From assembly GCA_039630415.1 (NCBI GenBank), contig JBCNVB010000018.1, positions 35,233 to 99,232 on the forward strand: DNA of 64,000 bases, read 5' to 3'. The translations under genes and the position numbers were made by a program. The stretch's first letter is position 1. Every line of letters begins with the position of its first letter. The DNA comes from a bacterium (lineage in GTDB: Bacteria; DRYD01). Positions 1 through 64,000 of this stretch are shown in pieces. Below the pieces are notes generated by a model. That model saw nothing but the letters and a program-made list of their open reading frames with translations, was not told the DNA's origin and did not search any database.

Positions 1-502
1 CTGCAAATCCCTTTATGGAAGTTAATGGAGTTCTTAGTTCATGGGAAACCATAGATATTACTTTTTCACTTATCTCATCAAATTTCTGTCGTAAGTAAGC
101 CTCAGCAAAGGAATCAAAAATTATACTCCTTATACTCTTGTTCTCGTCATACTTTATCAAAGCATAACCATACGATATTCCATCTAAAATGTATTTTATC
201 TTTTCAAACTCTATTTTCTCTTTAAGTATAGCAGACTTTATTTCGGATATAATCCTTATCGCAGCCATTTTGATATTGTATATATCCAGCTTCTTCTTAT
301 ATCTCGGTTTTGAAGATAAGAGAATTATTAACTGATCATCCCTATAGTCATTTGTCAAAACCATATCCTCTTGTCTAAATATTTTCCCTTTTGAGTTAAC
401 TAAGACTTTAGCTATATCCTGAAATATCTGATCATATAGTTCTTTTCCATAAGCTTGTTTGAATTCCGTAGAATTAGATATCTCCAGGGTTATTAAACCC
501 AT
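1..502 (-). CDS. sensor histidine kinase, partial (N-terminal part through the H-box; continues beyond the window start)
   Basis: Manual translation of the reverse complement from the ATG at 502 gives MGLITLEISNSTEFKQAYGKELYDQIF...ISMVSHELRTPLTSIKGFA. The SHELRTPLxxIxGF motif is the HisKA phospho-acceptor H-box. The ORF is open to the window edge and is not in the supplied track. Confidence 0.6.
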   Translation of the reverse strand, partial: MGLITLEISNSTEFKQAYGKELYDQIFQDIAKVLVNSKGKIFRQEDMVLTNDYRDDQLIILLSSKPRYKKKLDIYNIKMAAIRIISEIKSAILKEKIEFEKIKYILDGISYGYALIKYDENKSIRSIIFDSFAEAYLRQKFDEISEKVISMVSHELRTPLTSIKGFA

Positions 503-557
503 TATCTGTAATTCTTGTAGCTTATGATTGATATAGTCAGAAATTGCGAAAATTGGT

Positions 558-1865
558 TTAAGATCTAGAGACTTTAACTCCATCAAGGATATGTTCTAGC
601 TCATTTTCTTCTAGATAGTACTCCACAAAAACAGTAGGCTTGTTGATCTTCATTAGTTTAGTTATATCGAATGGGGTAGCTATGATAACTGCATCAGCTG
701 GAATTTGATTTATGATGTACTCTAACTCCCTTATCTGTTCTGGGAAATATCCCACAGCAGGTAGTACCTCTCTTACTTGAGAGTATTTTTCGTAAGCCTG
801 TTTTATAGAGCCCACAGCATATGCATATGGACTTATTATTTGGCAGTTATATTTTTTAGCAACGATATATCCCGCTCCATACGACATTTCTCCATGCGTT
901 AAAGTAGGTCCATCTTCCACAACTACAACCTTCTTATTTTGTATAACTTCTGGATTATCTACCTTTACTGGTGATTTTGCTTTTATTATTTTGGCACCAG
1001 GATTAATTTTACTTATGTTCTGTTCAAGAATAGCTACATTTTGTGGATCAGCAGTATCTACTTTATTTATGATAGCTATGTTGCACATTCTAGCATTTAC
1101 CTCGCCAGGAAAATAGGTTAATTCATGATTTGGGCGATGAGGATCAAAAACAGTTATCCATAGTGTAGGATAGAAAAATGGGAAATCATTGTTTCCTCCA
1201 TCCCAAACTATAACATCAGCCTCTTTTTCAGCTTCTTGCAAAATCTTTTCATAATCTACCCCAGCATAAACTATATGTCCTTCCTTTATATGAGGCAAAT
1301 ACTCCTCTCCCTCTTCTATCGTGCAATTATTTTTTATTATGTCTTCCGGAGTTTCAAATCTTTGTACTATCTGTTTAGACAGGTCACCATAAGGCATAGG
1401 GTGTCTTACTACAACTACCTTGTAACCTTTTTGTTTAAGTATTTTAGCAACTTTTCTAGAAGTTTGACTCTTTCCACATCCGGTTCTAACAGCTGTTACA
1501 GCAACCACTGGCTTTTGAGAGTAAAGGAAAGTATCTTTAGGAGAAAGTAACCTAAAACTAGCACCGGCTTTCAGCGAAATACTCGCTAAATTCATTACAT
1601 GTACATGACTAACATCTGAGTATGAAAAGACAACTTCATCAACAGAGTATTGCTTTATTAACTTCTCCAACTTTTCTTCAGGATAGATAGGTATTCCATC
1701 AGGATAGTTTGGTCCCGCTAGACAAGATGGATACGTACGATTCTCTATAGAAGGTATCTGGGTTGCAGTAAATGCAACAACTTCATAGTCTGGATTATTC
1801 CTGTAGTAAACGTTGAAGTTATGAAAATCTCTTCCACCGGCGCCTAGTATTATCACCTTTTTCAT
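558..1865 (-). CDS. COG2403-family P-loop NTPase (cyclic 2,3-diphosphoglycerate synthetase-like predicted GTPase)
   Basis: 435 aa. Walker A-like motif VAVTAVRTGCGKSQTS. The overall N-terminal MKKVIILGAGGRDFH Rossmann-like start matches the cpgS/COG2403 architecture. This is the last gene of the minus-strand sulfur cluster. Confidence 0.45.
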   Translation of the reverse strand: MKKVIILGAGGRDFHNFNVYYRNNPDYEVVAFTATQIPSIENRTYPSCLAGPNYPDGIPIYPEEKLEKLIKQYSVDEVVFSYSDVSHVHVMNLASISLKAGASFRLLSPKDTFLYSQKPVVAVTAVRTGCGKSQTSRKVAKILKQKGYKVVVVRHPMPYGDLSKQIVQRFETPEDIIKNNCTIEEGEEYLPHIKEGHIVYAGVDYEKILQEAEKEADVIVWDGGNNDFPFFYPTLWITVFDPHRPNHELTYFPGEVNARMCNIAIINKVDTADPQNVAILEQNISKINPGAKIIKAKSPVKVDNPEVIQNKKVVVVEDGPTLTHGEMSYGAGYIVAKKYNCQIISPYAYAVGSIKQAYEKYSQVREVLPAVGYFPEQIRELEYIINQIPADAVIIATPFDITKLMKINKPTVFVEYYLEENELEHILDGVKVSRS

Positions 1866-1903
1866 ATTCCTTCACCCTGAGTATAGTTTTCTACTCCAAA
1901 AAC

Positions 1904-2434
1904 TTATAACCTGTTTTTTTCAAAAACATAGAAAAGAACACCTGCTGCAATCGTTAAAAGGAGAATTATTAGGAAGGGGGAAGTATTAGCAACTTGGTAA
2001 ATAGTTAATTTTCCGAAGTTACCCAAATCAATCAGTGGTTTAACGTAAGGATATAGATTAATGAAAAGAGCCGATCCTATAATCATTCCTATTACGGCAA
2101 AGATAGCGTGGATTCTACCTTCAGCTATAGCAGCAACTGCTGTTCCTGGACAGTATCCAGTAAGTGCCCAACCCAAACCAAACAATATCCCTCCAAAAAC
2201 TATTGCACCCAATGCTAAAGGCTTAAGATGCAAACTTATCAATCCAAGTTGATTCAATAAGTTAATACCAATAGCTCCAACTATAGCGGCAGAAAACATA
2301 AACTTAATAATTGTCATATCTTTAAAAAGCACCGCAGCTACCTGCTTTTCATACCTTATTACGCCCGCTAAAGTTAGTATAGTACCAAAAATTATCCCTG
2401 CAACCAATCCCACAAGCATTTCCATACCTATCAC
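1904..2434 (-). CDS. YeeE/YedE family sulfur-compound transporter component
   Basis: 176 aa polytopic membrane protein with a GYCPGTAVAA (GxCxG) motif typical of YeeE/YedE (TsuA-like) half-transporters. Paired with the adjacent gene. Confidence 0.6.
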   Translation of the reverse strand: MIGMEMLVGLVAGIIFGTILTLAGVIRYEKQVAAVLFKDMTIIKFMFSAAIVGAIGINLLNQLGLISLHLKPLALGAIVFGGILFGLGWALTGYCPGTAVAAIAEGRIHAIFAVIGMIIGSALFINLYPYVKPLIDLGNFGKLTIYQVANTSPFLIILLLTIAAGVLFYVFEKNRL

Positions 2435-2967
2435 CTCCTGTAAATAATGTTGGCAAATAAAATAGCAGAAGAAAAGAAAACAATAACAGCAATAAGTGAT
2501 CCAAGAGAAAGTTGCATCATCCCACTTAATCCATGCCCACTAGGACAACCATCTGCTAACCTTGCTCCAAAACCAACAAATATACCTCCAAGTAAGGCTA
2601 AAATAGCTCTTAGTGTAAAATTACTACCAAATTTATCCATAAATATTGGAGGCACTAGCTCTAATTTAAAACTCCTATTCAATAACGATGTTATCAGTGC
2701 TCCTATAAATATTCCAAGAACAAACATCATTTGCCAATCTACTTTTAAGTTCAGCTTATTAAAATACTCATTGCTTATGTTTGGTGTAATAGTTTTTTGT
2801 ATAGCTGCAGCTATTTTTGCGAAAGTTGTAGATGTACCGAAAAATTTAGTATCTCCAATTAGCATTGTCGTAAGGTAAACAACGGCTATGGCCAATAAGC
2901 CAACTAGTACTCCTCCAATATATGGATTAAGCCTTGTTTCTTTCATATTATTCACCTCCAACATCAT
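2431..2967 (-). CDS. YeeE/YedE family sulfur-compound transporter component
   Basis: 178 aa membrane protein with a DGCPSGHG motif. Overlaps the downstream partner by 4 bp, suggesting translational coupling. Confidence 0.6.
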   Translation of the reverse strand: MMLEVNNMKETRLNPYIGGVLVGLLAIAVVYLTTMLIGDTKFFGTSTTFAKIAAAIQKTITPNISNEYFNKLNLKVDWQMMFVLGIFIGALITSLLNRSFKLELVPPIFMDKFGSNFTLRAILALLGGIFVGFGARLADGCPSGHGLSGMMQLSLGSLIAVIVFFSSAILFANIIYRR

Positions 2968-3278
2968 AAATATTTTTCAATTATTTTTGATACCGATGAT
3001 ATTTTTTGTTTTAGATGATTTAGAGCAAACATTTCAGAATCGAGATTATCTGAAAGATTAACACAGCAGTTATTTTCAATTATTTTAGCAAGTATATTGG
3101 TAAATGTTTTATGTATAGCTTGTCTTACGGATGCTAATTGATGAACAACTAACTCACAACTTTCTTCCCTTTCAATCATGTTTATTATTGCTCTTATTTG
3201 TCCTTCTATTTTGAGTAATCTAGAAACTAACTCTCTTTTGTCAGCTTTATCCATTATTTTTAGTTCACTTCCTGTCAT
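2964..3278 (-). CDS. CsoR/RcnR/CstR-family metal- or persulfide-sensing transcriptional repressor
   Basis: 104 aa protein of DUF156-like size. It has conserved Cys...His...Cys positions (ESCELVVHQLASVRQAIH...NNCC) and an all-helical repeat pattern. It is embedded in the sulfur-transfer operon, like CstR. Confidence 0.6.
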   Translation of the reverse strand: MTGSELKIMDKADKRELVSRLLKIEGQIRAIINMIEREESCELVVHQLASVRQAIHKTFTNILAKIIENNCCVNLSDNLDSEMFALNHLKQKISSVSKIIEKYL

Positions 3279-3299
3279 TGTTACTCGCCTCCCCTAGAT

Positions 3300-4415
3300 T
3301 CATAGTTTAACAAAGACTCCTAAGAAAAGGATGACAATATAAGCTACAATTCCGACAAAAGTTGCTCCAATAAATCCCACAATAAAAGGTTTTATCCCCA
3401 TTCCTTTAAACACATGAAATTCCGTATTAAGTCCCACAGCAGCCATAGCTGTACCTAAAAGATATTTTGATCCCCAAACCTCTCCTAGAGTGTTTATTAG
3501 GTTTTTCCAACTATTATAGTCAAATACTCCTAAGGCTAAATATCCATTAGCCAAATTCATATCACCTATAGATCTTACCAAAGCCATAGCAATAAACCCA
3601 AGGATAAACATAGGTATTATCTTGAATAAGTTAACTTTACCCTGTTCAGAAGAAGAACTTCTTAAGTAAAGAAAGGCTAGTAAAGGCACTACAATTGCAA
3701 GAAAGAGATTTCTAGTTAATTTGGTAACGGTAGCTGTTTTGAAAACAGTATCGTCATTGTAAACTTCTTTGTATGTTAAAGCAGCACCAACTACTTGAGA
3801 AGTTTCATGAATAGCAGTACCTATAAATAAACCTATCTGCTCGGAGGTAGTAAATAAAAATTTAGCCAGATATGGATACAAAAACATAGCGAGTAAACCA
3901 AAAATTGTCACGTTTGCAACTGAGTACGCTATTTCCTTATTTTCTGCCTTTATAGCAGGTGAAACAGAAACTATAGCAGTAACTCCACATATACTCGTAC
4001 CTGCTGCTATCAATGTACCTAACTTCTCAGGTAACCTCATCATCTTATTTACCAAATAAATGAATATCAACGCAGAAAATATTACTATGAGCACTATAGG
4101 TATTCCCCAAGCACCTAACTTGAATACTTCACTTACACTCAGCTTTATACCAACCAATATAATTCCAAGCCGGAGAATCTTAGTTAGAGAAAATTCTATT
4201 CCCTTTTTAAATATATCTGGTAGCTTAATAGTATTTGCCACGATTATTCCAAGAATAATAGCAACAAGTACTGAAGATATGGGACTGCTTTTTCCTGTTG
4301 GATCTATTCCTTGGATTTTTAGAATCATTTTTCCTAAGTGATCAGCTATTGGTATAGACAACAGCATAAGTATCACAGACAAAATTACCCCTGGTATAAT
4401 ACTCATACTAATCAT
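3300..4415 (-). CDS. YeiH/UPF0324-family putative sulfate/sulfur-anion exporter
   Basis: 371 aa polytopic membrane protein. Its length and N-terminal region match the UPF0324 (YeiH) family. Confidence 0.45.
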   Translation of the reverse strand: MISMSIIPGVILSVILMLLSIPIADHLGKMILKIQGIDPTGKSSPISSVLVAIILGIIVANTIKLPDIFKKGIEFSLTKILRLGIILVGIKLSVSEVFKLGAWGIPIVLIVIFSALIFIYLVNKMMRLPEKLGTLIAAGTSICGVTAIVSVSPAIKAENKEIAYSVANVTIFGLLAMFLYPYLAKFLFTTSEQIGLFIGTAIHETSQVVGAALTYKEVYNDDTVFKTATVTKLTRNLFLAIVVPLLAFLYLRSSSSEQGKVNLFKIIPMFILGFIAMALVRSIGDMNLANGYLALGVFDYNSWKNLINTLGEVWGSKYLLGTAMAAVGLNTEFHVFKGMGIKPFIVGFIGATFVGIVAYIVILFLGVFVKL

Positions 4416-4436
4416 CCCCCTTGTTGTAGGGTAAGT

Positions 4437-5015
4437 TTATATGAATATGGTCATAGCAGAGTTTAGTGCATGGGATAAGAAGTAAGCAACCCCTCCAGAT
4501 TCCACTCCTTCAATTAATTCCTCATCTTGTATTCCTAGTACATCTTTTGACATTTCACAAGCTATGAACTTGACTCCTATCTCCTTGGCCATTTTCATTA
4601 ATTCTTCTAAAGTGCTAACATTTTTTTCTCTCATCATATTTCTAAGCATAGTAGCACCAATCCCAAAGAAATTCATTTTAGATACAGGTAACTGTGAAGA
4701 GGAGGAGGGGTTAAGAAGAGAGAACATAACTTGGTGCCATTTTTTGTTGTTTAATTTTCGCTTAGCTTTTATAGCGTTTATCCCCCAGAATGTAAAGAAT
4801 ACACTTACTTGTTTACCAAAAGCGGCAGCACCAGTTGCTATTATCATTGAAGCCAGCACTCTATCCAAATCACCTGAAAAAACTACTATGGCAACCTTAT
4901 CTTTCTGTTCAATAATGCTAGATAGTTCTGATCTGAGTTGATTTATTTGCTGTTGTAAAGTATCTATTTGACTCTTTAAATCCTGTATGCTATCTTTTGT
5001 AATTTCTGGAGTCAT
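4437..5015 (-). CDS. DsrE/DsrF/TusD-like sulfur-relay protein
   Basis: 192 aa. N-terminal coiled coil followed by a DsrE-like fold (VAIVVFSGDLDRVLASMIIATGAAAFG ... KFIACEMS with an active-site-like Cys). Confidence 0.5.
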   Translation of the reverse strand: MTPEITKDSIQDLKSQIDTLQQQINQLRSELSSIIEQKDKVAIVVFSGDLDRVLASMIIATGAAAFGKQVSVFFTFWGINAIKAKRKLNNKKWHQVMFSLLNPSSSSQLPVSKMNFFGIGATMLRNMMREKNVSTLEELMKMAKEIGVKFIACEMSKDVLGIQDEELIEGVESGGVAYFLSHALNSAMTIFI

Positions 5016-5027
5016 AAAGATTCCCTC

Positions 5028-5288
5028 CTACTTTTTCTTAATGTAGTGGACATAGATTTCTTTTCCATCCTGATCTTTTTCTGTTGCTTGATGTACAAGC
5101 TCTATGGATTTATCTACGTTAGCCCATCCTTGGAAATCTTTTAAAGATCCTTTGTCAGTAGCTATAACTTTGATTACCATTCCACTTGAAACTTTATTAA
5201 CTTCTTGTTTAGCTTTGACAAGGGGCATAGGACAAGAAAGCCCCTTGACGTCTAGCAATAAATTATAGCTCAAGTTTCCTTGACTCAT
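5028..5288 (-). CDS. tusA: TusA-like sulfurtransferase
   Basis: 86 aa. LDVKGLSCPMPLVKAK contains the conserved CPxP motif of the TusA/SirA family. Confidence 0.7.
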   Translation of the reverse strand: MSQGNLSYNLLLDVKGLSCPMPLVKAKQEVNKVSSGMVIKVIATDKGSLKDFQGWANVDKSIELVHQATEKDQDGKEIYVHYIKKK

Positions 5289-5310
5289 CGAAATACACCT
5301 CCTTTAGATT

Positions 5311-6510
5311 TTATGATTTATAAGCCTGGGAAAGAGCACATACGTTTTTACCAGTTTCTAACTCTTCTGCTCTTTCCTCGTCAACTTCTATGAGCTCTAT
5401 GTTGACTCTCTTGATTTCAACGTATTCAGGTGGGAAGGTTGGTAAGCTAGATAGCATGTATTTTACAAATTCTTCTTTTCCTTTAGTTATTAACAAGTTT
5501 AGTGCTTCATTCGATTTTTTGAGATTTCCAAGTGTTTCAATAAATAATCCTTGTTCGTTAGCTTCGGATATTTTACTAAAGTGTGCAGGTAAAACAATTG
5601 TATCATCTGGAAGTTTTGTAAGTCTTGAAAGTGATTCAGCTTGCATTGGAGCCCAGGTTTCCCCTCTACCACCAAGGTCAGGTCTTGCAACGGATACGAT
5701 GAATATCGTATCTCCTGTAAACAGGTATTTATCGTTTACCAAGTACACCAAGTTACCTAAAGTATGCCCTGGTACATGAATTACTTTGATTTTTGCAGAT
5801 CCCAGTTCAAGTACATCCCCTTCTTTTAGGAAAGAGAATTGAACTTTACCAATCATAACATCAACTGGATGGATAGCATCATATGGATGGAAGTAGTAAG
5901 GCACGTTTAGCATTCTAGAAAGTTTTGGTCCACCACTTATGTGGTCAGCATGAATGTGAGTGTCTAGGATAAACTTTATTTTGGCTCCTTTTTGGTTTAT
6001 GAAGTCTATGTATTTTTCGACGTGTCTTAATGGATCTATTATGGTTGCTTCGTTGTTAGATATGATTACCCAACTGAGATCTCCTCTAGAAATTCTGCTT
6101 ATTTGGTATATGGATAGTTCTGGTGATTCTATAACGGTTTTGTAGTCGTAGTAGTTAAACCAGTTTTGCATACCTCCTTCGAGATTGTAGGCTTTGTATC
6201 CTAGTTTTGTGAGGTTATTGACAAAGAGTTGAGAGGTTCCACCTTTGTCACATACGACATAAAGTTCTTCATTCTTAGAGAACATGTTTGGGAAGTTGTT
6301 TTGGATGTATTTAGTCATATCTGCGTCTATATCTCCTGTTTCGAGCATTTGTGCATAGTAGATATTGAATATTGAGAAGTTTTGTTTACCTTCTATTTTG
6401 TGGGTTTTGAATTTTTCTGGGCTTCTAAGGTCTATTAGAGTTATTTTTTGGTCTTTTTGCATTTTTTCGTATAGTTCTTGAGGGGTTATTGTTTGTGTCA
6501 TGTTATTCAC
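5311..6510 (-). CDS. rhodanese domain / metallo-beta-lactamase fusion (persulfide dioxygenase-sulfurtransferase-like)
   Basis: 399 aa. The N-terminal rhodanese has the catalytic-Cys region VVCDKGGTSQ. The C-terminal MBL fold has HIHADHISGG (HxHxDH). The architecture resembles CstB/ETHE1-rhodanese fusions. Confidence 0.65.
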   Translation of the reverse strand: MNNMTQTITPQELYEKMQKDQKITLIDLRSPEKFKTHKIEGKQNFSIFNIYYAQMLETGDIDADMTKYIQNNFPNMFSKNEELYVVCDKGGTSQLFVNNLTKLGYKAYNLEGGMQNWFNYYDYKTVIESPELSIYQISRISRGDLSWVIISNNEATIIDPLRHVEKYIDFINQKGAKIKFILDTHIHADHISGGPKLSRMLNVPYYFHPYDAIHPVDVMIGKVQFSFLKEGDVLELGSAKIKVIHVPGHTLGNLVYLVNDKYLFTGDTIFIVSVARPDLGGRGETWAPMQAESLSRLTKLPDDTIVLPAHFSKISEANEQGLFIETLGNLKKSNEALNLLITKGKEEFVKYMLSSLPTFPPEYVEIKRVNIELIEVDEERAEELETGKNVCALSQAYKS

Positions 6511-6521
6511 CTCCTGTTTTC

Positions 6522-6588
6522 TATACCCCTTACCCTTATACCCATACCCCTATACCCTTTACCCTTCCCACTATAATATTATACCCAA
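6522..6588. promoter_or_regulatory. C-rich near-heptameric direct repeat array (TACCC(T/C)T, 7 copies) in the promoter region of the sulfur operon
   Basis: TACCC occurs at 6524, 6531, 6539, 6545, 6553, 6560 and 6582 with 6-8 nt spacing. This is a highly atypical composition for this roughly 30% GC genome. It lies directly upstream of the first gene of the minus-strand sulfur operon. Confidence 0.4.
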
Positions 6589-6663
6589 AACTAGAACATC
6601 CTCCTACCTAAAATAACCTATAAACATTGATTTTTGTCAATAAAAATATCGAAAACCTAAATC

Positions 6664-6927
6664 TTATCCAGCTTGCTTTTTAACAACAAAATCAACATGA
6701 ATTTTTTTGTTTATCTTAGCACCATAAGCCATAACAATAGCCTTAATAGAAGTCAATAACATCTTGTTCCTGTTTAAAAAATTAAAATCGTTCTTGGAAA
6801 CATAAGCTTTTAAATAAACATTCTTAGAATCTTCTTTCCCAGTTACATGAAATTCCGAAAGAAGTAAAGACAACAAGTAACTGAGTATTTGCTCCGCATT
6901 TGATACTTTACTTAGCATATCTATCAC
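6664..6927 (-). CDS. KH-domain RNA-binding protein (YlqC/UPF0109-like)
   Basis: 87 aa. The C-terminal [20 protein letters not shown] resembles the KH core plus the 'RVxVDIV' tail of the UPF0109 family. Confidence 0.4.
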
Positions 6928-8186
6928 CTTCCGACGTACACCGGATAAGCAGAGGATATTTCTTTAACTTTATCTGAAACGTACTCCTTTTTCGAAGGAT
7001 CCTTGAGTATTGTAGAAATTAGTTTGGCTACTTCGATCACCTCGTTTTCTTTGAACCCTCTGGTGGTTATTGATGGAGTTCCTATCCTTATTCCACTAGT
7101 TATTCTCGGGGGTTGGGGATCATATGGAATTACGTTTTTATTTACATATATCCCCACCTGATTTAGAAGTTCTTCAGCTTCTTTACCTGTAAGACCAGTA
7201 TTTCTTAAGTCAACTAAAAACATATGACAATCAGTTCCTTGAGAAACTATCCTAAAACCTTCCTCTTGTAAAGTTTTTGCAAATACTTTAGCATTAGAAA
7301 CAACTTGTTTTTGATACTCTACAAATTCTGGAGTTTGAGCTAATTTAAAAGCGACAGCTTTAGCAGCTATCACATGCATTAAGGGTCCACCCTGAACACC
7401 AGGAAAAACCGATTTATCTATATCTTTTGAGTACTCTTTTTTGCAGAGTATAATTCCTCCCCTGGGTCCTCTAAGAGTTTTGTGGGTAGTAGAAGTTACA
7501 AAATCTGCATAAGGTACAGGAGAAGGATAAACCCCAGCTGCAATTAACCCCGAATAATGAGCCATATCAAATAAAAAATAACAGCTCACTTCTTTAGCTA
7601 TTTCAGCAAAGATTTTTGAATCTATAACTCTTGAGTAACTTGAGGCACCTGCTAGGATCATTTTTGGCCTGTATTTTAAAGCCAAGTCCCTCACCTGATC
7701 ATAATCTATTAACTCATCTTTTCTCGAAACACCATAATGTATCACATTGTAGATTTGTCCCGAGAAATTAACAGGGCTACCATGGGTTAAATGTCCTCCA
7801 CAGCTCAAGTCCATTGTAAGAATAGTATCCCCTGGTTTGAGAAAGGCAAAAAATACTGCCATATTGGCCTGCGCTCCTGAATGAGGCTGAACATTAGCAT
7901 GCTCAGCTTTATATAAACTCTTCAATCTTTCAATCGCTATGCTTTCTATTTGATCTATGTATTGACAACCAGAATAATATCTTTTACCAGGATAACCCTC
8001 TGCATATTTATTTGAAAGAGCTGTTCCCATTGCTTGTAGTACAGCTTTAAAAGCATAGTTTTCCGAAGCAATTAAATTTATTCCCTCAGATTGTCTTTTA
8101 GTTTCTTTTTCGATCAAACTAAATATTTCTGGATCTATTTCTTGAAGGTCAGAATTTATTTCAGAAAATCTTATCAAGCAAAACAC
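6924..8186 (-). CDS. glyA: serine hydroxymethyltransferase
   Basis: 420 aa. Contains [12 protein letters not shown] and the PLP-lysine region [12 protein letters not shown]. Full-length SHMT. Confidence 0.95.
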
Positions 8187-8910
8187 CTCCCAATTTTGAC
8201 CTATAAATGTCTATAATTTCCCTTGACTTTTGGAAACTAATTTGTATTATTTCAGATAAAAGTTCAGGATTCATAAAATCTTTTTCAGAAGAGAATTGCA
8301 GTTCGGATATTTTGTTGTCTGCGGTTACGACAATATTAAGATCAACATCTGCTGAACTATCCTCAATATAGTTTGGATCAAGAAGAATTTGCCCATCTTG
8401 AATAACAAAACTCATAGCAGCTATGACACTTTTTAGCGGTATACATTCAATTGCTCCCTGTTGCAGGAGTTTGTTAAAAGCCACTAAGAGAGCTACAAAA
8501 CCGGTATTAATACAAGCTATTCTTGTTCCTCCATCAGCCTGTAAAACATCACAATCAACTATGAGCTGGTATTTGGGGAATTTGTATAGGTCGAATGCAC
8601 TTCTGAGAACCCTAGATACTATTCTTCTTATTTCCTGCGCTCTGGCATTTACAATGTTAGGGTTTCTTGTTATGGTAGATGCTGGTAACATACGATATTC
8701 AGCAGTAATCCATCCATGCCCTAATCCTTTGCAAAAATCAGGTAGCGCGTCTGTTAAAGTTACGCTTACCAAAACAACAGTATCACCAAGAACTCCCTTT
8801 ACACAAGAAAAAGGTATTTTTAGATAGTCAACATGAAAATCCATTTTTCTAAATTCTAGGTTCTGTCTACCATCTATTCTCATTTTCATCTTCCTCTCTG
8901 AAAATATCAT
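8161..8910 (-). CDS. rph: ribonuclease PH
   Basis: Contains [20 protein letters not shown] and [23 protein letters not shown], matching RNase PH motifs. The true start is probably the internal MKMRIDGR (about 8889). Confidence 0.85.
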
Positions 8911-9658
8911 CTTCTAGGTTTAGGTATTCTGTCGTGTTAGTTTCATCAATATTTTCTTCAGGAATATTCTCTTCAGATGGTTGATCTAGAGATAATTGTT
9001 CTAGTTCTAAATCCTGATCGTCGAGATCCATTATAACGGTTTCACGATAGGTTTCTGTTTTTTTTATGTTTTGAGGCATAAATTCTTCTAATGATTCTTC
9101 TTTTTGGACTTCAAAATTGATGTATGAAAAATCATCAAAGGATACGTCATAGTCTTCAAGCTCGGAAGTATATCCGATAAAAGGAGTCTCTGCCTCTTCT
9201 CTAACTATTCCGATATTTTTCTTCAGTACTATTATGTACTCGGATTTTCCGAATTTGTTTTCTTCTATATAGACGATTTTGGATGTTTCTTTTTCCTGAG
9301 TCTTAGTGTTTTTGAAAAGGATTTTAGAGGGTACAAAACCTGCTTTTCCTTCCCAACTCCACCAGTCTATACTTTCAAAGTTAAAAGGGAGAAAAGGTAC
9401 AATTGGATCGTATACAACCAAATTATCCTCTATCTTTTTTGCATATAGGAATATGCCGTCTTTTTGTATTATGTACGATTCCTTTTTTATTTCCTCATCT
9501 TCTACGTAGTATGAAAATATGTATATTGCCTTATCCGAGAAGGGTATTTTCTCGGTTATAACTACTTTGGTTATCAGGTAATCGTTACTAAATTTTTCAG
9601 ATGTTTTATATATCCAGGTGTTTTTTATGTTTAGTGGAAAATAAAGCCAGAAACTCAT
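8867..9658 (-). CDS. hypothetical protein with a highly acidic C-terminal tail
   Basis: 263 aa ORF with no recognisable motifs. The last roughly 60 aa are D/E-rich. Confidence 0.4.
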   Translation of the reverse strand: MSFWLYFPLNIKNTWIYKTSEKFSNDYLITKVVITEKIPFSDKAIYIFSYYVEDEEIKKESYIIQKDGIFLYAKKIEDNLVVYDPIVPFLPFNFESIDWWSWEGKAGFVPSKILFKNTKTQEKETSKIVYIEENKFGKSEYIIVLKKNIGIVREEAETPFIGYTSELEDYDVSFDDFSYINFEVQKEESLEEFMPQNIKKTETYRETVIMDLDDQDLELEQLSLDQPSEENIPEENIDETNTTEYLNLEDDIFREEDENENRW

Positions 9659-9663
9659 TTATA

Positions 9664-12147
9664 TTATTCAGTATTTACTTCTATGACGTTTATCTTGAGG
9701 GGATCATTCTTGGTTACTTGGAATTTTATTTGTCCGTCCTGTACATAAGCTTTTATTTCTGCTTCTTCGAACACGTTGTTTTTCAACATCTCTTCAGCTA
9801 AGTTTTCCTCTATTAGGGTTGTTATACTTCTTCTTAGTGGCCTAGCTCCAAAACTGGGGTTATATCCATGTTTTACTATTAGTTCTCTTACCTGATCATC
9901 TATTTCTAGTTTTATCTTTCTGGAAGCTAGTTCTTTTTGAACTGGTTTTAATAGAATATCTACGATTGCTTTGAGTTCGTTTAATCCTAGTGGTCTAAAG
10001 ACTAGAATTTCGTCTATTCTATTGAGTAGTTCAGGTCGGAAAAGTTTTTTAACCTCTTCCATTACTTTTGCTTTCATTTTATTGTAAACTTTGTCAGGAT
10101 CTTCTTCCTTTTTCTCTGTTCTTAATCCTAGTTCTCTAGTGGTTACTGTTTCATGTGTACCTACGTTTGAGGTCATGATTATAATGGTATTTTTAAAGTC
10201 AACAGTTCTGCCTTGGCTATCAGTAAGTCTACCATCTTCAAATATTTGAAGGAGTATGTTAAAAACATCTGGGTGAGCCTTTTCTATTTCATCGAATAGG
10301 ACTACGGAGAAGGGTCTTCTTCTGACTCTTTCGGTTAGTTGTCCTCCTTCTTCGTACCCCACGTATCCTGGTGGTGCTCCTATAAGTCTGGTAACAGAGA
10401 ATTTTTCCATATATTCTGACATATCTATTCTGATTAAAGCTTCTTCTGTTCCGAAGAGGAACTCAGCTAGGGCTTTAGCTGTTTCTGTTTTACCTACGCC
10501 GGTTGGTCCAAGGAACATAAATACTCCTACGGGGCGCTTGGGGTCTTTTATACCTGCTCTGGCTCTTCTTACAGCCTTTGATATTTTTGTTATTACCTCG
10601 TCCTGTCCAACCACTCTTTCTTTTAGATAGTTTTCCATGTTAATAAGTTTTTCGGTTTCGCTTTGGGTAAGTTTAGTTACCGGTATACCTGTCCAGGCGG
10701 AGACTATTTCTGCAATGTGTTCCTCTTTAACTACATTTTCTTCATTATCTGGGTTAGCTATTTTCATTCTCCATTGCAGTTCTAATTCTTCTTTTTTAAG
10801 TCTTAGAGCTTCTTCTTCTTTTTTGAGTTTTTTAGCTTGTTCAAAGTCTTCAGAATGAGAATAATACTCTTTTTCTCTTTGTATTTCCTTGAGTCTATTT
10901 TCTATTTCAACGAGTTCTGGTGGGTATTGATATAGTTTAAGTCTCAGTTTTGCTGCAGCCTCATCTACCAAGTCTATTGCTTTATCTGGTAAATATCTAT
11001 CGGATATGTATCGGTAAGATAGTTTAACGGCAGCTTCGATAGCTTCGTCTGATATTTTTACTTTATGGTGGGCTTCATATCTATCTCTGAGTCCCTTAAG
11101 GATAGTAATAGCTTCTTCTATTGAGGGTTCTTCTACCATTACTGATTGGAATCGTCTTTCCAAAGCTGCGTCTTTTTCTATATGTTTTCTGTATTCTTGG
11201 ATAGTGGTAGCACCGATTGTTTGAATTTCACCTCTGGCAAGAGCAGGTTTGAGAATGTTAGAGGCATCTATAGCCCCTTCTGCAGCTCCAGCTCCTATTA
11301 TGGTGTGTAATTCGTCTATAAAGAGAATTATTGTTCCTGCTGCTTCTCTTATTTCTTCCATTACTCTCTTCATTCTTTCTTCGAATTCTCCCCTGTATTT
11401 TGTACCAGCTACAAGTCCAGCCAAGTCCATAGCTATTACTCTTTTACCTCTAAGTAGATCAGGTACTTCGTTTTTTACTATTTTTTGAGCAAGTCCTTCC
11501 ACAATGGCTGTTTTTCCAACTCCTGGTTCACCTATAAGTACGGGGTTGTTTTTGGTTCTCCTCGATAGAATTTGGATAACTCTTTGTATTTCTTTGGTTC
11601 TACCGATAACTGGGTCGAGTTTACCTTCTTTAGCAAGTTTGGTGAGATCTCTTCCATACATATCCAAGGTAGGAGTTTTAACTTCGTGTTCTTTATGTTT
11701 TCTAACAAAATCGAATCCCATTATTCTGGTTAGTTCTTCTTTTAGTGCGTTAATGTTTACGTTGATTTTTTGGAGGATTCTGTAACCGACACCACCTGTT
11801 TCGGAGAGGATTCCAAGAAGTATGTGTTCAGGTCCTATATAGTTGTGATTCATGGATCTCGCTTCGTCAAATGCATTTTCTATGGCTTTCTTTGCCCGTG
11901 GAGAGAATTCTAATTCCGTTTTGGAGCTAATAGTTTGAGATTTACCAAGAAAATTCTCTATTTCTTTTTTTAGTTTTTGATAGGTTATGTCGTATTTGTT
12001 GAGTATTTTGGCAGCTATGCTTTCACCTTCTACTACTATACCGAGTAGCAAATGTTCTGTTCCGACGTGAGAGGAGCCAAGGTTTTTTGCTTCTTCCTGA
12101 GCAAATATTATAACTTTTTTAGCTCTCTCTGTGAAAGTTTCCCACAT
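9664..12147 (-). CDS. clpC: ATP-dependent Clp protease ATP-binding subunit ClpC
   Basis: 827 aa. Two Clp_N repeats and two AAA+ modules (GEPGVGKT and GPTGVGKT Walker A motifs). A UVR-like coiled coil lies between them. C-terminal ClpB_D2-small domain. Confidence 0.9.
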
Positions 12148-12200
12148 TTCATTTCACCTACCTTAGATGGATTCAATAGCTTTAGAGTATCTTCTCAATA

Positions 12201-13355
12201 CTATTTTCTTAGGTTAGATGGTATATTTTTGATATCTATTTCATCTAGGTTATGTTCATCGGAGATGTTAACTGCTTCGAATATAGTTTCTTGTTTTTCT
12301 TCAGTTTTTCTCTTAATGGATGATTCACTTTTTATATCTATTTTCCATTTGGTTATAGTAGCTGTAAGTTTAGCGTTGTATCCTTCTTTACCTATGGCGA
12401 TAGATAATTGCTCATCTGGTACGATTATTCGTGCTATTTTGTTTTCATAGTCTAGATCGAGTGAGAGTATTTTAACATTTCCAAGAGCTCTAGGTATGAG
12501 AACCTTTGGGTCATCTGAGTGTAGGATAACATCAATTCTTTCGCCATTTATTTCATTAACCACGTTTTGTATTCTGAAGTTTTTGGGTCCTAGGATAGTA
12601 GATACAGGGTCTAGGTAGGGCAGTTTACTTCTTACGGTTAATTTGGTTCTATATCCTGGTTGCCTTACAATTTCTACTATCTCTATGTTTCCTTCCTTTA
12701 TTTCGTTATATTCTTTTTCTAGTAGTTTTCTAATAAACAGAGGGCTTTTACGGTTAAGAATTGCTACTATGTTACTTTTGGTGTTATCTTCCTTTATTCC
12801 GATTATTAGGAAAGACATTTTTTTGTTTACGAAGTAGGGTTCATTTTTTACTTGGTATATTGGTGGTAGGAGTCCTATAGCTTTTTCAAATTCTACCCAT
12901 ACATTTCCTCTTTCGTCTTTTTTTCTGATAGTGCCGGTGTAGACGGTTTTCAGGTTTTTGGTTATTTCTTGGTAGGCGGCTTCGTATTCTAGTTCTTTAA
13001 TTTTTTGAGCGAGCAGTTGTTTTGCTACAAGAGCTTCTGATCGGGAAAAATCTTTATCATTAGCTTCAACAAATATTTTTTCCCCCTCTTTTACATTTTT
13101 GTTATATTTTTTTTGAGCTTCTTTTAGGGTTATTTGGAGGGGATTGCCATTAGTTATGGTTTTAACCACTTCTTTTTCTATTAGTATTTTCATGTCGTCC
13201 TTTTCAATTTCTATTTTTACGTTTGGTGTTACTTTATACTTTTTTTTGAAGGATTTGGATATAGAGTCTGAGAGAATTTCTATAAGTTTTTCAAGAGGGA
13301 TTCCTTTTTCGTAGGATAGCTGTCTTATGGCGCTAAGAAGTACTCTGGTTTGCAT
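12201..13355 (-). CDS. nusA: transcription termination/antitermination factor NusA
   Basis: 384 aa. N-terminal LLSAIRQLSYEKGIPLEKLIEIL, followed by S1 and KH-type domains. Confidence 0.85.
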   Translation of the reverse strand: MQTRVLLSAIRQLSYEKGIPLEKLIEILSDSISKSFKKKYKVTPNVKIEIEKDDMKILIEKEVVKTITNGNPLQITLKEAQKKYNKNVKEGEKIFVEANDKDFSRSEALVAKQLLAQKIKELEYEAAYQEITKNLKTVYTGTIRKKDERGNVWVEFEKAIGLLPPIYQVKNEPYFVNKKMSFLIIGIKEDNTKSNIVAILNRKSPLFIRKLLEKEYNEIKEGNIEIVEIVRQPGYRTKLTVRSKLPYLDPVSTILGPKNFRIQNVVNEINGERIDVILHSDDPKVLIPRALGNVKILSLDLDYENKIARIIVPDEQLSIAIGKEGYNAKLTATITKWKIDIKSESSIKRKTEEKQETIFEAVNISDEHNLDEIDIKNIPSNLRK

Positions 13356-13367
13356 TTTTATTCCCCC

Positions 13368-13628
13368 TTATTTTATTCCTTTTGATTGGACTTCTAAAAA
13401 ATACTTTTCTTTTATTATGTCAATTTGATCGAGATAGCTTTCTATTCTTTTACTGTACATTTCGCAATCTTTAATTGATGTTCCGCCTTCCCTTGAAATC
13501 GTAAATCTTAGAATTAGATTTTTTTTATGTCTGAATAGTTTTATGTCATGTAATTGTAATTCGAGATCATTGGCTATTTGAATAGCTTTCTCCTTTATAG
13601 CTTCTACTATTTCGTGGTTACTTCTCAT
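13368..13628 (-). CDS. rimP: ribosome maturation factor RimP, N-terminal-domain-only short form
   Basis: 86 aa, immediately upstream of nusA in the conserved rimP-nusA arrangement. The sequence ends at ...FLEVQSKGIK, which corresponds to the RimP 'LEVSSPG' motif. No C-terminal domain is present. Confidence 0.5.
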   Translation of the reverse strand: MRSNHEIVEAIKEKAIQIANDLELQLHDIKLFRHKKNLILRFTISREGGTSIKDCEMYSKRIESYLDQIDIIKEKYFLEVQSKGIK

Positions 13629-13693
13629 AATTTTTCACCACATTCATCCCAACATCTCAATAAATTTATTCTATAAATTCAATTAGTAAACCT

Positions 13694-15283
13694 TTATATA
13701 ACTATTTTGGAAGAGAATTTTATTCTTCTAGAATTTGCGAATCTGTGAGCTTCATCTCTAAGTTTTCTTATAAAGTTTAGGATATTTTCTTCAAGTTGTA
13801 TTTGTTTGATTTCATGATCGTATATGTATATTTTATCATCTGGTTTGGCTATGGACATGAATTTAATGTTTAGCCGTGTTTTAGAGTCATTATAAGCTTT
13901 TATAGCGTAGGATAGTTGATTTATTCCCCCATCGACTATTATTAATTGAGGAGTTATATCTTTAAGTAAAGAGCTAGTAAATCTTCTATAAACTAGCTCG
14001 TAAACGTTCATTAAATCGTCGTGAGCATGACTTAGCTTGAATATTCTATACTTTGATTTATTTAGTTTACCTTTTTCGGAAACTACCAGAGAACCGTAAA
14101 CATTATCTCCATAAAAATGACTGACATCTATAGCCTCTATTCTGTATATTGCATCTATTTTGAGCAACTTACACAGTTTTTCTAAGATTAGGTATACGTT
14201 ATTTTGTTGATAGTACTGGATTTTTTGGTTACATACTTTTTCGAGATATAAGAAATTTTCGTCATTAGTACTAGAAAGGCATATATTTTGTAATTTTTCA
14301 GATATTTCGTCTTGATAATTTTTTAAGTAGTTAGTGATAAATTCTTTTAGAGATTCTAGATATTGTGGTTGTATGAATATTGGGTTGGATTTGATATTAA
14401 GTATGGTGTTAAAAAGTATCTGTTCTGGGGATAATTCTTCAGCGTTTTCTATTTCTAGGATTTTCAGATTAGTTGGGGCAGTAAATACACCTAAAATAGT
14501 TACATATTCATCTTTACAAAGATACAGATAAACAGCTTGATTTGATTCTAGGACTTTATGTTTGTAAGATAGTAGGGTTCTGAGTTTGTTTCTATAGATT
14601 ATTGCTTTTTCGTACTCAAGTTTTTCGGAAAGTTCTTTTATTTTCTGTTCGTATTCCTGTATTAGTTGATCTATAGTTTTTTTTTGCATTTTTATGATTT
14701 CGAGGGATTTATTGAAGTTTTGGTTGTATTGGTTTTTGGATATCATGTTTTGACATGGTCCTGAGCAGTAACCTAGATGATAATATAAACATAGCGGTGG
14801 TCTTATTTTTCTGAAATCGTACTGACATTGTCTAATACCAAATATAGTCCCCATCATTTTGAACAATTCTTTGTAATTTATGCTTGTAATAAATGGTCCG
14901 AAGATTTCTTTCGTATAACTATCAAAATCAGAAGAAAGTGAAAAATAGGGGTATCCATCTTTGTCTATTACAACTATGTACTTCAGCGGATTTTTATACT
15001 TGTACTGAATGTTATATTTAGGTTTTTTTTCGTATATAAGTTTTGATTCTAATATTTGAGCTTCTAGTTCAGAGTTTGTTATTAGGTACTCCAGATTATC
15101 CGAATTTTCCACTATTTCTTTAGTTTTAGCGTCTTTTACGGTTAGATAACTTCTTATTCTATTTTTTAAATTTTTGGCTTTACCAATGTATATGATAATA
15201 TCTTTCTTCTTGAAAAAGTACACTCCAGGTAGTGAAGGTATTTCTTTGAGATTGATCTTTATCACATTTATATCTTTCAACAT
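13694..15283 (-). CDS. uvrC: excinuclease ABC subunit C
   Basis: 529 aa. N-terminal GIY-YIG nuclease domain (LPSLPGVYFFKKKDIIIYIGKAKNLKNRIRSY), a UvrBC-interaction region, and a C-terminal RNase H-like endonuclease region. Confidence 0.8.
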   Translation of the reverse strand: MLKDINVIKINLKEIPSLPGVYFFKKKDIIIYIGKAKNLKNRIRSYLTVKDAKTKEIVENSDNLEYLITNSELEAQILESKLIYEKKPKYNIQYKYKNPLKYIVVIDKDGYPYFSLSSDFDSYTKEIFGPFITSINYKELFKMMGTIFGIRQCQYDFRKIRPPLCLYYHLGYCSGPCQNMISKNQYNQNFNKSLEIIKMQKKTIDQLIQEYEQKIKELSEKLEYEKAIIYRNKLRTLLSYKHKVLESNQAVYLYLCKDEYVTILGVFTAPTNLKILEIENAEELSPEQILFNTILNIKSNPIFIQPQYLESLKEFITNYLKNYQDEISEKLQNICLSSTNDENFLYLEKVCNQKIQYYQQNNVYLILEKLCKLLKIDAIYRIEAIDVSHFYGDNVYGSLVVSEKGKLNKSKYRIFKLSHAHDDLMNVYELVYRRFTSSLLKDITPQLIIVDGGINQLSYAIKAYNDSKTRLNIKFMSIAKPDDKIYIYDHEIKQIQLEENILNFIRKLRDEAHRFANSRRIKFSSKIVI

Positions 15284-15336
15284 TTCTTTAAATCAAACCT
15301 ACAGGATACATTAATGGTACATAGAATTCTATAATT

Positions 15337-15657
15337 GTGGACAAAATATCAATTCTGAAGAAGTTAGAGATGTTATACTTCTTAGTTTTAGATGAGCAAA
15401 ATAATAAAGATTTCATCCAATTTCTGTTGGATATAAGAAAAAAAGTCTATGATCCACAAGTTATTGAATACTTAGATAATAGAATAGAGCAGAAAATAAA
15501 GTTAATAACGAAGATAAGAAGTATTAGAGATAACGTAGAGAGGGATCTAAAGAAAGAAAACCTATCTCTAGAACAGTTTTTAACAATATTTTTACAAACA
15601 CAAATGAATAAAAAACTGTTAAATGGGAATGAAAAAGATAGAGACAAGGAAAATTAA
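15337..15657 (+). CDS. hypothetical protein
   Basis: 106 aa ORF diverging from uvrC. No motifs recognised. Confidence 0.3.
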   Translation: MDKISILKKLEMLYFLVLDEQNNKDFIQFLLDIRKKVYDPQVIEYLDNRIEQKIKLITKIRSIRDNVERDLKKENLSLEQFLTIFLQTQMNKKLLNGNEKDRDKEN

Positions 15658-15674
15658 CAAGGAGGTTAGGCAAA

Positions 15675-16643
15675 ATGAAGATATTTGTAATAGTGATGAT
15701 AATAATCCTAGTAACAGTTACAAGCTATGCCCAAACAGTAGTTGGTAATTTTGTGAGATTTGGTTCAAATAGTGTAGTAATAAAGACAGAAAACGATATC
15801 TTAAATCTTCCAATATCCAGTGATTTGATAGTTTTGGACAATAAAGGTCAAAGAGTTTCTCCGGCTTCATTGTATGAAAATGCAAAAGTAACAGCTAAAT
15901 ATGAAAATGGAAAAGTAATATCAATAGTAGTAGATAGTGAACATGTAAATCTTTCATCTACAAATCAATCAAAACCTGAATACCAATTACTTTACAGAGA
16001 CACCACTTACCAATACAAATCTTATCAAGCTCCTGTAAAAGTTTCATACTTCGGTTATTTACCAGTAGATTATCAATATATCTATAATCCACCAGTAAAT
16101 TTATCGACAGGACAGTTAAACTACTATAGCTATGTTCCCGTATATAACTATACTTTTGGTGGATCAGCAAGTATGGCAAATGAAATAGATTTCTACAATA
16201 ATCTCATAGCAAATAACTATTATTCTCCTAGATACTACTATGAAATGATGTCCTCCCTTTCTTCAAGCGAAGTACCTAACTACTACTACATTTCAAAAAT
16301 GCAAGAAAAGACTCCATACTACTACAAAACTCAACCTACTCAAAATATCCCAGCTACTCAGGGTAATCCAGTGCAAGCTCTATCAGTAAATACCTCAACA
16401 ACTAACACTATATTTGGAACTCTAGTAGATATAAGAGATGATAAATTAGTAGTTTATGCAGATAGAATATACCAGGTTGAAGTTAATAACCTTTCTAACT
16501 TGTTTGTAAGAAAGAGCGGAAAATATATACCCATAAATGATAAGCAAGAACTAAGAAACTTACTAAATAAATCAGTAGAACTTACCGTTACAACAACTAG
16601 CGATAAGATAATAGCTAACACAGTAGTTATATCTGCACAATAA
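15675..16643 (+). CDS. secreted Tyr-rich hypothetical protein
   Basis: 322 aa. N-terminal signal peptide (MKIFVIVMIIILVTVTSYA). Many YY/YYY motifs in the middle (NYYSPRYYYEMM, PNYYYISK, TPYYYKTQ). A strong Shine-Dalgarno (aaggagg) sits 8 nt upstream. Confidence 0.5.
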   Translation: MKIFVIVMIIILVTVTSYAQTVVGNFVRFGSNSVVIKTENDILNLPISSDLIVLDNKGQRVSPASLYENAKVTAKYENGKVISIVVDSEHVNLSSTNQSKPEYQLLYRDTTYQYKSYQAPVKVSYFGYLPVDYQYIYNPPVNLSTGQLNYYSYVPVYNYTFGGSASMANEIDFYNNLIANNYYSPRYYYEMMSSLSSSEVPNYYYISKMQEKTPYYYKTQPTQNIPATQGNPVQALSVNTSTTNTIFGTLVDIRDDKLVVYADRIYQVEVNNLSNLFVRKSGKYIPINDKQELRNLLNKSVELTVTTTSDKIIANTVVISAQ

Positions 16644-16663
16644 AATACAAAGACCTCAATTTC

Positions 16664-17176
16664 ATGAGTGAAATACAATACATACGAGAAGTAATAGCTG
16701 AGTTCTCTAGTCTTCTAAAACAAAGGGACATAGAATACATGGATTATGAGTATATTTTTCCAGCAACGAATGACAAGCTTAAAATTTCTTTAAAAGTTAG
16801 AACAAATTCAAAAAAAATATCCCCATCATCAAATAATACAAAAAGAGAATCTAGTCAGGAAATAGATCAAAATACTTTATTAACAGAATCTGAAGATTTG
16901 GGAGGTTTCAAGTTGTACTTCACAACCCCTCAACAATTCTATATAGTCTCTACCCTCGTAGGAAAAGTCAAATTATTGAATAAAATTCAAAAAGAATCCG
17001 TTATCGAAAAAAAACAAAAAATAGCAGAAGTAGATATTCTCAACATTAAATATCCTGTACAATTAGACTTCAAAATAAAAATATTAGATATTCTAGTTGA
17101 GGACAATGAAAATGTAGATTACGGCAAGAAATTAATTCTTGCTGAAATTGTGGAAGATACAAATGGAAGTAGTTAG
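16664..17176 (+). CDS. hypothetical protein
   Basis: 170 aa ORF preceding rseP. No motifs recognised. Confidence 0.35.
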   Translation: MSEIQYIREVIAEFSSLLKQRDIEYMDYEYIFPATNDKLKISLKVRTNSKKISPSSNNTKRESSQEIDQNTLLTESEDLGGFKLYFTTPQQFYIVSTLVGKVKLLNKIQKESVIEKKQKIAEVDILNIKYPVQLDFKIKILDILVEDNENVDYGKKLILAEIVEDTNGSS

Positions 17177-18260
17177 CATACTTTTAGTAATTTTAGCATT
17201 CTTTTTGATAATACTTTTTCATGAGTTTGGGCATTATTTAGGATGTAGAATAGTAAATGTCAAAGTAGAGGAATTTTCAATAGGATTGGGTAAAGAGATA
17301 TGGTCAAAAAAAATAGGTGAAACGAAGTATACTTTAAGGCTACTTCCAATCGGTGGGTATGTTTTACCAGAAGGAGAAGAGTATAAAAAAGATCAACCTT
17401 TATCGGAAACTAATTTTTATTCCAAACCCCTATGGGCAAGATTTATAGTCATTGTTCTAGGTCCTATATTTAACTACATTTTCGCACTATTGATATTTTT
17501 ACTAGTTTTTAGTTTTTATGATTACAAAGTAACTACGGAAATAATGATGGTAGTAAATAATACTCCTGCACAGAAAGCAGGTCTAAAAGCAGGTGACATA
17601 ATAACCCAGATAGATTCCATATCCTTTGGATACTATGAAGGTAAAAAACTGATAGAATACATACATAACAGTAAAGGTAAGCTTCTAAATATAACAATTA
17701 AAAGAGGTACTCAAACTATAACATATCGAATACTCCCAGAGTATAACGCTCAGCAAAATTTTTATTATATAGGTTTCAATCCCAAGAAAAGCTTAGTTAT
17801 AGAGTTCAATTTTTTAAGAGGAGTAAGGGAATCTATTTTTACTACATATGATCTTACTGTTAGATACCTGAAAGTAATTGTGAGTATATTTACAGGTCAT
17901 ATACCTCTTAAGACAGTATATGAGCAGAGTGCTGGACCTATAGGTATAACCAAAATAATGTATGATTTTGCGAATCAGGGAATCTATAACTATCTAATGC
18001 TGGTTGGGTTTATAAACATAGTTATAGGATTGTTTAATTTACTGCCTTTTCCAGCATTGGATGGAGGAAGAATATTGTTTATTGGGATAAATTATATTCT
18101 AGGGATGTTGTCGTTGTTATTCAATAGAAAGATAGAAATAACACCAGATAAGGAAGAGATGTTTCATAAAGTTGGACTAGTTTTACTATTGGTTTTTGTA
18201 GCAATAGTTTCGTACAATGATATAGCTCGGATAATAAGAGGTGAGAGTTTTATCAAGTAG
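17139..18260 (+). CDS. rseP: RIP metalloprotease RseP (site-2 protease)
   Basis: Contains HEFGHYLGCR (HExxH), a PDZ domain, and the C-terminal LLPFPALDGG motif. The true start is probably MEVVSILLV (about 17163). Confidence 0.85.
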   Translation: MLKLWKIQMEVVSILLVILAFFLIILFHEFGHYLGCRIVNVKVEEFSIGLGKEIWSKKIGETKYTLRLLPIGGYVLPEGEEYKKDQPLSETNFYSKPLWARFIVIVLGPIFNYIFALLIFLLVFSFYDYKVTTEIMMVVNNTPAQKAGLKAGDIITQIDSISFGYYEGKKLIEYIHNSKGKLLNITIKRGTQTITYRILPEYNAQQNFYYIGFNPKKSLVIEFNFLRGVRESIFTTYDLTVRYLKVIVSIFTGHIPLKTVYEQSAGPIGITKIMYDFANQGIYNYLMLVGFINIVIGLFNLLPFPALDGGRILFIGINYILGMLSLLFNRKIEITPDKEEMFHKVGLVLLLVFVAIVSYNDIARIIRGESFIK

Positions 18261-18289
18261 AAATTAAGAGTATACGGAGGGGAGATGTA

Positions 18290-18375
18290 GCCGGAGTGGC
18301 GGAATTGGCAGACGCAGGAGACTCAAAATCTCCCGGAGCTCGCGCTCCGTGTGGGTTCGAGTCCCACCTCCGGCA
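18290..18375 (+). tRNA. tRNA-Leu (anticodon CAA)
   Basis: Acceptor stem GCCGGAG/CTCCGGC, D-arm, anticodon loop CTCAAAA, a long variable arm, and the T-arm GGTTCGAGTCC. Length about 86 nt. Confidence 0.85.
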
Positions 18376-18384
18376 GTAAACCAT

Positions 18385-18957
18385 ATGAAATTAAAAAAGG
18401 TGAGAGTTTATCAGTTAGCTACAGATATAGTTACAGATGATGCAGTAGTAATTTTGAAAGAGGAAGACGGCTCAGCAATTTTACCCATCATCATCGGACA
18501 TTTTGAAGCCTCTAGCATAGCTATAGCACTTGAAAAACTAAAAATAGAAAGACCCATGACACATGATCTAATTAAAAATATTCTTGAATCCCTAGATATA
18601 AAAATACAAAAAGTAGTGATAACTGAACTCAAGGGATCAACCTACTATGCTACGATATTCATACAGAAAGATAATAAAGTTATAGAAGTAGATGCCAGAC
18701 CAAGTGATAGCATAGCAATCGCAGTAAGAATAGGTTGCCCAATATTCGTAAATGAAAAACTATTACAAAATCTACCAATCCTAGAATATACCGAAAAAAC
18801 ATCGGAAATAAAGAGTATATCCAATCTACCAGATCCTGAAGATGAAGAAAAGGAAAAATTCAGGCAATTTCTTGAAAAGATTAAACCTACTGACTTTATA
18901 AGATTCTTCCAAGAACAAGAGAAAAAAGAAGAAGACCAACAGGAAAAGGATGGATAA
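18385..18957 (+). CDS. bifunctional nuclease family protein (DUF151)
   Basis: VRVYQLATDIVTDDAVVILKEEDGSAILPIIIGHFEASSIAIALE...YYATIFIQKDNKVIEVDARPSDSIAIAVR matches the BFN-domain pattern. The start is moved to the ATG at 18385 to avoid overlapping the tRNA. Confidence 0.65.
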   Translation: MKLKKVRVYQLATDIVTDDAVVILKEEDGSAILPIIIGHFEASSIAIALEKLKIERPMTHDLIKNILESLDIKIQKVVITELKGSTYYATIFIQKDNKVIEVDARPSDSIAIAVRIGCPIFVNEKLLQNLPILEYTEKTSEIKSISNLPDPEDEEKEKFRQFLEKIKPTDFIRFFQEQEKKEEDQQEKDG

Positions 18958-19780
18958 GCTTATGTACACAGCAGATATAGGAGTTCTTGGGGGAACAGGT
19001 TTTTATTCATTTTTAGAGTCAAAAGAGATCATAGTTGAAACTCCATACGGAAGTACATCAGATAAGATAGCTCTAGCAAAAGTAGCAGACAAAACCGTGG
19101 CTTTTCTTCCTCGACATGGTAAAGATCATAGATACCCTCCCTCAAAAATACCTTATAGAGCTAACATATGGGCTTTTAAGAAATTGGGTGTAAAATATAT
19201 AATAAGCCCTTGCGCAGTTGGATCCCTACAACCCTATATAAAACCTGGACATATAGTGATCCTCGACCAAATATTTGATAGAACATACAAAAGAGAAAAT
19301 ACATTTTATGAAGGTCCTATAACTACTCACGTATCTTTTGCTAACCCTTACAACGAATATCTCAGAAGCCTATTTATAAAAAAAGCGAAAGAAATGGGAA
19401 TAGAGCATCACGAAACTGGAACGGTAGTAGTAATAGAAGGTCCCAGATTTTCTACAAAAGCAGAAAGTAGATTTTATACTCAAATGGGTTTTCACGTAGT
19501 AAACATGACCCAAATGCCGGAAGCAATACTAGCAAGAGAATTACAAATTCCATTTGCAGGTATAGCTTTGGTAACAGACTATGATGTAGGTCTTGAAGGA
19601 CATCCTGAAATAGAACCAGTATCTCATCACATAGCAGTAGAAAATTTCAAGAAAAATCAAGAAAAATTAAAGCAATTAATACTTGAAGTAATCAAAGAAA
19701 TTGATCTAACAAAAGAACAACCAGAACATAAAGCTCTTGAAAATGCAAGATTCCATGAAGAACACATCGGACTAATATAG
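18950..19780 (+). CDS. mtnP: S-methyl-5'-thioadenosine phosphorylase
   Basis: 276 aa in the PNP/MTAP family. Contains ADIGVLGGTGFY, the phosphate-binding region, and VNMTQMPEAILARE. Confidence 0.85.
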   Translation: MDKLMYTADIGVLGGTGFYSFLESKEIIVETPYGSTSDKIALAKVADKTVAFLPRHGKDHRYPPSKIPYRANIWAFKKLGVKYIISPCAVGSLQPYIKPGHIVILDQIFDRTYKRENTFYEGPITTHVSFANPYNEYLRSLFIKKAKEMGIEHHETGTVVVIEGPRFSTKAESRFYTQMGFHVVNMTQMPEAILARELQIPFAGIALVTDYDVGLEGHPEIEPVSHHIAVENFKKNQEKLKQLILEVIKEIDLTKEQPEHKALENARFHEEHIGLI

Positions 19781-19781
19781 T

Positions 19782-20309
19782 ATGTATACCCTAAGTTTAT
19801 CTGAAGATAAAGTATTGCAGATAGTAAGAGGAGATATAACAGAGCAGCCAGACATAGAATGTATCGTTAACTCTGCGAACAGTCAGTTACTTCCTGGTGG
19901 AGGAGTATCTGGAGCGATTCATAAAAAAGCAGGTCCTGAGCTATATGAATATTGTAAAAAATTAGCTCCCATAAAGGTAACTCAAGCTGTAATTACACCA
20001 GCATTTAAATTACCCAACAAGTACATAATACATACTTTAGGACCTGTTTATGGTGTTGATAAGCCTGAAGATGAATTGCTAAAAAAAACCTATCAAAATT
20101 GTATGGAATTAGCAGATAAGCAAGGTATAAAATCAATAGCATTTCCTTCGATATCAACTGGCATATTTGGGTATCCGATAAACTTAGCAGCTCCGATCGC
20201 AATTAAAGCTATTTTAGAAAAACTAGTAGATACGAGAATAAGTTTAGTTAGAATGGTTTTGTGGAGTGAAGAGGACTATAAAGTTTACGAAGGGGTTGTA
20301 GCTCAATAA
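19782..20309 (+). CDS. macro-domain protein (O-acetyl-ADP-ribose deacetylase-like)
   Basis: 175 aa. CIVNSANSQLLPGGGVSGAIHKKAGPEL is the macro-domain ADP-ribose-binding signature. Confidence 0.8.
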   Translation: MYTLSLSEDKVLQIVRGDITEQPDIECIVNSANSQLLPGGGVSGAIHKKAGPELYEYCKKLAPIKVTQAVITPAFKLPNKYIIHTLGPVYGVDKPEDELLKKTYQNCMELADKQGIKSIAFPSISTGIFGYPINLAAPIAIKAILEKLVDTRISLVRMVLWSEEDYKVYEGVVAQ

Positions 20310-20366
20310 GGATAGAGCGTTGCCCTCCTAAGGCAGAGGTTGCCGGTTCAAGTCCGGCCAACCCCA
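20292..20366 (+). tRNA. tRNA-Arg (anticodon CCT)
   Basis: Acceptor stem GGGGTTG/CAACCCC, D-loop AGCTCAATAAGGATAGAGC, anticodon loop CTCCTAA, and T-arm GGTTCAAGTCC. It overlaps the last 18 nt of the macro-domain ORF. Confidence 0.8.
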
Positions 20367-20385
20367 CAATCAATCCTATAAACCT

Positions 20386-21681
20386 ATGGAAAAAGAACTA
20401 CTTAACCTCCTAGTAGAAGAACTAGGTCAAATAGCATATGACCTATGCTTTAATATAAGTACCTCAAACATAGATAAAAATGAAAAAAGAATGACAATCA
20501 TAACACCAGATAAATCTGTAAAAGAGTGGATAGAAAAAAAATACTCACCACTGTTAAAGGAATTAATAGAAAAATACTATAATGAAATCGATTGGAATAT
20601 AGAGGTTAAACTCAAAGAAGGAGAGCAAGAAAATATAGAAAGTTCTCTAGATATTCTTAATCCTTTTTTTACTTTTGATAACTTCGTAGTGGGTAATAGT
20701 AATCAGTTTGCGTATGCAGCGAGTTTAGCAGTAGCACAAAAACCAGGTAAAGCATACAACCCACTGTTTATATATGGTTCTACAGGATTAGGTAAAACCC
20801 ATCTCCTTCACGCTATCGGTAACTTCATCTTTAAAAGAAAGTTATCCAAAAAAATAATCTATATTACATCTGAAAAATTCATAAACGATCTAGTTAACTC
20901 TATTAAAGAAAAAAAATTAGAAGATTTTAGAAACAAATATAGAAGAGCTGAAATACTTTTAATAGATGATGTTCAGTTCATAAGTGGAAAGGAAAGAACT
21001 CAAGAAGAACTGTTTCACACCTTTAATGAACTTTACTTAGAAAACAAACAAATAGTTCTGACTAGTGATAGACCACCAAGAGATTTAGAAGGGATAGAAG
21101 ATAGGTTAAAATCTAGATTTCAGTCTGGATTAATAGCCGATGTACAGCTGCCAGATTTTGAAACCCGAAAAGCTATAATAAAGAAAAAACTGGAAAAATA
21201 CGACCTAATTTTTGATGAGCAAGCAGTAGATTTTCTAGCTCAAAAATTTAGAAATAACGTCAGGGAAATTGAAGGAGCTATTATTAAAATTGTAGCATTT
21301 ATTAATCTCAACAAAATCAATATAGAAAAAGTTAGAGTGGAACACTTACAAGAAATCCTAAAAGATCTTAGTCATGAAGATACAAAAATCAACCCAGATA
21401 ATGTTATTGAGGTTGTCACTGAATACTTTAATATTACGCGAGAAGAAATCTTTTCCAATTCTAGGGAAAAGAAAATAGTATATCCAAGACAGGTATTAAC
21501 TTATCTTCTTAGAGACACCTTGGGTATGTCTTTTAAGAGTATAGGTAATTACCTTGGTAAGGATCATACAACCATAATGCATTCATATGAGAAAATCAAT
21601 GTTTTACTAGCAAGTCCAAAGGTTTATAAGGATATCTCTAATATAAGAGAGAAACTTTACGAGAAATACCATCATCATTAA
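20386..21681 (+). CDS. dnaA: chromosomal replication initiator protein DnaA
   Basis: 431 aa. Contains the AAA+ Walker A motif GSTGLGKTHLLHAIGN and the box VII region. The C-terminal DNA-binding domain includes YPRQVLTYLLRDTLGMSFKSIGNYLGKDHTTIMHS. Confidence 0.9.
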   Translation: MEKELLNLLVEELGQIAYDLCFNISTSNIDKNEKRMTIITPDKSVKEWIEKKYSPLLKELIEKYYNEIDWNIEVKLKEGEQENIESSLDILNPFFTFDNFVVGNSNQFAYAASLAVAQKPGKAYNPLFIYGSTGLGKTHLLHAIGNFIFKRKLSKKIIYITSEKFINDLVNSIKEKKLEDFRNKYRRAEILLIDDVQFISGKERTQEELFHTFNELYLENKQIVLTSDRPPRDLEGIEDRLKSRFQSGLIADVQLPDFETRKAIIKKKLEKYDLIFDEQAVDFLAQKFRNNVREIEGAIIKIVAFINLNKINIEKVRVEHLQEILKDLSHEDTKINPDNVIEVVTEYFNITREEIFSNSREKKIVYPRQVLTYLLRDTLGMSFKSIGNYLGKDHTTIMHSYEKINVLLASPKVYKDISNIREKLYEKYHHH

Positions 21682-21907
21682 ACATTAAATAGATAAACCT
21701 TTTTTAACAAACTTTGTATTTTTTAACACCGTTTTTACAATCTCTGTTCAATTTTGATTCAGTTAAGAAGCATTTTTCTTATGTAATTTACAGGAGGTGA
21801 TATAGATTTTATGATAGTTATGGATAAAGAGTTAAGGATGAAGTTGATTAGTTATAGTGGTTTAGTAGTTTACTATTTTAGGGTTGTATTGGGCAGGTGA
21901 TTTTGTA

Positions 21908-21993
21908 TGGGGGAGGCGGGATTTGAACCCGCACGGGAGTGAATCCCATTGGATCCTAAGTCCAACGCGTCTGCCAAATTCCGCCACTCCCCC
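21908..21993 (-). tRNA. tRNA-Leu (anticodon TAG)
   Basis: On the minus strand the sequence reads GGGGGAGTGGCGGAATTTGGCAGACGCGTTGGACTTAGGATCCAATGGGATTCACTCCCGTGCGGGTTCAAATCCCGCCTCCCCCA. It has a long variable arm and the anticodon loop CTTAGGA. Confidence 0.85.
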
Positions 21994-22037
21994 ACCCTTA
22001 AATCTTATTACAACACAAAACCATATCTTCCCTTCTT

Positions 22038-23492
22038 CTATAATCTCCCCAACCATCTTTCAAAACTCTTTAAATGAACACTACAAAAACTATAAAAATT
22101 CACTACATAATCCGATTCCAAGTAAGGATTTGAAAAACTAAAAATATATACTCTTTTACCCTTGTTCCTTAACCTATCTATCAAAGCTTTATAACTGTTA
22201 TCTATAACTAAGTATACTAAAAATATATCCTTCTGATTATGTACAAAAGCTTCTATTTCTTGGGTATTTGTAGGATCCTTTACGATTAGTACTTCTAACT
22301 CCTTGGATTTAAGTTTTTGAATATTTCTTATGTTATCGATAATTTTATGGCTTACTCCTATGGTTTCAAGGTAGTGGTTAGAAAACACTATGATTTTTAA
22401 GATTTGACTCAATTCTAAGAACTGCTTAAATGCTTGTTTATCACCTTTTTCTTTTATTGGTATATCGAATTGATTGAACATCCATGTGTTTAAATCTTGT
22501 ATGTATTGCAGATATTCCTCTTGTGTGTAGGTATGTAGATCAAACTTTTGGACAAATTTGTTGATCTTATGGTATTTATCAATCAAGATGCTTTCAAGAA
22601 GAGGATCCTTTTCTGCTTGTTTAGCCAGGAAGTTTATAGAGTATAATTTTAATTGATCTTCTCCAAGTATCAGAAGAATATCAACTCCCGCTCTTATCGC
22701 TTGTATTAAAGTTTCTTCCCAGTTAAAGTTTTGCATAGCCTTCATATTTAGAGCATCGGAGAAGATTATACCTTCATAAGGTTGTATTAAGTCTATAGTT
22801 TTTTTGGATATGGTAGCTGGAAGAGTATCTATGTTTTTGTAAACTACGTGAGCAGTCATTATAGATGGTAAATGAGATTTATTTTGTAAGAAAGGGAATA
22901 GATGAGTTTGGTTAGCATACGAATATGGTAAGTCCAGATGGCTATCTTTATCTGTATCTCCATGCCCAGGAAAATGTTTCCCAGTACACATGAGGTTTAC
23001 TTGATTATATGCCTTTATGTACTGCTGAGATAGTAGACTTACTTTTTCCGAATCTTCTCCAAAACTTCTTACCCCTATTATAGGGTTTTGATTGTTTGTA
23101 TTTACATCCATTACTGGTGAAAAGTTAACATTGAACTCGAGGAATTTGAGTATCAAACCGTTTAATATAGCTATCTTGTATGCGTCTGCTGGATCGTTTA
23201 TAGAGTATTGGGAACAAACAGCGGGAAAATCTGGATAATCAAACCTATACACTACTCCACCCTCTTGATCTATGCTTCTTAAAATTTCTAATCCATGAAT
23301 AGATTTGTATTGCCTTTTATAGTAATCATTAGTTTCTTTTAATTTTTTCCATCCGTTAGGAGATTGATCTATATCCTTGTAAAAGAGGATATACCCTGCA
23401 AAGGGGTACTTTAGTACAAAATCAGGATCATTGATATCGATTAGAATTAGTCTAGAAACTATCTCTTTAAGGTTTTGTGGTTTATTTTTCAT
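22038..23492 (-). CDS. glycoside hydrolase family 3 (beta-N-acetylhexosaminidase/NagZ-like) with a C-terminal extension
   Basis: 484 aa. Contains the GH3 N-domain motifs KHFPGHGDTDKDSHLDLP and the catalytic Asp region. Confidence 0.7.
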   Translation of the reverse strand: MKNKPQNLKEIVSRLILIDINDPDFVLKYPFAGYILFYKDIDQSPNGWKKLKETNDYYKRQYKSIHGLEILRSIDQEGGVVYRFDYPDFPAVCSQYSINDPADAYKIAILNGLILKFLEFNVNFSPVMDVNTNNQNPIIGVRSFGEDSEKVSLLSQQYIKAYNQVNLMCTGKHFPGHGDTDKDSHLDLPYSYANQTHLFPFLQNKSHLPSIMTAHVVYKNIDTLPATISKKTIDLIQPYEGIIFSDALNMKAMQNFNWEETLIQAIRAGVDILLILGEDQLKLYSINFLAKQAEKDPLLESILIDKYHKINKFVQKFDLHTYTQEEYLQYIQDLNTWMFNQFDIPIKEKGDKQAFKQFLELSQILKIIVFSNHYLETIGVSHKIIDNIRNIQKLKSKELEVLIVKDPTNTQEIEAFVHNQKDIFLVYLVIDNSYKALIDRLRNKGKRVYIFSFSNPYLESDYVVNFYSFCSVHLKSFERWLGRL

Positions 23493-24420
23493 ATTTAACC
23501 AGCGAGTAGAAAAGAAGTAGTAGGTTAGATGGTTTTTCAGCTAATCTTCTTACGAAGTATTCGTACCATTCGCTACCTACGGGTATGTATATTCTTAGGT
23601 TATATCCTTGTTCTATTATCTTTTTTTGTAGGTCTTGTCTTACTCCATATAGCATTTGGAATTCAAAATCATCTCTTGATATGCCTTTGTATTGGCAGTA
23701 GTTTTTTATTTTTTCAATTAATTTGTGATCATGAGTAGCAAAGGCAGGATAAACTTTACTTATATTGTCCAGTAGTTTAACAGCTATATTGTAATAATTT
23801 TCGTCTATTTTACTTTTTGATGGTAGAATTTTGTCAAAAGGTTCTTTATATGCTCCTTTACAAAGTCTTACGATCGGTTTTGAATCCCAATCAAAACTTA
23901 ATATCCTGTCATCTATGTCTTTCATTGTTCGATATAGATAGGCTTGAAAAGTTATGTCTAAATTGTTGTACTTTAATTCTTTTCTGAAAAAGTCAAATAT
24001 ATTAAGTGTAGAATCTATCAAAACTGAATTTTCCATATCTATATGTATTCTGTTATTGCATGAATCGAGAATATTTTTCAAATTCTGCTTACATATGTTT
24101 TCTTCCAAAAGTATGCCCAATGCACTTAGCTTTACTGAAATTGATATGTTATTCAGCATAGATACCTTGTTTATTATTTCATTGAGATTTTGGATATATT
24201 TCTGCACCTTTTCAGAGTTGTTATATTGTTCTCCTAATAAGGATATTGTAATTCTATATCCTTGGTTAATTAAATTTTGCATTTTTTGGATAAAGATATC
24301 GTCTACTTGTTCAGATCCTACATATCTAAAAGCCAGCTTTCTTATAGAATCTACTTTTGATATACCCCTCATAATGGGATTATCAAAGATAGATATAATT
24401 GCTTTTTTTATTAGTGACAT
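23482..24420 (-). CDS. proline dehydrogenase
   Basis: 312 aa. Contains the Pro_dh family motifs RLCKGAY, FQMLYGVR and YIPVGSEWYEYFVRRLAE. Confidence 0.6.
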   Translation of the reverse strand: MSLIKKAIISIFDNPIMRGISKVDSIRKLAFRYVGSEQVDDIFIQKMQNLINQGYRITISLLGEQYNNSEKVQKYIQNLNEIINKVSMLNNISISVKLSALGILLEENICKQNLKNILDSCNNRIHIDMENSVLIDSTLNIFDFFRKELKYNNLDITFQAYLYRTMKDIDDRILSFDWDSKPIVRLCKGAYKEPFDKILPSKSKIDENYYNIAVKLLDNISKVYPAFATHDHKLIEKIKNYCQYKGISRDDFEFQMLYGVRQDLQKKIIEQGYNLRIYIPVGSEWYEYFVRRLAEKPSNLLLLFYSLVKYEK

Positions 24421-24422
24421 TA

Positions 24423-25211
24423 TTATCCTTTATTTTCGGTTAATGAGAATATTGAAAGGTAGGTGAAAAGTACAATAGATATGATAAAATATGCTATATT
24501 TTTAAGATCTATAACACCTTTAGATAGGTTCTCAAAGTTTGTTGATATAGATATAGCTTTTACGATATTTTTGTAAGTTGGATTGGTAAAGTCTCCCGTA
24601 AATCCTATTAACCAAAATGTAAGGACCAGGAAGAGAGATATGAGCATGGCTACAAAAAATTCATCGGTTAAGGTTGATACAAATACTGACATCGATACAA
24701 TTAGTGCTCCTATAAGTATTAGCCCTAAAAATCCAGTAGCTATCACTCCTAAATCCAACGTCCCTTTATTGATGACAGTATATACAACTACGAAAAAGAT
24801 TATATAAATCATAGCAAACGTTAAAAACATTAGGTACATTAGAAAAGTAGAAATCATTTTTCCTATAACTAGTTCAATTTCCTTAAAAGGGTAGGTAAAA
24901 AGGAGTTCTATTGTTTTGAGTTTTCTTTCTTGAGCAAAAGATTTAGAGGCGATTATTGGAATAATCAGTACGCTTAGAAAAGCAACAAAGCCCATATAAG
25001 GGGTTACTATCATATCATTCACATTGAAATTCCTTGCAAAAGAGGGAAAACTAACAGCTACAAAAGCAGCTTGAAAAAATGCATAAATCGCACTAACAAA
25101 GAATATTGTCAAGAATAGTAAAGCCACAAACATCGATACAAACGGTAATATTGTAGAAGAACTCTCCAATATATCCTTTTTTACTATCAACATAACTTTT
25201 CTAAAATCCAT
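24423..25211 (-). CDS. ABC-2 family transporter permease
   Basis: 262 aa protein with six predicted TM segments. Immediately downstream of the ABC ATPase. Confidence 0.6.
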   Translation of the reverse strand: MDFRKVMLIVKKDILESSSTILPFVSMFVALLFLTIFFVSAIYAFFQAAFVAVSFPSFARNFNVNDMIVTPYMGFVAFLSVLIIPIIASKSFAQERKLKTIELLFTYPFKEIELVIGKMISTFLMYLMFLTFAMIYIIFFVVVYTVINKGTLDLGVIATGFLGLILIGALIVSMSVFVSTLTDEFFVAMLISLFLVLTFWLIGFTGDFTNPTYKNIVKAISISTNFENLSKGVIDLKNIAYFIISIVLFTYLSIFSLTENKG

Positions 25212-25232
25212 ACATTCATCCCCCTTTTAAGA

Positions 25233-26165
25233 CTATTGTATTGCTTTCAAAAATAAATCTTCCATCGTTATTGTATTTTTATTTATGTATAAGAACTCTA
25301 TATTGTCTTCAACTAACTTTTTAGAAATTTCAAAAAGAATTCTTTCATCTTTTTTATTTATGTTGAAAGTTACCGAAGAGTCTTGGAATTGAACTTCGTG
25401 AATGTTGTAAGATTTGAGTATCTCTCGGATTTTGTCGTTAATCTCATTGTTTGTTTTTGAGAATATGTACTCAACTTTAACTTCATTTTGTATTTGTTCT
25501 TTAAGATCCTTAACTCTTCCACTCATTCTTATTTTGCCCTCATGGATAATAACCAAATTGTCACAGATAGCTTCTACTTCTTGCATTATGTGTGTACTGA
25601 GAATAATTGTTCGGTTTGCAGATAAGCTTTTAATTAGTTTTCTTATTTCTATTATTTGAGCTGGGTCTAATCCTTGAGTAGGTTCATCTAGTATTATAAC
25701 TTTTGGATCTCCTATTATTGCCTGTGCTATACCTACCCTTTGCCTATACCCTTTAGATAGCTCCTTTAAGAATCTATTTTTGTATTTCTCTACCCCTACT
25801 TGGTTAATTACCTTTTCTACTTCTTCTTCCACATTTGGTACTTCTTTAGAAAGAGCTACGAATTTTAGAAAATCCAGTACTGTTAAGTTATCGTATATTG
25901 GGAAGTTTTCGGGTAGATAACCTATGAATTTCCTTACTTTATAGGGTTCCTGAATAGCATCTATTGAGTTAACATATACCTTTCCGCTGTTAGGTTTAAA
26001 GTAAGTTGTTATAATTTTCATAGTGGTTGTTTTTCCAGCTCCGTTTAGACCCAAAAATCCAGTTACTTTACCTTCTTCAAAATCTACCGTTACATCTTCT
26101 ATACCTCTCATATCTCCGTATCTTTTTGTCACGTTCTCGAGGCTAACTATGTTACTCATACCCAC
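25233..26165 (-). CDS. ABC transporter ATP-binding protein
   Basis: Contains Walker A GLNGAGKTT, the ABC signature LSKGYRQRV, and Walker B IILDEPT. Confidence 0.85.
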   Translation of the reverse strand: MGMSNIVSLENVTKRYGDMRGIEDVTVDFEEGKVTGFLGLNGAGKTTTMKIITTYFKPNSGKVYVNSIDAIQEPYKVRKFIGYLPENFPIYDNLTVLDFLKFVALSKEVPNVEEEVEKVINQVGVEKYKNRFLKELSKGYRQRVGIAQAIIGDPKVIILDEPTQGLDPAQIIEIRKLIKSLSANRTIILSTHIMQEVEAICDNLVIIHEGKIRMSGRVKDLKEQIQNEVKVEYIFSKTNNEINDKIREILKSYNIHEVQFQDSSVTFNINKKDERILFEISKKLVEDNIEFLYINKNTITMEDLFLKAIQ

Positions 26166-26192
26166 TTCCCCTTTTCTGTGTAATATATTTTT

Positions 26193-30025
<3,833 letters not shown>

Positions 30026-30036
30026 TTGGTATTTTT

Positions 30037-30729
30037 TTACGAAGCTATTTTGACAAGGTTTTGGATGTTATTTTCCATCACATATTCTTCTACTTTTATG
30101 ATTGTATCAATATTCACTTGTTGAAGTTTATTTATTCCTTGTGAACTATCAAATTCGAAGTAGGAGTTTATAGTTACGATGAAATTTCCTTGAATAGTTT
30201 TCTTTTGTCCCGTTATGAGCTCCATATCCATTGGTATGGATGCACTACTTTCTGTACTTCTTCCTTCGATGTATACTATTCCATTTTCGACTGATTTTAC
30301 GACATAAGTCATAGGTATTTGTAATTGCTTATTCTGCCCAGGTAGATTGAAATCTATGTTTACTGTCCAGTATTGACCTATTTCGAGTTCATAGTCTGGG
30401 AAAACTAGGGTACTTACTTCTTGGCTACCAGCAGAGTCTACTATGTTACCATATTCATCCATAAGCATATATATAGTCTGTTCATTTACTGGTACTATTA
30501 CCGTTTTCATTTCTTCGCTTGGTGTTTCATCAGGTTGTCTATTACTTACTTTTACTCTAATATGAAATCCTTCTTCATCTTTAGCTATGGTTTTGAGCTC
30601 TATATCGGAGAAGTACATTATTCTTGAAGCATCAACTAAATCCATTGATTTAGATATTTGTCTTATAGTATTGCTTTTTGATATATATTTAATGGTTTTT
30701 CCTACAGGGTAATTAAATTTGAGTATCAT
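30037..30729 (-). CDS. hypothetical protein
   Basis: 230 aa ORF inserted between rplA and pheT. No motifs recognised. Confidence 0.35.
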   Translation of the reverse strand: MILKFNYPVGKTIKYISKSNTIRQISKSMDLVDASRIMYFSDIELKTIAKDEEGFHIRVKVSNRQPDETPSEEMKTVIVPVNEQTIYMLMDEYGNIVDSAGSQEVSTLVFPDYELEIGQYWTVNIDFNLPGQNKQLQIPMTYVVKSVENGIVYIEGRSTESSASIPMDMELITGQKKTIQGNFIVTINSYFEFDSSQGINKLQQVNIDTIIKVEEYVMENNIQNLVKIAS

Positions 30730-30762
30730 ATTTACCTCCCTGCTTGTTAGTAAATCGAGATA

Positions 30763-31470
30763 TTAGAAATCAAATTTTTCTGCTAAATCAAGCAAAATTT
30801 TGGTATCTACTTTAAGTGAGGGTGACATAGTTGTTGATAAATAAGCTGTTTCTATGAAGTTTCCTTTAGCTGATGGTGGTTTTGCTCTTAAAAGTGTCTT
30901 TATTGCAGCCAATAGATTTTCATATATTTTTTGTTTTCCGAAGGATATTTTACCGAGTGGGATGTGGTAGTTACCTAGCTTATCATTTCTTATTTGTATT
31001 TTACCTTTTTTTATTTCTTCTACGATTTGTTTTATGTTGTTTCCGACGGTTCCTGCTTTAGGGCTAGGCATTTTAGGACCTAAAACTTTACCCAATTGTT
31101 TTCCTATTATTGGCATCATGTCTAGAGTAGATACTGCTACGTCAAATTTTACTTCTCCTTTTTTGACTTGTTCTACTAGATCATTTCCTCCCACTATATC
31201 TGCTCCTGCTTCTCTTGCTTGATCAGCTAGGTCTCCTTGTGCAAAAACGAGTACTGTAGGTGATTTACCTATGCCATGAGGAAGTACTACACTCGTTCTT
31301 ACTGTTTGGTCAGATTTAGTTGGATCTATTGATAGTTTTCCATGTACTTCAAACATTTCATCAAATTTATTATTCCAATTTTCTATTAGGAATTCAATTG
31401 CTTGCAAGGGATGATATTTTTTGGTGCGATCTATTTTCTCCGCTACCAGAGAGTATCTTTTACTTGCCAT
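30763..31470 (-). CDS. rplA: 50S ribosomal protein L1
   Basis: 235 aa. Contains KYHPLQAIE...VHGKLSIDP and the conserved GKQLGKVLGPKMPSPKAGTV. Confidence 0.9.
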   Translation of the reverse strand: MASKRYSLVAEKIDRTKKYHPLQAIEFLIENWNNKFDEMFEVHGKLSIDPTKSDQTVRTSVVLPHGIGKSPTVLVFAQGDLADQAREAGADIVGGNDLVEQVKKGEVKFDVAVSTLDMMPIIGKQLGKVLGPKMPSPKAGTVGNNIKQIVEEIKKGKIQIRNDKLGNYHIPLGKISFGKQKIYENLLAAIKTLLRAKPPSAKGNFIETAYLSTTMSPSLKVDTKILLDLAEKFDF

Positions 31471-31481
31471 ATTTATACCTC

Positions 31482-31949
31482 CTATTCTACTACTTCTATT
31501 CCCATGTTTTTTGCTTGTCCTGCAATTATTTTAACAGCGGTTTCAAGATTTCGAGTATTTAGATCTGGTAATTTCATTTTTGCTATTTCAATGAGTTTAT
31601 CTTTAGTTATTTTTCCTACTTTTTGCCTGTTAGGTTGAGGACTACCACTTTCTATTCCTATAGCTTTTAGTATCAACGATGAAGTTGGAGGAGTTTTGAG
31701 TATGAATTTATAGGTTCTATCGCTGTATACGTAAACTATTGCTGGGACTATATATCCTTGCATTTTAGCTGTTTGTGCATTGTAGTTTTTACAGAATTCT
31801 GCTATATTTAGGCCGTACTGTCCGAGAGCTGGACCCACAGGAGGTGCAGGAGTAGCTTTCCCTGCTTCAAGATAAAGTGTAAGAGTTGCTACTAGGGTCT
31901 TTTGTCCCTTTGGAGCAGCCACCATTTTTTCTTTTGTCTTTACAGCCAT
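31482..31949 (-). CDS. rplK: 50S ribosomal protein L11
   Basis: Contains PPVGPALGQYGLNIAEFCKNYN and the C-terminal domain. The real start is possibly the internal Met (MVAAPKGQ...). Confidence 0.9.
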   Translation of the reverse strand: MAVKTKEKMVAAPKGQKTLVATLTLYLEAGKATPAPPVGPALGQYGLNIAEFCKNYNAQTAKMQGYIVPAIVYVYSDRTYKFILKTPPTSSLILKAIGIESGSPQPNRQKVGKITKDKLIEIAKMKLPDLNTRNLETAVKIIAGQAKNMGIEVVE

Positions 31950-31976
31950 AATACCAACCCCTTCTACTTAAAACAC

Positions 31977-32561
31977 CTAGTCTATTTTTTCACACTCATT
32001 GATATCTATCTCTATAGGAGTTTCCCTACCAAAGATAACTATCGATACTATAGCTTTTCCCTTTTCATGGTATATCTTTTCTATTATTCCTTGGCTATCT
32101 ACGAATGGTCCGTATGTAATTCTTACCCTGTCTCCTACGTTCAATTCAACCCTTTTGGTAGGTATATTTCCTTCGATGAAAGGTCTTATTTTGTTTATTT
32201 CTTCATAAGTTAGTGGTGTTGGTTTATTTTGTGGTCCTACAAAACCAGTTACACCTTGTATACTTTTTATAAAACTCCACGTTTCGTTGTCAAGTATCAT
32301 TTCTATAAAGACATATCCTGGAAAAACTCTTCTTTTTATTTCTTTTTGTTTTCCCGCTTTGACTCTTATTTCCTTTTCAAGAGGCACTACCAAGCGGAAT
32401 ATTTTTTTGTCTAGTCCCAAATTACGTGCTTTCATTTCTATAGTATTTTTTACTTCTTCTTCCATACCTGATAGAGTGTGGACTATGTACCACTCTGCTT
32501 CGGGATGTAACTTAAATCTATCTTCTTCTATAATTTCACTTTCTTCTCTTTTTTCTTCCAT
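31977..32561 (-). CDS. nusG: transcription termination/antitermination factor NusG
   Basis: 194 aa. NGN domain (WYIVHTLSGMEEEVK) and a C-terminal KOW (GDRVRITYGPF). Confidence 0.9.
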   Translation of the reverse strand: MEEKREESEIIEEDRFKLHPEAEWYIVHTLSGMEEEVKNTIEMKARNLGLDKKIFRLVVPLEKEIRVKAGKQKEIKRRVFPGYVFIEMILDNETWSFIKSIQGVTGFVGPQNKPTPLTYEEINKIRPFIEGNIPTKRVELNVGDRVRITYGPFVDSQGIIEKIYHEKGKAIVSIVIFGRETPIEIDINECEKID

Positions 32562-32583
32562 ATCTTTCTCTCCCTTGTAGAAT

Positions 32584-32772
32584 TTAGAGATTGATTCTGA
32601 GTACGTATTTAAATATTCCCTTTAGTATTAGGTCTATTACTTCCATATATAGGGATGCGAATAAGACTATTAGTGCAATTGATTTAGTTGCGTTTATTAC
32701 AGCTTGCTTATCAGGGTATGTTATTTTACCTATTTCTTCTTTTATTCCTTGTAAGAATGATATTATATTCAT
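32584..32772 (-). CDS. secE: preprotein translocase subunit SecE
   Basis: 62 aa single-TM protein located between rpmG and nusG. KGIFKYV... is followed by a TM helix. Confidence 0.8.
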   Translation of the reverse strand: MNIISFLQGIKEEIGKITYPDKQAVINATKSIALIVLFASLYMEVIDLILKGIFKYVLRINL

Positions 32773-32776
32773 GGAC

Positions 32777-32941
32777 TCATTTTACTTCTGTATGTTCTAC
32801 GTGTGTTTTACATTTCGCGCAGTATTTTCTGAGTTTTAGTTTTTGGGTTGTTTTAACTCTATTTTTTGATGTTACATAGTTTTTGCTTTTACATTTGGTA
32901 CAGGCTAGGAAGATTATTACTCTGTTTCCTTTGGAGGCCAT
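32777..32941 (-). CDS. rpmG: 50S ribosomal protein L33
   Basis: Manually translated MASKGNRVIIFLACTKCKSKNYVTSKNRVKTTQKLKLRKYCAKCKTHVEHTEVK. The zinc-ribbon CxxC...CxxC pattern is present. Not in the supplied ORF track. Confidence 0.8.
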   Translation of the reverse strand: MASKGNRVIIFLACTKCKSKNYVTSKNRVKTTQKLKLRKYCAKCKTHVEHTEVK

Positions 32942-32963
32942 AAATATCACCTTTGGATTATCC

Positions 32964-34160
32964 TTAGCCTATTAATTCGGTTACTACTCCGGCTCCTATA
33001 GTTTTTCCACCTTCTCTTATTGCAAACCTTTGTCCTTTTTCAAGTACCACTGGTTGGATTAGTTCTACTTCAAATTCTACATTATCTCCTGGCATTACCA
33101 TTTGTACATTTTCTGGAAGCTTGATAGTACCTGTTATGTCAGCTGTTCTGACGTAGAATTGGGGTCTATATCCTGTAGTAAATGGTTTTTGTCTTCCTCC
33201 TTCTTCTTTGGATAATACATAAACATTGGCTTTGAATTTTGTGTATGATTTTACTGAGTTTGGAATTGCTACAACTTGTCCTCTTTCAACTTCATCCTTA
33301 CCTACTCCTCTAAGGAGTAGTCCTACGTTGTCACCTGGTAGAGCTTCGTCCAATATTTTTCTAAACATTTCTATACTTGTTACTACAGTTTTGACAGGGT
33401 CTCTTCTTAGACCAATTATTTCGACTTCTGTATTAGGTAGGAGTTTACCTCTTTCAACCCTACCTGTTACAACAGTTCCTCTACCGGTTATACTGAAAAC
33501 ATCTTCTATTGGCATAAGGAAAGGCTTATCTACTTCTCTGGGGGGTTCTTCAAAATAGTCATCCATAGCTTTGACCAGATCCAGGATTTTTTGGGTCCAT
33601 TCATTTTCTTGATCTGCTTCCATAGCTTTTAGAGCACTTCCTCTTATAACAGGGGTATTATCTCCATCAAAACCATACTTAGACAAGAGATCCCTTACTT
33701 CCATCTCAACTAGGTCTACCAGTTCATTATCAACAGAAGGATCATCTATTTTGTTGATAAAAACTATGATTTTGGGTACACCTACTTGTCTTGCGAGTAG
33801 TACGTGTTCTCTTGTTTGTGGCATTGGTCCGTCGGTAGCTGCTACTACTAAGATAGCTCCGTCCATTTGAGCAGCACCTGTTATCATGTTTTTTATGTAG
33901 TCCACGTGTCCTGGGCAGTCTACGTGTGCATAGTGTCTTTTATCACTTTCATATTCGACATGAGCTATATTTATTGTAATACCTCTTGCCTTTTCCTCAG
34001 GCGCTTTATCTATTTGATCATATGCCATGTATTGAGCCAGTTTTTTCATTGCTAACACTTTAGTTATAGCAGATGTTAATGTTGTTTTTCCGTGGTCTAT
34101 ATGACCTATTGTTCCTACGTTTAGGTGTGGTTTTGTTCTTACAAATTTTGATTTTGCCAC
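32964..34160 (-). CDS. tuf: elongation factor Tu
   Basis: 398 aa. Contains [19 protein letters not shown] and SALK motifs. Confidence 0.95.
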
Positions 34161-34216
34161 CTTTTATCCCTCCTTCTCAAATCAATTTCAATATTCATAT
34201 TCTTCAGAAAAACAAT

Positions 34217-35584
34217 CTATCCTTCTCTATTGTACTTATCACTTATTCTAACTATGTCTTTTTCTGATAGGATTTCACCTAATTGAATTTCTAGAATTTC
34301 CATACTCTCATCTGAATCATTTATAGCTTTATGAATAGTTCCTTTGGGAATGTATATGAAATCTCCTCTCTTTATTGTTCTTTGTTGATTATTTATGATT
34401 ATTCTTCCATATCCCTTGATAACGACCCAGTATTCATCCCTATGTTGATGATACTGAAGAGAAATTTCTTGATGAGGATAGATTGTTATATTTTTTATTC
34501 TGTAGTTTTGTTCATTATTTTCTATTTCCCTATAGAATCCCCAAGGTCTAAAATCAAACGTATTAAAATCTTTTTGTTCTTGTGAAATTTGATCAAGTAA
34601 GTAAGATATGTTTTTTGATTTTCCCTTTTTGGATATCAACTGAAAATCTTTAGTATCTACAATTACGACGTCCTTTACATTTATTAAGCAATACTTTTTA
34701 GGTGATTTCACTTCAAATTCATCCAAAATTATGTTAGCTTTAGAGTTTACTGCTATAAGTTTCTCTATATCATGATTGGATATTTTTGTTATTTCTTCAA
34801 AACTGCCTAGATCTGACCAACCAAAAGTAGATTTCAATACATACAGATTTTTTGTTTTTTGGCTGTATAGATAGTCTATAGATATCGATGGAAAATAATT
34901 AGACTTATCAATCAATGATTTCAAATTATTGAATTCCTTTAGGTGTGAATTAACCAAGAAAAAATCTTCCAAAAAGAAAGAAGATTTAAAAGCATATATT
35001 CCTGAGTTCCACAAGTAACTGCCAGTTTTCAGATAGTACCTGGCTTTTGATTTATTAGGTTTTTCCACAAATTTGTGAACTTGGAATAGATCTTCATCTA
35101 CCATTTCGCCTTTCTTTATGTAACCGTACTCGGTAGATGGAAAGCTAGGTTTAACACCAATTATGAAAGTTTTATCGAATTTTTGCATAAAACTAACTAA
35201 TTTGGCTATTGAATTATCGAACTCCTGGTGATTTAAAATATAATGGTCACTTGGGAAAAATACAAAGGAACTTTCTTTTACACCAAACTTTTCAAACGAT
35301 TGATATATCCCAAGTAGTATAGCATAGGCAGTATTCTTAGGTTCTTCCTCCAAAATTATATCCTGCCCTATATCCGGAATGTCTCGTAGTACCAAATATA
35401 GATGTCTTTTATTTGCAACCACAAGTATTTTGTCAAATATACCTAATGTTTTTATCCTTTGGTAAGTTAACTCAAGTAGACTTTTACCATCAAATATTTT
35501 TACAAATTGTTTTGGATAATTAGTTCGAGATAAAGGAAATAATCTTTTGCCAAAACCTCCACAAAGTATAACCGCTATTTTCAT
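34217..35584 (-). CDS. manC: mannose-1-phosphate guanylyltransferase / mannose-6-phosphate isomerase (bifunctional, cupin C-terminus)
   Basis: N-terminal nucleotidyltransferase motif ILCGGFGKRLFPLS. C-terminal cupin QYHQHRDEYWVVIKGYGRI. Confidence 0.7.
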   Translation of the reverse strand: MKIAVILCGGFGKRLFPLSRTNYPKQFVKIFDGKSLLELTYQRIKTLGIFDKILVVANKRHLYLVLRDIPDIGQDIILEEEPKNTAYAILLGIYQSFEKFGVKESSFVFFPSDHYILNHQEFDNSIAKLVSFMQKFDKTFIIGVKPSFPSTEYGYIKKGEMVDEDLFQVHKFVEKPNKSKARYYLKTGSYLWNSGIYAFKSSFFLEDFFLVNSHLKEFNNLKSLIDKSNYFPSISIDYLYSQKTKNLYVLKSTFGWSDLGSFEEITKISNHDIEKLIAVNSKANIILDEFEVKSPKKYCLINVKDVVIVDTKDFQLISKKGKSKNISYLLDQISQEQKDFNTFDFRPWGFYREIENNEQNYRIKNITIYPHQEISLQYHQHRDEYWVVIKGYGRIIINNQQRTIKRGDFIYIPKGTIHKAINDSDESMEILEIQLGEILSEKDIVRISDKYNREG

Positions 35585-35603
35585 ACAAACCTACTCATTT
35601 ACT

Positions 35604-36014
35604 TTAAACATCTAGTACTATCCTTCCATAATACCTATCCAAATCTATTTCCATGTTGTGATATGTTGGAGCTTTTAAGTATGAAACAAATTTTTGAATC
35701 TCAATTACCTTAGCTTTGAAAATAGCCTTTCCTTGATGAATTTGTAAATCTTCTACTAATCTTATAACTTTCCTTTTTACTTCAACAAAATATATAAACC
35801 TGCTTATGAAGTTATACACCAATTCATCGTAGCTTTGATATTTGATCGTGAAAGTTTGTTTTCTCATTTTCTCTACATTTTTTAGAAATTTCTCGTTTTT
35901 TGATGTAAATAAGCTCCATAACGCTTCCAACAAATCATTAAAAAACTCGTGGATTGAATTACTTTGAATAACTACCATTACATCAGCTGTATGATCTTGG
36001 AATGTGTATGGCAT
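35604..36014 (-). CDS. archease
   Basis: 136 aa. The N-terminal MPYTFQDHTADVMVVIQ matches the archease 'FE.HTAD' signature. Confidence 0.5.
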   Translation of the reverse strand: MPYTFQDHTADVMVVIQSNSIHEFFNDLLEALWSLFTSKNEKFLKNVEKMRKQTFTIKYQSYDELVYNFISRFIYFVEVKRKVIRLVEDLQIHQGKAIFKAKVIEIQKFVSYLKAPTYHNMEIDLDRYYGRIVLDV

Positions 36015-37513
36015 TATTTTTTAGCTAGGTTACTATTTTTGTAGCCGTATAGGAAGTATATTGATAGACCTATAGCTGTCCATATTAGTAGTCTTATCCA
36101 TGTGTCTGGTGGTAAAAATACCATTTGAAGGAAACAAGCCAAGGCACCTAAAGGAGCAAGGACATATACTAAAGGCATTTTGAAAGGCCTATTTATGTCA
36201 GGTCTTTTTATTCTAAGAATTAGTACAGCTATACATACTATGCTAAATGCGAGAAGAGTTCCGATAGAAACAAGCTCTCCTAGAACACTTATGGGGAATA
36301 TTGCAGCTATTCCCATCGCTACAAGAGTAACTACTATGGTAGATACGTGTGGTGTTTTGAATTTGGGATGAACTTTTGAGAAGGCTGGTGGTATAAGTCC
36401 ATCTCTAGCCATAGCAAAAAAAATTCTGGTTTGACCTAGGAGAGTCATTAAAATAACTGATGTTAGTCCAGCAATAGCTCCTAGTTTAACAACCAATATC
36501 AACCATTCAAACCCCGCTCCCATAGCATTTACAGCTACAGCTATGGGTGCAGGAACTTGTAACTGACTATAATGCACCACACCTGTTAAAACTAAAGCCA
36601 CAGAAATATACAAAATGGTAGATATAAACAAAGACCCCAGTATTCCTACAGGTATATCTCTTTGTGGGTTTTTAGCTTCTTGCGCGGCAGTAGAGACCGC
36701 ATCAAAACCTATGTAAGCAAAAAATACCACACCAGCTGCCCTCAAAATTCCAGCCCATCCATACTCGCCAAAATCATCACCAGCAGGAGGTATAAAAGGA
36801 TCCCAATTGCTAAAATCAACTTTACCAAATCCAATTATCACAAATAAAATCAATACAGTCACTTTAATTATGACAATTATATTATTAACCAAAGCAGATT
36901 CGCTTATTCCTATTAGTAGGATTACACCTACGATAAACACAATCATAACTGCAGGTAGGTTTATATAGCTTCCAGTAAGATGGAGTCCCAAGTATTTTTC
37001 AATAAAGCTCAGTTCTTTTCCAGCTTCTATTATTTTTCTTTTTTCATCCGGTGAAAGGACATCAACAGGAGCATTAGTAAATTCAGGTGGTATATGTATA
37101 TTAAATTGTTTTAGTAAATCTATGACGTATCCAGACCATCCAACTGCCACAGTAGAGCCTGCGATAAGGTATTCTAGTACTAGGTTCCAGGCAATAAACC
37201 AAGCCCAGAATTCCCCTAAGGTAGCATAGGCATAAGTGTAGGCACTTCCAGCTATGGGAACCATAGCTGCAAATTCTGCATAAGCTAACCCAGCTAGAGC
37301 ACAGGCTATACCAGATATGATAAAAGAGATTGCCACTGCAGGACCCGCGTAGGAAGCTGCCGCATGACCAGTTATAACAAATATACCAGCTCCTATAATT
37401 GCACCCAAGCCTAGCGATATTAATGCTAATGGACCCAGTGCTCTTTTTAACTGAGGACCTTGCTCCAGATCACTTAAAAATTCTTCAACACTCTTTTTCC
37501 TTAGTAAATTCAT
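36014..37513 (-). CDS. APC-family amino acid permease
   Basis: 499 aa protein with 12 predicted TM segments. The amino-acid-permease N-terminal region is GLGAIIGAGIFVITG. Confidence 0.7.
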   Translation of the reverse strand: MNLLRKKSVEEFLSDLEQGPQLKRALGPLALISLGLGAIIGAGIFVITGHAAASYAGPAVAISFIISGIACALAGLAYAEFAAMVPIAGSAYTYAYATLGEFWAWFIAWNLVLEYLIAGSTVAVGWSGYVIDLLKQFNIHIPPEFTNAPVDVLSPDEKRKIIEAGKELSFIEKYLGLHLTGSYINLPAVMIVFIVGVILLIGISESALVNNIIVIIKVTVLILFVIIGFGKVDFSNWDPFIPPAGDDFGEYGWAGILRAAGVVFFAYIGFDAVSTAAQEAKNPQRDIPVGILGSLFISTILYISVALVLTGVVHYSQLQVPAPIAVAVNAMGAGFEWLILVVKLGAIAGLTSVILMTLLGQTRIFFAMARDGLIPPAFSKVHPKFKTPHVSTIVVTLVAMGIAAIFPISVLGELVSIGTLLAFSIVCIAVLILRIKRPDINRPFKMPLVYVLAPLGALACFLQMVFLPPDTWIRLLIWTAIGLSIYFLYGYKNSNLAKK

Positions 37514-37806
37514 AGATAATACCCCCTGTCATACTCAAACATAAATTCCGGAACTCTTTTTAATGATAATCTCCTAAAAAGATCCTTTCTTATTTTTCTC
37601 GAATTTCTATTCAAAAATTCTTCCACCTCAAATCCTTGCTTAAAATTTTCAGATACACTAACAAACATAAACTTGACTTTTTTTAGATCAGGAGAAATAA
37701 GAACTCTGGTTATCTGAACATCACTTAAATTTAAATCGCTATGAAGGTAGACTCCTACTTCCTTATGTAGTAAGCTTCTTATTTTTTCTATCCTTTCATT
37801 TTTCAT
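37510..37806 (-). CDS. hypothetical protein
   Basis: 98 aa ORF, coupled by a 4-bp overlap with the downstream 121-aa ORF. Confidence 0.3.
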   Translation of the reverse strand: MKNERIEKIRSLLHKEVGVYLHSDLNLSDVQITRVLISPDLKKVKFMFVSVSENFKQGFEVEEFLNRNSRKIRKDLFRRLSLKRVPEFMFEYDRGYYL

Positions 37807-38168
37807 TGTGATTTTATAGATTGAATTATCTCTTTTAAGTATTCAGCATTTTTACCAACAAATTTGATAACAAAATAGTTTGGTTTGAATAAAATTATTA
37901 AAACTTTGTTATTATCTTGATAATCATCAGCAATAATAGAAAAGTCATTTGTATTCAGGATAAGAGTTATAAGGTCAGATTTTGTTCTTGTTGCTTCATA
38001 ACTTTTAAGAGTTTTTATCACAGCAGAACAAATTTGATTTACCTCTTCTACAGCCTTATCAGCTTTAAAATAGTACTCTATAAAAATTTCTTTTTCTCTG
38101 TCTGCTATTATTAGTCCCATTATGTCATCAGAATTGTTTACGAACTTTTTAATGGTTTCTGGGTTCAT
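37803..38168 (-). CDS. hypothetical protein (possible Roadblock/LC7-like fold)
   Basis: 121 aa. Weak resemblance to the roadblock/MglB alpha-beta pattern. Low confidence. Confidence 0.3.
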   Translation of the reverse strand: MNPETIKKFVNNSDDIMGLIIADREKEIFIEYYFKADKAVEEVNQICSAVIKTLKSYEATRTKSDLITLILNTNDFSIIADDYQDNNKVLIILFKPNYFVIKFVGKNAEYLKEIIQSIKSQ

Positions 38169-38228
38169 GTATATTTTCCCTCCTGTACCAAAGCAAATTT
38201 ACCTAACTAAGCTTATTCTTCAAAAGTA

Positions 38229-38507
38229 TCATTTATCCTTCTTTGTTGGTTTAATGAAATGTTTGGAAAAAAATAGTATAGTTCCACTTATTGATAGTCC
38301 TATGAGGGCTATACCAACAACAATGACCCAATATTTTAAGATACCCCATTCCCAAGTATGTAAAGTAAAGAAAAACTCCTTGATATCTTTGGGTATCTGA
38401 TTTCTAAAAACTAGTATTATGCCACTAATAGCACTTGTAATAAAAAAAATAGCAAATGTTATACCTGTATAGGCATGAATTTTTCTGATCCAACTTAATA
38501 ATTTCAT
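38229..38507 (-). CDS. small membrane protein
   Basis: 92 aa protein with three predicted TM helices. Confidence 0.35.
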   Translation of the reverse strand: MKLLSWIRKIHAYTGITFAIFFITSAISGIILVFRNQIPKDIKEFFFTLHTWEWGILKYWVIVVGIALIGLSISGTILFFSKHFIKPTKKDK

Positions 38508-38541
38508 TTGATATAATTCTTCTTACTTTTATTTTTCCCTA

Positions 38542-39558
38542 TTAAGTATAGATCCAATACAAGAGGGATAAAAAATTTAGTAAAGAATGGCAGAAGACAG
38601 TTGGAACTATACTTGCATATCGTATATAAACAATTCCTAAAAATACGCCAATTGCTCCAATAAGTAAACTCACATATATATCCTGGAAATGAACAATTGA
38701 AAAAATAAATGAACTAATCAGAATAGAAAAAACTTTACTCATGAAATTGCTAAGCATATCTATTAAGTGTTTTCTAAAGATTATCTCCTCAATAAGTGGA
38801 ACGACAATAACAAGGGTTACTAGGTACAAAACCATTTCATAAAATGTTGAATATCTTACGTATACGACGATAAAACTATTGTCATAGTTTTTGGAAATTC
38901 CCATAGAAACTGCCAACGATAATACAAATATAAAAGCACAGGATAAAATTAAGCCCAGTATTGTTTTGGTATTTGAATTAAGAAAACGTAAAAATGATAC
39001 AAAAAACATATAAAAATCAAACTTTTTTGTAGCATGAAGCAAGAAAAATACAGTCATAGGTGCTAAAATCAAAGCAGTTCCGAATATAATAGACTTCCCA
39101 ACGGATACGTTAAAACCAATCATTTCTTGTTCTATAAATGTCAGATAAATTTTCAGACCAATAAACTGAAAACAAACCTGTAAAAAGTAGTATATAAAGA
39201 AAATAGCATAAAAATTATCACTTCGATAATTTAGATTACTTGAATTACTAAGTTTAGGTCTGAATATATACTTGCCTGAATATGTTAAAAACACGAAAAT
39301 ACATCCTAGTGTTATAATAAACAAGAAGAAGAGCCTCTTATCGTTAGAATTATCAAATTTAATACTCTGGTAGTAGTCAACCAATAATTTTGGATTGTAT
39401 AATATTTCTTGTAATTCAAAACTTTCGTATTGGTAATCAGATTGATACAGGTTAAGTACATATAATACCAGCAATATACCAATAAAAAGTGCTAGGACTA
39501 TACGTTGCTTATAATTACTTAAGATATTTTTCAGTATGCGAAAAAACATAGTTAGCAA
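38542..39558 (-). CDS. CPBP-family intramembrane metalloprotease (CAAX protease/Abi)
   Basis: 338 aa polytopic membrane protein with EEIIFRKHL (EExxxR) and FSIVHFQ (FxxxH) motifs. Confidence 0.6.
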   Translation of the reverse strand: MLTMFFRILKNILSNYKQRIVLALFIGILLVLYVLNLYQSDYQYESFELQEILYNPKLLVDYYQSIKFDNSNDKRLFFLFIITLGCIFVFLTYSGKYIFRPKLSNSSNLNYRSDNFYAIFFIYYFLQVCFQFIGLKIYLTFIEQEMIGFNVSVGKSIIFGTALILAPMTVFFLLHATKKFDFYMFFVSFLRFLNSNTKTILGLILSCAFIFVLSLAVSMGISKNYDNSFIVVYVRYSTFYEMVLYLVTLVIVVPLIEEIIFRKHLIDMLSNFMSKVFSILISSFIFSIVHFQDIYVSLLIGAIGVFLGIVYIRYASIVPTVFCHSLLNFLSLLYWIYT

Positions 39559-40606
39559 ATTCTACGGGATCAGTATATTGATACTCAAACATTCCAAGTT
39601 CATTAAAAATATCTAACTTAATTATATCCACATTTTTCGATAGTGGTTTCCATCTTTTAACGTCAAAATCAAAATATCTGTTTGCAAATATAGCTATTAA
39701 ATTAACATTAAAAGCAGAAGCTATATGCATTATTCCACTATCAAAACATATTAAGCATCTACAATCCTTTATCATATTCATCATTTCCATAAATTCAGGA
39801 TGTATAGCGTTATGAATTTTTCTGGGACTAATAAATGCAACTTTTAAGCTGGTATAACTTTTTTTGGAAAGCTCTTGTATTTTCTGAATCAGGTAACTTA
39901 CAAACCTAGTTAGCCAAACTTTACCTTCTTCGTTATAGAAAAACATTTCTTTATCAAAAATTAATACATCGTACTTTTCAAAAGATACATTAGGTACAAC
40001 TAGGTTTGTCAAACCAGTAAAGTTTTGTACCAAAAACTCTAAATCTTCTTTAAATAGAGCAGAATTTTGATAACTAATATCTAAATCCAATTTAACTACC
40101 TCTATATTTTGAAATACTTCATGCCTTACCTTTGATAAATCATCAATTTGGGATTTATCAACTTCGTCAATATAGTAAGTATAATTGTGAGAGAAAAAAA
40201 AGCGATTTATTCTAGTTTGGTAGAAGTATGTATATTTTTTAGATGCTTTAAGTTTAGATCCAAGCAAATAGCTTACAGTAGTTGGACTAAATACAAAAAC
40301 TTTTTCAAACCCAGTACTATCTCTAAAAAACAGAATTTTCAGGTAATTAAGTACATCATTCAAAAAGTTATGCCCTTTCAAATTCCTATAAAACAAGTTT
40401 ACTGGAATAATTTGAATAGAATCAAAATAGGGGTGTATAATTTTAGAATCGTATACGAACAAACGGGAATTATGGGGATTAAATATTCCAACTACTTGGT
40501 AATCCCTATAGTGATCTCTTATTATTTTTATAGCTGGAAGGGTTAAGATAGTATCCCCAATCCTATCTAATCTTACTACAGCTATTTTTGGTTTATTCTG
40601 TTGCAT
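39515..40606 (-). CDS. glycosyltransferase family 9 (heptosyltransferase-like)
   Basis: 363 aa. The N-terminal KIAVVRLDRIGDTILTLPAIKII is typical of GT9. Confidence 0.55.
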   Translation of the reverse strand: MQQNKPKIAVVRLDRIGDTILTLPAIKIIRDHYRDYQVVGIFNPHNSRLFVYDSKIIHPYFDSIQIIPVNLFYRNLKGHNFLNDVLNYLKILFFRDSTGFEKVFVFSPTTVSYLLGSKLKASKKYTYFYQTRINRFFFSHNYTYYIDEVDKSQIDDLSKVRHEVFQNIEVVKLDLDISYQNSALFKEDLEFLVQNFTGLTNLVVPNVSFEKYDVLIFDKEMFFYNEEGKVWLTRFVSYLIQKIQELSKKSYTSLKVAFISPRKIHNAIHPEFMEMMNMIKDCRCLICFDSGIMHIASAFNVNLIAIFANRYFDFDVKRWKPLSKNVDIIKLDIFNELGMFEYQYTDPVEFANYVFSHTEKYLK

Positions 40607-42348
40607 TTTAACTCTTCTTTTATTTGTTGTAAAGTTTTAGTATTAAGTACATTATGTTTTTTACACATTGCTTTTCTTGCCCACTTAACACCAAACTCCA
40701 TGTATTCCATCTGTAAAGTAGAATGAGCATCAGTATTTATTACAATATTAAGCTCTTTGTTAGTACATAGTCTATAGTTTATAATATGCTCATAGTCAAC
40801 ATCTAATCTATCTAAATGGCTGTTTATTTCGATATACTTCTGATGTTGATTAGCATAGTTAAAAATATTGAATATATCCTCTTGAGATAGTTTAATAGCT
40901 TCCCTTTGTCCCAATATTCTGGAAGTTAGGTGACAAAGAATATTACCCTTCGTAAGAGCGTTAATTATTCTTTGATAGTTTTGATCATTTCTAAGTTTAA
41001 AGTCTGAATGAATAGAAAGATTAATATAATCAAGTTTTGGTAAAATCTTTTCTAGTGACTTATTTTTCTCATAATCAAGATTTCCAAAGGTATCTATGTT
41101 TTCCTCAACTGCCCATAGTATATCAAGGTTTTGAACTTTTGAAAAGCTAGCATATGAATCGACTTTATCCTGCAGATAGTCTATATGGTCAGATATTCCT
41201 ATGTAAGAATATCCCATTTGCAGAGCTTTCATAGCCATTTCATGAACAGTATTTTTACCATCCGAAAAAACAGTATGCAAATGTAAATCTCCTTTAATAT
41301 CTTTAATACTTACCAAATCTGAAAAAGTATTAGTTTTTGCAATTTCAAAGATTAATGGATAATCCAACAATTCATCCGGTATAGGATTAACCCCTAAGTA
41401 TTCATAAAAATCATTCATAGTTTTCAGTTTAGTGAATATTGGATCAATAATAAAATCTTCTAAACTTTTCGATGTGTCTATTTTGTCTATATCCGTATAG
41501 CGAAGTAGAAAGTAGATTTCTAAAGGTAGATAGTATTCGCAGAAAATAAACAGAATAGGTACTTTCAAAACAGAAGTTTTTAATATCAGAATATTGGTAT
41601 TTCCAATTTTCTTAACTTCATGTGATAAGGCAAATTTTTCAAATTCCTTGAAATTATCTTTGAACCATTCAGCAGGGTTCTCCTGATTTGAAGGGATGAT
41701 TATACATATTTCCTCAATAATTTTATCAAATCTCCTAATAGGTCCCGTTTCAACATACTCTATACCCTTTTCATACAGATTTTTTTTTATAAGCTTGTAT
41801 ACTCCATAAATTTCATAAAAAAAAGAATAGCCATGATAATTGCAAAGCAAATCCTCTATTTTTTTTATCACTCTACTTTTAAAACCTTCATAGGAAAATT
41901 TCAAGCCAGTTTTTTTTAGTAACTTGAAGAGAGCTTTATAGAAATCCTCGTCATTTTGTATATACAATATATCTCTTAAAGTTAGTATTTGCTGAAATTG
42001 TTGATTTAGTTGATAACTAATTTGTTCTATAAAAACATCAAAGTTTTCTACGTAGTTAGATAGGTCATTTAGGATGTACCTTAGAAAAAGTAGTTTAAAC
42101 TTCTGTATACCCCCGAATTTTATTACTTCGCTTACCTTATTAGCTATATTTGCATCAAAGAATTTGTGATTTAAATCTAGTTTTTGTTTACCTTGAGTAA
42201 TATACTCGTATATATGATCCCTTAGGAAAGACAATCTTCTTTTGTAATATTTTATTTTAGATACGTTGCAGGGATCAGATAAGTAAGCTAAATATACGTA
42301 ATTTTCGAAAGCTTCTAGAATTTTGAGTGAGTCATATTCAATAAGCAT
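40582..42348 (-). CDS. PHP-domain protein with PolX-like length and architecture (N-terminal region unrecognised)
   Basis: 588 aa. The C-terminal part has PHP-domain motifs: GDLHLHTVFSDG, ISDHIDY, and downstream His/Asp motifs. No polymerase beta palm motifs are visible in the N-terminal roughly 330 aa. Confidence 0.4.
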   Translation of the reverse strand: MLIEYDSLKILEAFENYVYLAYLSDPCNVSKIKYYKRRLSFLRDHIYEYITQGKQKLDLNHKFFDANIANKVSEVIKFGGIQKFKLLFLRYILNDLSNYVENFDVFIEQISYQLNQQFQQILTLRDILYIQNDEDFYKALFKLLKKTGLKFSYEGFKSRVIKKIEDLLCNYHGYSFFYEIYGVYKLIKKNLYEKGIEYVETGPIRRFDKIIEEICIIIPSNQENPAEWFKDNFKEFEKFALSHEVKKIGNTNILILKTSVLKVPILFIFCEYYLPLEIYFLLRYTDIDKIDTSKSLEDFIIDPIFTKLKTMNDFYEYLGVNPIPDELLDYPLIFEIAKTNTFSDLVSIKDIKGDLHLHTVFSDGKNTVHEMAMKALQMGYSYIGISDHIDYLQDKVDSYASFSKVQNLDILWAVEENIDTFGNLDYEKNKSLEKILPKLDYINLSIHSDFKLRNDQNYQRIINALTKGNILCHLTSRILGQREAIKLSQEDIFNIFNYANQHQKYIEINSHLDRLDVDYEHIINYRLCTNKELNIVINTDAHSTLQMEYMEFGVKWARKAMCKKHNVLNTKTLQQIKEELKCNRINQK

Positions 42349-43447
42349 TGTTTTCTATAACTATTTTATCCCTAAAATTAATCTTTTTGTTGTTAATTGG
42401 CTTATTTATGATGTTAACTATCAATCCGATAGCTATCCAATTGACAATTAGCGATGTTCCTCCATAGCTTATAAAGGGAAGAGTTACACCAGTAGCAGGT
42501 AACAAAGATAAGGTTACAGACATATTAATTACAGCGTTTATAAAAATCATGAAAGTTAACCCAAAAGCAAGTAATTTATAGAAAACATCATTTATTTTAG
42601 ATATTCTAAAAATCATCAGGGTAAAGAAGGTAAGGAAAATTAGTACTATGATTAAATTAGCTACCAAACCTAATTCCTCACCTATAACTGAGTATATAAA
42701 GTCGGTGTGTTTTTCAGGTAAGTAGTAATGTTTTTGTGTACTATTACCTAATCCTACTCCCCATATGTGTCCTCTACCATGAGCTATTAAACTTTGGATG
42801 ATATTATAACCATAGCCTAAGGGGTCAGCCCAGGGGTTCATAAAAGCTAGTATTCTTTTGACTCTATAGCTTTCAGAAAATAGGAGAAATAGAAAACCAA
42901 TTATAGAGAACACGACCAAGGGAAGAAAATGCCACAAAGGAGTACCCCCAATGAACATTATTGATAAAAATATTAGTCCAATAATTGCAGCATTCCCTAA
43001 ATCTGGTTCTAAGTTAATTAAAAAAACGAATACCAGCATTAAAATAAATGGTGGGACAAATCCCTTTTTAAAATTCTCTATTATGTTCATACGAGCTGAA
43101 ATAAAGTAAGAAGTATACAAAACTATAGCTATTTTAGCTAGTTCAGAAGGTTGAAAATTTACTATCCCCAAATTTATCCATGCTTTAGAACCGTTAACCT
43201 CTATTCCTAAAGGAGTCAAAACCAATACTAACAGGATAATATTTCCTATCACAATCGGAATTAAATATTGTTTTAGTTTTTCTAAATCAATTCTAGAAGC
43301 TACAAAAAAACAAATTAAACCAATAACCAGAGCTACAATTTGTTTAGTTACCAAATGTATACTAAAAGATGCAGAGTATATACATATAATCCCAAACAAT
43401 GACAATGCTAAAAATATAGAAAATATTAACTTACTTAGGTTATTCAA
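42338..43447 (-). CDS. SEDS-family peptidoglycan glycosyltransferase (FtsW/RodA)
   Basis: 369 aa polytopic membrane protein with the typical FtsW/RodA C-terminal region LPATGVTLPFISYGGTS. Confidence 0.8.
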   Translation of the reverse strand: MNNLSKLIFSIFLALSLFGIICIYSASFSIHLVTKQIVALVIGLICFFVASRIDLEKLKQYLIPIVIGNIILLVLVLTPLGIEVNGSKAWINLGIVNFQPSELAKIAIVLYTSYFISARMNIIENFKKGFVPPFILMLVFVFLINLEPDLGNAAIIGLIFLSIMFIGGTPLWHFLPLVVFSIIGFLFLLFSESYRVKRILAFMNPWADPLGYGYNIIQSLIAHGRGHIWGVGLGNSTQKHYYLPEKHTDFIYSVIGEELGLVANLIIVLIFLTFFTLMIFRISKINDVFYKLLAFGLTFMIFINAVINMSVTLSLLPATGVTLPFISYGGTSLIVNWIAIGLIVNIINKPINNKKINFRDKIVIENNAY

Positions 43448-43449
43448 GT

Positions 43450-44436
43450 TTAATCAAAAAGCTCACTTATTGATTTTTTGAAGTAAATTCTTTTAATTAC
43501 TTCGGATATTAGATCTGCAATTGAACAGACTATTATTTTGCTATTAGTATGTTTTAGGGGTATAGTATCTGTTACGAATATTTTTTCGATACATGATTTT
43601 TCTATTAACTGTATAGCATTTGAGCAGAAAACGGGGTGTACCGCTAGGACGTATATTTTTTTAGCTCCCATATTTGCAAGCTTTTCAGCTGCATTAACTA
43701 TAGTTTTACCTGTTGATATCATATCGTCAACAATGATTACCTCTTTTCCTTGTATATCACCTACTACCTCTAAACATTCTACTTCTTCTACATCAGGTCT
43801 TCTTTTGAACATAACAGCTATAGGTAATCCCATTTTTTCAGAGTACATTCTTGCTCTTACCACACTTCCAGCATCTGGTGCTACTATAATGTGATTATTC
43901 TTGTCTAACTTACCTACATAATTTACAAATTGAGAAGCTAAGGAACTGTAAGCAAATAGATTATCGAGAGGAATATCAAAAAATCCTTGAATAGCTGGAG
44001 AATGAAGATCAACAGTAACAACTCTATTAGCTCCAGCAACAGTTATTAAGTTAGCAACCAACTTTGCAGTTATTGGTTCTCTTCCTGAAACCTTTTTCTC
44101 TTGCTTTGCATACCCAAAGTATGGTATAATAGCAGTTATACTATTTGCAGATGCTCTTCTTACAGCATCTATTATTATCAATAATTCCATTAGATTATCA
44201 TTAACAGGAGGACAAGTTGACTGAATAATAAAAACATCTTTTCCTCTAACGTTCTCTAAAATCTTAACTCTTATCTCACCATCAGAAAACCTGGAAATAA
44301 TACTATTCGCTAATGGTATACCTATCTTTTCCGATACCTTTACTGATAGTTCTGTATTTGAATTACCTCCTATGAGTATTAGTTTATCATAGAGTTCTTT
44401 TTGTGCTTTTTCTTCTTGAGTTCTTGGACTTATCAT
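43450..44436 (-). CDS. prs: ribose-phosphate pyrophosphokinase
   Basis: 328 aa. Contains the PRPP-binding motif VIIVDDMISTGKT and the N-terminal PRS domain. Confidence 0.85.
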   Translation of the reverse strand: MISPRTQEEKAQKELYDKLILIGGNSNTELSVKVSEKIGIPLANSIISRFSDGEIRVKILENVRGKDVFIIQSTCPPVNDNLMELLIIIDAVRRASANSITAIIPYFGYAKQEKKVSGREPITAKLVANLITVAGANRVVTVDLHSPAIQGFFDIPLDNLFAYSSLASQFVNYVGKLDKNNHIIVAPDAGSVVRARMYSEKMGLPIAVMFKRRPDVEEVECLEVVGDIQGKEVIIVDDMISTGKTIVNAAEKLANMGAKKIYVLAVHPVFCSNAIQLIEKSCIEKIFVTDTIPLKHTNSKIIVCSIADLISEVIKRIYFKKSISELFD

Positions 44437-44459
44437 ACAATTCCCCCCAATAATTTTCT

Positions 44460-46031
44460 TTAAAAATCTAGCTTTTCTGATATTGTTTTTGGTTGTAGGA
44501 AATATAGTAGATAATCTGGTCCACCAGCTTTTGCATCAGTACCGGACATATTAAACCCTCCAAATGGATGAACACCTACTATTGCCCCAGTACATTTTCT
44601 GTTTATGTAAAGGTTTCCACAGAAAAATTCCTCTACAGCTCTTTGGATATTATATCTGTTTTCACTAAATACTGCTCCTGTTAGTCCATACTCTGTTGAG
44701 TTAGCTATTTCTATAGCTTGATCAAAGTTATCGTATTTTATTACAGCTAACACAGGTCCAAAAATTTCCTCTTGAGCTATTACATCATTTGGATTAACAT
44801 CTTCGAAGATAGTAGGTTGTACATAGTAACCTCTATCTTCAAATAGTTTATTTCCTCCATAGACTAGTTTATTTTGGTTTTTACCTATTTCGATGTATTC
44901 GATTATTTTGTTAAGAGAAGACTGATTTATTACGGGTCCCATAAACTTGTTTTCTCTTGGAAGTCCTATTTCGATTTTCTTTGTTTTGCTTATGAGCTGT
45001 TCCATAAAGGTTTGGTATATTTCTTTGTGGAGGAGAAGTCTTGAGCAAGCAGAACATTTTTGTCCCTGGTAGCCAAAAGCAGAAACTATTACACTATTAA
45101 CTGCGTGTTCTAATAGTTGTGGATTGGTTATTTTATCCACTATTATAGCGTTTTTTCCTCCCATTTCCGCTATTACTCTTTTGAGATGTTTTTGGCCTTT
45201 ATTTACTATTGATGCTTCTTTATAAATATGAATTCCCACTTCTTTTGAACCAGTAAATGCAATCATTCTTACTTGTGGGTGTTTTACTAGATAATCACCC
45301 ACTACACTACCTCTTCCTGATAAGTAGTTAAGTACTCCATCTGGTAAGCCTGCTTCCTTCATTATTTGGTAGAAGAATAGAGACATGAAGCAAGAGTCGT
45401 TAGAAGGTTTAAGTATAACTGTATTTCCAGTAACCATTGCAGCTATAGACATTCCAGCGGGTATAGCCAATGGGAAATTCCATGGTGGTATAACTACTAC
45501 CACACCCAAAGGTAAGTAGCAGTAATAATTTTTTTCACCGGGGAAATTAGCGAGTTTGGGTGGATTTTCGTGAAGATTTATCATTTGTTGGGCATAGTAT
45601 TCAAGGTAGTCGATAGTTTCTGCTACATCGGCATCAGCTTCTGCATAATTTTTTCCAACTTCGAGAATCATCCATGCTATTGCTTCATATTTTCTTTTTC
45701 TTAGGATATTTGCTGCTCTGAAAAATATGTTGGCTCTTTGGTATACATCTAATTTTGACCATGTTTTGAAAGCTTCTTGCGCAGCTTTTATAGCCATCTC
45801 AGCGTGTTCTATAGTTGCATCCTGAAAAACACCTATTACCTGTGAATACTCTGCAGGATTTATTGACCTTATCTTATTACTAGAATAAAACTCTTTACCA
45901 CCGATATACAAAGGATATTCTTTAGATAGATTAGATTCAACGTAAGTTATTGCCTGCTTTATGTTTTCTAACACTTGCGTATCAGTAAAGTTAAGAAATG
46001 GTTCTGTTTTAAAATCAATTGTTGTTCTCAT
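44460..46031 (-). CDS. rocA: 1-pyrroline-5-carboxylate dehydrogenase (aldehyde dehydrogenase family)
   Basis: 523 aa. End-to-end collinear with RocA/PruA. Contains EMGGKNA, the catalytic Cys region GQKCSACSR, and the C-terminal GGFNMSGTDAKAGGPDYL. Confidence 0.85.
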   Translation of the reverse strand: MRTTIDFKTEPFLNFTDTQVLENIKQAITYVESNLSKEYPLYIGGKEFYSSNKIRSINPAEYSQVIGVFQDATIEHAEMAIKAAQEAFKTWSKLDVYQRANIFFRAANILRKRKYEAIAWMILEVGKNYAEADADVAETIDYLEYYAQQMINLHENPPKLANFPGEKNYYCYLPLGVVVVIPPWNFPLAIPAGMSIAAMVTGNTVILKPSNDSCFMSLFFYQIMKEAGLPDGVLNYLSGRGSVVGDYLVKHPQVRMIAFTGSKEVGIHIYKEASIVNKGQKHLKRVIAEMGGKNAIIVDKITNPQLLEHAVNSVIVSAFGYQGQKCSACSRLLLHKEIYQTFMEQLISKTKKIEIGLPRENKFMGPVINQSSLNKIIEYIEIGKNQNKLVYGGNKLFEDRGYYVQPTIFEDVNPNDVIAQEEIFGPVLAVIKYDNFDQAIEIANSTEYGLTGAVFSENRYNIQRAVEEFFCGNLYINRKCTGAIVGVHPFGGFNMSGTDAKAGGPDYLLYFLQPKTISEKLDF

Positions 46032-47227
46032 TTTCCTACCTCCTTATATGCTTCTGTATATTTCTGAGCTACTTTTAGATAATCGTAATCTTTTACTGAT
46101 TCGAATGAATTCTTTTTGAGTTTATTTAGTAATTCCGGATTCTTATATAGTTGAATTATTTTTGTAATGAATTCTGATTGGTAGTTATTGTTGTTTTCTA
46201 TCAAATATCCGTTATATTCGTTTATAATTAGGTCATCAGCTCCATATGTTTTGAAGCTAATTATGGGAACCATCGAAGATAGACTTTCCAGATAGGCTAA
46301 TGGTTTGACTTCTGTAACTGATAGAGTTATAAAAACGTCCAGTAGTCTGTAGTAGTTTGGTATATCTTCGTAGGGTACTTTATTTGTGAATACCACATAA
46401 TCTTGCAAATCTAGTTTTCTTGCGTAGTTTAGTAGATTATCGTACTCTGTTCCACCCCCCACTATTAGTAAACTTATTTTTTTATCATTCAGGTTTTGTT
46501 CGAAATAACTTACGATTTGCCTATATAACTCTAACAGCTTGTACAAGTTTTTCTCTTTCTCTAGTCTTCCTACAAATCCAAGGACAAACTTATCTTGTAA
46601 ACCGAATTTTGCTTTTAAGTTTTGAATTTTTTGATCATCATAGTACTGCATATGATGCATATCTACAGGGTTGCAAATAAACAAAAACTTATCCTTATAC
46701 TGTTGGAATTTATTTTCCACATCTTTTTTTATGGTTTTTGAGGGAAAAATTACTGCATCCACGAATTGAAATATTTCTTTTAGATGACCATATAGAAACT
46801 TTTGGTAGATAAATTTGGGAATGAATTTAACATAGTGATAGTAGTTTTCATACTGTGTATGATACGTAAATACCACCTTTGAAGACGGATTATAACTTCT
46901 TAATATTTTGGCTATTTTATAGATTATGAATGGATGGTTTATTTGAATTATATCAGGTTTTATTTGTATTTTTTTGATTTCTTTTATGAGATTGATGGGA
47001 TTAGGGATACAGTAGTCGAATTTTGGGAAATATATAGATGGTAATTTGAATATATTGTATTTAATGTTGTATTTTTGTATGATTTGGTGGTTAAAACAGG
47101 GATGTTTTGAGGATATTACACTTACTTCTTTGTTAAGTTCTTTTAGTCCTTTGGATAGGAGATGTATGCTATGAACTACACCATTGGTTACAGGGAAAAA
47201 GACATTTGTTAGTACAGCTATGTTCAT
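46028..47227 (-). CDS. glycosyltransferase family 4 (GT-B fold)
   Basis: 399 aa. C-terminal EPLAYLESLSSMVPII is the GT4 E-x7-E region. Confidence 0.55.
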   Translation of the reverse strand: MNIAVLTNVFFPVTNGVVHSIHLLSKGLKELNKEVSVISSKHPCFNHQIIQKYNIKYNIFKLPSIYFPKFDYCIPNPINLIKEIKKIQIKPDIIQINHPFIIYKIAKILRSYNPSSKVVFTYHTQYENYYHYVKFIPKFIYQKFLYGHLKEIFQFVDAVIFPSKTIKKDVENKFQQYKDKFLFICNPVDMHHMQYYDDQKIQNLKAKFGLQDKFVLGFVGRLEKEKNLYKLLELYRQIVSYFEQNLNDKKISLLIVGGGTEYDNLLNYARKLDLQDYVVFTNKVPYEDIPNYYRLLDVFITLSVTEVKPLAYLESLSSMVPIISFKTYGADDLIINEYNGYLIENNNNYQSEFITKIIQLYKNPELLNKLKKNSFESVKDYDYLKVAQKYTEAYKEVGK

Positions 47228-48174
47228 GCGAATATTCCTATCTTTCTGAATTTTTGGTATCTATGTTGTTTAGGATTTTCAAGTTTTCGTGATAGAGTAA
47301 TATATTCTAGAAGTTTATTTTTTATGGTGGTATAGGAAAATTGTAGATCTCTATGCATTCCTAGGAATGGTTCTGGAATTATTTCATCTATTACTCCTAG
47401 TTCTAGTAGATCGTAGGATGTTAGTTTTAGATTTTTTGCTGCTAGTGGAGCTTTTGATGAGTCTCTATAGAGAATTGAAGCTGCTCCTTCAGGGGATATG
47501 ACAGAATAGTAAGCATTTTCCATCATAAGGATATAGTTAGCTACAGCGATAGCTAGAGCTCCTCCAGATCCACCTTCGGATAGGATTAAGCAAACAACTG
47601 GGATATCTAGTTCAAACATTTTAGAGATTGATTTAGCGATGGATATGTATTGTCCATTTTGCTCGGCAGTATCGCCAGGGTATGCACCTGGTGTATCTAC
47701 TATGGTTATTAGCGGTGTTCTAAATGTATTAGCTATATCCATAATTCTTATGGCTTTGTAGAAGCCTTCTGGGTTTGTCATTCCATAGTTTCTTGCTATT
47801 TTTTCATTTGTGTTTCTTCCTTTGTTATGTCCCAGTATGAATACTGGATAGTTTTCTATTTTTGCAAGTCCACCGGTAATTGATTTATCATCACCGACGT
47901 ATCTATCTCCTTTTAGTTCTTGGAAATCTGTGAATATATTTTCGATTAAGTCTTGGAGGGTAGGTCTTTTAGGATGTCTTGCTATTTGGACTCTATTGAA
48001 GGGATGTATCTTGGATTTGATTTCTTGGATTATATTTTGAGTTTTTAGTTTTAGGACTTGTAGTTCTTGGTAAGATACTTTTTGATTTTGATGTAGTTCT
48101 TGTAGGATTTTTATTCTTTGTTCGAGTTGGTCTATGAGTTTTTCTATTTCGAGTGTGTTAAGTATGTCTTGCAT
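47224..48174 (-). CDS. accA: acetyl-CoA carboxylase carboxyltransferase alpha subunit
   Basis: 316 aa. Contains VQIARHPKRPTLQDLIENIF...GDRYVGDDKSITGGLAKI and GGSGGALAIAVAN. Confidence 0.85.
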   Translation of the reverse strand: MQDILNTLEIEKLIDQLEQRIKILQELHQNQKVSYQELQVLKLKTQNIIQEIKSKIHPFNRVQIARHPKRPTLQDLIENIFTDFQELKGDRYVGDDKSITGGLAKIENYPVFILGHNKGRNTNEKIARNYGMTNPEGFYKAIRIMDIANTFRTPLITIVDTPGAYPGDTAEQNGQYISIAKSISKMFELDIPVVCLILSEGGSGGALAIAVANYILMMENAYYSVISPEGAASILYRDSSKAPLAAKNLKLTSYDLLELGVIDEIIPEPFLGMHRDLQFSYTTIKNKLLEYITLSRKLENPKQHRYQKFRKIGIFA

Positions 48175-48199
48175 GTAGGGTTTGGAGGTGTGGTTTTGG

Positions 48200-48273
48200 T
48201 GGGCGAGACAGGAGTTGAACCTGTGACCTCTTGCATGTCACGCAAGCGCTCTAACCACCTGAGCTACCCGCCC
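48200..48273 (-). tRNA. tRNA-Val (anticodon GAC)
   Basis: The minus strand reads GGGCGGGTAGCTCAGGTGGTTAGAGCGCTTGCGTGACATGCAAGAGGTCACAGGTTCAACTCCTGTCTCGCCCA. Anticodon loop GTGACAT. Confidence 0.85.
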
Positions 48274-48346
48274 ACCGAAAATATAATTCTATTTTTCAAC
48301 TTATTAACCTTCATACAAAAAGATAAATCCTTCTACATGTTACTTA

Positions 48347-48667
48347 TTATTTTCCTTGTTGGGATTTATCATTAGGTATAAAGAATGCTCCTACTATTCC
48401 TCCTAGAATCATTCCTATTAAAGCCCCTGGTATACCTAAAAGAGGTATAGTTGCAGCTGCACCGAATAAACTCCCCACAGTAATAGGAGCAATATAATCT
48501 ACAGCTGATTTATCTTTTATAGATTGATACTGATTTTTCAAGTATATATCTTCAGTTGAGTATAAATTTATGTCATTCTGAATTAAATATTGCTTGCTTA
48601 TTTTACCTATAGTTTCGTAATTTGTTTCTATAAATTTGTTAGGGTTTATTTTCATTTTATAGATCAC
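48347..48667 (-). CDS. hypothetical small protein with a C-terminal glycine-zipper membrane segment
   Basis: 106 aa. C-terminal GSLFGAAATIPLLGIPGALIGMILGGIVGAFF. Confidence 0.35.
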   Translation of the reverse strand: MIYKMKINPNKFIETNYETIGKISKQYLIQNDINLYSTEDIYLKNQYQSIKDKSAVDYIAPITVGSLFGAAATIPLLGIPGALIGMILGGIVGAFFIPNDKSQQGK

Positions 48668-48725
48668 CCCTTTCCCATTGCTTTAACTTTATGAATCATT
48701 TGTCTCCTTATACAGAATTGTACTA

Positions 48726-49886
48726 TCATACTTTAAAAACCTCCCTCATTAGTAAAATACCTATTAACTTTGATACGATCGAGAATAGGATAGTGTAGAT
48801 TGTAGAAAATGAAATAAGATACCCCATAATTGAGTTACCTATAAGGAAAGAGATTCCCATAAATGTGTACAACATTCCCCAGTCTTTAGCCATTGGGTTA
48901 AGTAGCTTAGAAAAAGTAGCTTTAATAATGCATCCTTGAAAAGCTATTGATATTCCCCACATTAATACTCCTATAAATACTATCCAAATAGAATCAGCTA
49001 GGATGAAAAGTGAAGTAAATAGAAAGAAAATCATAGCTGATACACTGCTAATTATCATATTTTTATCAAACCAAAGTCCAAGTAAAAATGCTCCTATAGC
49101 ACTTACAAACATAGCCAAGGAATATAGAAGAGGTATGAAAGACAAACTAATTACTTTTTTTTGTTCCCAATAAAATGAAATTATAGAAAAATCCAAAAAC
49201 CCTAAACAAATCATACAGCAAGAAAGGATATATATCATCTTTATCTTTTCTAGATTTATTTTTTTTAGATTGTCCGATTGTTGACTTTTGGTATTATAAG
49301 ACCAATTATAATGTAAAAGCTTTCTTTGTGTGATGTAGTATGATAGAATTAAAAGAAGAAACATGCTTAGAATTGAAGGTATAAAGAGAAACGTAAGGAT
49401 AGAGGTATAGTTAATCTTGTTGGAAAGTAGAAGAGATACAAAGAGTGGTCCGGTTATAGCTCCAATTTGGTCTAAAAATTGATGAATTCCAAACATCTTA
49501 CCAGCCTGTTGAGAAATACCAGACTGTTGAGAAATGATTGATATTATAAAATCTCTAGAGGGTGTTCTTATAGATTTTCCTAATCTTTCGAGTAAAAATA
49601 ATGTACTAGCTGTATAGATACTATTAAAGAAAGCTATTAAAGGTATACAAAGTAAAAGATAATATCCTATATTCATTGTAGCAAGATATGATTTGAATTT
49701 GTCAGCTATGTATCCAGCGGGCAATCTGAAAGAGTAAGATATAAAATAAGCTAATCCTCCTATAAGTCCAATATAAAAGCTATTAGCTCCCAAGGATGCA
49801 AAAAAAGGTCCAGCAAATGATCTAAACGATTCGTACGTAAAATCCGATAGTAAACTTACAAAACCTAATATAACTATAACCCACAT
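48726..49886 (-). CDS. MFS transporter
   Basis: 386 aa protein with about 12 TM helices and an MFS-like loop organisation. Confidence 0.6.
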   Translation of the reverse strand: MWVIVILGFVSLLSDFTYESFRSFAGPFFASLGANSFYIGLIGGLAYFISYSFRLPAGYIADKFKSYLATMNIGYYLLLCIPLIAFFNSIYTASTLFLLERLGKSIRTPSRDFIISIISQQSGISQQAGKMFGIHQFLDQIGAITGPLFVSLLLSNKINYTSILTFLFIPSILSMFLLLILSYYITQRKLLHYNWSYNTKSQQSDNLKKINLEKIKMIYILSCCMICLGFLDFSIISFYWEQKKVISLSFIPLLYSLAMFVSAIGAFLLGLWFDKNMIISSVSAMIFFLFTSLFILADSIWIVFIGVLMWGISIAFQGCIIKATFSKLLNPMAKDWGMLYTFMGISFLIGNSIMGYLISFSTIYTILFSIVSKLIGILLMREVFKV

Positions 49887-49926
49887 TTTGATATACTCTC
49901 CTCTAGTCGAATTTAACCTATAAAAA

Positions 49927-49949
49927 TCATATCCTTGTTTATGATATGA
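49927..49949. promoter_or_regulatory. perfect 7-bp inverted repeat (TCATATC-N9-GATATGA) upstream of the A/B array, a candidate operator
   Basis: Read directly from the sequence. It lies about 50 nt upstream of the first array gene, whose RBS is taggagcg. Confidence 0.3.
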
Positions 49950-50000
49950 GAGGATAAATCAATTAAAAAAATTAAAATCAATATATAGGAGCGATTTGTA

Positions 50001-50735
50001 ATGGATAATATTATAGTTTATGAACTAAAGCCCTTAAAAACAAAACTCAAACTGCTTTATGGGATCATAATATCCTTGTTTAGTTTTATTTCTTTTGTCT
50101 TTATTCTGTATTACTGGGATATTACGTTATATTTCGGTATAGATGAAGAAATATTGGTAACAATACTCCTGATAATACTATCTTTGTATGTTGGTGGAGT
50201 TATAAAAGATGATTTAGATTATATTTTTGGTAAGGTAATAAAATCACACTTATTAAGAATAATTACTGGTTCTAAAAACATAAAGGTTTACAGATGGTAT
50301 GATTTGAGTATAAAGCAGCGTGATTCAATACATACTGAATTTCTTTTATACTTGAAAGAATTGTATGATACTTGTTTGGAAAAGAATTCTAAAGAATTTA
50401 TAAAAAAAGTTATTAACTATTTAGAAGACATAGATATTATTGAAACAAAATCCTTACGAGGTTCGAATTATAGGCCCAATTTACCTAAATATGTTGAAGT
50501 GATAGCACTTTTTAAGGATTCTTCTAAAGCTTCAATAACTACACTTAAAATAGGTAAAAACGAAAACATAGTATTTTTAGTATTAATTCCTCAAGAAAAT
50601 AAGGATAAGTTAATACAACCCATATATATACGACAAAATTTGGATATTTCTATATTTTCAAATGATGAACAAATAAGTAATGCACTGCAAGGTTATAGGG
50701 AGATTATATGGAATCTGAGCAAACTAGGTTTCTAA
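50001..50735 (+). CDS. array family A, copy A1: N-terminal two-TM hairpin plus cytoplasmic domain, conserved C-terminal ...W.L.KLGF
   Basis: 244 aa, with an RBS (aggag) upstream. Paralogous to 51473, 52232, 54500 and 56014. Confidence 0.6.
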   Translation: MDNIIVYELKPLKTKLKLLYGIIISLFSFISFVFILYYWDITLYFGIDEEILVTILLIILSLYVGGVIKDDLDYIFGKVIKSHLLRIITGSKNIKVYRWYDLSIKQRDSIHTEFLLYLKELYDTCLEKNSKEFIKKVINYLEDIDIIETKSLRGSNYRPNLPKYVEVIALFKDSSKASITTLKIGKNENIVFLVLIPQENKDKLIQPIYIRQNLDISIFSNDEQISNALQGYREIIWNLSKLGF

Positions 50736-51457
50736 TAGAATACTACTGTGTATATGCAATAACCCTTACTTATGTGATAGTAGTTATATACTATTTGATA
50801 AACAAAATCGTGAGAGGAAAGAATATTTTTATAAGTGTAAATTTAAGTGTTTCTCAGTATCAAATGGTTTTAAACTTTATTGCTCTGATACTTATGCTTC
50901 TTACAATATTTATCATAATACCCACCTTTTCGAAACATTTACAAAATAAAATAGAAAAAAAGTACTCGTATAGTATAAATCAAAAAATATTTAAAAATGG
51001 TCTAAAAGCAGAAAACTTGGAAATTGAGAAGTACATACCTTCCAATTCTGATTTTTTCAAATCTTTTCTACAAAATCAAAATCTATCAATTAATAAAGTA
51101 AGAATAGTTGAAGAAAATTCACTTATTATTAACTATCATAAGTCAAAAAGAAAATACAAGATATATTTGTCAGAGATACGAATTTTAGAGAGAACAGGAA
51201 GTTTTTATAGCAAAACTAGATATTATAGACAAATGTTTAGTGGCTTATGCATAGGAGTTCCAAATGAAGTTTTTAACACCACAAAAATATATAAATTTCC
51301 ACTTTATAAGTACTACACAACTTCTGATTACTCTATAGTGCTGGTATATTTATCTGAAAGTCCTTTCATATTTCCTTTGTTTGAAAAGATTACTGATGAA
51401 TTAATACAAAATAAATTACAGGAAATACTGAGATTCGTGAACAATTACTTGATGTGA
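50708..51457 (+). CDS. array family B, copy B1: N-terminal two-TM plus about 170-aa domain, conserved FSGLCIGVPNEVFN and ESPFIFPLFEK motifs
   Basis: 249 aa. Its start overlaps the A1 stop by 28 nt in a different frame. Paralogous to 52952, 53755, 55183 and 56757. Confidence 0.6.
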   Translation: MESEQTRFLIEYYCVYAITLTYVIVVIYYLINKIVRGKNIFISVNLSVSQYQMVLNFIALILMLLTIFIIIPTFSKHLQNKIEKKYSYSINQKIFKNGLKAENLEIEKYIPSNSDFFKSFLQNQNLSINKVRIVEENSLIINYHKSKRKYKIYLSEIRILERTGSFYSKTRYYRQMFSGLCIGVPNEVFNTTKIYKFPLYKYYTTSDYSIVLVYLSESPFIFPLFEKITDELIQNKLQEILRFVNNYLM

Positions 51458-51472
51458 TTTTTGGAATAACAA

Positions 51473-52219
51473 ATGGATGAAATTATATTTTATGAGTTGA
51501 AACCTCTAAAATCAAGGCTCAAATTACTTTACGGAATTATAATATTCGTGTTCAGCATTATTTCGTTTATCTTTATTTTGTACTATTGGGATATTTATGT
51601 TTATTTTAGTATGGATGTAGAATTCTTAGTATCGATGATAACTTCAATACTGTTAATAGTATTATCTGCGTATATTATTGGACTTATTAAAAGTGATATG
51701 GATCATATTTTTGGAAAAATAATAAAATTGCACATATTAAGGATAGTTACTGGTTGTAAAGATGTAAAAGTGTATAGATGGAAGGATTTAGACTCAAATC
51801 AACAACATTCAATAAGCAAAGAACTAATCGAATATCTAGAAAAAGCATATGAATCCATAATAGAAAGAAAAGTCATAGAATTTTTAATCAAGGTTTTTGA
51901 ATATTTGCAAAATATAGACACTGCAGAGAATCCATTTGTAAAAGACCAAGAATATTGGCAAAGAATGCCAAAATATACCGAAGTAATAGAATTATTCAAG
52001 GATTCTTTCAGAGTTTTAATAATTACTCTTAACACAAATGAGAATGAAAACATAGTATTTCTAGTATTGATAAATCAACAAAATAAAAACAAGATAATAG
52101 AACCTATATGCATACTACAAAATATGGAAATATCCCTATTTTCAAAGGATGAAGAAATAATTAATGCGATACAAGGATATAAACAAATTGTATGGAATTT
52201 GAATAGACTTGGTTTTTAA
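51473..52219 (+). CDS. array family A, copy A2 (no intact B partner)
   Basis: 248 aa. It is followed only by a 13-codon remnant of a B start (MEFE*TWFLIEYY). Confidence 0.55.
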   Translation: MDEIIFYELKPLKSRLKLLYGIIIFVFSIISFIFILYYWDIYVYFSMDVEFLVSMITSILLIVLSAYIIGLIKSDMDHIFGKIIKLHILRIVTGCKDVKVYRWKDLDSNQQHSISKELIEYLEKAYESIIERKVIEFLIKVFEYLQNIDTAENPFVKDQEYWQRMPKYTEVIELFKDSFRVLIITLNTNENENIVFLVLINQQNKNKIIEPICILQNMEISLFSKDEEIINAIQGYKQIVWNLNRLGF

Positions 52220-52231
52220 TAGAATATTATA

Positions 52232-52971
52232 ATGGATGATATTATAGTTTATGAATTGGAACCTTTAAAGGCCAAATTCAGATTGCTTTATAGGATTGTG
52301 ATATTTTTGTTTAGTATTATTTCATTTTTCTTTATTCTCTATTATTGGGATATTACAGTCTATTTTGGTATGAGCAGGGAAATATGGATAGCAGTAATAT
52401 TGATAATACTATCACTATGTATTGGTTTAGTTATAAGAGGACATATAGATTATATCTTTAGTAAAATAATCAAATTACACATATTAAGAATAGCTACCGG
52501 TTGTCAAAATATAAAAGTTTACGAGTGGGAAGATTTAAATATAAACCAACGAGATTCAATACACACCAAAATTCTTTCACATTTGAAAGAATTCCATGAC
52601 ATATATGTAGAAAAATATTCCAAAGAATTTGTAAAAAAGGTTATTGATTATTTGGAAAATGTACATACTAGTGAAAAATATCTTTACAAAGCCCAAATTA
52701 TAGTCAAAACGAAAGAAAATATATCGAAGTAATAGAACTTTCCAAGGATTCATTCAAAGCTTTAATAATTATGCTTGAAATAGACAGTAAAGAAAACATA
52801 ATATTTCTTGTGATTAGTGAGGAAAACAAGGATAAACTAATACAGCTCATACATATACCCAAAAGCTTAAAGATTTCAATGTTTTCAAACGATGAACAAA
52901 TAAGCAATGCATTACAGGGCTATAAGCAGATTGTATGGAGTTTGAATAAACATGGAGTTCGAACAAACTAA
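52232..52971 (+). pseudogene. array family A, copy A3, disrupted by a frameshift (two ORF fragments 52232..52732 and 52771..52971)
   Basis: The homology to A1/A2 continues in a different frame after about 52700 (...KYIEVIELSKDSFKALII...). The C-terminus is altered to KHGVRTN by a 17-nt tandem duplication. Confidence 0.6.
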
Positions 52972-53740
52972 GTTTTTGGCAGAATATTACTTTGTTTATG
53001 CAATAACTATCGTTTATATATCAATCATTATTTACTATGTTGTTTACTTTGTTTACTATTCGATAAAAAAAATGGCAAGGAACAAGAATGTTTTGCTAAT
53101 AAATATTTTGGGTATAAGCCTTAAAATCACACAACCTCAGTTAGCTACAAGCTTTATAACTGCAACAGTTATGTTTCTTACAATATTCGTCATAATACCA
53201 ACTTTATCGAAACATGTACAAAATAAAATAGAAAAAAAGTATTCACATATTATAAATGAAAGAATATTTAAAAGTGGTTTCAGATTTGAAAACCTAGAAG
53301 TAGATAAATACATACCTTCAAATGCTAATTTTTTCACCTATTTTCTGCAAAACCAGAATTTATCAGTTTATAGGATTGAAATAGTTGAAAAAAATTCCTT
53401 TGTGATTAACTACCTTAAGTCAAATAAAGAATACAAGATATATTTATCAGAAATACAGATCTTTGAGGTAAAAAAGAGCAGTTCTATTAGATCTTACCGT
53501 ATACATTACGAAGAGTTGTTTAGCGGACTGTGCATAGGAATTCCAAACGAAGTTTTTAATACCAGAAAAATAAATAACTTCTCAGTTTATAATTATTACA
53601 TTACTTCAGATTATTCTATAGTATTGGTAAACTTTTCTGAAAGTCCCTTTATATTTCCCTTGTTTGAAAAGATTAGTGATGAGTTGATACAAAAAAAGTT
53701 AAGGGAAATATCAAAACTTGTGAATAATTATTTAATGTAG
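52952..53740 (+). CDS. array family B, copy B3
   Basis: 262 aa. Closely similar to B1 (LFSGLCIGIPNEVFNT, SESPFIFPLFEKISDELIQ). Confidence 0.6.
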   Translation: MEFEQTKFLAEYYFVYAITIVYISIIIYYVVYFVYYSIKKMARNKNVLLINILGISLKITQPQLATSFITATVMFLTIFVIIPTLSKHVQNKIEKKYSHIINERIFKSGFRFENLEVDKYIPSNANFFTYFLQNQNLSVYRIEIVEKNSFVINYLKSNKEYKIYLSEIQIFEVKKSSSIRSYRIHYEELFSGLCIGIPNEVFNTRKINNFSVYNYYITSDYSIVLVNFSESPFIFPLFEKISDELIQKKLREISKLVNNYLM

Positions 53741-53754
53741 ATCTTTTAAAGCGT

Positions 53755-54495
53755 ATGGGTTTCGAGCAAATTAAATTCATAATGATATATTACTTGGCAT
53801 GTATACTAACTTTTACAATAGTTACAATTCTAGGTTATTTTATAGCCATACAAAAATATACAGAAGGTCCCAAATGGATATTGATACCTATTACTGCCAT
53901 AATTGGAATAATCGCAGCCTATTTTATTGAACCAATATACAGAGATAAGCTACAAAGCAAATATTCAGATTCAATAAACCAGATCATATTCAAAAGTAGC
54001 ATTAGAATTGAAAATTTTGAGATACAAAAGTACATTCCTAATAAATCCGACTTCTTCAAGAGTTTTCTTGAAAAACAGAAAATATCTCATTATGAGTATA
54101 GTGTAAACGAAAATAATTCACTTATAATTAAGTACACAAAACAAAGGGAAAAGTATACTATACTTTTGTCGGAAATAAAGATTATTGAAGTTAGACCAGT
54201 AATTGGAGCTTATAGGACACCTCATAGATACGGTAGAAATCAAGAACAGTATACACGTGAACTTCTTTTTAGTGGCCTTTGCATCGGTATACCTAGTAAA
54301 ATATTAAATAAAGAAAGAATGTATCCACACTTATATTTCAGAGCATATGAAAAGCCAGATTATTCAGTAATACTGTCCTATTATCCTTCTCAAGAAAGTC
54401 CGTTTAAATTCTCCTTGTTTGAAAAAATAAACAATCAAATAGTCCAGCAAAAACTACAAGAAATTATATCAGTCATAAAAAGATATTTACTATGA
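53755..54495 (+). CDS. array family B, divergent copy B3b (no A partner immediately upstream)
   Basis: 246 aa. Retains MGFEQ, LFSGLCIGIPSKILN and ESPFKFSLFEKIN. Confidence 0.55.
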   Translation: MGFEQIKFIMIYYLACILTFTIVTILGYFIAIQKYTEGPKWILIPITAIIGIIAAYFIEPIYRDKLQSKYSDSINQIIFKSSIRIENFEIQKYIPNKSDFFKSFLEKQKISHYEYSVNENNSLIIKYTKQREKYTILLSEIKIIEVRPVIGAYRTPHRYGRNQEQYTRELLFSGLCIGIPSKILNKERMYPHLYFRAYEKPDYSVILSYYPSQESPFKFSLFEKINNQIVQQKLQEIISVIKRYLL

Positions 54496-54499
54496 GTAT

Positions 54500-55210
54500 A
54501 TGAATTTGGAAAGTTTCATAAATTATCAAAAAAAACTCATAAGAATCAAATCAATAATAGGAACTATATTTTTAATTCCATTTTTTATAGTTATTACCAT
54601 TATTATCATACCTTATTTTTGGGACATTGACTACTATACTGACTCTTACAATAACACTTTTCAAAAAATGCTGTGTTCATGTTTTACAATATTTTTTCTT
54701 TTGCTTCCAACATTATTAGTTATTCTACAGAGCATTCTTGACAGTTATACAAAATTAAAACACTATATCCTAGAAAAAACTACAAATGCAAGAGATATAC
54801 AAATTTTACCTTGGGATAGTTTCAATTCCAAAGATCAAGATCATATTATTAATTCTCTTTGTTTACACTTGAATGATTTGAAAAATTCCCTAGATCCAAA
54901 CCTAAAAAAATACATAGATGCAGTTTTAAATTATATATCCAAGTCTAGAGATATCATACGTAACGAAGTGATTATAGCACAATCTAAACATTTTCTAAAA
55001 GCCATAGTAATTAGTGTAGTTCTAATACAAGAAGAAACAATTTCATTCATACTATTAAGTCCCGATAAGGATAAAACACATCAAAAACTTGAAATAGTCT
55101 ATACACCTAACACCACACTTATTCCACTTTTTTATAGTGAGAAAAACATTACAGGTGTTGTAAATCACTACAAGGAAATAGCATGGAGATTGAAAGAACT
55201 TGGTTTTTAG
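54500..55210 (+). CDS. array family A, divergent subtype A'4
   Basis: 236 aa. Shares the two-TM N-terminus, the H.IL.E.TN...QILPWD motif, and the C-terminal HYKEIAWRLKELGF. Confidence 0.55.
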   Translation: MNLESFINYQKKLIRIKSIIGTIFLIPFFIVITIIIIPYFWDIDYYTDSYNNTFQKMLCSCFTIFFLLLPTLLVILQSILDSYTKLKHYILEKTTNARDIQILPWDSFNSKDQDHIINSLCLHLNDLKNSLDPNLKKYIDAVLNYISKSRDIIRNEVIIAQSKHFLKAIVISVVLIQEETISFILLSPDKDKTHQKLEIVYTPNTTLIPLFYSEKNITGVVNHYKEIAWRLKELGF

Positions 55211-55953
55211 TAGAGTGTTACTTAATGTGCTTCATAACAACTGTCTTTTTATTTGCAGGTATCTACTCTTTACTTTTGAGACTTATAGAAGGCTTACCAT
55301 ATCTATCGTACAAGATACCTTTCGAGTCACTATTGAAACCAATATTTTTTAAATATAAATTAATTTTCAAATTGATATATTTTGCTATATCATTATTTTT
55401 GACGTATACTATAACTCCAACATTATTTAAATTTATTGAACACAAAGCAGAGAATAGATACTCTTATTACTTATGGAGAAAAACTTTCAAAAACGTACAT
55501 ATAGTTGGAGAAATAGAAATACAGAGATATGAACCTTTCGGAGCTAATCTTTTCAAATATATCCTGAAAAATCAGAAATTCACGAAAAAAGAATTAATAA
55601 TATACGAAAGAAATACACTAATGATTTACTACCACAAACAAACAAAAAAATATGCTGTAGCTTTAGCAGAGATAAAACTAGTTGAATATGAAAAAGTTAT
55701 AAGAGGAGGTGTTACAAATCAATATCTATTGTTTAATGGATTTGCTTTATTGATTCCAAATGAGATTTTAAATTATCAGATACCTAATAATTACTCAGTA
55801 TTTCTTGAGATTAGGAGTTCAAACTACACTGTACTAATGATAAATCATCCTGATAGCCTTTTTAAATTTGAATTACACCAAAAAGTTGATAATCAAAAAA
55901 TTCAAAATAGATTAGAAAAAATATTACAGGTAGTTAAAAACTTCTTATTATGA
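55183..55953 (+). CDS. array family B, divergent subtype B'4
   Basis: 256 aa. Starts MEIERTWFL, overlapping the A'4 stop by 28 nt. Contains the LLFNGFALLIPNEILN and FKFELHQKVDNQKIQ motifs. Confidence 0.55.
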   Translation: MEIERTWFLVECYLMCFITTVFLFAGIYSLLLRLIEGLPYLSYKIPFESLLKPIFFKYKLIFKLIYFAISLFLTYTITPTLFKFIEHKAENRYSYYLWRKTFKNVHIVGEIEIQRYEPFGANLFKYILKNQKFTKKELIIYERNTLMIYYHKQTKKYAVALAEIKLVEYEKVIRGGVTNQYLLFNGFALLIPNEILNYQIPNNYSVFLEIRSSNYTVLMINHPDSLFKFELHQKVDNQKIQNRLEKILQVVKNFLL

Positions 55954-56013
55954 AAAATTTTTCACAGGAAATATTAGAATTTGTAAGTAATTAATCTAAT
56001 ATAACCTATCAAC

Positions 56014-56784
56014 ATGAGTTTAGATAATTTTATAAACTATCAAAAAATGCTTATAAAAATCAAAACAGTAGTAGGAACTGTATTTTTTATTCCATTTTTT
56101 ACACTTACTGCTATTACCCTCACAGCCTATTTTTGGGACACTGATTACTATAAAAACCACTATTTTCACGAATTTGGAAAAGTAATATGTATATGTAGTA
56201 CATCACTTCCTTTTTTAGTTTCAATAATACTGTTCATAAAAATTAGCATTCATGAGAATTATACGAAATTAAAGTATCATATTTTGAAAGAAATTACAAA
56301 TACCCAAAATGTACAAATTTTACCTTGGGATGATTTAAATATTGAAGACCAGGTCTCCATCATTAAAACTTTTTATCTACATTTAGATGATTTAACAAAG
56401 TCTCTAAATCTAAATCCAAAACTAAAAAATTGTGCATATACAGCTTTACGTTATTTGTCAAGGTGTATACCAGATAAGGATCTTGACATACCAATACAAA
56501 CAGAATCATTTGTAAAAGAGCCTATTAGTATAAATGATGTAGTTCTGGTGCAAGTAATCAAAGATTTTCTAAAAGCTATAGCAATCAATGCTACTCTGAA
56601 TACAAAGGAAACAATTTCATTCATATTATTAAATCCAGACATGGACAGAACATATCAAAAACTTGAAATAGTGTATACACCCAATTCTACACCTAGTCCA
56701 TTTTTCTACAATGAGGTATTCATTGATGGTATAGTAAATCACTATAAGGAAATAGCATGGATACTGAAAAAATTTGGTTTTTAG
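56014..56784 (+). CDS. array family A, subtype A'5
   Basis: 256 aa. Paralogue of A'4 (HYKEIAWILKKFGF). Confidence 0.55.
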   Translation: MSLDNFINYQKMLIKIKTVVGTVFFIPFFTLTAITLTAYFWDTDYYKNHYFHEFGKVICICSTSLPFLVSIILFIKISIHENYTKLKYHILKEITNTQNVQILPWDDLNIEDQVSIIKTFYLHLDDLTKSLNLNPKLKNCAYTALRYLSRCIPDKDLDIPIQTESFVKEPISINDVVLVQVIKDFLKAIAINATLNTKETISFILLNPDMDRTYQKLEIVYTPNSTPSPFFYNEVFIDGIVNHYKEIAWILKKFGF

Positions 56785-57551
56785 CAGAGTATTACGTAAT
56801 ATGCACTATAACATTTATCTTCTTACTAATGGGTATTTACTCTTTTCTATATGTTCTTTTACCTTCAGCGAGTCAACCTGATAGATCAAGTCCACTACTT
56901 AGAAGATTTGTGGAATCACTATTTTTTAAATTAAAACCACTATTTTTTAAATATAAATTAATCTTTCAGTTTGTATACTTTGTCTTATCATTATTCTGGA
57001 CGTTCATAGGATGTTTTATGTTATTCGAATTGGCCAAACATCAAGTAGAAGCAAGGTATTCCCATTCTTTATGGAAAAGATTTTTCAAAAATATACGTGT
57101 AGTAGGCGATATAGAAATACAAAGATACGAACCTTTTGGTGTTAATGTATTCAAAGATATCCTTAAAAATCAGAAACTCTCTGAGAAAAAGTTAGTAATA
57201 TATGAAAAGAATGCACTAATAATGTACTATCATAAACAAACAAAAAAATATATTATAGCTTTAGCAGAGATGATTTTGATTGAATACGAAAGAAAAAAAA
57301 CACGTATTATTACCGACCAGAAACTTCTGTTTAATGGGCTTATTATATCCATTCCAAATGAGATTTTAAATTATAAGATGCTAGATAACTACTCAGTATT
57401 TCTTGAGATTAGAAGTTTAGACTATACTACGATCATGATAAACTATCCTCAAAGCCCTTTCAAATTTGAATTACAAGAAAAAGTTGATAATCAAAAAATT
57501 CAAGATAGATTAGAAAAAATATTGCAAATAGTCAGAAGCTTTTTGCTATAA
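56757..57551 (+). CDS. array family B, subtype B'5
   Basis: 264 aa. Paralogue of B'4. The corA ATG (57553) follows its stop (57549..57551) with a 1-bp gap. Confidence 0.55.
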   Translation: MDTEKIWFLAEYYVICTITFIFLLMGIYSFLYVLLPSASQPDRSSPLLRRFVESLFFKLKPLFFKYKLIFQFVYFVLSLFWTFIGCFMLFELAKHQVEARYSHSLWKRFFKNIRVVGDIEIQRYEPFGVNVFKDILKNQKLSEKKLVIYEKNALIMYYHKQTKKYIIALAEMILIEYERKKTRIITDQKLLFNGLIISIPNEILNYKMLDNYSVFLEIRSLDYTTIMINYPQSPFKFELQEKVDNQKIQDRLEKILQIVRSFLL

Positions 57552-57552
57552 A

Positions 57553-58644
57553 ATGAGATACAAAAAGCTTAGTATATTATCTAAAAGGAAAAACAAAGTT
57601 GGTCAACTACCTCAGAGTTATATCGAATCAATACAAAAAGATCAGCTAAAAGGTAAGATTGAGATTTTCAAGTTCAATTCAGAAAATCTGTACATGGATA
57701 CCATTTTGGATCCTCAAGATATCTCCAAACTAGAATCAATAATGCAAAAGATAGATAAAAAATACAACTACATAATAAATATAGATACCTTCCCAAATAA
57801 CATTATTCCAAAGATAATAAAGAACTATATAGACATAGATGATTTTATAATAGAGGATTTGCTGAACACTGATCAAAGGATAAAGTTTGAGTCAAGAAAA
57901 GGACTAGTATTTATTGTTATTAAAACTCCTGTAGAATATGATCTGGAAAAAATAAAACAAGATCAAGTAATCAAAATATACGAACAAATGTCTATAATAG
58001 CAACGGATAACATCATATTTGTGTTTCAGGAAGGTATCGAAGGAGATAACTTAGATCCCTTTAGAAAAAACATAAATAATCTAAAGCAAAACTCAATAGA
58101 ATTTTTTGTGTACTATCTTATAGACTTATGTATAGATAGGTATCTTGCTTTCATGGAAGATATAGAAGATAAACTTAGACAGGTCGAGAAAAAAATTTTT
58201 AGTCAAGAAAAATTTGACATAGAAGAAATCTACTTTTTAAGGAGTAATATTGGTATAATGAAAAGAGATTTCATAAATATTTTAGAGCTTGTAAAAACGC
58301 TCAAAGTATCCTACTTTTCAGAAAACATGAAATACTACACTCAAGATCTTCTTGATCATGCTTACAAAATGTTAGATATGTTGAATAATGTAGATGATTT
58401 TACTTCTTATTTGATGGAATCATATATTTCGATGATTAATTCAAAATTTAATGAAAGTGTAAGAATACTAACAGTAATTAACACAATTTTTGTTCCAGCG
58501 ATATTTATTGCAAGCATATATGGTATGAACTTTGAAAATATGCCTGAATTGAAATGGAAGTATGGATACTTCTTTACTTTATTTATCATCTTTTCAGCAA
58601 TTCTGTTTTCTTTGGCATATTTCAAGTACAAAAAGTACATATGA
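57553..58644 (+). CDS. corA: CorA-family magnesium/cobalt transporter
   Basis: 363 aa. The N-terminal cytoplasmic domain is collinear with T. maritima CorA. Two C-terminal TM helices carry the signature YGMNFENMPELKW (GMN motif). Confidence 0.85.
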   Translation: MRYKKLSILSKRKNKVGQLPQSYIESIQKDQLKGKIEIFKFNSENLYMDTILDPQDISKLESIMQKIDKKYNYIINIDTFPNNIIPKIIKNYIDIDDFIIEDLLNTDQRIKFESRKGLVFIVIKTPVEYDLEKIKQDQVIKIYEQMSIIATDNIIFVFQEGIEGDNLDPFRKNINNLKQNSIEFFVYYLIDLCIDRYLAFMEDIEDKLRQVEKKIFSQEKFDIEEIYFLRSNIGIMKRDFINILELVKTLKVSYFSENMKYYTQDLLDHAYKMLDMLNNVDDFTSYLMESYISMINSKFNESVRILTVINTIFVPAIFIASIYGMNFENMPELKWKYGYFFTLFIIFSAILFSLAYFKYKKYI

Positions 58645-60257
58645 GTCATAGATATATAAGCATTTTGTTTTGGCTGAGCATTTTTGTATATTTACTTCTT
58701 GGAATGAATAGCTTTATTTTTACTTATCCTGACGAAGGGAGAAATGCCTTTGCTACCCTATACATGATAAAATCAGGAGAATATATAGTCCCTTACTATA
58801 ACGGGGAAATAAGATATGATAAGCCTCCACTTCTGTACTACCTAGCTGCAATATCCTACAAGTTTCTATCCTTTTTTGGTGTAGAAAAGGTAGAGTTTAG
58901 TTTTAGATTAGTATCTGCTCTTGCAACTTTCTTTTCTTCAATAATTGTATATGAATTGAGCAAATATTTTATAAGTGGTTTATTTTATAGATATTTCAGT
59001 GTGGTAGTATACGTTAGCCTTTCAAATGTATTTGTTGAGTCAAAAGCGTTTGTTCCTGAACCACTTCTTTCCTTGTTTATAAACCTCTGTTTACTAAGCT
59101 TTTATAAAATATACCATGAAAATAACCTCAGGTGGAATATTGTTTTCTGGATAAGTTTAGGCTTGGGAATGCTAGCAAAAGGTATAATAGCGGTAATTAT
59201 TGTCTTTCTAGTAATATTTTGTTACCTCTTAATAAAAAAAGATTTAGGTTCAATAAAATTGATATTTAGGAATCTGTACAGCGTATTTTTAGGTTTACTT
59301 GTTGGAGTTAGTTGGTTTGTAATGGTTGGTATAAAAACACAGGGAGATTTTATTTATAAGTTTATAATGATTCATAATTTGGGAAGATTCACAGGGACTT
59401 CTAAAATGCATCTTAATCCTCTTTATTTCTACATTATCGTAATATTTGTTAATATCGTACCTCTATTTGAAATATTTGCTGTTTCCTTGTATTCCTTTAT
59501 AAGAAGCCTTTTAGATAAGCAAAGAACTTATAGTTTTCCACCAAATTTTAGTTTTCTTTTTGTATACTTTTTATCAATCTTTATTTTTTACAGTTTATCA
59601 CAAGGTAAAGTTCATCATTACATAATGCCGTGTTATATTCCTTTTTCTATCTTACTTGCATACTTTACAGAGAAGTATATATCTTTATACTTTAATAGGT
59701 TAGTTTTACTACTATCATTCATTCTTCCTTTATTAATCCTTTTCCAGAGGGTTTCGCAAGACTTTATACTAATCAAGAATGCTTTGCTAGTTTTGCTAAC
59801 AGCATTTAATTTAGTGTATTTCATTATACCCAAGAGATTTCTAGTAATCGCAGTAATAGTCAAGATATTTTTATTTTATATGTTTATAGTTTCACAGGTA
59901 GATAAATCTTTTCCCAACCAAAACAAACTTCTAGAACTAATCAAGGATAACTATATTTTGAAAGTTGGAGATATATCTACTCTATCTTTCTACAATCTTT
60001 ATATAAATAATTGCCATAAAACACCTGATCTATTTTATGCTATTCAATTACAGAGAATTGATGAAACAATTTATTTGGATATAGTAAGAAACTTAGAAAA
60101 TAACAGAAAAGTAATAATATTCACTAAACCAAGATATTTACAAAAAATGATGAGAATACTTGATAAACTTAGAATAAGTAATTTAGATACTCAGATAAAT
60201 AAAGTAACTGTTGCTCAATCAGTAATTTTTGCTATAACCCTAGATTTGGATAAATGA
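58641..60257 (+). CDS. ArnT/PMT-like (GT39/GT83) membrane glycosyltransferase
   Basis: About 538 aa polytopic membrane protein. The first periplasmic loop is YPDEGRNAFATLYMIKSGEYIVPYYNGEIRYDKPPL, and the DKPPL motif is typical of ArnT-family enzymes. The start is placed at the ATG at 58641, which overlaps the corA stop. Confidence 0.55.
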   Translation: MSHRYISILFWLSIFVYLLLGMNSFIFTYPDEGRNAFATLYMIKSGEYIVPYYNGEIRYDKPPLLYYLAAISYKFLSFFGVEKVEFSFRLVSALATFFSSIIVYELSKYFISGLFYRYFSVVVYVSLSNVFVESKAFVPEPLLSLFINLCLLSFYKIYHENNLRWNIVFWISLGLGMLAKGIIAVIIVFLVIFCYLLIKKDLGSIKLIFRNLYSVFLGLLVGVSWFVMVGIKTQGDFIYKFIMIHNLGRFTGTSKMHLNPLYFYIIVIFVNIVPLFEIFAVSLYSFIRSLLDKQRTYSFPPNFSFLFVYFLSIFIFYSLSQGKVHHYIMPCYIPFSILLAYFTEKYISLYFNRLVLLLSFILPLLILFQRVSQDFILIKNALLVLLTAFNLVYFIIPKRFLVIAVIVKIFLFYMFIVSQVDKSFPNQNKLLELIKDNYILKVGDISTLSFYNLYINNCHKTPDLFYAIQLQRIDETIYLDIVRNLENNRKVIIFTKPRYLQKMMRILDKLRISNLDTQINKVTVAQSVIFAITLDLDK

Positions 60258-61042
60258 ATATATTGATTATTTTATTTAGTGCAGGAATAGGCAAAAGGCT
60301 TAGGTTAGAGATCCCCAAACCACTTTGTCCTATTATGAAGACAAATCCACTAGATTATAACTTATCACAGTTAATTAGGTTTATGAATTCCATACCTTGT
60401 TACAACACTATGATATATATTAATCTGCATAAACAACCAAACATTGTATATGACCACCTATTTAAAAAATATCAAAAATTTATAGAAGAGCAAAAAATAA
60501 TTTTTATATATGAATCACAGCCTTTGGGACATATAGGAACGATTAATCTTCTGAAATATAACATAATCTCCTCAAATAAACTCGTTTTAATTAATTCTGA
60601 TACTCTGATACCCAACTTGGAAACCATCCTTGAAAAATTAATTCAAAAGGAACATAACTTTATGTTACTATATCAAATATTGCAAACACATAATTCAAAA
60701 ACACTAACTCATTTTGAAGTAATGCCTTATCTTAACTATTATAAAATAATCAAATATCATAAGGTAACACCAAATTCAACGAGAATCAATTTGTATACAG
60801 GTACAATGATAGTTAATATCAGTTACAACATTTCAAAATATCTATCCAAAGATCTTAGTAGCCTTAGTTTTCTTGATTTTGTTTCTTACCTAATAGAAAA
60901 TGATTTACTAGCTTTTTTTGTACCCAGGTTTTATGAAATTACATCTACGAGAGACTTGTTAGAAATTAATGTTTCATTTATTAAAGATCACTTATTTTTT
61001 GATATACTTTTTCCAACATTAAAGCCCTTGAACCTTTTATAA
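60254..61042 (+). CDS. sugar-phosphate nucleotidyltransferase-like protein
   Basis: 262 aa. N-terminal ILFSAGIGKRL resembles the NTP-transferase G-x-G-x-R-L motif. Overlaps the upstream gene by 4 bp. Confidence 0.4.
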   Translation: MNILIILFSAGIGKRLRLEIPKPLCPIMKTNPLDYNLSQLIRFMNSIPCYNTMIYINLHKQPNIVYDHLFKKYQKFIEEQKIIFIYESQPLGHIGTINLLKYNIISSNKLVLINSDTLIPNLETILEKLIQKEHNFMLLYQILQTHNSKTLTHFEVMPYLNYYKIIKYHKVTPNSTRINLYTGTMIVNISYNISKYLSKDLSSLSFLDFVSYLIENDLLAFFVPRFYEITSTRDLLEINVSFIKDHLFFDILFPTLKPLNLL

Positions 61043-62447
61043 AAATCAAATTCTTACCACTATTTTTCTTTATCTCTGGAAAATTCTTTAAAAGATCATC
61101 AACCGTTAAATAATACTTTGCATCATCAAAAAACTTATCTTTTAAATTATAAAAATTGCTTCCTATGTAATAAACCTTTACTTTTGATGGATATTTTGAT
61201 ATCCTTCTTACTATTTTAGCATGGTAAAACCTCGACATATTGCCCAACTCAAGCATATCTCCAACAAATAACCAAACCTTATCAAAGTATTTAAACACTT
61301 TTTCAACTACTTTCAAATTCTCACTCAATGATAGATAGTTACTATTATAATAATCAGAGATTATATAGATACTTGAAGATAGTTTATGAAAATAAAACCT
61401 ATCTGTTTCTATAGATGAGTTAAGAATTTCGGAAGAATTCACCAAAATCGATTTAATATATGCATCAATAGCATTTTTATCCACCAACAGAAAATCAGAT
61501 ATAATCCTTTGAGTAAGTTTTAAGCTAAATAGGAAATTGACTAAGGTAGAAAGAGAAATTATACCTTCAAATTTCAGGTTATATTTTTTACGATCGATTA
61601 TTATGTCCAAGGTTGTATGTTTTATGGTAGGAGAGTAATTCTTAATAAAACTATTCTTATTAGGTATAAAGTCAAAGTTTGAATAGTTAGTGTATAGACC
61701 TTTAATTTTGGAAGGTATGATGAAATAGCCGTGCTTCTTGAGCAAATAGTTAGTCAATTCAGATTCAGCCCTGATAACACCTTTTAGATTATAAACAAAC
61801 TCTAAATGTTCAGGCCCAATAGAAGTTATTATTCCGTAGTCAGGATCAGTATAGGAGCATAAATATTCAATTTGATTAAACCCCCTCATACCCATCTCAA
61901 GCACTAATATTTGATGTTGAGAATTAAGACTAAATACAGTAAGCGGGACACCGATTTCATTGTTGAAACTTTTTTTAGAAGATAGTACTTTAAATCCCAC
62001 AAATTCAAGCATATTTTTAAGTATGTTTTTAGTTGTTGTTTTTCCCGCAGATCCGGCAACAGCCACTACTTTTAACCCTTTTACCTTATGGTAGTTTACA
62101 ACTAACCTGGATAGTTCAGCCAAAAAAACAACAGTACTCGGCACTAGGATAAAAACACATTTTTCTTTCATATGTTCAGGAACTTTGGATATATTTTCAA
62201 TTACAAAAATTTTTACACCTTTATTATATGCTTGATCCATAAAATCATGCCCATCATAATTCTTTCCACATAAAGCAACAAAAATACCTCTTTCACTAAA
62301 ATTTATTTGTCTAGTATCAGTTAAAACATTTTCTATTACATAATTTCCCTGATTATGAATATTGACAACATCTATAACAGATGTATTTTGTATTATTTGA
62401 TTAAGTGTGAGTTTTATCATTTTTTTGTAAGGATTTTTCGTAAGCAA
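60981..62447 (-). CDS. murF: Mur ligase family protein, MurF-like (UDP-MurNAc-pentapeptide synthetase)
   Basis: 488 aa. The MurF-type N-terminus is TDTRQINFSERGIFVALCGKNYDGHDF. The ATP-binding motif is AVAGSAGKTTTK. Confidence 0.6.
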   Translation of the reverse strand: MLTKNPYKKMIKLTLNQIIQNTSVIDVVNIHNQGNYVIENVLTDTRQINFSERGIFVALCGKNYDGHDFMDQAYNKGVKIFVIENISKVPEHMKEKCVFILVPSTVVFLAELSRLVVNYHKVKGLKVVAVAGSAGKTTTKNILKNMLEFVGFKVLSSKKSFNNEIGVPLTVFSLNSQHQILVLEMGMRGFNQIEYLCSYTDPDYGIITSIGPEHLEFVYNLKGVIRAESELTNYLLKKHGYFIIPSKIKGLYTNYSNFDFIPNKNSFIKNYSPTIKHTTLDIIIDRKKYNLKFEGIISLSTLVNFLFSLKLTQRIISDFLLVDKNAIDAYIKSILVNSSEILNSSIETDRFYFHKLSSSIYIISDYYNSNYLSLSENLKVVEKVFKYFDKVWLFVGDMLELGNMSRFYHAKIVRRISKYPSKVKVYYIGSNFYNLKDKFFDDAKYYLTVDDLLKNFPEIKKNSGKNLIFIKGSRALMLEKVYQKISDL

Positions 62448-63621
62448 TTACAAAAGGCAGATAAATAAGAGCAGATATAATAATGTTAAATAAATTAAGA
62501 ATAATTGCTCTATAGTCCGTAGTAGCTAAGAAAGCACCTATAGGAGAGGGTAACATCCATGGTGCTTCCACATACACTTTTCCGACCAAATTAAGTGAAA
62601 ACGCTACAAAACTAATTGTACCTAAAATTAGTGGAACAATCATGAAAGGTACCAAAAAATAAGGGTTGAGAATAATTGGAATACCAAAAAGCAAAGGTTC
62701 ATTTATGTTAAAAAGAGAAGGAACAATAGCTCCTCTAGCAATAGTTCTTAAATAGGATGATCTAGAAAACAATAAAAGAATATTCAATCCTAAAGTAGAT
62801 CCAGCTCCACCAATCCATATAAACCACTGAAAAAATGGATAAGCCGTTATATAAGTTGCTTCCTTTCCACTAATAATCATCTCTGCATTAATAACCAAGT
62901 ACTTTTGCCACAAAGATAGAAAAATACTATTCACCAAAGATATACCATGTATACCCAGAAAATTCGTTAGATGCAAAAATATGTTCGTAATCCATACAAC
63001 CAGAATATTATCACCAAAATTCTCAAAAGGCAATAGTACCATCTTCAAAAACTCATTCAACTTCATGAAATTTGAAATAAAAGCTACAACTAAAAGAGTT
63101 ATAAGAAATGGTATAATCGAGTTCAAGCTATTAAGTACATACCTTGGAATAGAAGAATCATTCAAAACTCTAATCTGCAGTCTATTAAAAATATAGCAGG
63201 AAATAAATGAAATAATTATACAAGAAAACATATTTTTTACACCCAAAAGTGATATAAATTGAAATACACTCAGTTTATTCCAGTCTTCGTAGATTGCACA
63301 GCATACAATAAAACACACTGAAGAAACTAGGGCATATATTACACCATCCTTACCATAAAATACAGCAAAATTGTAGCCAATACAAAAAGCGAGATATATC
63401 GAAACAATACCCATGCTTACTAAATATAACTTTCTGAAAAATTCTACGTAAGATGCCTGTATACCATATTGCTTACAAAATACAAAAAATAACAAGAAAA
63501 AACTACCAACAACTATAATTGGTACCACATTTATCATAGAATTACGAAGTATAACTATGAAAGGAACAGAAGTTAGAGACTCTATTTTTGAGAGTATATC
63601 AATTATTTTTTGATATTTCAT
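62401..63621 (-). CDS. polytopic membrane protein (possible Wzy/O-antigen polymerase-ligase-like)
   Basis: 406 aa protein with at least 10 predicted TM helices. It sits in a glycosylation cluster. No diagnostic motif was found. Confidence 0.3.
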   Translation of the reverse strand: MKYQKIIDILSKIESLTSVPFIVILRNSMINVVPIIVVGSFFLLFFVFCKQYGIQASYVEFFRKLYLVSMGIVSIYLAFCIGYNFAVFYGKDGVIYALVSSVCFIVCCAIYEDWNKLSVFQFISLLGVKNMFSCIIISFISCYIFNRLQIRVLNDSSIPRYVLNSLNSIIPFLITLLVVAFISNFMKLNEFLKMVLLPFENFGDNILVVWITNIFLHLTNFLGIHGISLVNSIFLSLWQKYLVINAEMIISGKEATYITAYPFFQWFIWIGGAGSTLGLNILLLFSRSSYLRTIARGAIVPSLFNINEPLLFGIPIILNPYFLVPFMIVPLILGTISFVAFSLNLVGKVYVEAPWMLPSPIGAFLATTDYRAIILNLFNIIISALIYLPFVIAYEKSLQKNDKTHT

Positions 63622-64000
63622 TCACGAAGCTTTTCCAAAATACGTAATTAACTTTATAATCTTCACTATACTCCATTAAGAATTGCTTTATTTTGTTAGG
63701 TAGCATTTCGTAAACTATTCTGCTATAGAAATTTATTCCCAATTTTTGTAAGATTTCCTGGTTTAGATACTTATAATAGAATTTTTTGAGATTTTGTACA
63801 GATTCTATTTTGTTCTGTATTCTCTTATCAGTAGGTAAGGGATGCAGATGAATAGTAATAGCCCTGGGGTTAAAGATTATAGGTATACCCAGTTTATTAA
63901 ACCTATATCCCAGTTCTAGATCTTCATATCCATAGCTAACAAAATTAGCATCAAACATTCCTGCCTTTATGAAGGTTTCCCTTTTACAAGATAAATTACC
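63599..64000 (-). CDS. glycosyltransferase family 2, partial (C-terminal part; N-terminus beyond the window end)
   Basis: The ORF is open to the edge. It reads ...ETFIKAGMFDANFVSYGYEDLELGYRF, which matches the GT2 ED.E....R acceptor-side motif. Confidence 0.55.
   Translation of the reverse strand, partial: GNLSCKRETFIKAGMFDANFVSYGYEDLELGYRFNKLGIPIIFNPRAITIHLHPLPTDKRIQNKIESVQNLKKFYYKYLNQEILQKLGINFYSRIVYEMLPNKIKQFLMEYSEDYKVNYVFWKSFVNEISKNN

Follow-up and report, generated by a model that had tools for sequence, protein, structure and literature searches.

A sulfur-handling operon from the Candidatus Calescibacterium lineage, a rearranged relative of the cst and yrk operons

Introduction

The cst operon of Staphylococcus aureus (cstR-cstA-cstB-sqr, with tauE) and its Bacillus counterpart, the yrkD-E-F-H-I-J cluster, are functionally equivalent and respond to sulfane sulfur (PMC9918477). 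In CstB and YrkH, a persulfide dioxygenase (PDO) precedes one or two rhodanese domains, PDO-Rhd(-Rhd), and a C201-G202 loop is required for CstB catalysis (PMC12934615). Fusions in which an N-terminal rhodanese precedes a PDO-like MBL domain (Rho-PDOs) have been catalogued in Bacillota and in Desulfobulbales/cable bacteria, and are explicitly termed uncharacterised (PMC13047784). Beyond these operons, the Thermus thermophilus regulator TTHA1953, a thiol-based protein with two Cys, controls distant sox genes. In Xylella and Agrobacterium, the PDO-rhodanese fusion Blh and YeeE/YedE-like membrane proteins are both under the redox/sulfide-responsive ArsR-type repressor BigR. The YeeE/YedE family also includes the nine-helix TsuA of the E. 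coli and Spirochaeta TsuA-TsuB (YeeE-YeeD) systems and the half-size PmpA and PmpB of Serratia, as defined in PMC11582611, with a TusA-family protein encoded nearby.

Here, we analysed a bacterial operon, located at one end of a 64-kb stretch of DNA (hereafter the window), that shares with cst and yrk a CsoR-family two-Cys repressor devoid of the copper-ligand His, sulfur carriers of the rhodanese, TusA and DsrE families, a rhodanese-linked persulfide dioxygenase of the CstB type, and a putative exporter of sulfite or thiosulfate.

Results

Gene content and organization

The ORF list of the window contains seven consecutive, tightly spaced minus-strand ORFs at about 1904-6501 (Table 1), separated by gaps of 12-38 nt or overlapping over short lengths, and no terminator-like site was found between them. 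All seven have Pfam matches far exceeding the gathering scores. An earlier note on this DNA had described them as a CstR-like sulfur-trafficking operon, a description upheld by the domains, conserved catalytic residues, PDB and fold matches, synteny and cst-type operators of relatives reported below; the motifs it quoted were all found, namely the CPMP of TusA, one motif in each permease half (GCPSG and GYCPG), the CDKGGTS of the rhodanese loop and the HIHADH of the MBL domain.

Table 1. Features of the operon and its surroundings in the window
Feature	Coordinates	Strand	Basis
Rho-PDO	ORF 5311-6510, gene 5311..6501	-	N-terminal rhodanese and CstB-like persulfide-dioxygenase-type C-terminal MBL
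TusA-family sulfur carrier	5028..5288	-	PF01206, 57 bits; Cys19 in CPMP
Soluble DsrE2-like (DrsE_2) sulfur carrier	4437..5015	-	PF13686, 171 bits; C153 in ACEMS
YeiH / PSE-family membrane protein	3300..4415, probable start 4406	-	PF03601, 239.6 bits
CsoR-family repressor, CstR type	2964..3278	-	PF02583, 60.7 bits; C41, C71(/C72)
PmpA-like half-size YeeE/YedE	2431..2967, probable start 2946	-	PF04143 positions 172-307; C141 in GCPSGHG
PmpB-like half-size YeeE/YedE	1904..2434, probable start 2425	-	PF04143 positions 13-150; C95 in GYCPGT
COG2403-like P-loop protein, 435 aa	558..1865	-	only weak Pfam matches; PDB 9sxb 8e-5
G-rich direct-repeat array, candidate operator	6521..6575	-	sequence, TRF, motif counts
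TATAAT, -10-like hexamer	6578..6583	-	read directly from sequence

Gene starts were corrected on the basis of ribosome-binding sites and orthologues. The first ORF begins at 6510, but the GTG there belongs to the ribosome-binding site AGGAGGTG and the gene starts at the ATG at 6501, from which the translation is 100% identical to a database protein of 396 aa (P0001). The corrected starts of the YeiH gene and of both permease halves are probable. The COG2403-like gene that follows the operon is probably co-transcribed with it and encodes a distant relative of cyclic 2,3-diphosphoglycerate synthetase. It is a neighbour in just 5 of the 80 loci compared, each of them from the Calescibacterium lineage, and falls outside the conserved module.

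The Rho-PDO fusion protein

The Rho-PDO matches the Rhodanese and Lactamase_B profiles of Pfam with 54.6 and 68.2 bits, respectively, its single rhodanese being N-terminal to the PDO, unlike the arrangement of CstB and YrkH. Residues H182, H184, D186, H187, H246, D264 and H307 of the MBL domain are invariant among 90 homologues, as is C388 in the C-terminal tail. The rhodanese catalytic C84, the Cys of the CDKGGTS loop, is invariant in a set of 34 sequences, and its conservation among the 90 homologues is 90% or higher. The rhodanese Cys and the MBL His/Asp ligands, on which the earlier note had made its assignment depend, are thus present on alignment.

The nearest relatives of the MBL domain by sequence are S. 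aureus CstB and an Alicyclobacillus PDO-rhodanese protein (PDB 3tp9 and 3r2u (CstB), E about 1e-20), all three having in common an RPDL motif after the Asp ligand, found within ARPDLGG at 272-278 in the Rho-PDO. When the AlphaFold2 model (pLDDT 93) was submitted to Foldseek, the top 21 matches were persulfide dioxygenases without exception, with glyoxalase II ranking lower. Sequence and predicted fold both liken the domain to persulfide dioxygenases, and above all to CstB. Alignment with CstB reveals that the C201-G202 loop is absent, the invariant C388 being present instead. The protein has the domain order of the fusions of Bacillota and Desulfobulbales/cable bacteria, and keeps in full the HxHxDH motif ascribed to the Bacillota-type Rho-PDOs found in aerobic and facultatively anaerobic hosts, as opposed to the degenerate HXQADY of anaerobes; the sections of that account used here (PMC13047784) make no mention of a TusA, DsrE2, CstR-like, YeiH or PmpAB context, nor of the invariant C-terminal Cys.

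Regulator and candidate operator

The regulator, whose gene lies inside the operon unlike those of cst and yrk, has Cys41 and Cys71, with neither a His at the Y position (copper ligand) nor an N-terminal W ligand in the alignment. The C-H-C triad of CsoR that the earlier note had expected is thus literally absent; since x-C-x-C is the defining signature of the persulfide-sensing CstR as opposed to the copper-sensing CsoR (PMC8643695), this supports the CstR assignment rather than refuting it. Among solved structures the best match is TTHA1953 (PDB 6ahx, E 4e-6), followed by InrS and then CstR (7mq1-3). TTHA1953 nevertheless retains a His, placed four positions ahead of the second Cys, and its target genes are distant, whereas the regulator studied here adjoins a sulfurtransferase/PDO operon. 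The two Cys are 30 residues apart compared to the canonical 29, which is also the spacing in TTHA1953. The second Cys is missing in some orthologues (L005, L006, L016 and L028) and located seven residues earlier in others.

The upstream repeat region pointed out in the earlier note is real. Five overlapping GGGTA-N1-4-GGGTA matches occur at 6524-6564, whereas chance alone would give 0.15; the array is built from a GGGTA[T][A] unit with a spacing of about 7 nt and a 21-bp super-period (TRF periods 7, 14 and 21). The array sits between the -10-like box and the ribosome-binding site, and includes the only (G3+N1-7)x4 G-quadruplex motif of the 64 kb (6526-6569). It is conserved in loci L001-L004, with TATAAT or TATACT at the equivalent position in L001, L002 and L004. 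The TATAAT hexamer was missed by a promoter consensus scan, and the -35 element is weak or unclear.

Relatives hold cst-type palindromes (ATACCC-N-GGGGTAT) where the window has the array. Two operators, ATACCCTAGGGGGTAT and ATACCCTACGGGGTAT, lie at their promoter and in their 5'UTR and are nearly the same as the cst operator of S. mitis, ATACCCTTATGGGGTAT (PMC8643695). Of the 37 loci whose regulator gene is adjacent, 15 have upstream palindromes of the ATACC-N6-GGTAT type, compared to 3 of the 43 other loci (Fisher p = 4e-4). None was found upstream of the window's operon, where the GGGTA repeats are in a single orientation, so that the Calescibacterium-lineage array differs from the cst palindrome, while the half-sites of the TTHA1953 operator, ATACC..GGTAT(GGTA), recur in it. 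The array is a candidate operator of the CstR-type repressor, its binding being extrapolated from relatives.

Sulfur carriers and membrane proteins

The carriers are separate small proteins, unlike the fused CstA of cst. The TusA Cys19 is invariant in 53 orthologues and Cys153 of the DsrE2-like protein in 51. The latter matches PDB 3pnx (1.4e-29), has no transmembrane segments, and displays an N-terminal extension of about 38 aa, conserved among orthologues and coiled-coil-like in appearance.

The YeeE/YedE permeases had been likened to tsuAB-type systems. They belong to that family (Sulf_transp, 94.9 and 70.7 bits), but the two proteins cover opposite halves of the profile, C-terminal for the PmpA-like and N-terminal for the PmpB-like, each with one conserved Cys (C141, invariant in 13 sequences, and C95, invariant in 12), and thus correspond to PmpA/PmpB-type halves and not to full-length TsuA. 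They are about 170 aa long, versus about 130 aa for PmpA and PmpB, and their NCBIfam TsuA scores are 59 and 48 bits against a cut-off of 400. No operon protein reached the NCBIfam equivalog cut-offs for TsuA, DsrE2, TusA or Blh, the Blh match being weak (62 bits against 625). The combination of a repressor, a PDO and rhodanese fusion and YeeE/YedE-like proteins is reminiscent of BigR-blh, although the regulator is of the CsoR type, not ArsR, and the order in Blh is PDO then Rhd. The inclusion of PmpAB-like half-transporters is a further difference from cst and yrk.

The exporter also differs from that of cst, where it is TauE. YeiH, 60-65% identical across phyla, is a candidate sulfite, thiosulfate or sulfate exporter; in H. 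denitrificans, the yeiH gene showed the strongest thiosulfate induction, and its product was proposed to export sulfite (PMC11582611).

Distribution and host

Synteny was surveyed in 80 species-level Rho-PDO loci. Genes adjacent to Rho-PDO encode TusA (52/80), DsrE2 (50/80), the regulator (37/80), YeiH (22/80) and PmpAB (12-13/80). The closest relatives of the window locus, at 82-85% identity, belong to Candidatus Calescibacterium, a lineage described as an aerobic chemoorganoheterotroph of non-sulfidic springs at about 80 °C (PMC4791363, PMC11696919). This overturns the anaerobic thermophile host suggested earlier and makes an O2-dependent dioxygenase plausible. Genes sampled between 12 and 34 kb of the window are housekeeping genes, and no SQR gene was found in its surveyed part; the operon thus has no nearby sqr, unlike cst.

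Discussion

We consider it probable that this locus works as an operon under its own regulator, switched on by sulfane sulfur, through which an aerobic hyperthermophile clears or oxidises persulfides and polysulfides. At low levels of reactive sulfur, a tetramer of the CstR-type repressor would sit on the G-rich array just past the -10 box and block transcription. As persulfides and polysulfides rise, Cys41 and Cys71 of neighbouring protomers would be joined by di-, tri- or tetrasulfide bridges, and the cross-linked repressor would leave the DNA, allowing transcription of the whole operon, the regulator gene included. The PmpA/PmpB-like pair may pass a sulfur species, either thiosulfate or zero-valent sulfur, through the membrane, and sulfane sulfur would be carried as protein persulfides on the rhodanese Cys84, TusA Cys19 and DsrE2-like Cys153. 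The Fe(II) dioxygenase-type MBL domain would convert persulfide and O2 into sulfite or, with the rhodanese persulfide, possibly thiosulfate, and YeiH would export the oxidised product. Features that count against this scheme are the lack of a palindrome of its own, the Cys spacing of 30, the second regulator Cys that some orthologues lack or have at a shifted position, the missing C201-G202 loop, the glyoxalase II identity of the top NCBIfam match, the lack of SQR in the surveyed part of the window and the absence of sulfur-oxidation genes reported for one Calescamantes population (PMC4791363).

A role in sulfur assimilation seems unlikely. Thiosulfate or zero-valent sulfur would then enter through PmpAB, its sulfane sulfur would be passed by the rhodanese, TusA and DsrE2 to cysteine or cofactor biosynthesis, and the MBL domain would dispose of or convert the sulfonate part. 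TusA is a general sulfur hub, the permease halves have their weak TsuA matches, and the PDO-rhodanese fusion BpPRF, a structural neighbour of the Rho-PDO in Foldseek, is said to have been proposed for assimilation; YeeE/TsuA with a TusA-like partner also takes up thiosulfate for assimilation (PMC11073785). However, a CstR-type repressor and cst-type operators in relatives fit sulfane-sulfur excess, not sulfur starvation, the exporter YeiH is a commoner partner than the importer-like PmpAB, and no cysteine-synthesis genes are adjacent. The Rhd-TusA-DsrE2 trio is also the classical relay of sulfur oxidisers (PMC11094781, PMC9918477), and the Sox pathway is under the control of TTHA1953, the nearest relative of the regulator with a solved structure (PMC10318464), but it is very unlikely that the carriers bring sulfane sulfur to an energy-conserving sHdr or Dsr system encoded elsewhere: none of the sHdr, Dsr or Sox genes occurs in the neighbourhood, one Calescamantes population is reported to lack hdr, dsr, tqo and sqr (PMC4791363), the DsrE2-like protein is a soluble one that scores under the DsrE2 equivalog cut-off, and a relay fused to and co-conserved with a dioxygenase-type enzyme would waste the electrons.

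The anaerobic setting of the earlier note would require an O2-independent role, with the MBL domain acting as a glyoxalase-II-like thioesterase or a persulfide/thiosulfonate hydrolase in polysulfide or thiosulfate handling. The best NCBIfam match of the domain is indeed glyoxalase II (hydroxyacylglutathione hydrolase; 88.8 bits, below the cut-off), although no equivalog cut-off was reached, and the domain has the complete set of seven residues for a binuclear metal site of the glyoxalase-II type. Lineages that we take to be largely anaerobic, e.g. Bipolaricaulota and Thermoanaerobaculia, contribute some of the 80 loci. Rho-PDO homologues are also known in strict anaerobes (PMC13047784). We nonetheless find this role quite improbable, as PDOs, and not glyoxalase II, are the closest neighbours in both sequence and structure, the motif of the protein is HxHxDH and not HXQADY, and the host lineage is aerobic. 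Alignments also show a PDO-type A/G-R-P/T-D-L/F motif in place of the glyoxalase II pattern. Scarcely credible, finally, is a role in the response to copper or another metal, with a true metal-sensing CsoR/RcnR-type repressor in control of a stress operon: membership of PF02583, weak NCBIfam matches to RicR, FrmR and RcnR, and a G-tract operator style typical of the CsoR/RcnR family (PMC10318464) are set against the missing Y-position His and N-terminal W ligand, the lack of CopA, CopZ or RcnA genes, and partner genes that all handle sulfur.

The locus is a rearranged relative of the cst and yrk operons of Staphylococcus and Bacillus. As an operon for sulfane-sulfur clearance, it would be mostly ordinary, recurring in many phyla, with a few unusual points: a PDO lacking the Cys-Gly loop of CstB, an invariant C-terminal Cys, and a putative operator formed by a G-rich direct-repeat array.

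Organization and genomic context of the operon

The seven consecutive minus-strand ORFs that an earlier note had read as a CstR-like sulfur-trafficking operon are all present (table), and each matches the Pfam family expected for it far above the gathering score. NCBIfam agreed with Pfam at the family level. Among the operon proteins searched, the equivalog cut-offs for Blh, GloB, TusA, DsrE2, TsuA and YeiH were not reached, and we therefore treat these proteins as relatives of the named ones and not as orthologues. The genes are separated by 12-38 nt or overlap slightly, with no terminator-like site between them. Four gene starts were revised from ribosome-binding sites and orthologues. The first gene encodes Rho-PDO, an N-terminal rhodanese fused to a C-terminal metallo-β-lactamase (MBL) domain of the persulfide dioxygenase (PDO) type; its ORF exists as originally proposed, but the real start is the ATG at 6501, since the GTG at 6510 falls within AGGAGGTG and a 396-aa database protein (P0001) is 100% identical to the shorter form. 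This is why an exact-sequence lookup with the 399-aa ORF had returned no match.

Features of the operon and its surroundings, with revised starts where applicable
Feature	Coordinates	Strand	Assignment	Remark
Gene downstream of COG2403	1-586	minus		truncated by window edge; histidine-kinase H-box-like motif SHELRTPLTSIKGF
PmpB-like gene	1904-2434	minus	Sulf_transp (Pfam)	start probably 2425
PmpA-like gene	2431-2967	minus	Sulf_transp (Pfam)	start probably 2946
Regulator gene	2964-3278	minus	Trns_repr_metal/CsoR family (Pfam)	
YeiH gene	3300-4415	minus	Cons_hypoth698/YeiH (Pfam)	start probably 4406
DsrE2-like gene	4437-5015	minus	DrsE_2 (Pfam)	4902-5015 encodes N-terminal extension (residues 1-38)
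TusA gene	5028-5288	minus	TusA (Pfam)	
Rho-PDO gene	5311-6510	minus	rhodanese + Lactamase_B (Pfam)	start revised
Ribosome-binding site	6515-6508			
G-rich repeat array	6521-6575			
TATAAT box	6583-6578			
Inverted repeat ATTGACAAAAATCAAT	6626-6641	minus		just past stop of 87-aa ORF, ~45 nt upstream of -10-like box
87-aa ORF	6664-6927	minus		4-nt overlap with glyA stop
uvrC-like coding region	13694-15283	minus		
Second exact ATAGGGGTAT	14945-14954	+		inside uvrC-like coding region
dnaA	20386-21681	+	Bac_DnaA, 240 bits	~14 kb from operon

The fusion protein finds its closest homologues, at 82-85% identity, in MAGs of Candidatus Calescibacterium. According to published reconstructions, the lineage is an aerobic chemoorganoheterotroph living in non-sulfidic, oxygenated springs at ~80 C and is missing from a sulfidic spring, with sulfide toxicity as a possible cause (PMC4791363, PMC11696919). 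The anaerobic thermophile presumed in the earlier note thus finds no support, and the operon is no sign of anaerobic sulfur metabolism. The sampled genes around it are housekeeping genes, including glyA, RNase PH-like and ClpC/ClpB-like genes recognized by eye and nusA, uvrC, dnaA, pheT and tuf identified with Pfam; an M50/RseP-type peptidase, a proline dehydrogenase and an ATP synthase alpha/beta-family subunit were also sampled. Given the proximity of dnaA, the window is probably close to the chromosomal replication origin. The GC content of the operon does not differ from that of its flanks.

A putative persulfide dioxygenase with an N-terminal rhodanese

Pfam delineates a rhodanese at residues 9-118 and an MBL domain at residues 146-310 of the fusion ORF. 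Conservation was read from two alignments of 34 and 90 homologues of ~400 aa. Both catalytic centres proposed from the sequence proved intact: the rhodanese cysteine C84, in the motif CDKGGTS, shows no variation among the 34 sequences and reaches at least 90% conservation among the 90, and it sits in a six-residue loop as in the CstB/PRF definition, while the MBL ligands H182-x-H184-x-D186-H187, H246, D264 and H307 do not vary in either set. The segments HPYDxIHPxD (205-214) and ARPDLGG (272-278) are largely invariant, and C388, in a C-terminal ELExGxNxCA motif, is invariant in both the 34 and the 90 homologues.

The top sequence matches among solved structures are an Alicyclobacillus MBL-rhodanese protein (3tp9) and Staphylococcus aureus CstB (3r2u), with E-values of ~1e-20; their alignments reach residue 370, past the MBL core, and have the RPDL motif in common. 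An AlphaFold2 model (pLDDT 93, pTM 0.91) submitted to Foldseek retrieved persulfide dioxygenases as all of its top 21 neighbours, led by 3r2u at 1e-21 and comprising CstB, 3tp9, BpPRF, the plant, human and Myxococcus ETHE1, Beggiatoa PDO, PA2915 and SdoA; glyoxalase II ranked below all of them.

The comparison with CstB and ETHE1 therefore holds for the MBL fold, its ligands and the rhodanese cysteine, but not for the domain order or the C201-G202 loop. CstB and PRF carry the PDO domain before one or more rhodaneses, whereas Rho-PDO has the reversed order and a single rhodanese. The CstB loop PGHGAGSPCGK, whose C201-G202 is the self-S-sulfonation site (2026 preprint, PMC12934615), aligns to the Cys-free PAHFSKISEANEQG in Rho-PDO. 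We propose that C388 may substitute for this loop; it lies in a tail modelled with lower confidence (~73 for residues 381-390, below 50 for 393-396). A search for architectures bearing this tail, with the C-terminal 97 residues as query, returned eight short fragments only. Rho-PDO fusions have been catalogued and described as uncharacterised, with a full HxHxDH motif in the Bacillota-type proteins, which occur in aerobes and in facultative anaerobes (PMC13047784); the window protein likewise retains the full motif.

Sulfur carriers and membrane proteins

TusA (PF01206, 57 bits) has its C19-P-M-P (CPxP) motif, with C19 invariant in 53 orthologues, and scores 33.5 against an NCBIfam equivalog cut-off of 78. 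The DsrE2-like protein (PF13686, 171 bits; PDB 3pnx, 1.4e-29) falls short of the NCBIfam DsrE2 equivalog (94.3 bits, cut-off 210); its C153, in ACEMS, is invariant in 51 orthologues. It shows no hydrophobic helices beyond one core segment, hence no DsrE2A-type membrane anchor, and is soluble. Its first 38 residues or so form a heptad-like, coiled-coil-looking extension kept in orthologues of several phyla and missing from the nearest solved homologue, 3pnx; this may serve in oligomerisation or docking.

The two presumed YeeE/YedE permeases belong to that family but are half-size proteins of the PmpA/PmpB type, not full-length TsuA. The PmpA-like protein covers positions 172-307 of the PF04143 profile (C-terminal half) and the PmpB-like protein positions 13-150 (N-terminal half), each with one invariant cysteine (C141 and C95, respectively). 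This is exactly the arrangement described by the Dahl group, namely two adjacent half-size proteins with one conserved cysteine each (PMC11582611), except that the window proteins have ~170 aa against ~130 aa in Serratia Pmp. TsuA, in contrast, has ~330-350 aa, nine helices as well as three cysteines that are conserved, all within one protein, where the window has two genes; the halves reach 59 and 48 bits against an NCBIfam TsuA cut-off of 400. Weak NCBIfam matches also raised a selenium (YedE/YedF) reading, unsupported by any selD or selenoprotein context.

YeiH (PF03601, 239.6 bits against 24.5) is a member of the PSE family and scores 155 bits with TIGR00698, under the subfamily cut-off of 232.6. 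In Hyphomicrobium denitrificans, yeiH showed the strongest thiosulfate induction of any gene (+526-fold) and was proposed to encode a sulfite exporter (PMC11582611). YeiH is the most conserved module protein across phyla, with 60-65% identity against 43-55% for Rho-PDO. The YeiH values are those between the window protein and its counterparts from Bipolaricaulota, Armatimonadota and Gemmatimonadota (loci L008, L011, L020, L036 and L053), and they suggest that constraint is strong or that the module has spread laterally.

A putative CstR-type regulator

The 104-aa regulator matches PF02583 with 60.7 bits (cut-off 22.8), and its PDB matches are, in order, Thermus TTHA1953, InrS and streptococcal CstR (7mq1-3); TTHA1953 regulates sulfur oxidation in a thiol-dependent manner (PMC10318464). 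It carries C41 and C71 (plus C72), no histidine four residues before the second cysteine, I66/I67 at the position of the CsoR histidine and no N-terminal metal ligand. According to Fakhoury et al., x-C-x-C designates persulfide-sensing CstR and x-C-H-C Cu-sensing CsoR (PMC8643695), and the regulator displays the x-C-x-C W-X-Y-Z fingerprint of CstR. The earlier note had held that absence of a C-H-C triad would speak against its proposal; because x-C-x-C is what separates CstR from Cu-sensing CsoR, this has to be inverted, the absent histidine fitting CstR (PMC8643695). The genomic context is also of the CstR type, with sulfurtransferase, PDO and sulfite-exporter-type genes adjoining the regulator.

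The Cys-Cys spacing is 30 residues (C41-C71), as in Bipolaricaulota orthologues, against 29 in canonical CstR. The second cysteine lies seven residues earlier in Acidobacteriota and is missing from the regulators of four loci of Rho-PDO relatives (L005, L006, L016 and L028). For such Cys1-only proteins, including those encoded at 3856-4167 of L005 and 2665-2964 of L006, canonical Cys-Cys' cross-link sensing is impossible.

Palindromic operators and a G-rich array

In Bipolaricaulota and other relatives, two operators occur at the Rho-PDO promoter, one (ATACCCTAGGGGGTAT) between TTGACA and TATAAT and the other (ATACCCTACGGGGTAT) within the 5'UTR. They are almost identical to the Streptococcus mitis cst operator ATACCCTTATGGGGTAT (PMC8643695), and the TTHA1953 consensus TACTATACCTTGGTATGGTA is related to them as well. 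An ATACC-N6-GGTAT palindrome lies within 250 nt upstream at 15 of the 37 loci where a regulator gene adjoins, against 3 of the 43 where none does (Fisher p = 4e-4), an enrichment that ties the regulator to the operon.

Neither the window nor its six closest relatives (L001-L006) has an ATACC-N-GGTAT palindrome; what they have are GGGTA direct repeats. In the window, GGGTA(T)(A) units in the same orientation form an array, with ~7-nt spacing and a 21-bp super-period, between the TATAAT box and the ribosome-binding site. The array holds five GGGTA direct-repeat matches where 0.15 would be expected by chance and is the sole (G3+N1-7)x4 G-quadruplex motif on both strands of the 64-kb window, located on the sense strand. 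Its (A)TA-GGGG-TAT units look like CsoR/RcnR sites of the 'single G-tract' kind, a resemblance to be taken as a lead. We infer that the repressor binds this array.

A consensus promoter scan detected no promoter upstream of 6501, and the -10 box was set by eye and by comparison with relatives. A riboswitch or attenuator was ruled out, as Rfam found no known RNA family over 6300-7000 and the 5'UTR lacks Watson-Crick structure (MFE -0.8 kcal/mol, z = +1.6). The second exact ATAGGGGTAT is isolated and most likely due to chance; one-mismatch matches to ATAGGGGTAT number 13 in the window against 5.6 expected. Farther upstream, the inverted repeat is kept in L001, L002 and L004 (ATTGATAAAAATCAAT) and in L006 (ATTGATAAAAATCAT), and may represent a -35 region or the site of a different regulator.

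Conservation of the module

One genome per species was scanned, which gave 328 Rho-PDO relatives, and neighbours were called at the best 80 loci by phmmer with the window proteins as queries against six-frame ORFs. At these best 80 of 328 loci, Rho-PDO adjoins TusA in at least 52 cases, DsrE2 in at least 50, a CsoR-like gene in at least 37, YeiH in at least 22, a PmpB-like gene in at least 13 and a PmpA-like gene in at least 12; since many of the contigs are short, these are minimum counts. The core is therefore formed by Rho-PDO together with TusA, DsrE2 and the regulator, to which YeiH and PmpAB are often added as accessories. The complete seven-gene set was also found in one Bipolaricaulota, one Gemmatimonadales and one unclassified MAG, and the Rho-PDO/TusA/DsrE2/CstR-like module is common to Calescibacteriota, Bipolaricaulota, Armatimonadota, Acidobacteriota, Gemmatimonadota, Bacillota and others.

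The COG2403 gene, previously listed as following the operon, adjoins Rho-PDO in at least 5 of the same 80 best loci (of 328), all from the Calescibacterium lineage, and is thus a lineage-specific neighbour and not a module component. By sequence, its product appears distantly similar to cyclic 2,3-diphosphoglycerate synthetase (9sxb, 8e-5 over ~110 residues only); it contains a TGCGKS motif, and its CbiA and CobW matches are sub-threshold.

On the other side of the operon, the 87-aa ORF has no Pfam or NCBIfam match. It has relatives with E-values of 1e-25 to 1e-30. In L001, L002 and L004 the relative directly separates glyA from the Rho-PDO gene, and in L006 it lies immediately upstream of Rho-PDO, on a contig that ends too early to show any glyA; none stands beside the module in other phyla.

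Proposed function and alternatives

Among known systems, the S. aureus cst operon and the Bacillus yrkD-J cluster (PMC9918477) come closest; the window locus shares their logic and protein families. It differs from them by the reversed fusion order, a fusion devoid of the CstB Cys-Gly loop and endowed with an invariant C-terminal cysteine, carriers encoded as separate proteins, YeiH in place of TauE, and the addition of the PmpAB halves and, in the Calescibacterium lineage, of a remodelled operator.

The best-supported model, which we consider probable, is that of a cst-like operon under its own control, with sulfane sulfur as the inducer. Persulfide cross-linking would free the repressor from DNA; sulfane sulfur would be relayed over the cysteines of rhodanese, TusA and DsrE2 and oxidised to sulfite or thiosulfate by the Fe/O2-dependent MBL domain; YeiH would export the oxidised product, and PmpAB would carry a sulfur species across the membrane.

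Four other explanations are less well supported than this cst-like model. A sulfur assimilation module is unlikely. Since the host lineage is aerobic, an O2-dependent dioxygenase is plausible, and we regard an O2-independent hydrolase role as decidedly unlikely; that the operon feeds dissimilatory oxidation seems less credible again. The regulator belongs to the CsoR family, but a metal-sensing CsoR is ruled out by the missing histidine and the absence of metal-efflux genes, which leaves metal sensing as an explanation of the locus with next to no likelihood.

Beyond the cst-like model, a doubtful but more far-reaching reading joins two features: Rho-PDO could represent a distinct, self-contained persulfide oxidation system with a swinging-arm Cys388, combined with an operator switch and G-quadruplex control in the Calescibacterium lineage. 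The flexible Cys388 tail would act as a persulfide carrier built into the enzyme, shuttling among the N-terminal rhodanese, the relay of TusA and DsrE2, and the Fe site, and the CstR-type repressor would have moved from a palindrome to a tandem, same-orientation G-rich array. If true, a G-quadruplex formed by this array, whether on the sense strand or within the 5'UTR, could provide a second, structure-based layer of control at ~80 C.

Rho-PDO offers a natural contrast for the newly proposed self-S-sulfonation mechanism of CstB, as it has the same fold and rhodanese partner yet lacks the catalytic Cys-Gly loop and carries a different, invariant cysteine. The locus also provides a concrete case in which to study operator remodelling for a CsoR-family repressor, and a better label for genes now called 'MBL fold metallo-hydrolase'. 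The module, a putative route for the disposal of reactive sulfane sulfur, is probably among the most widespread of such routes in non-sulfur bacteria.
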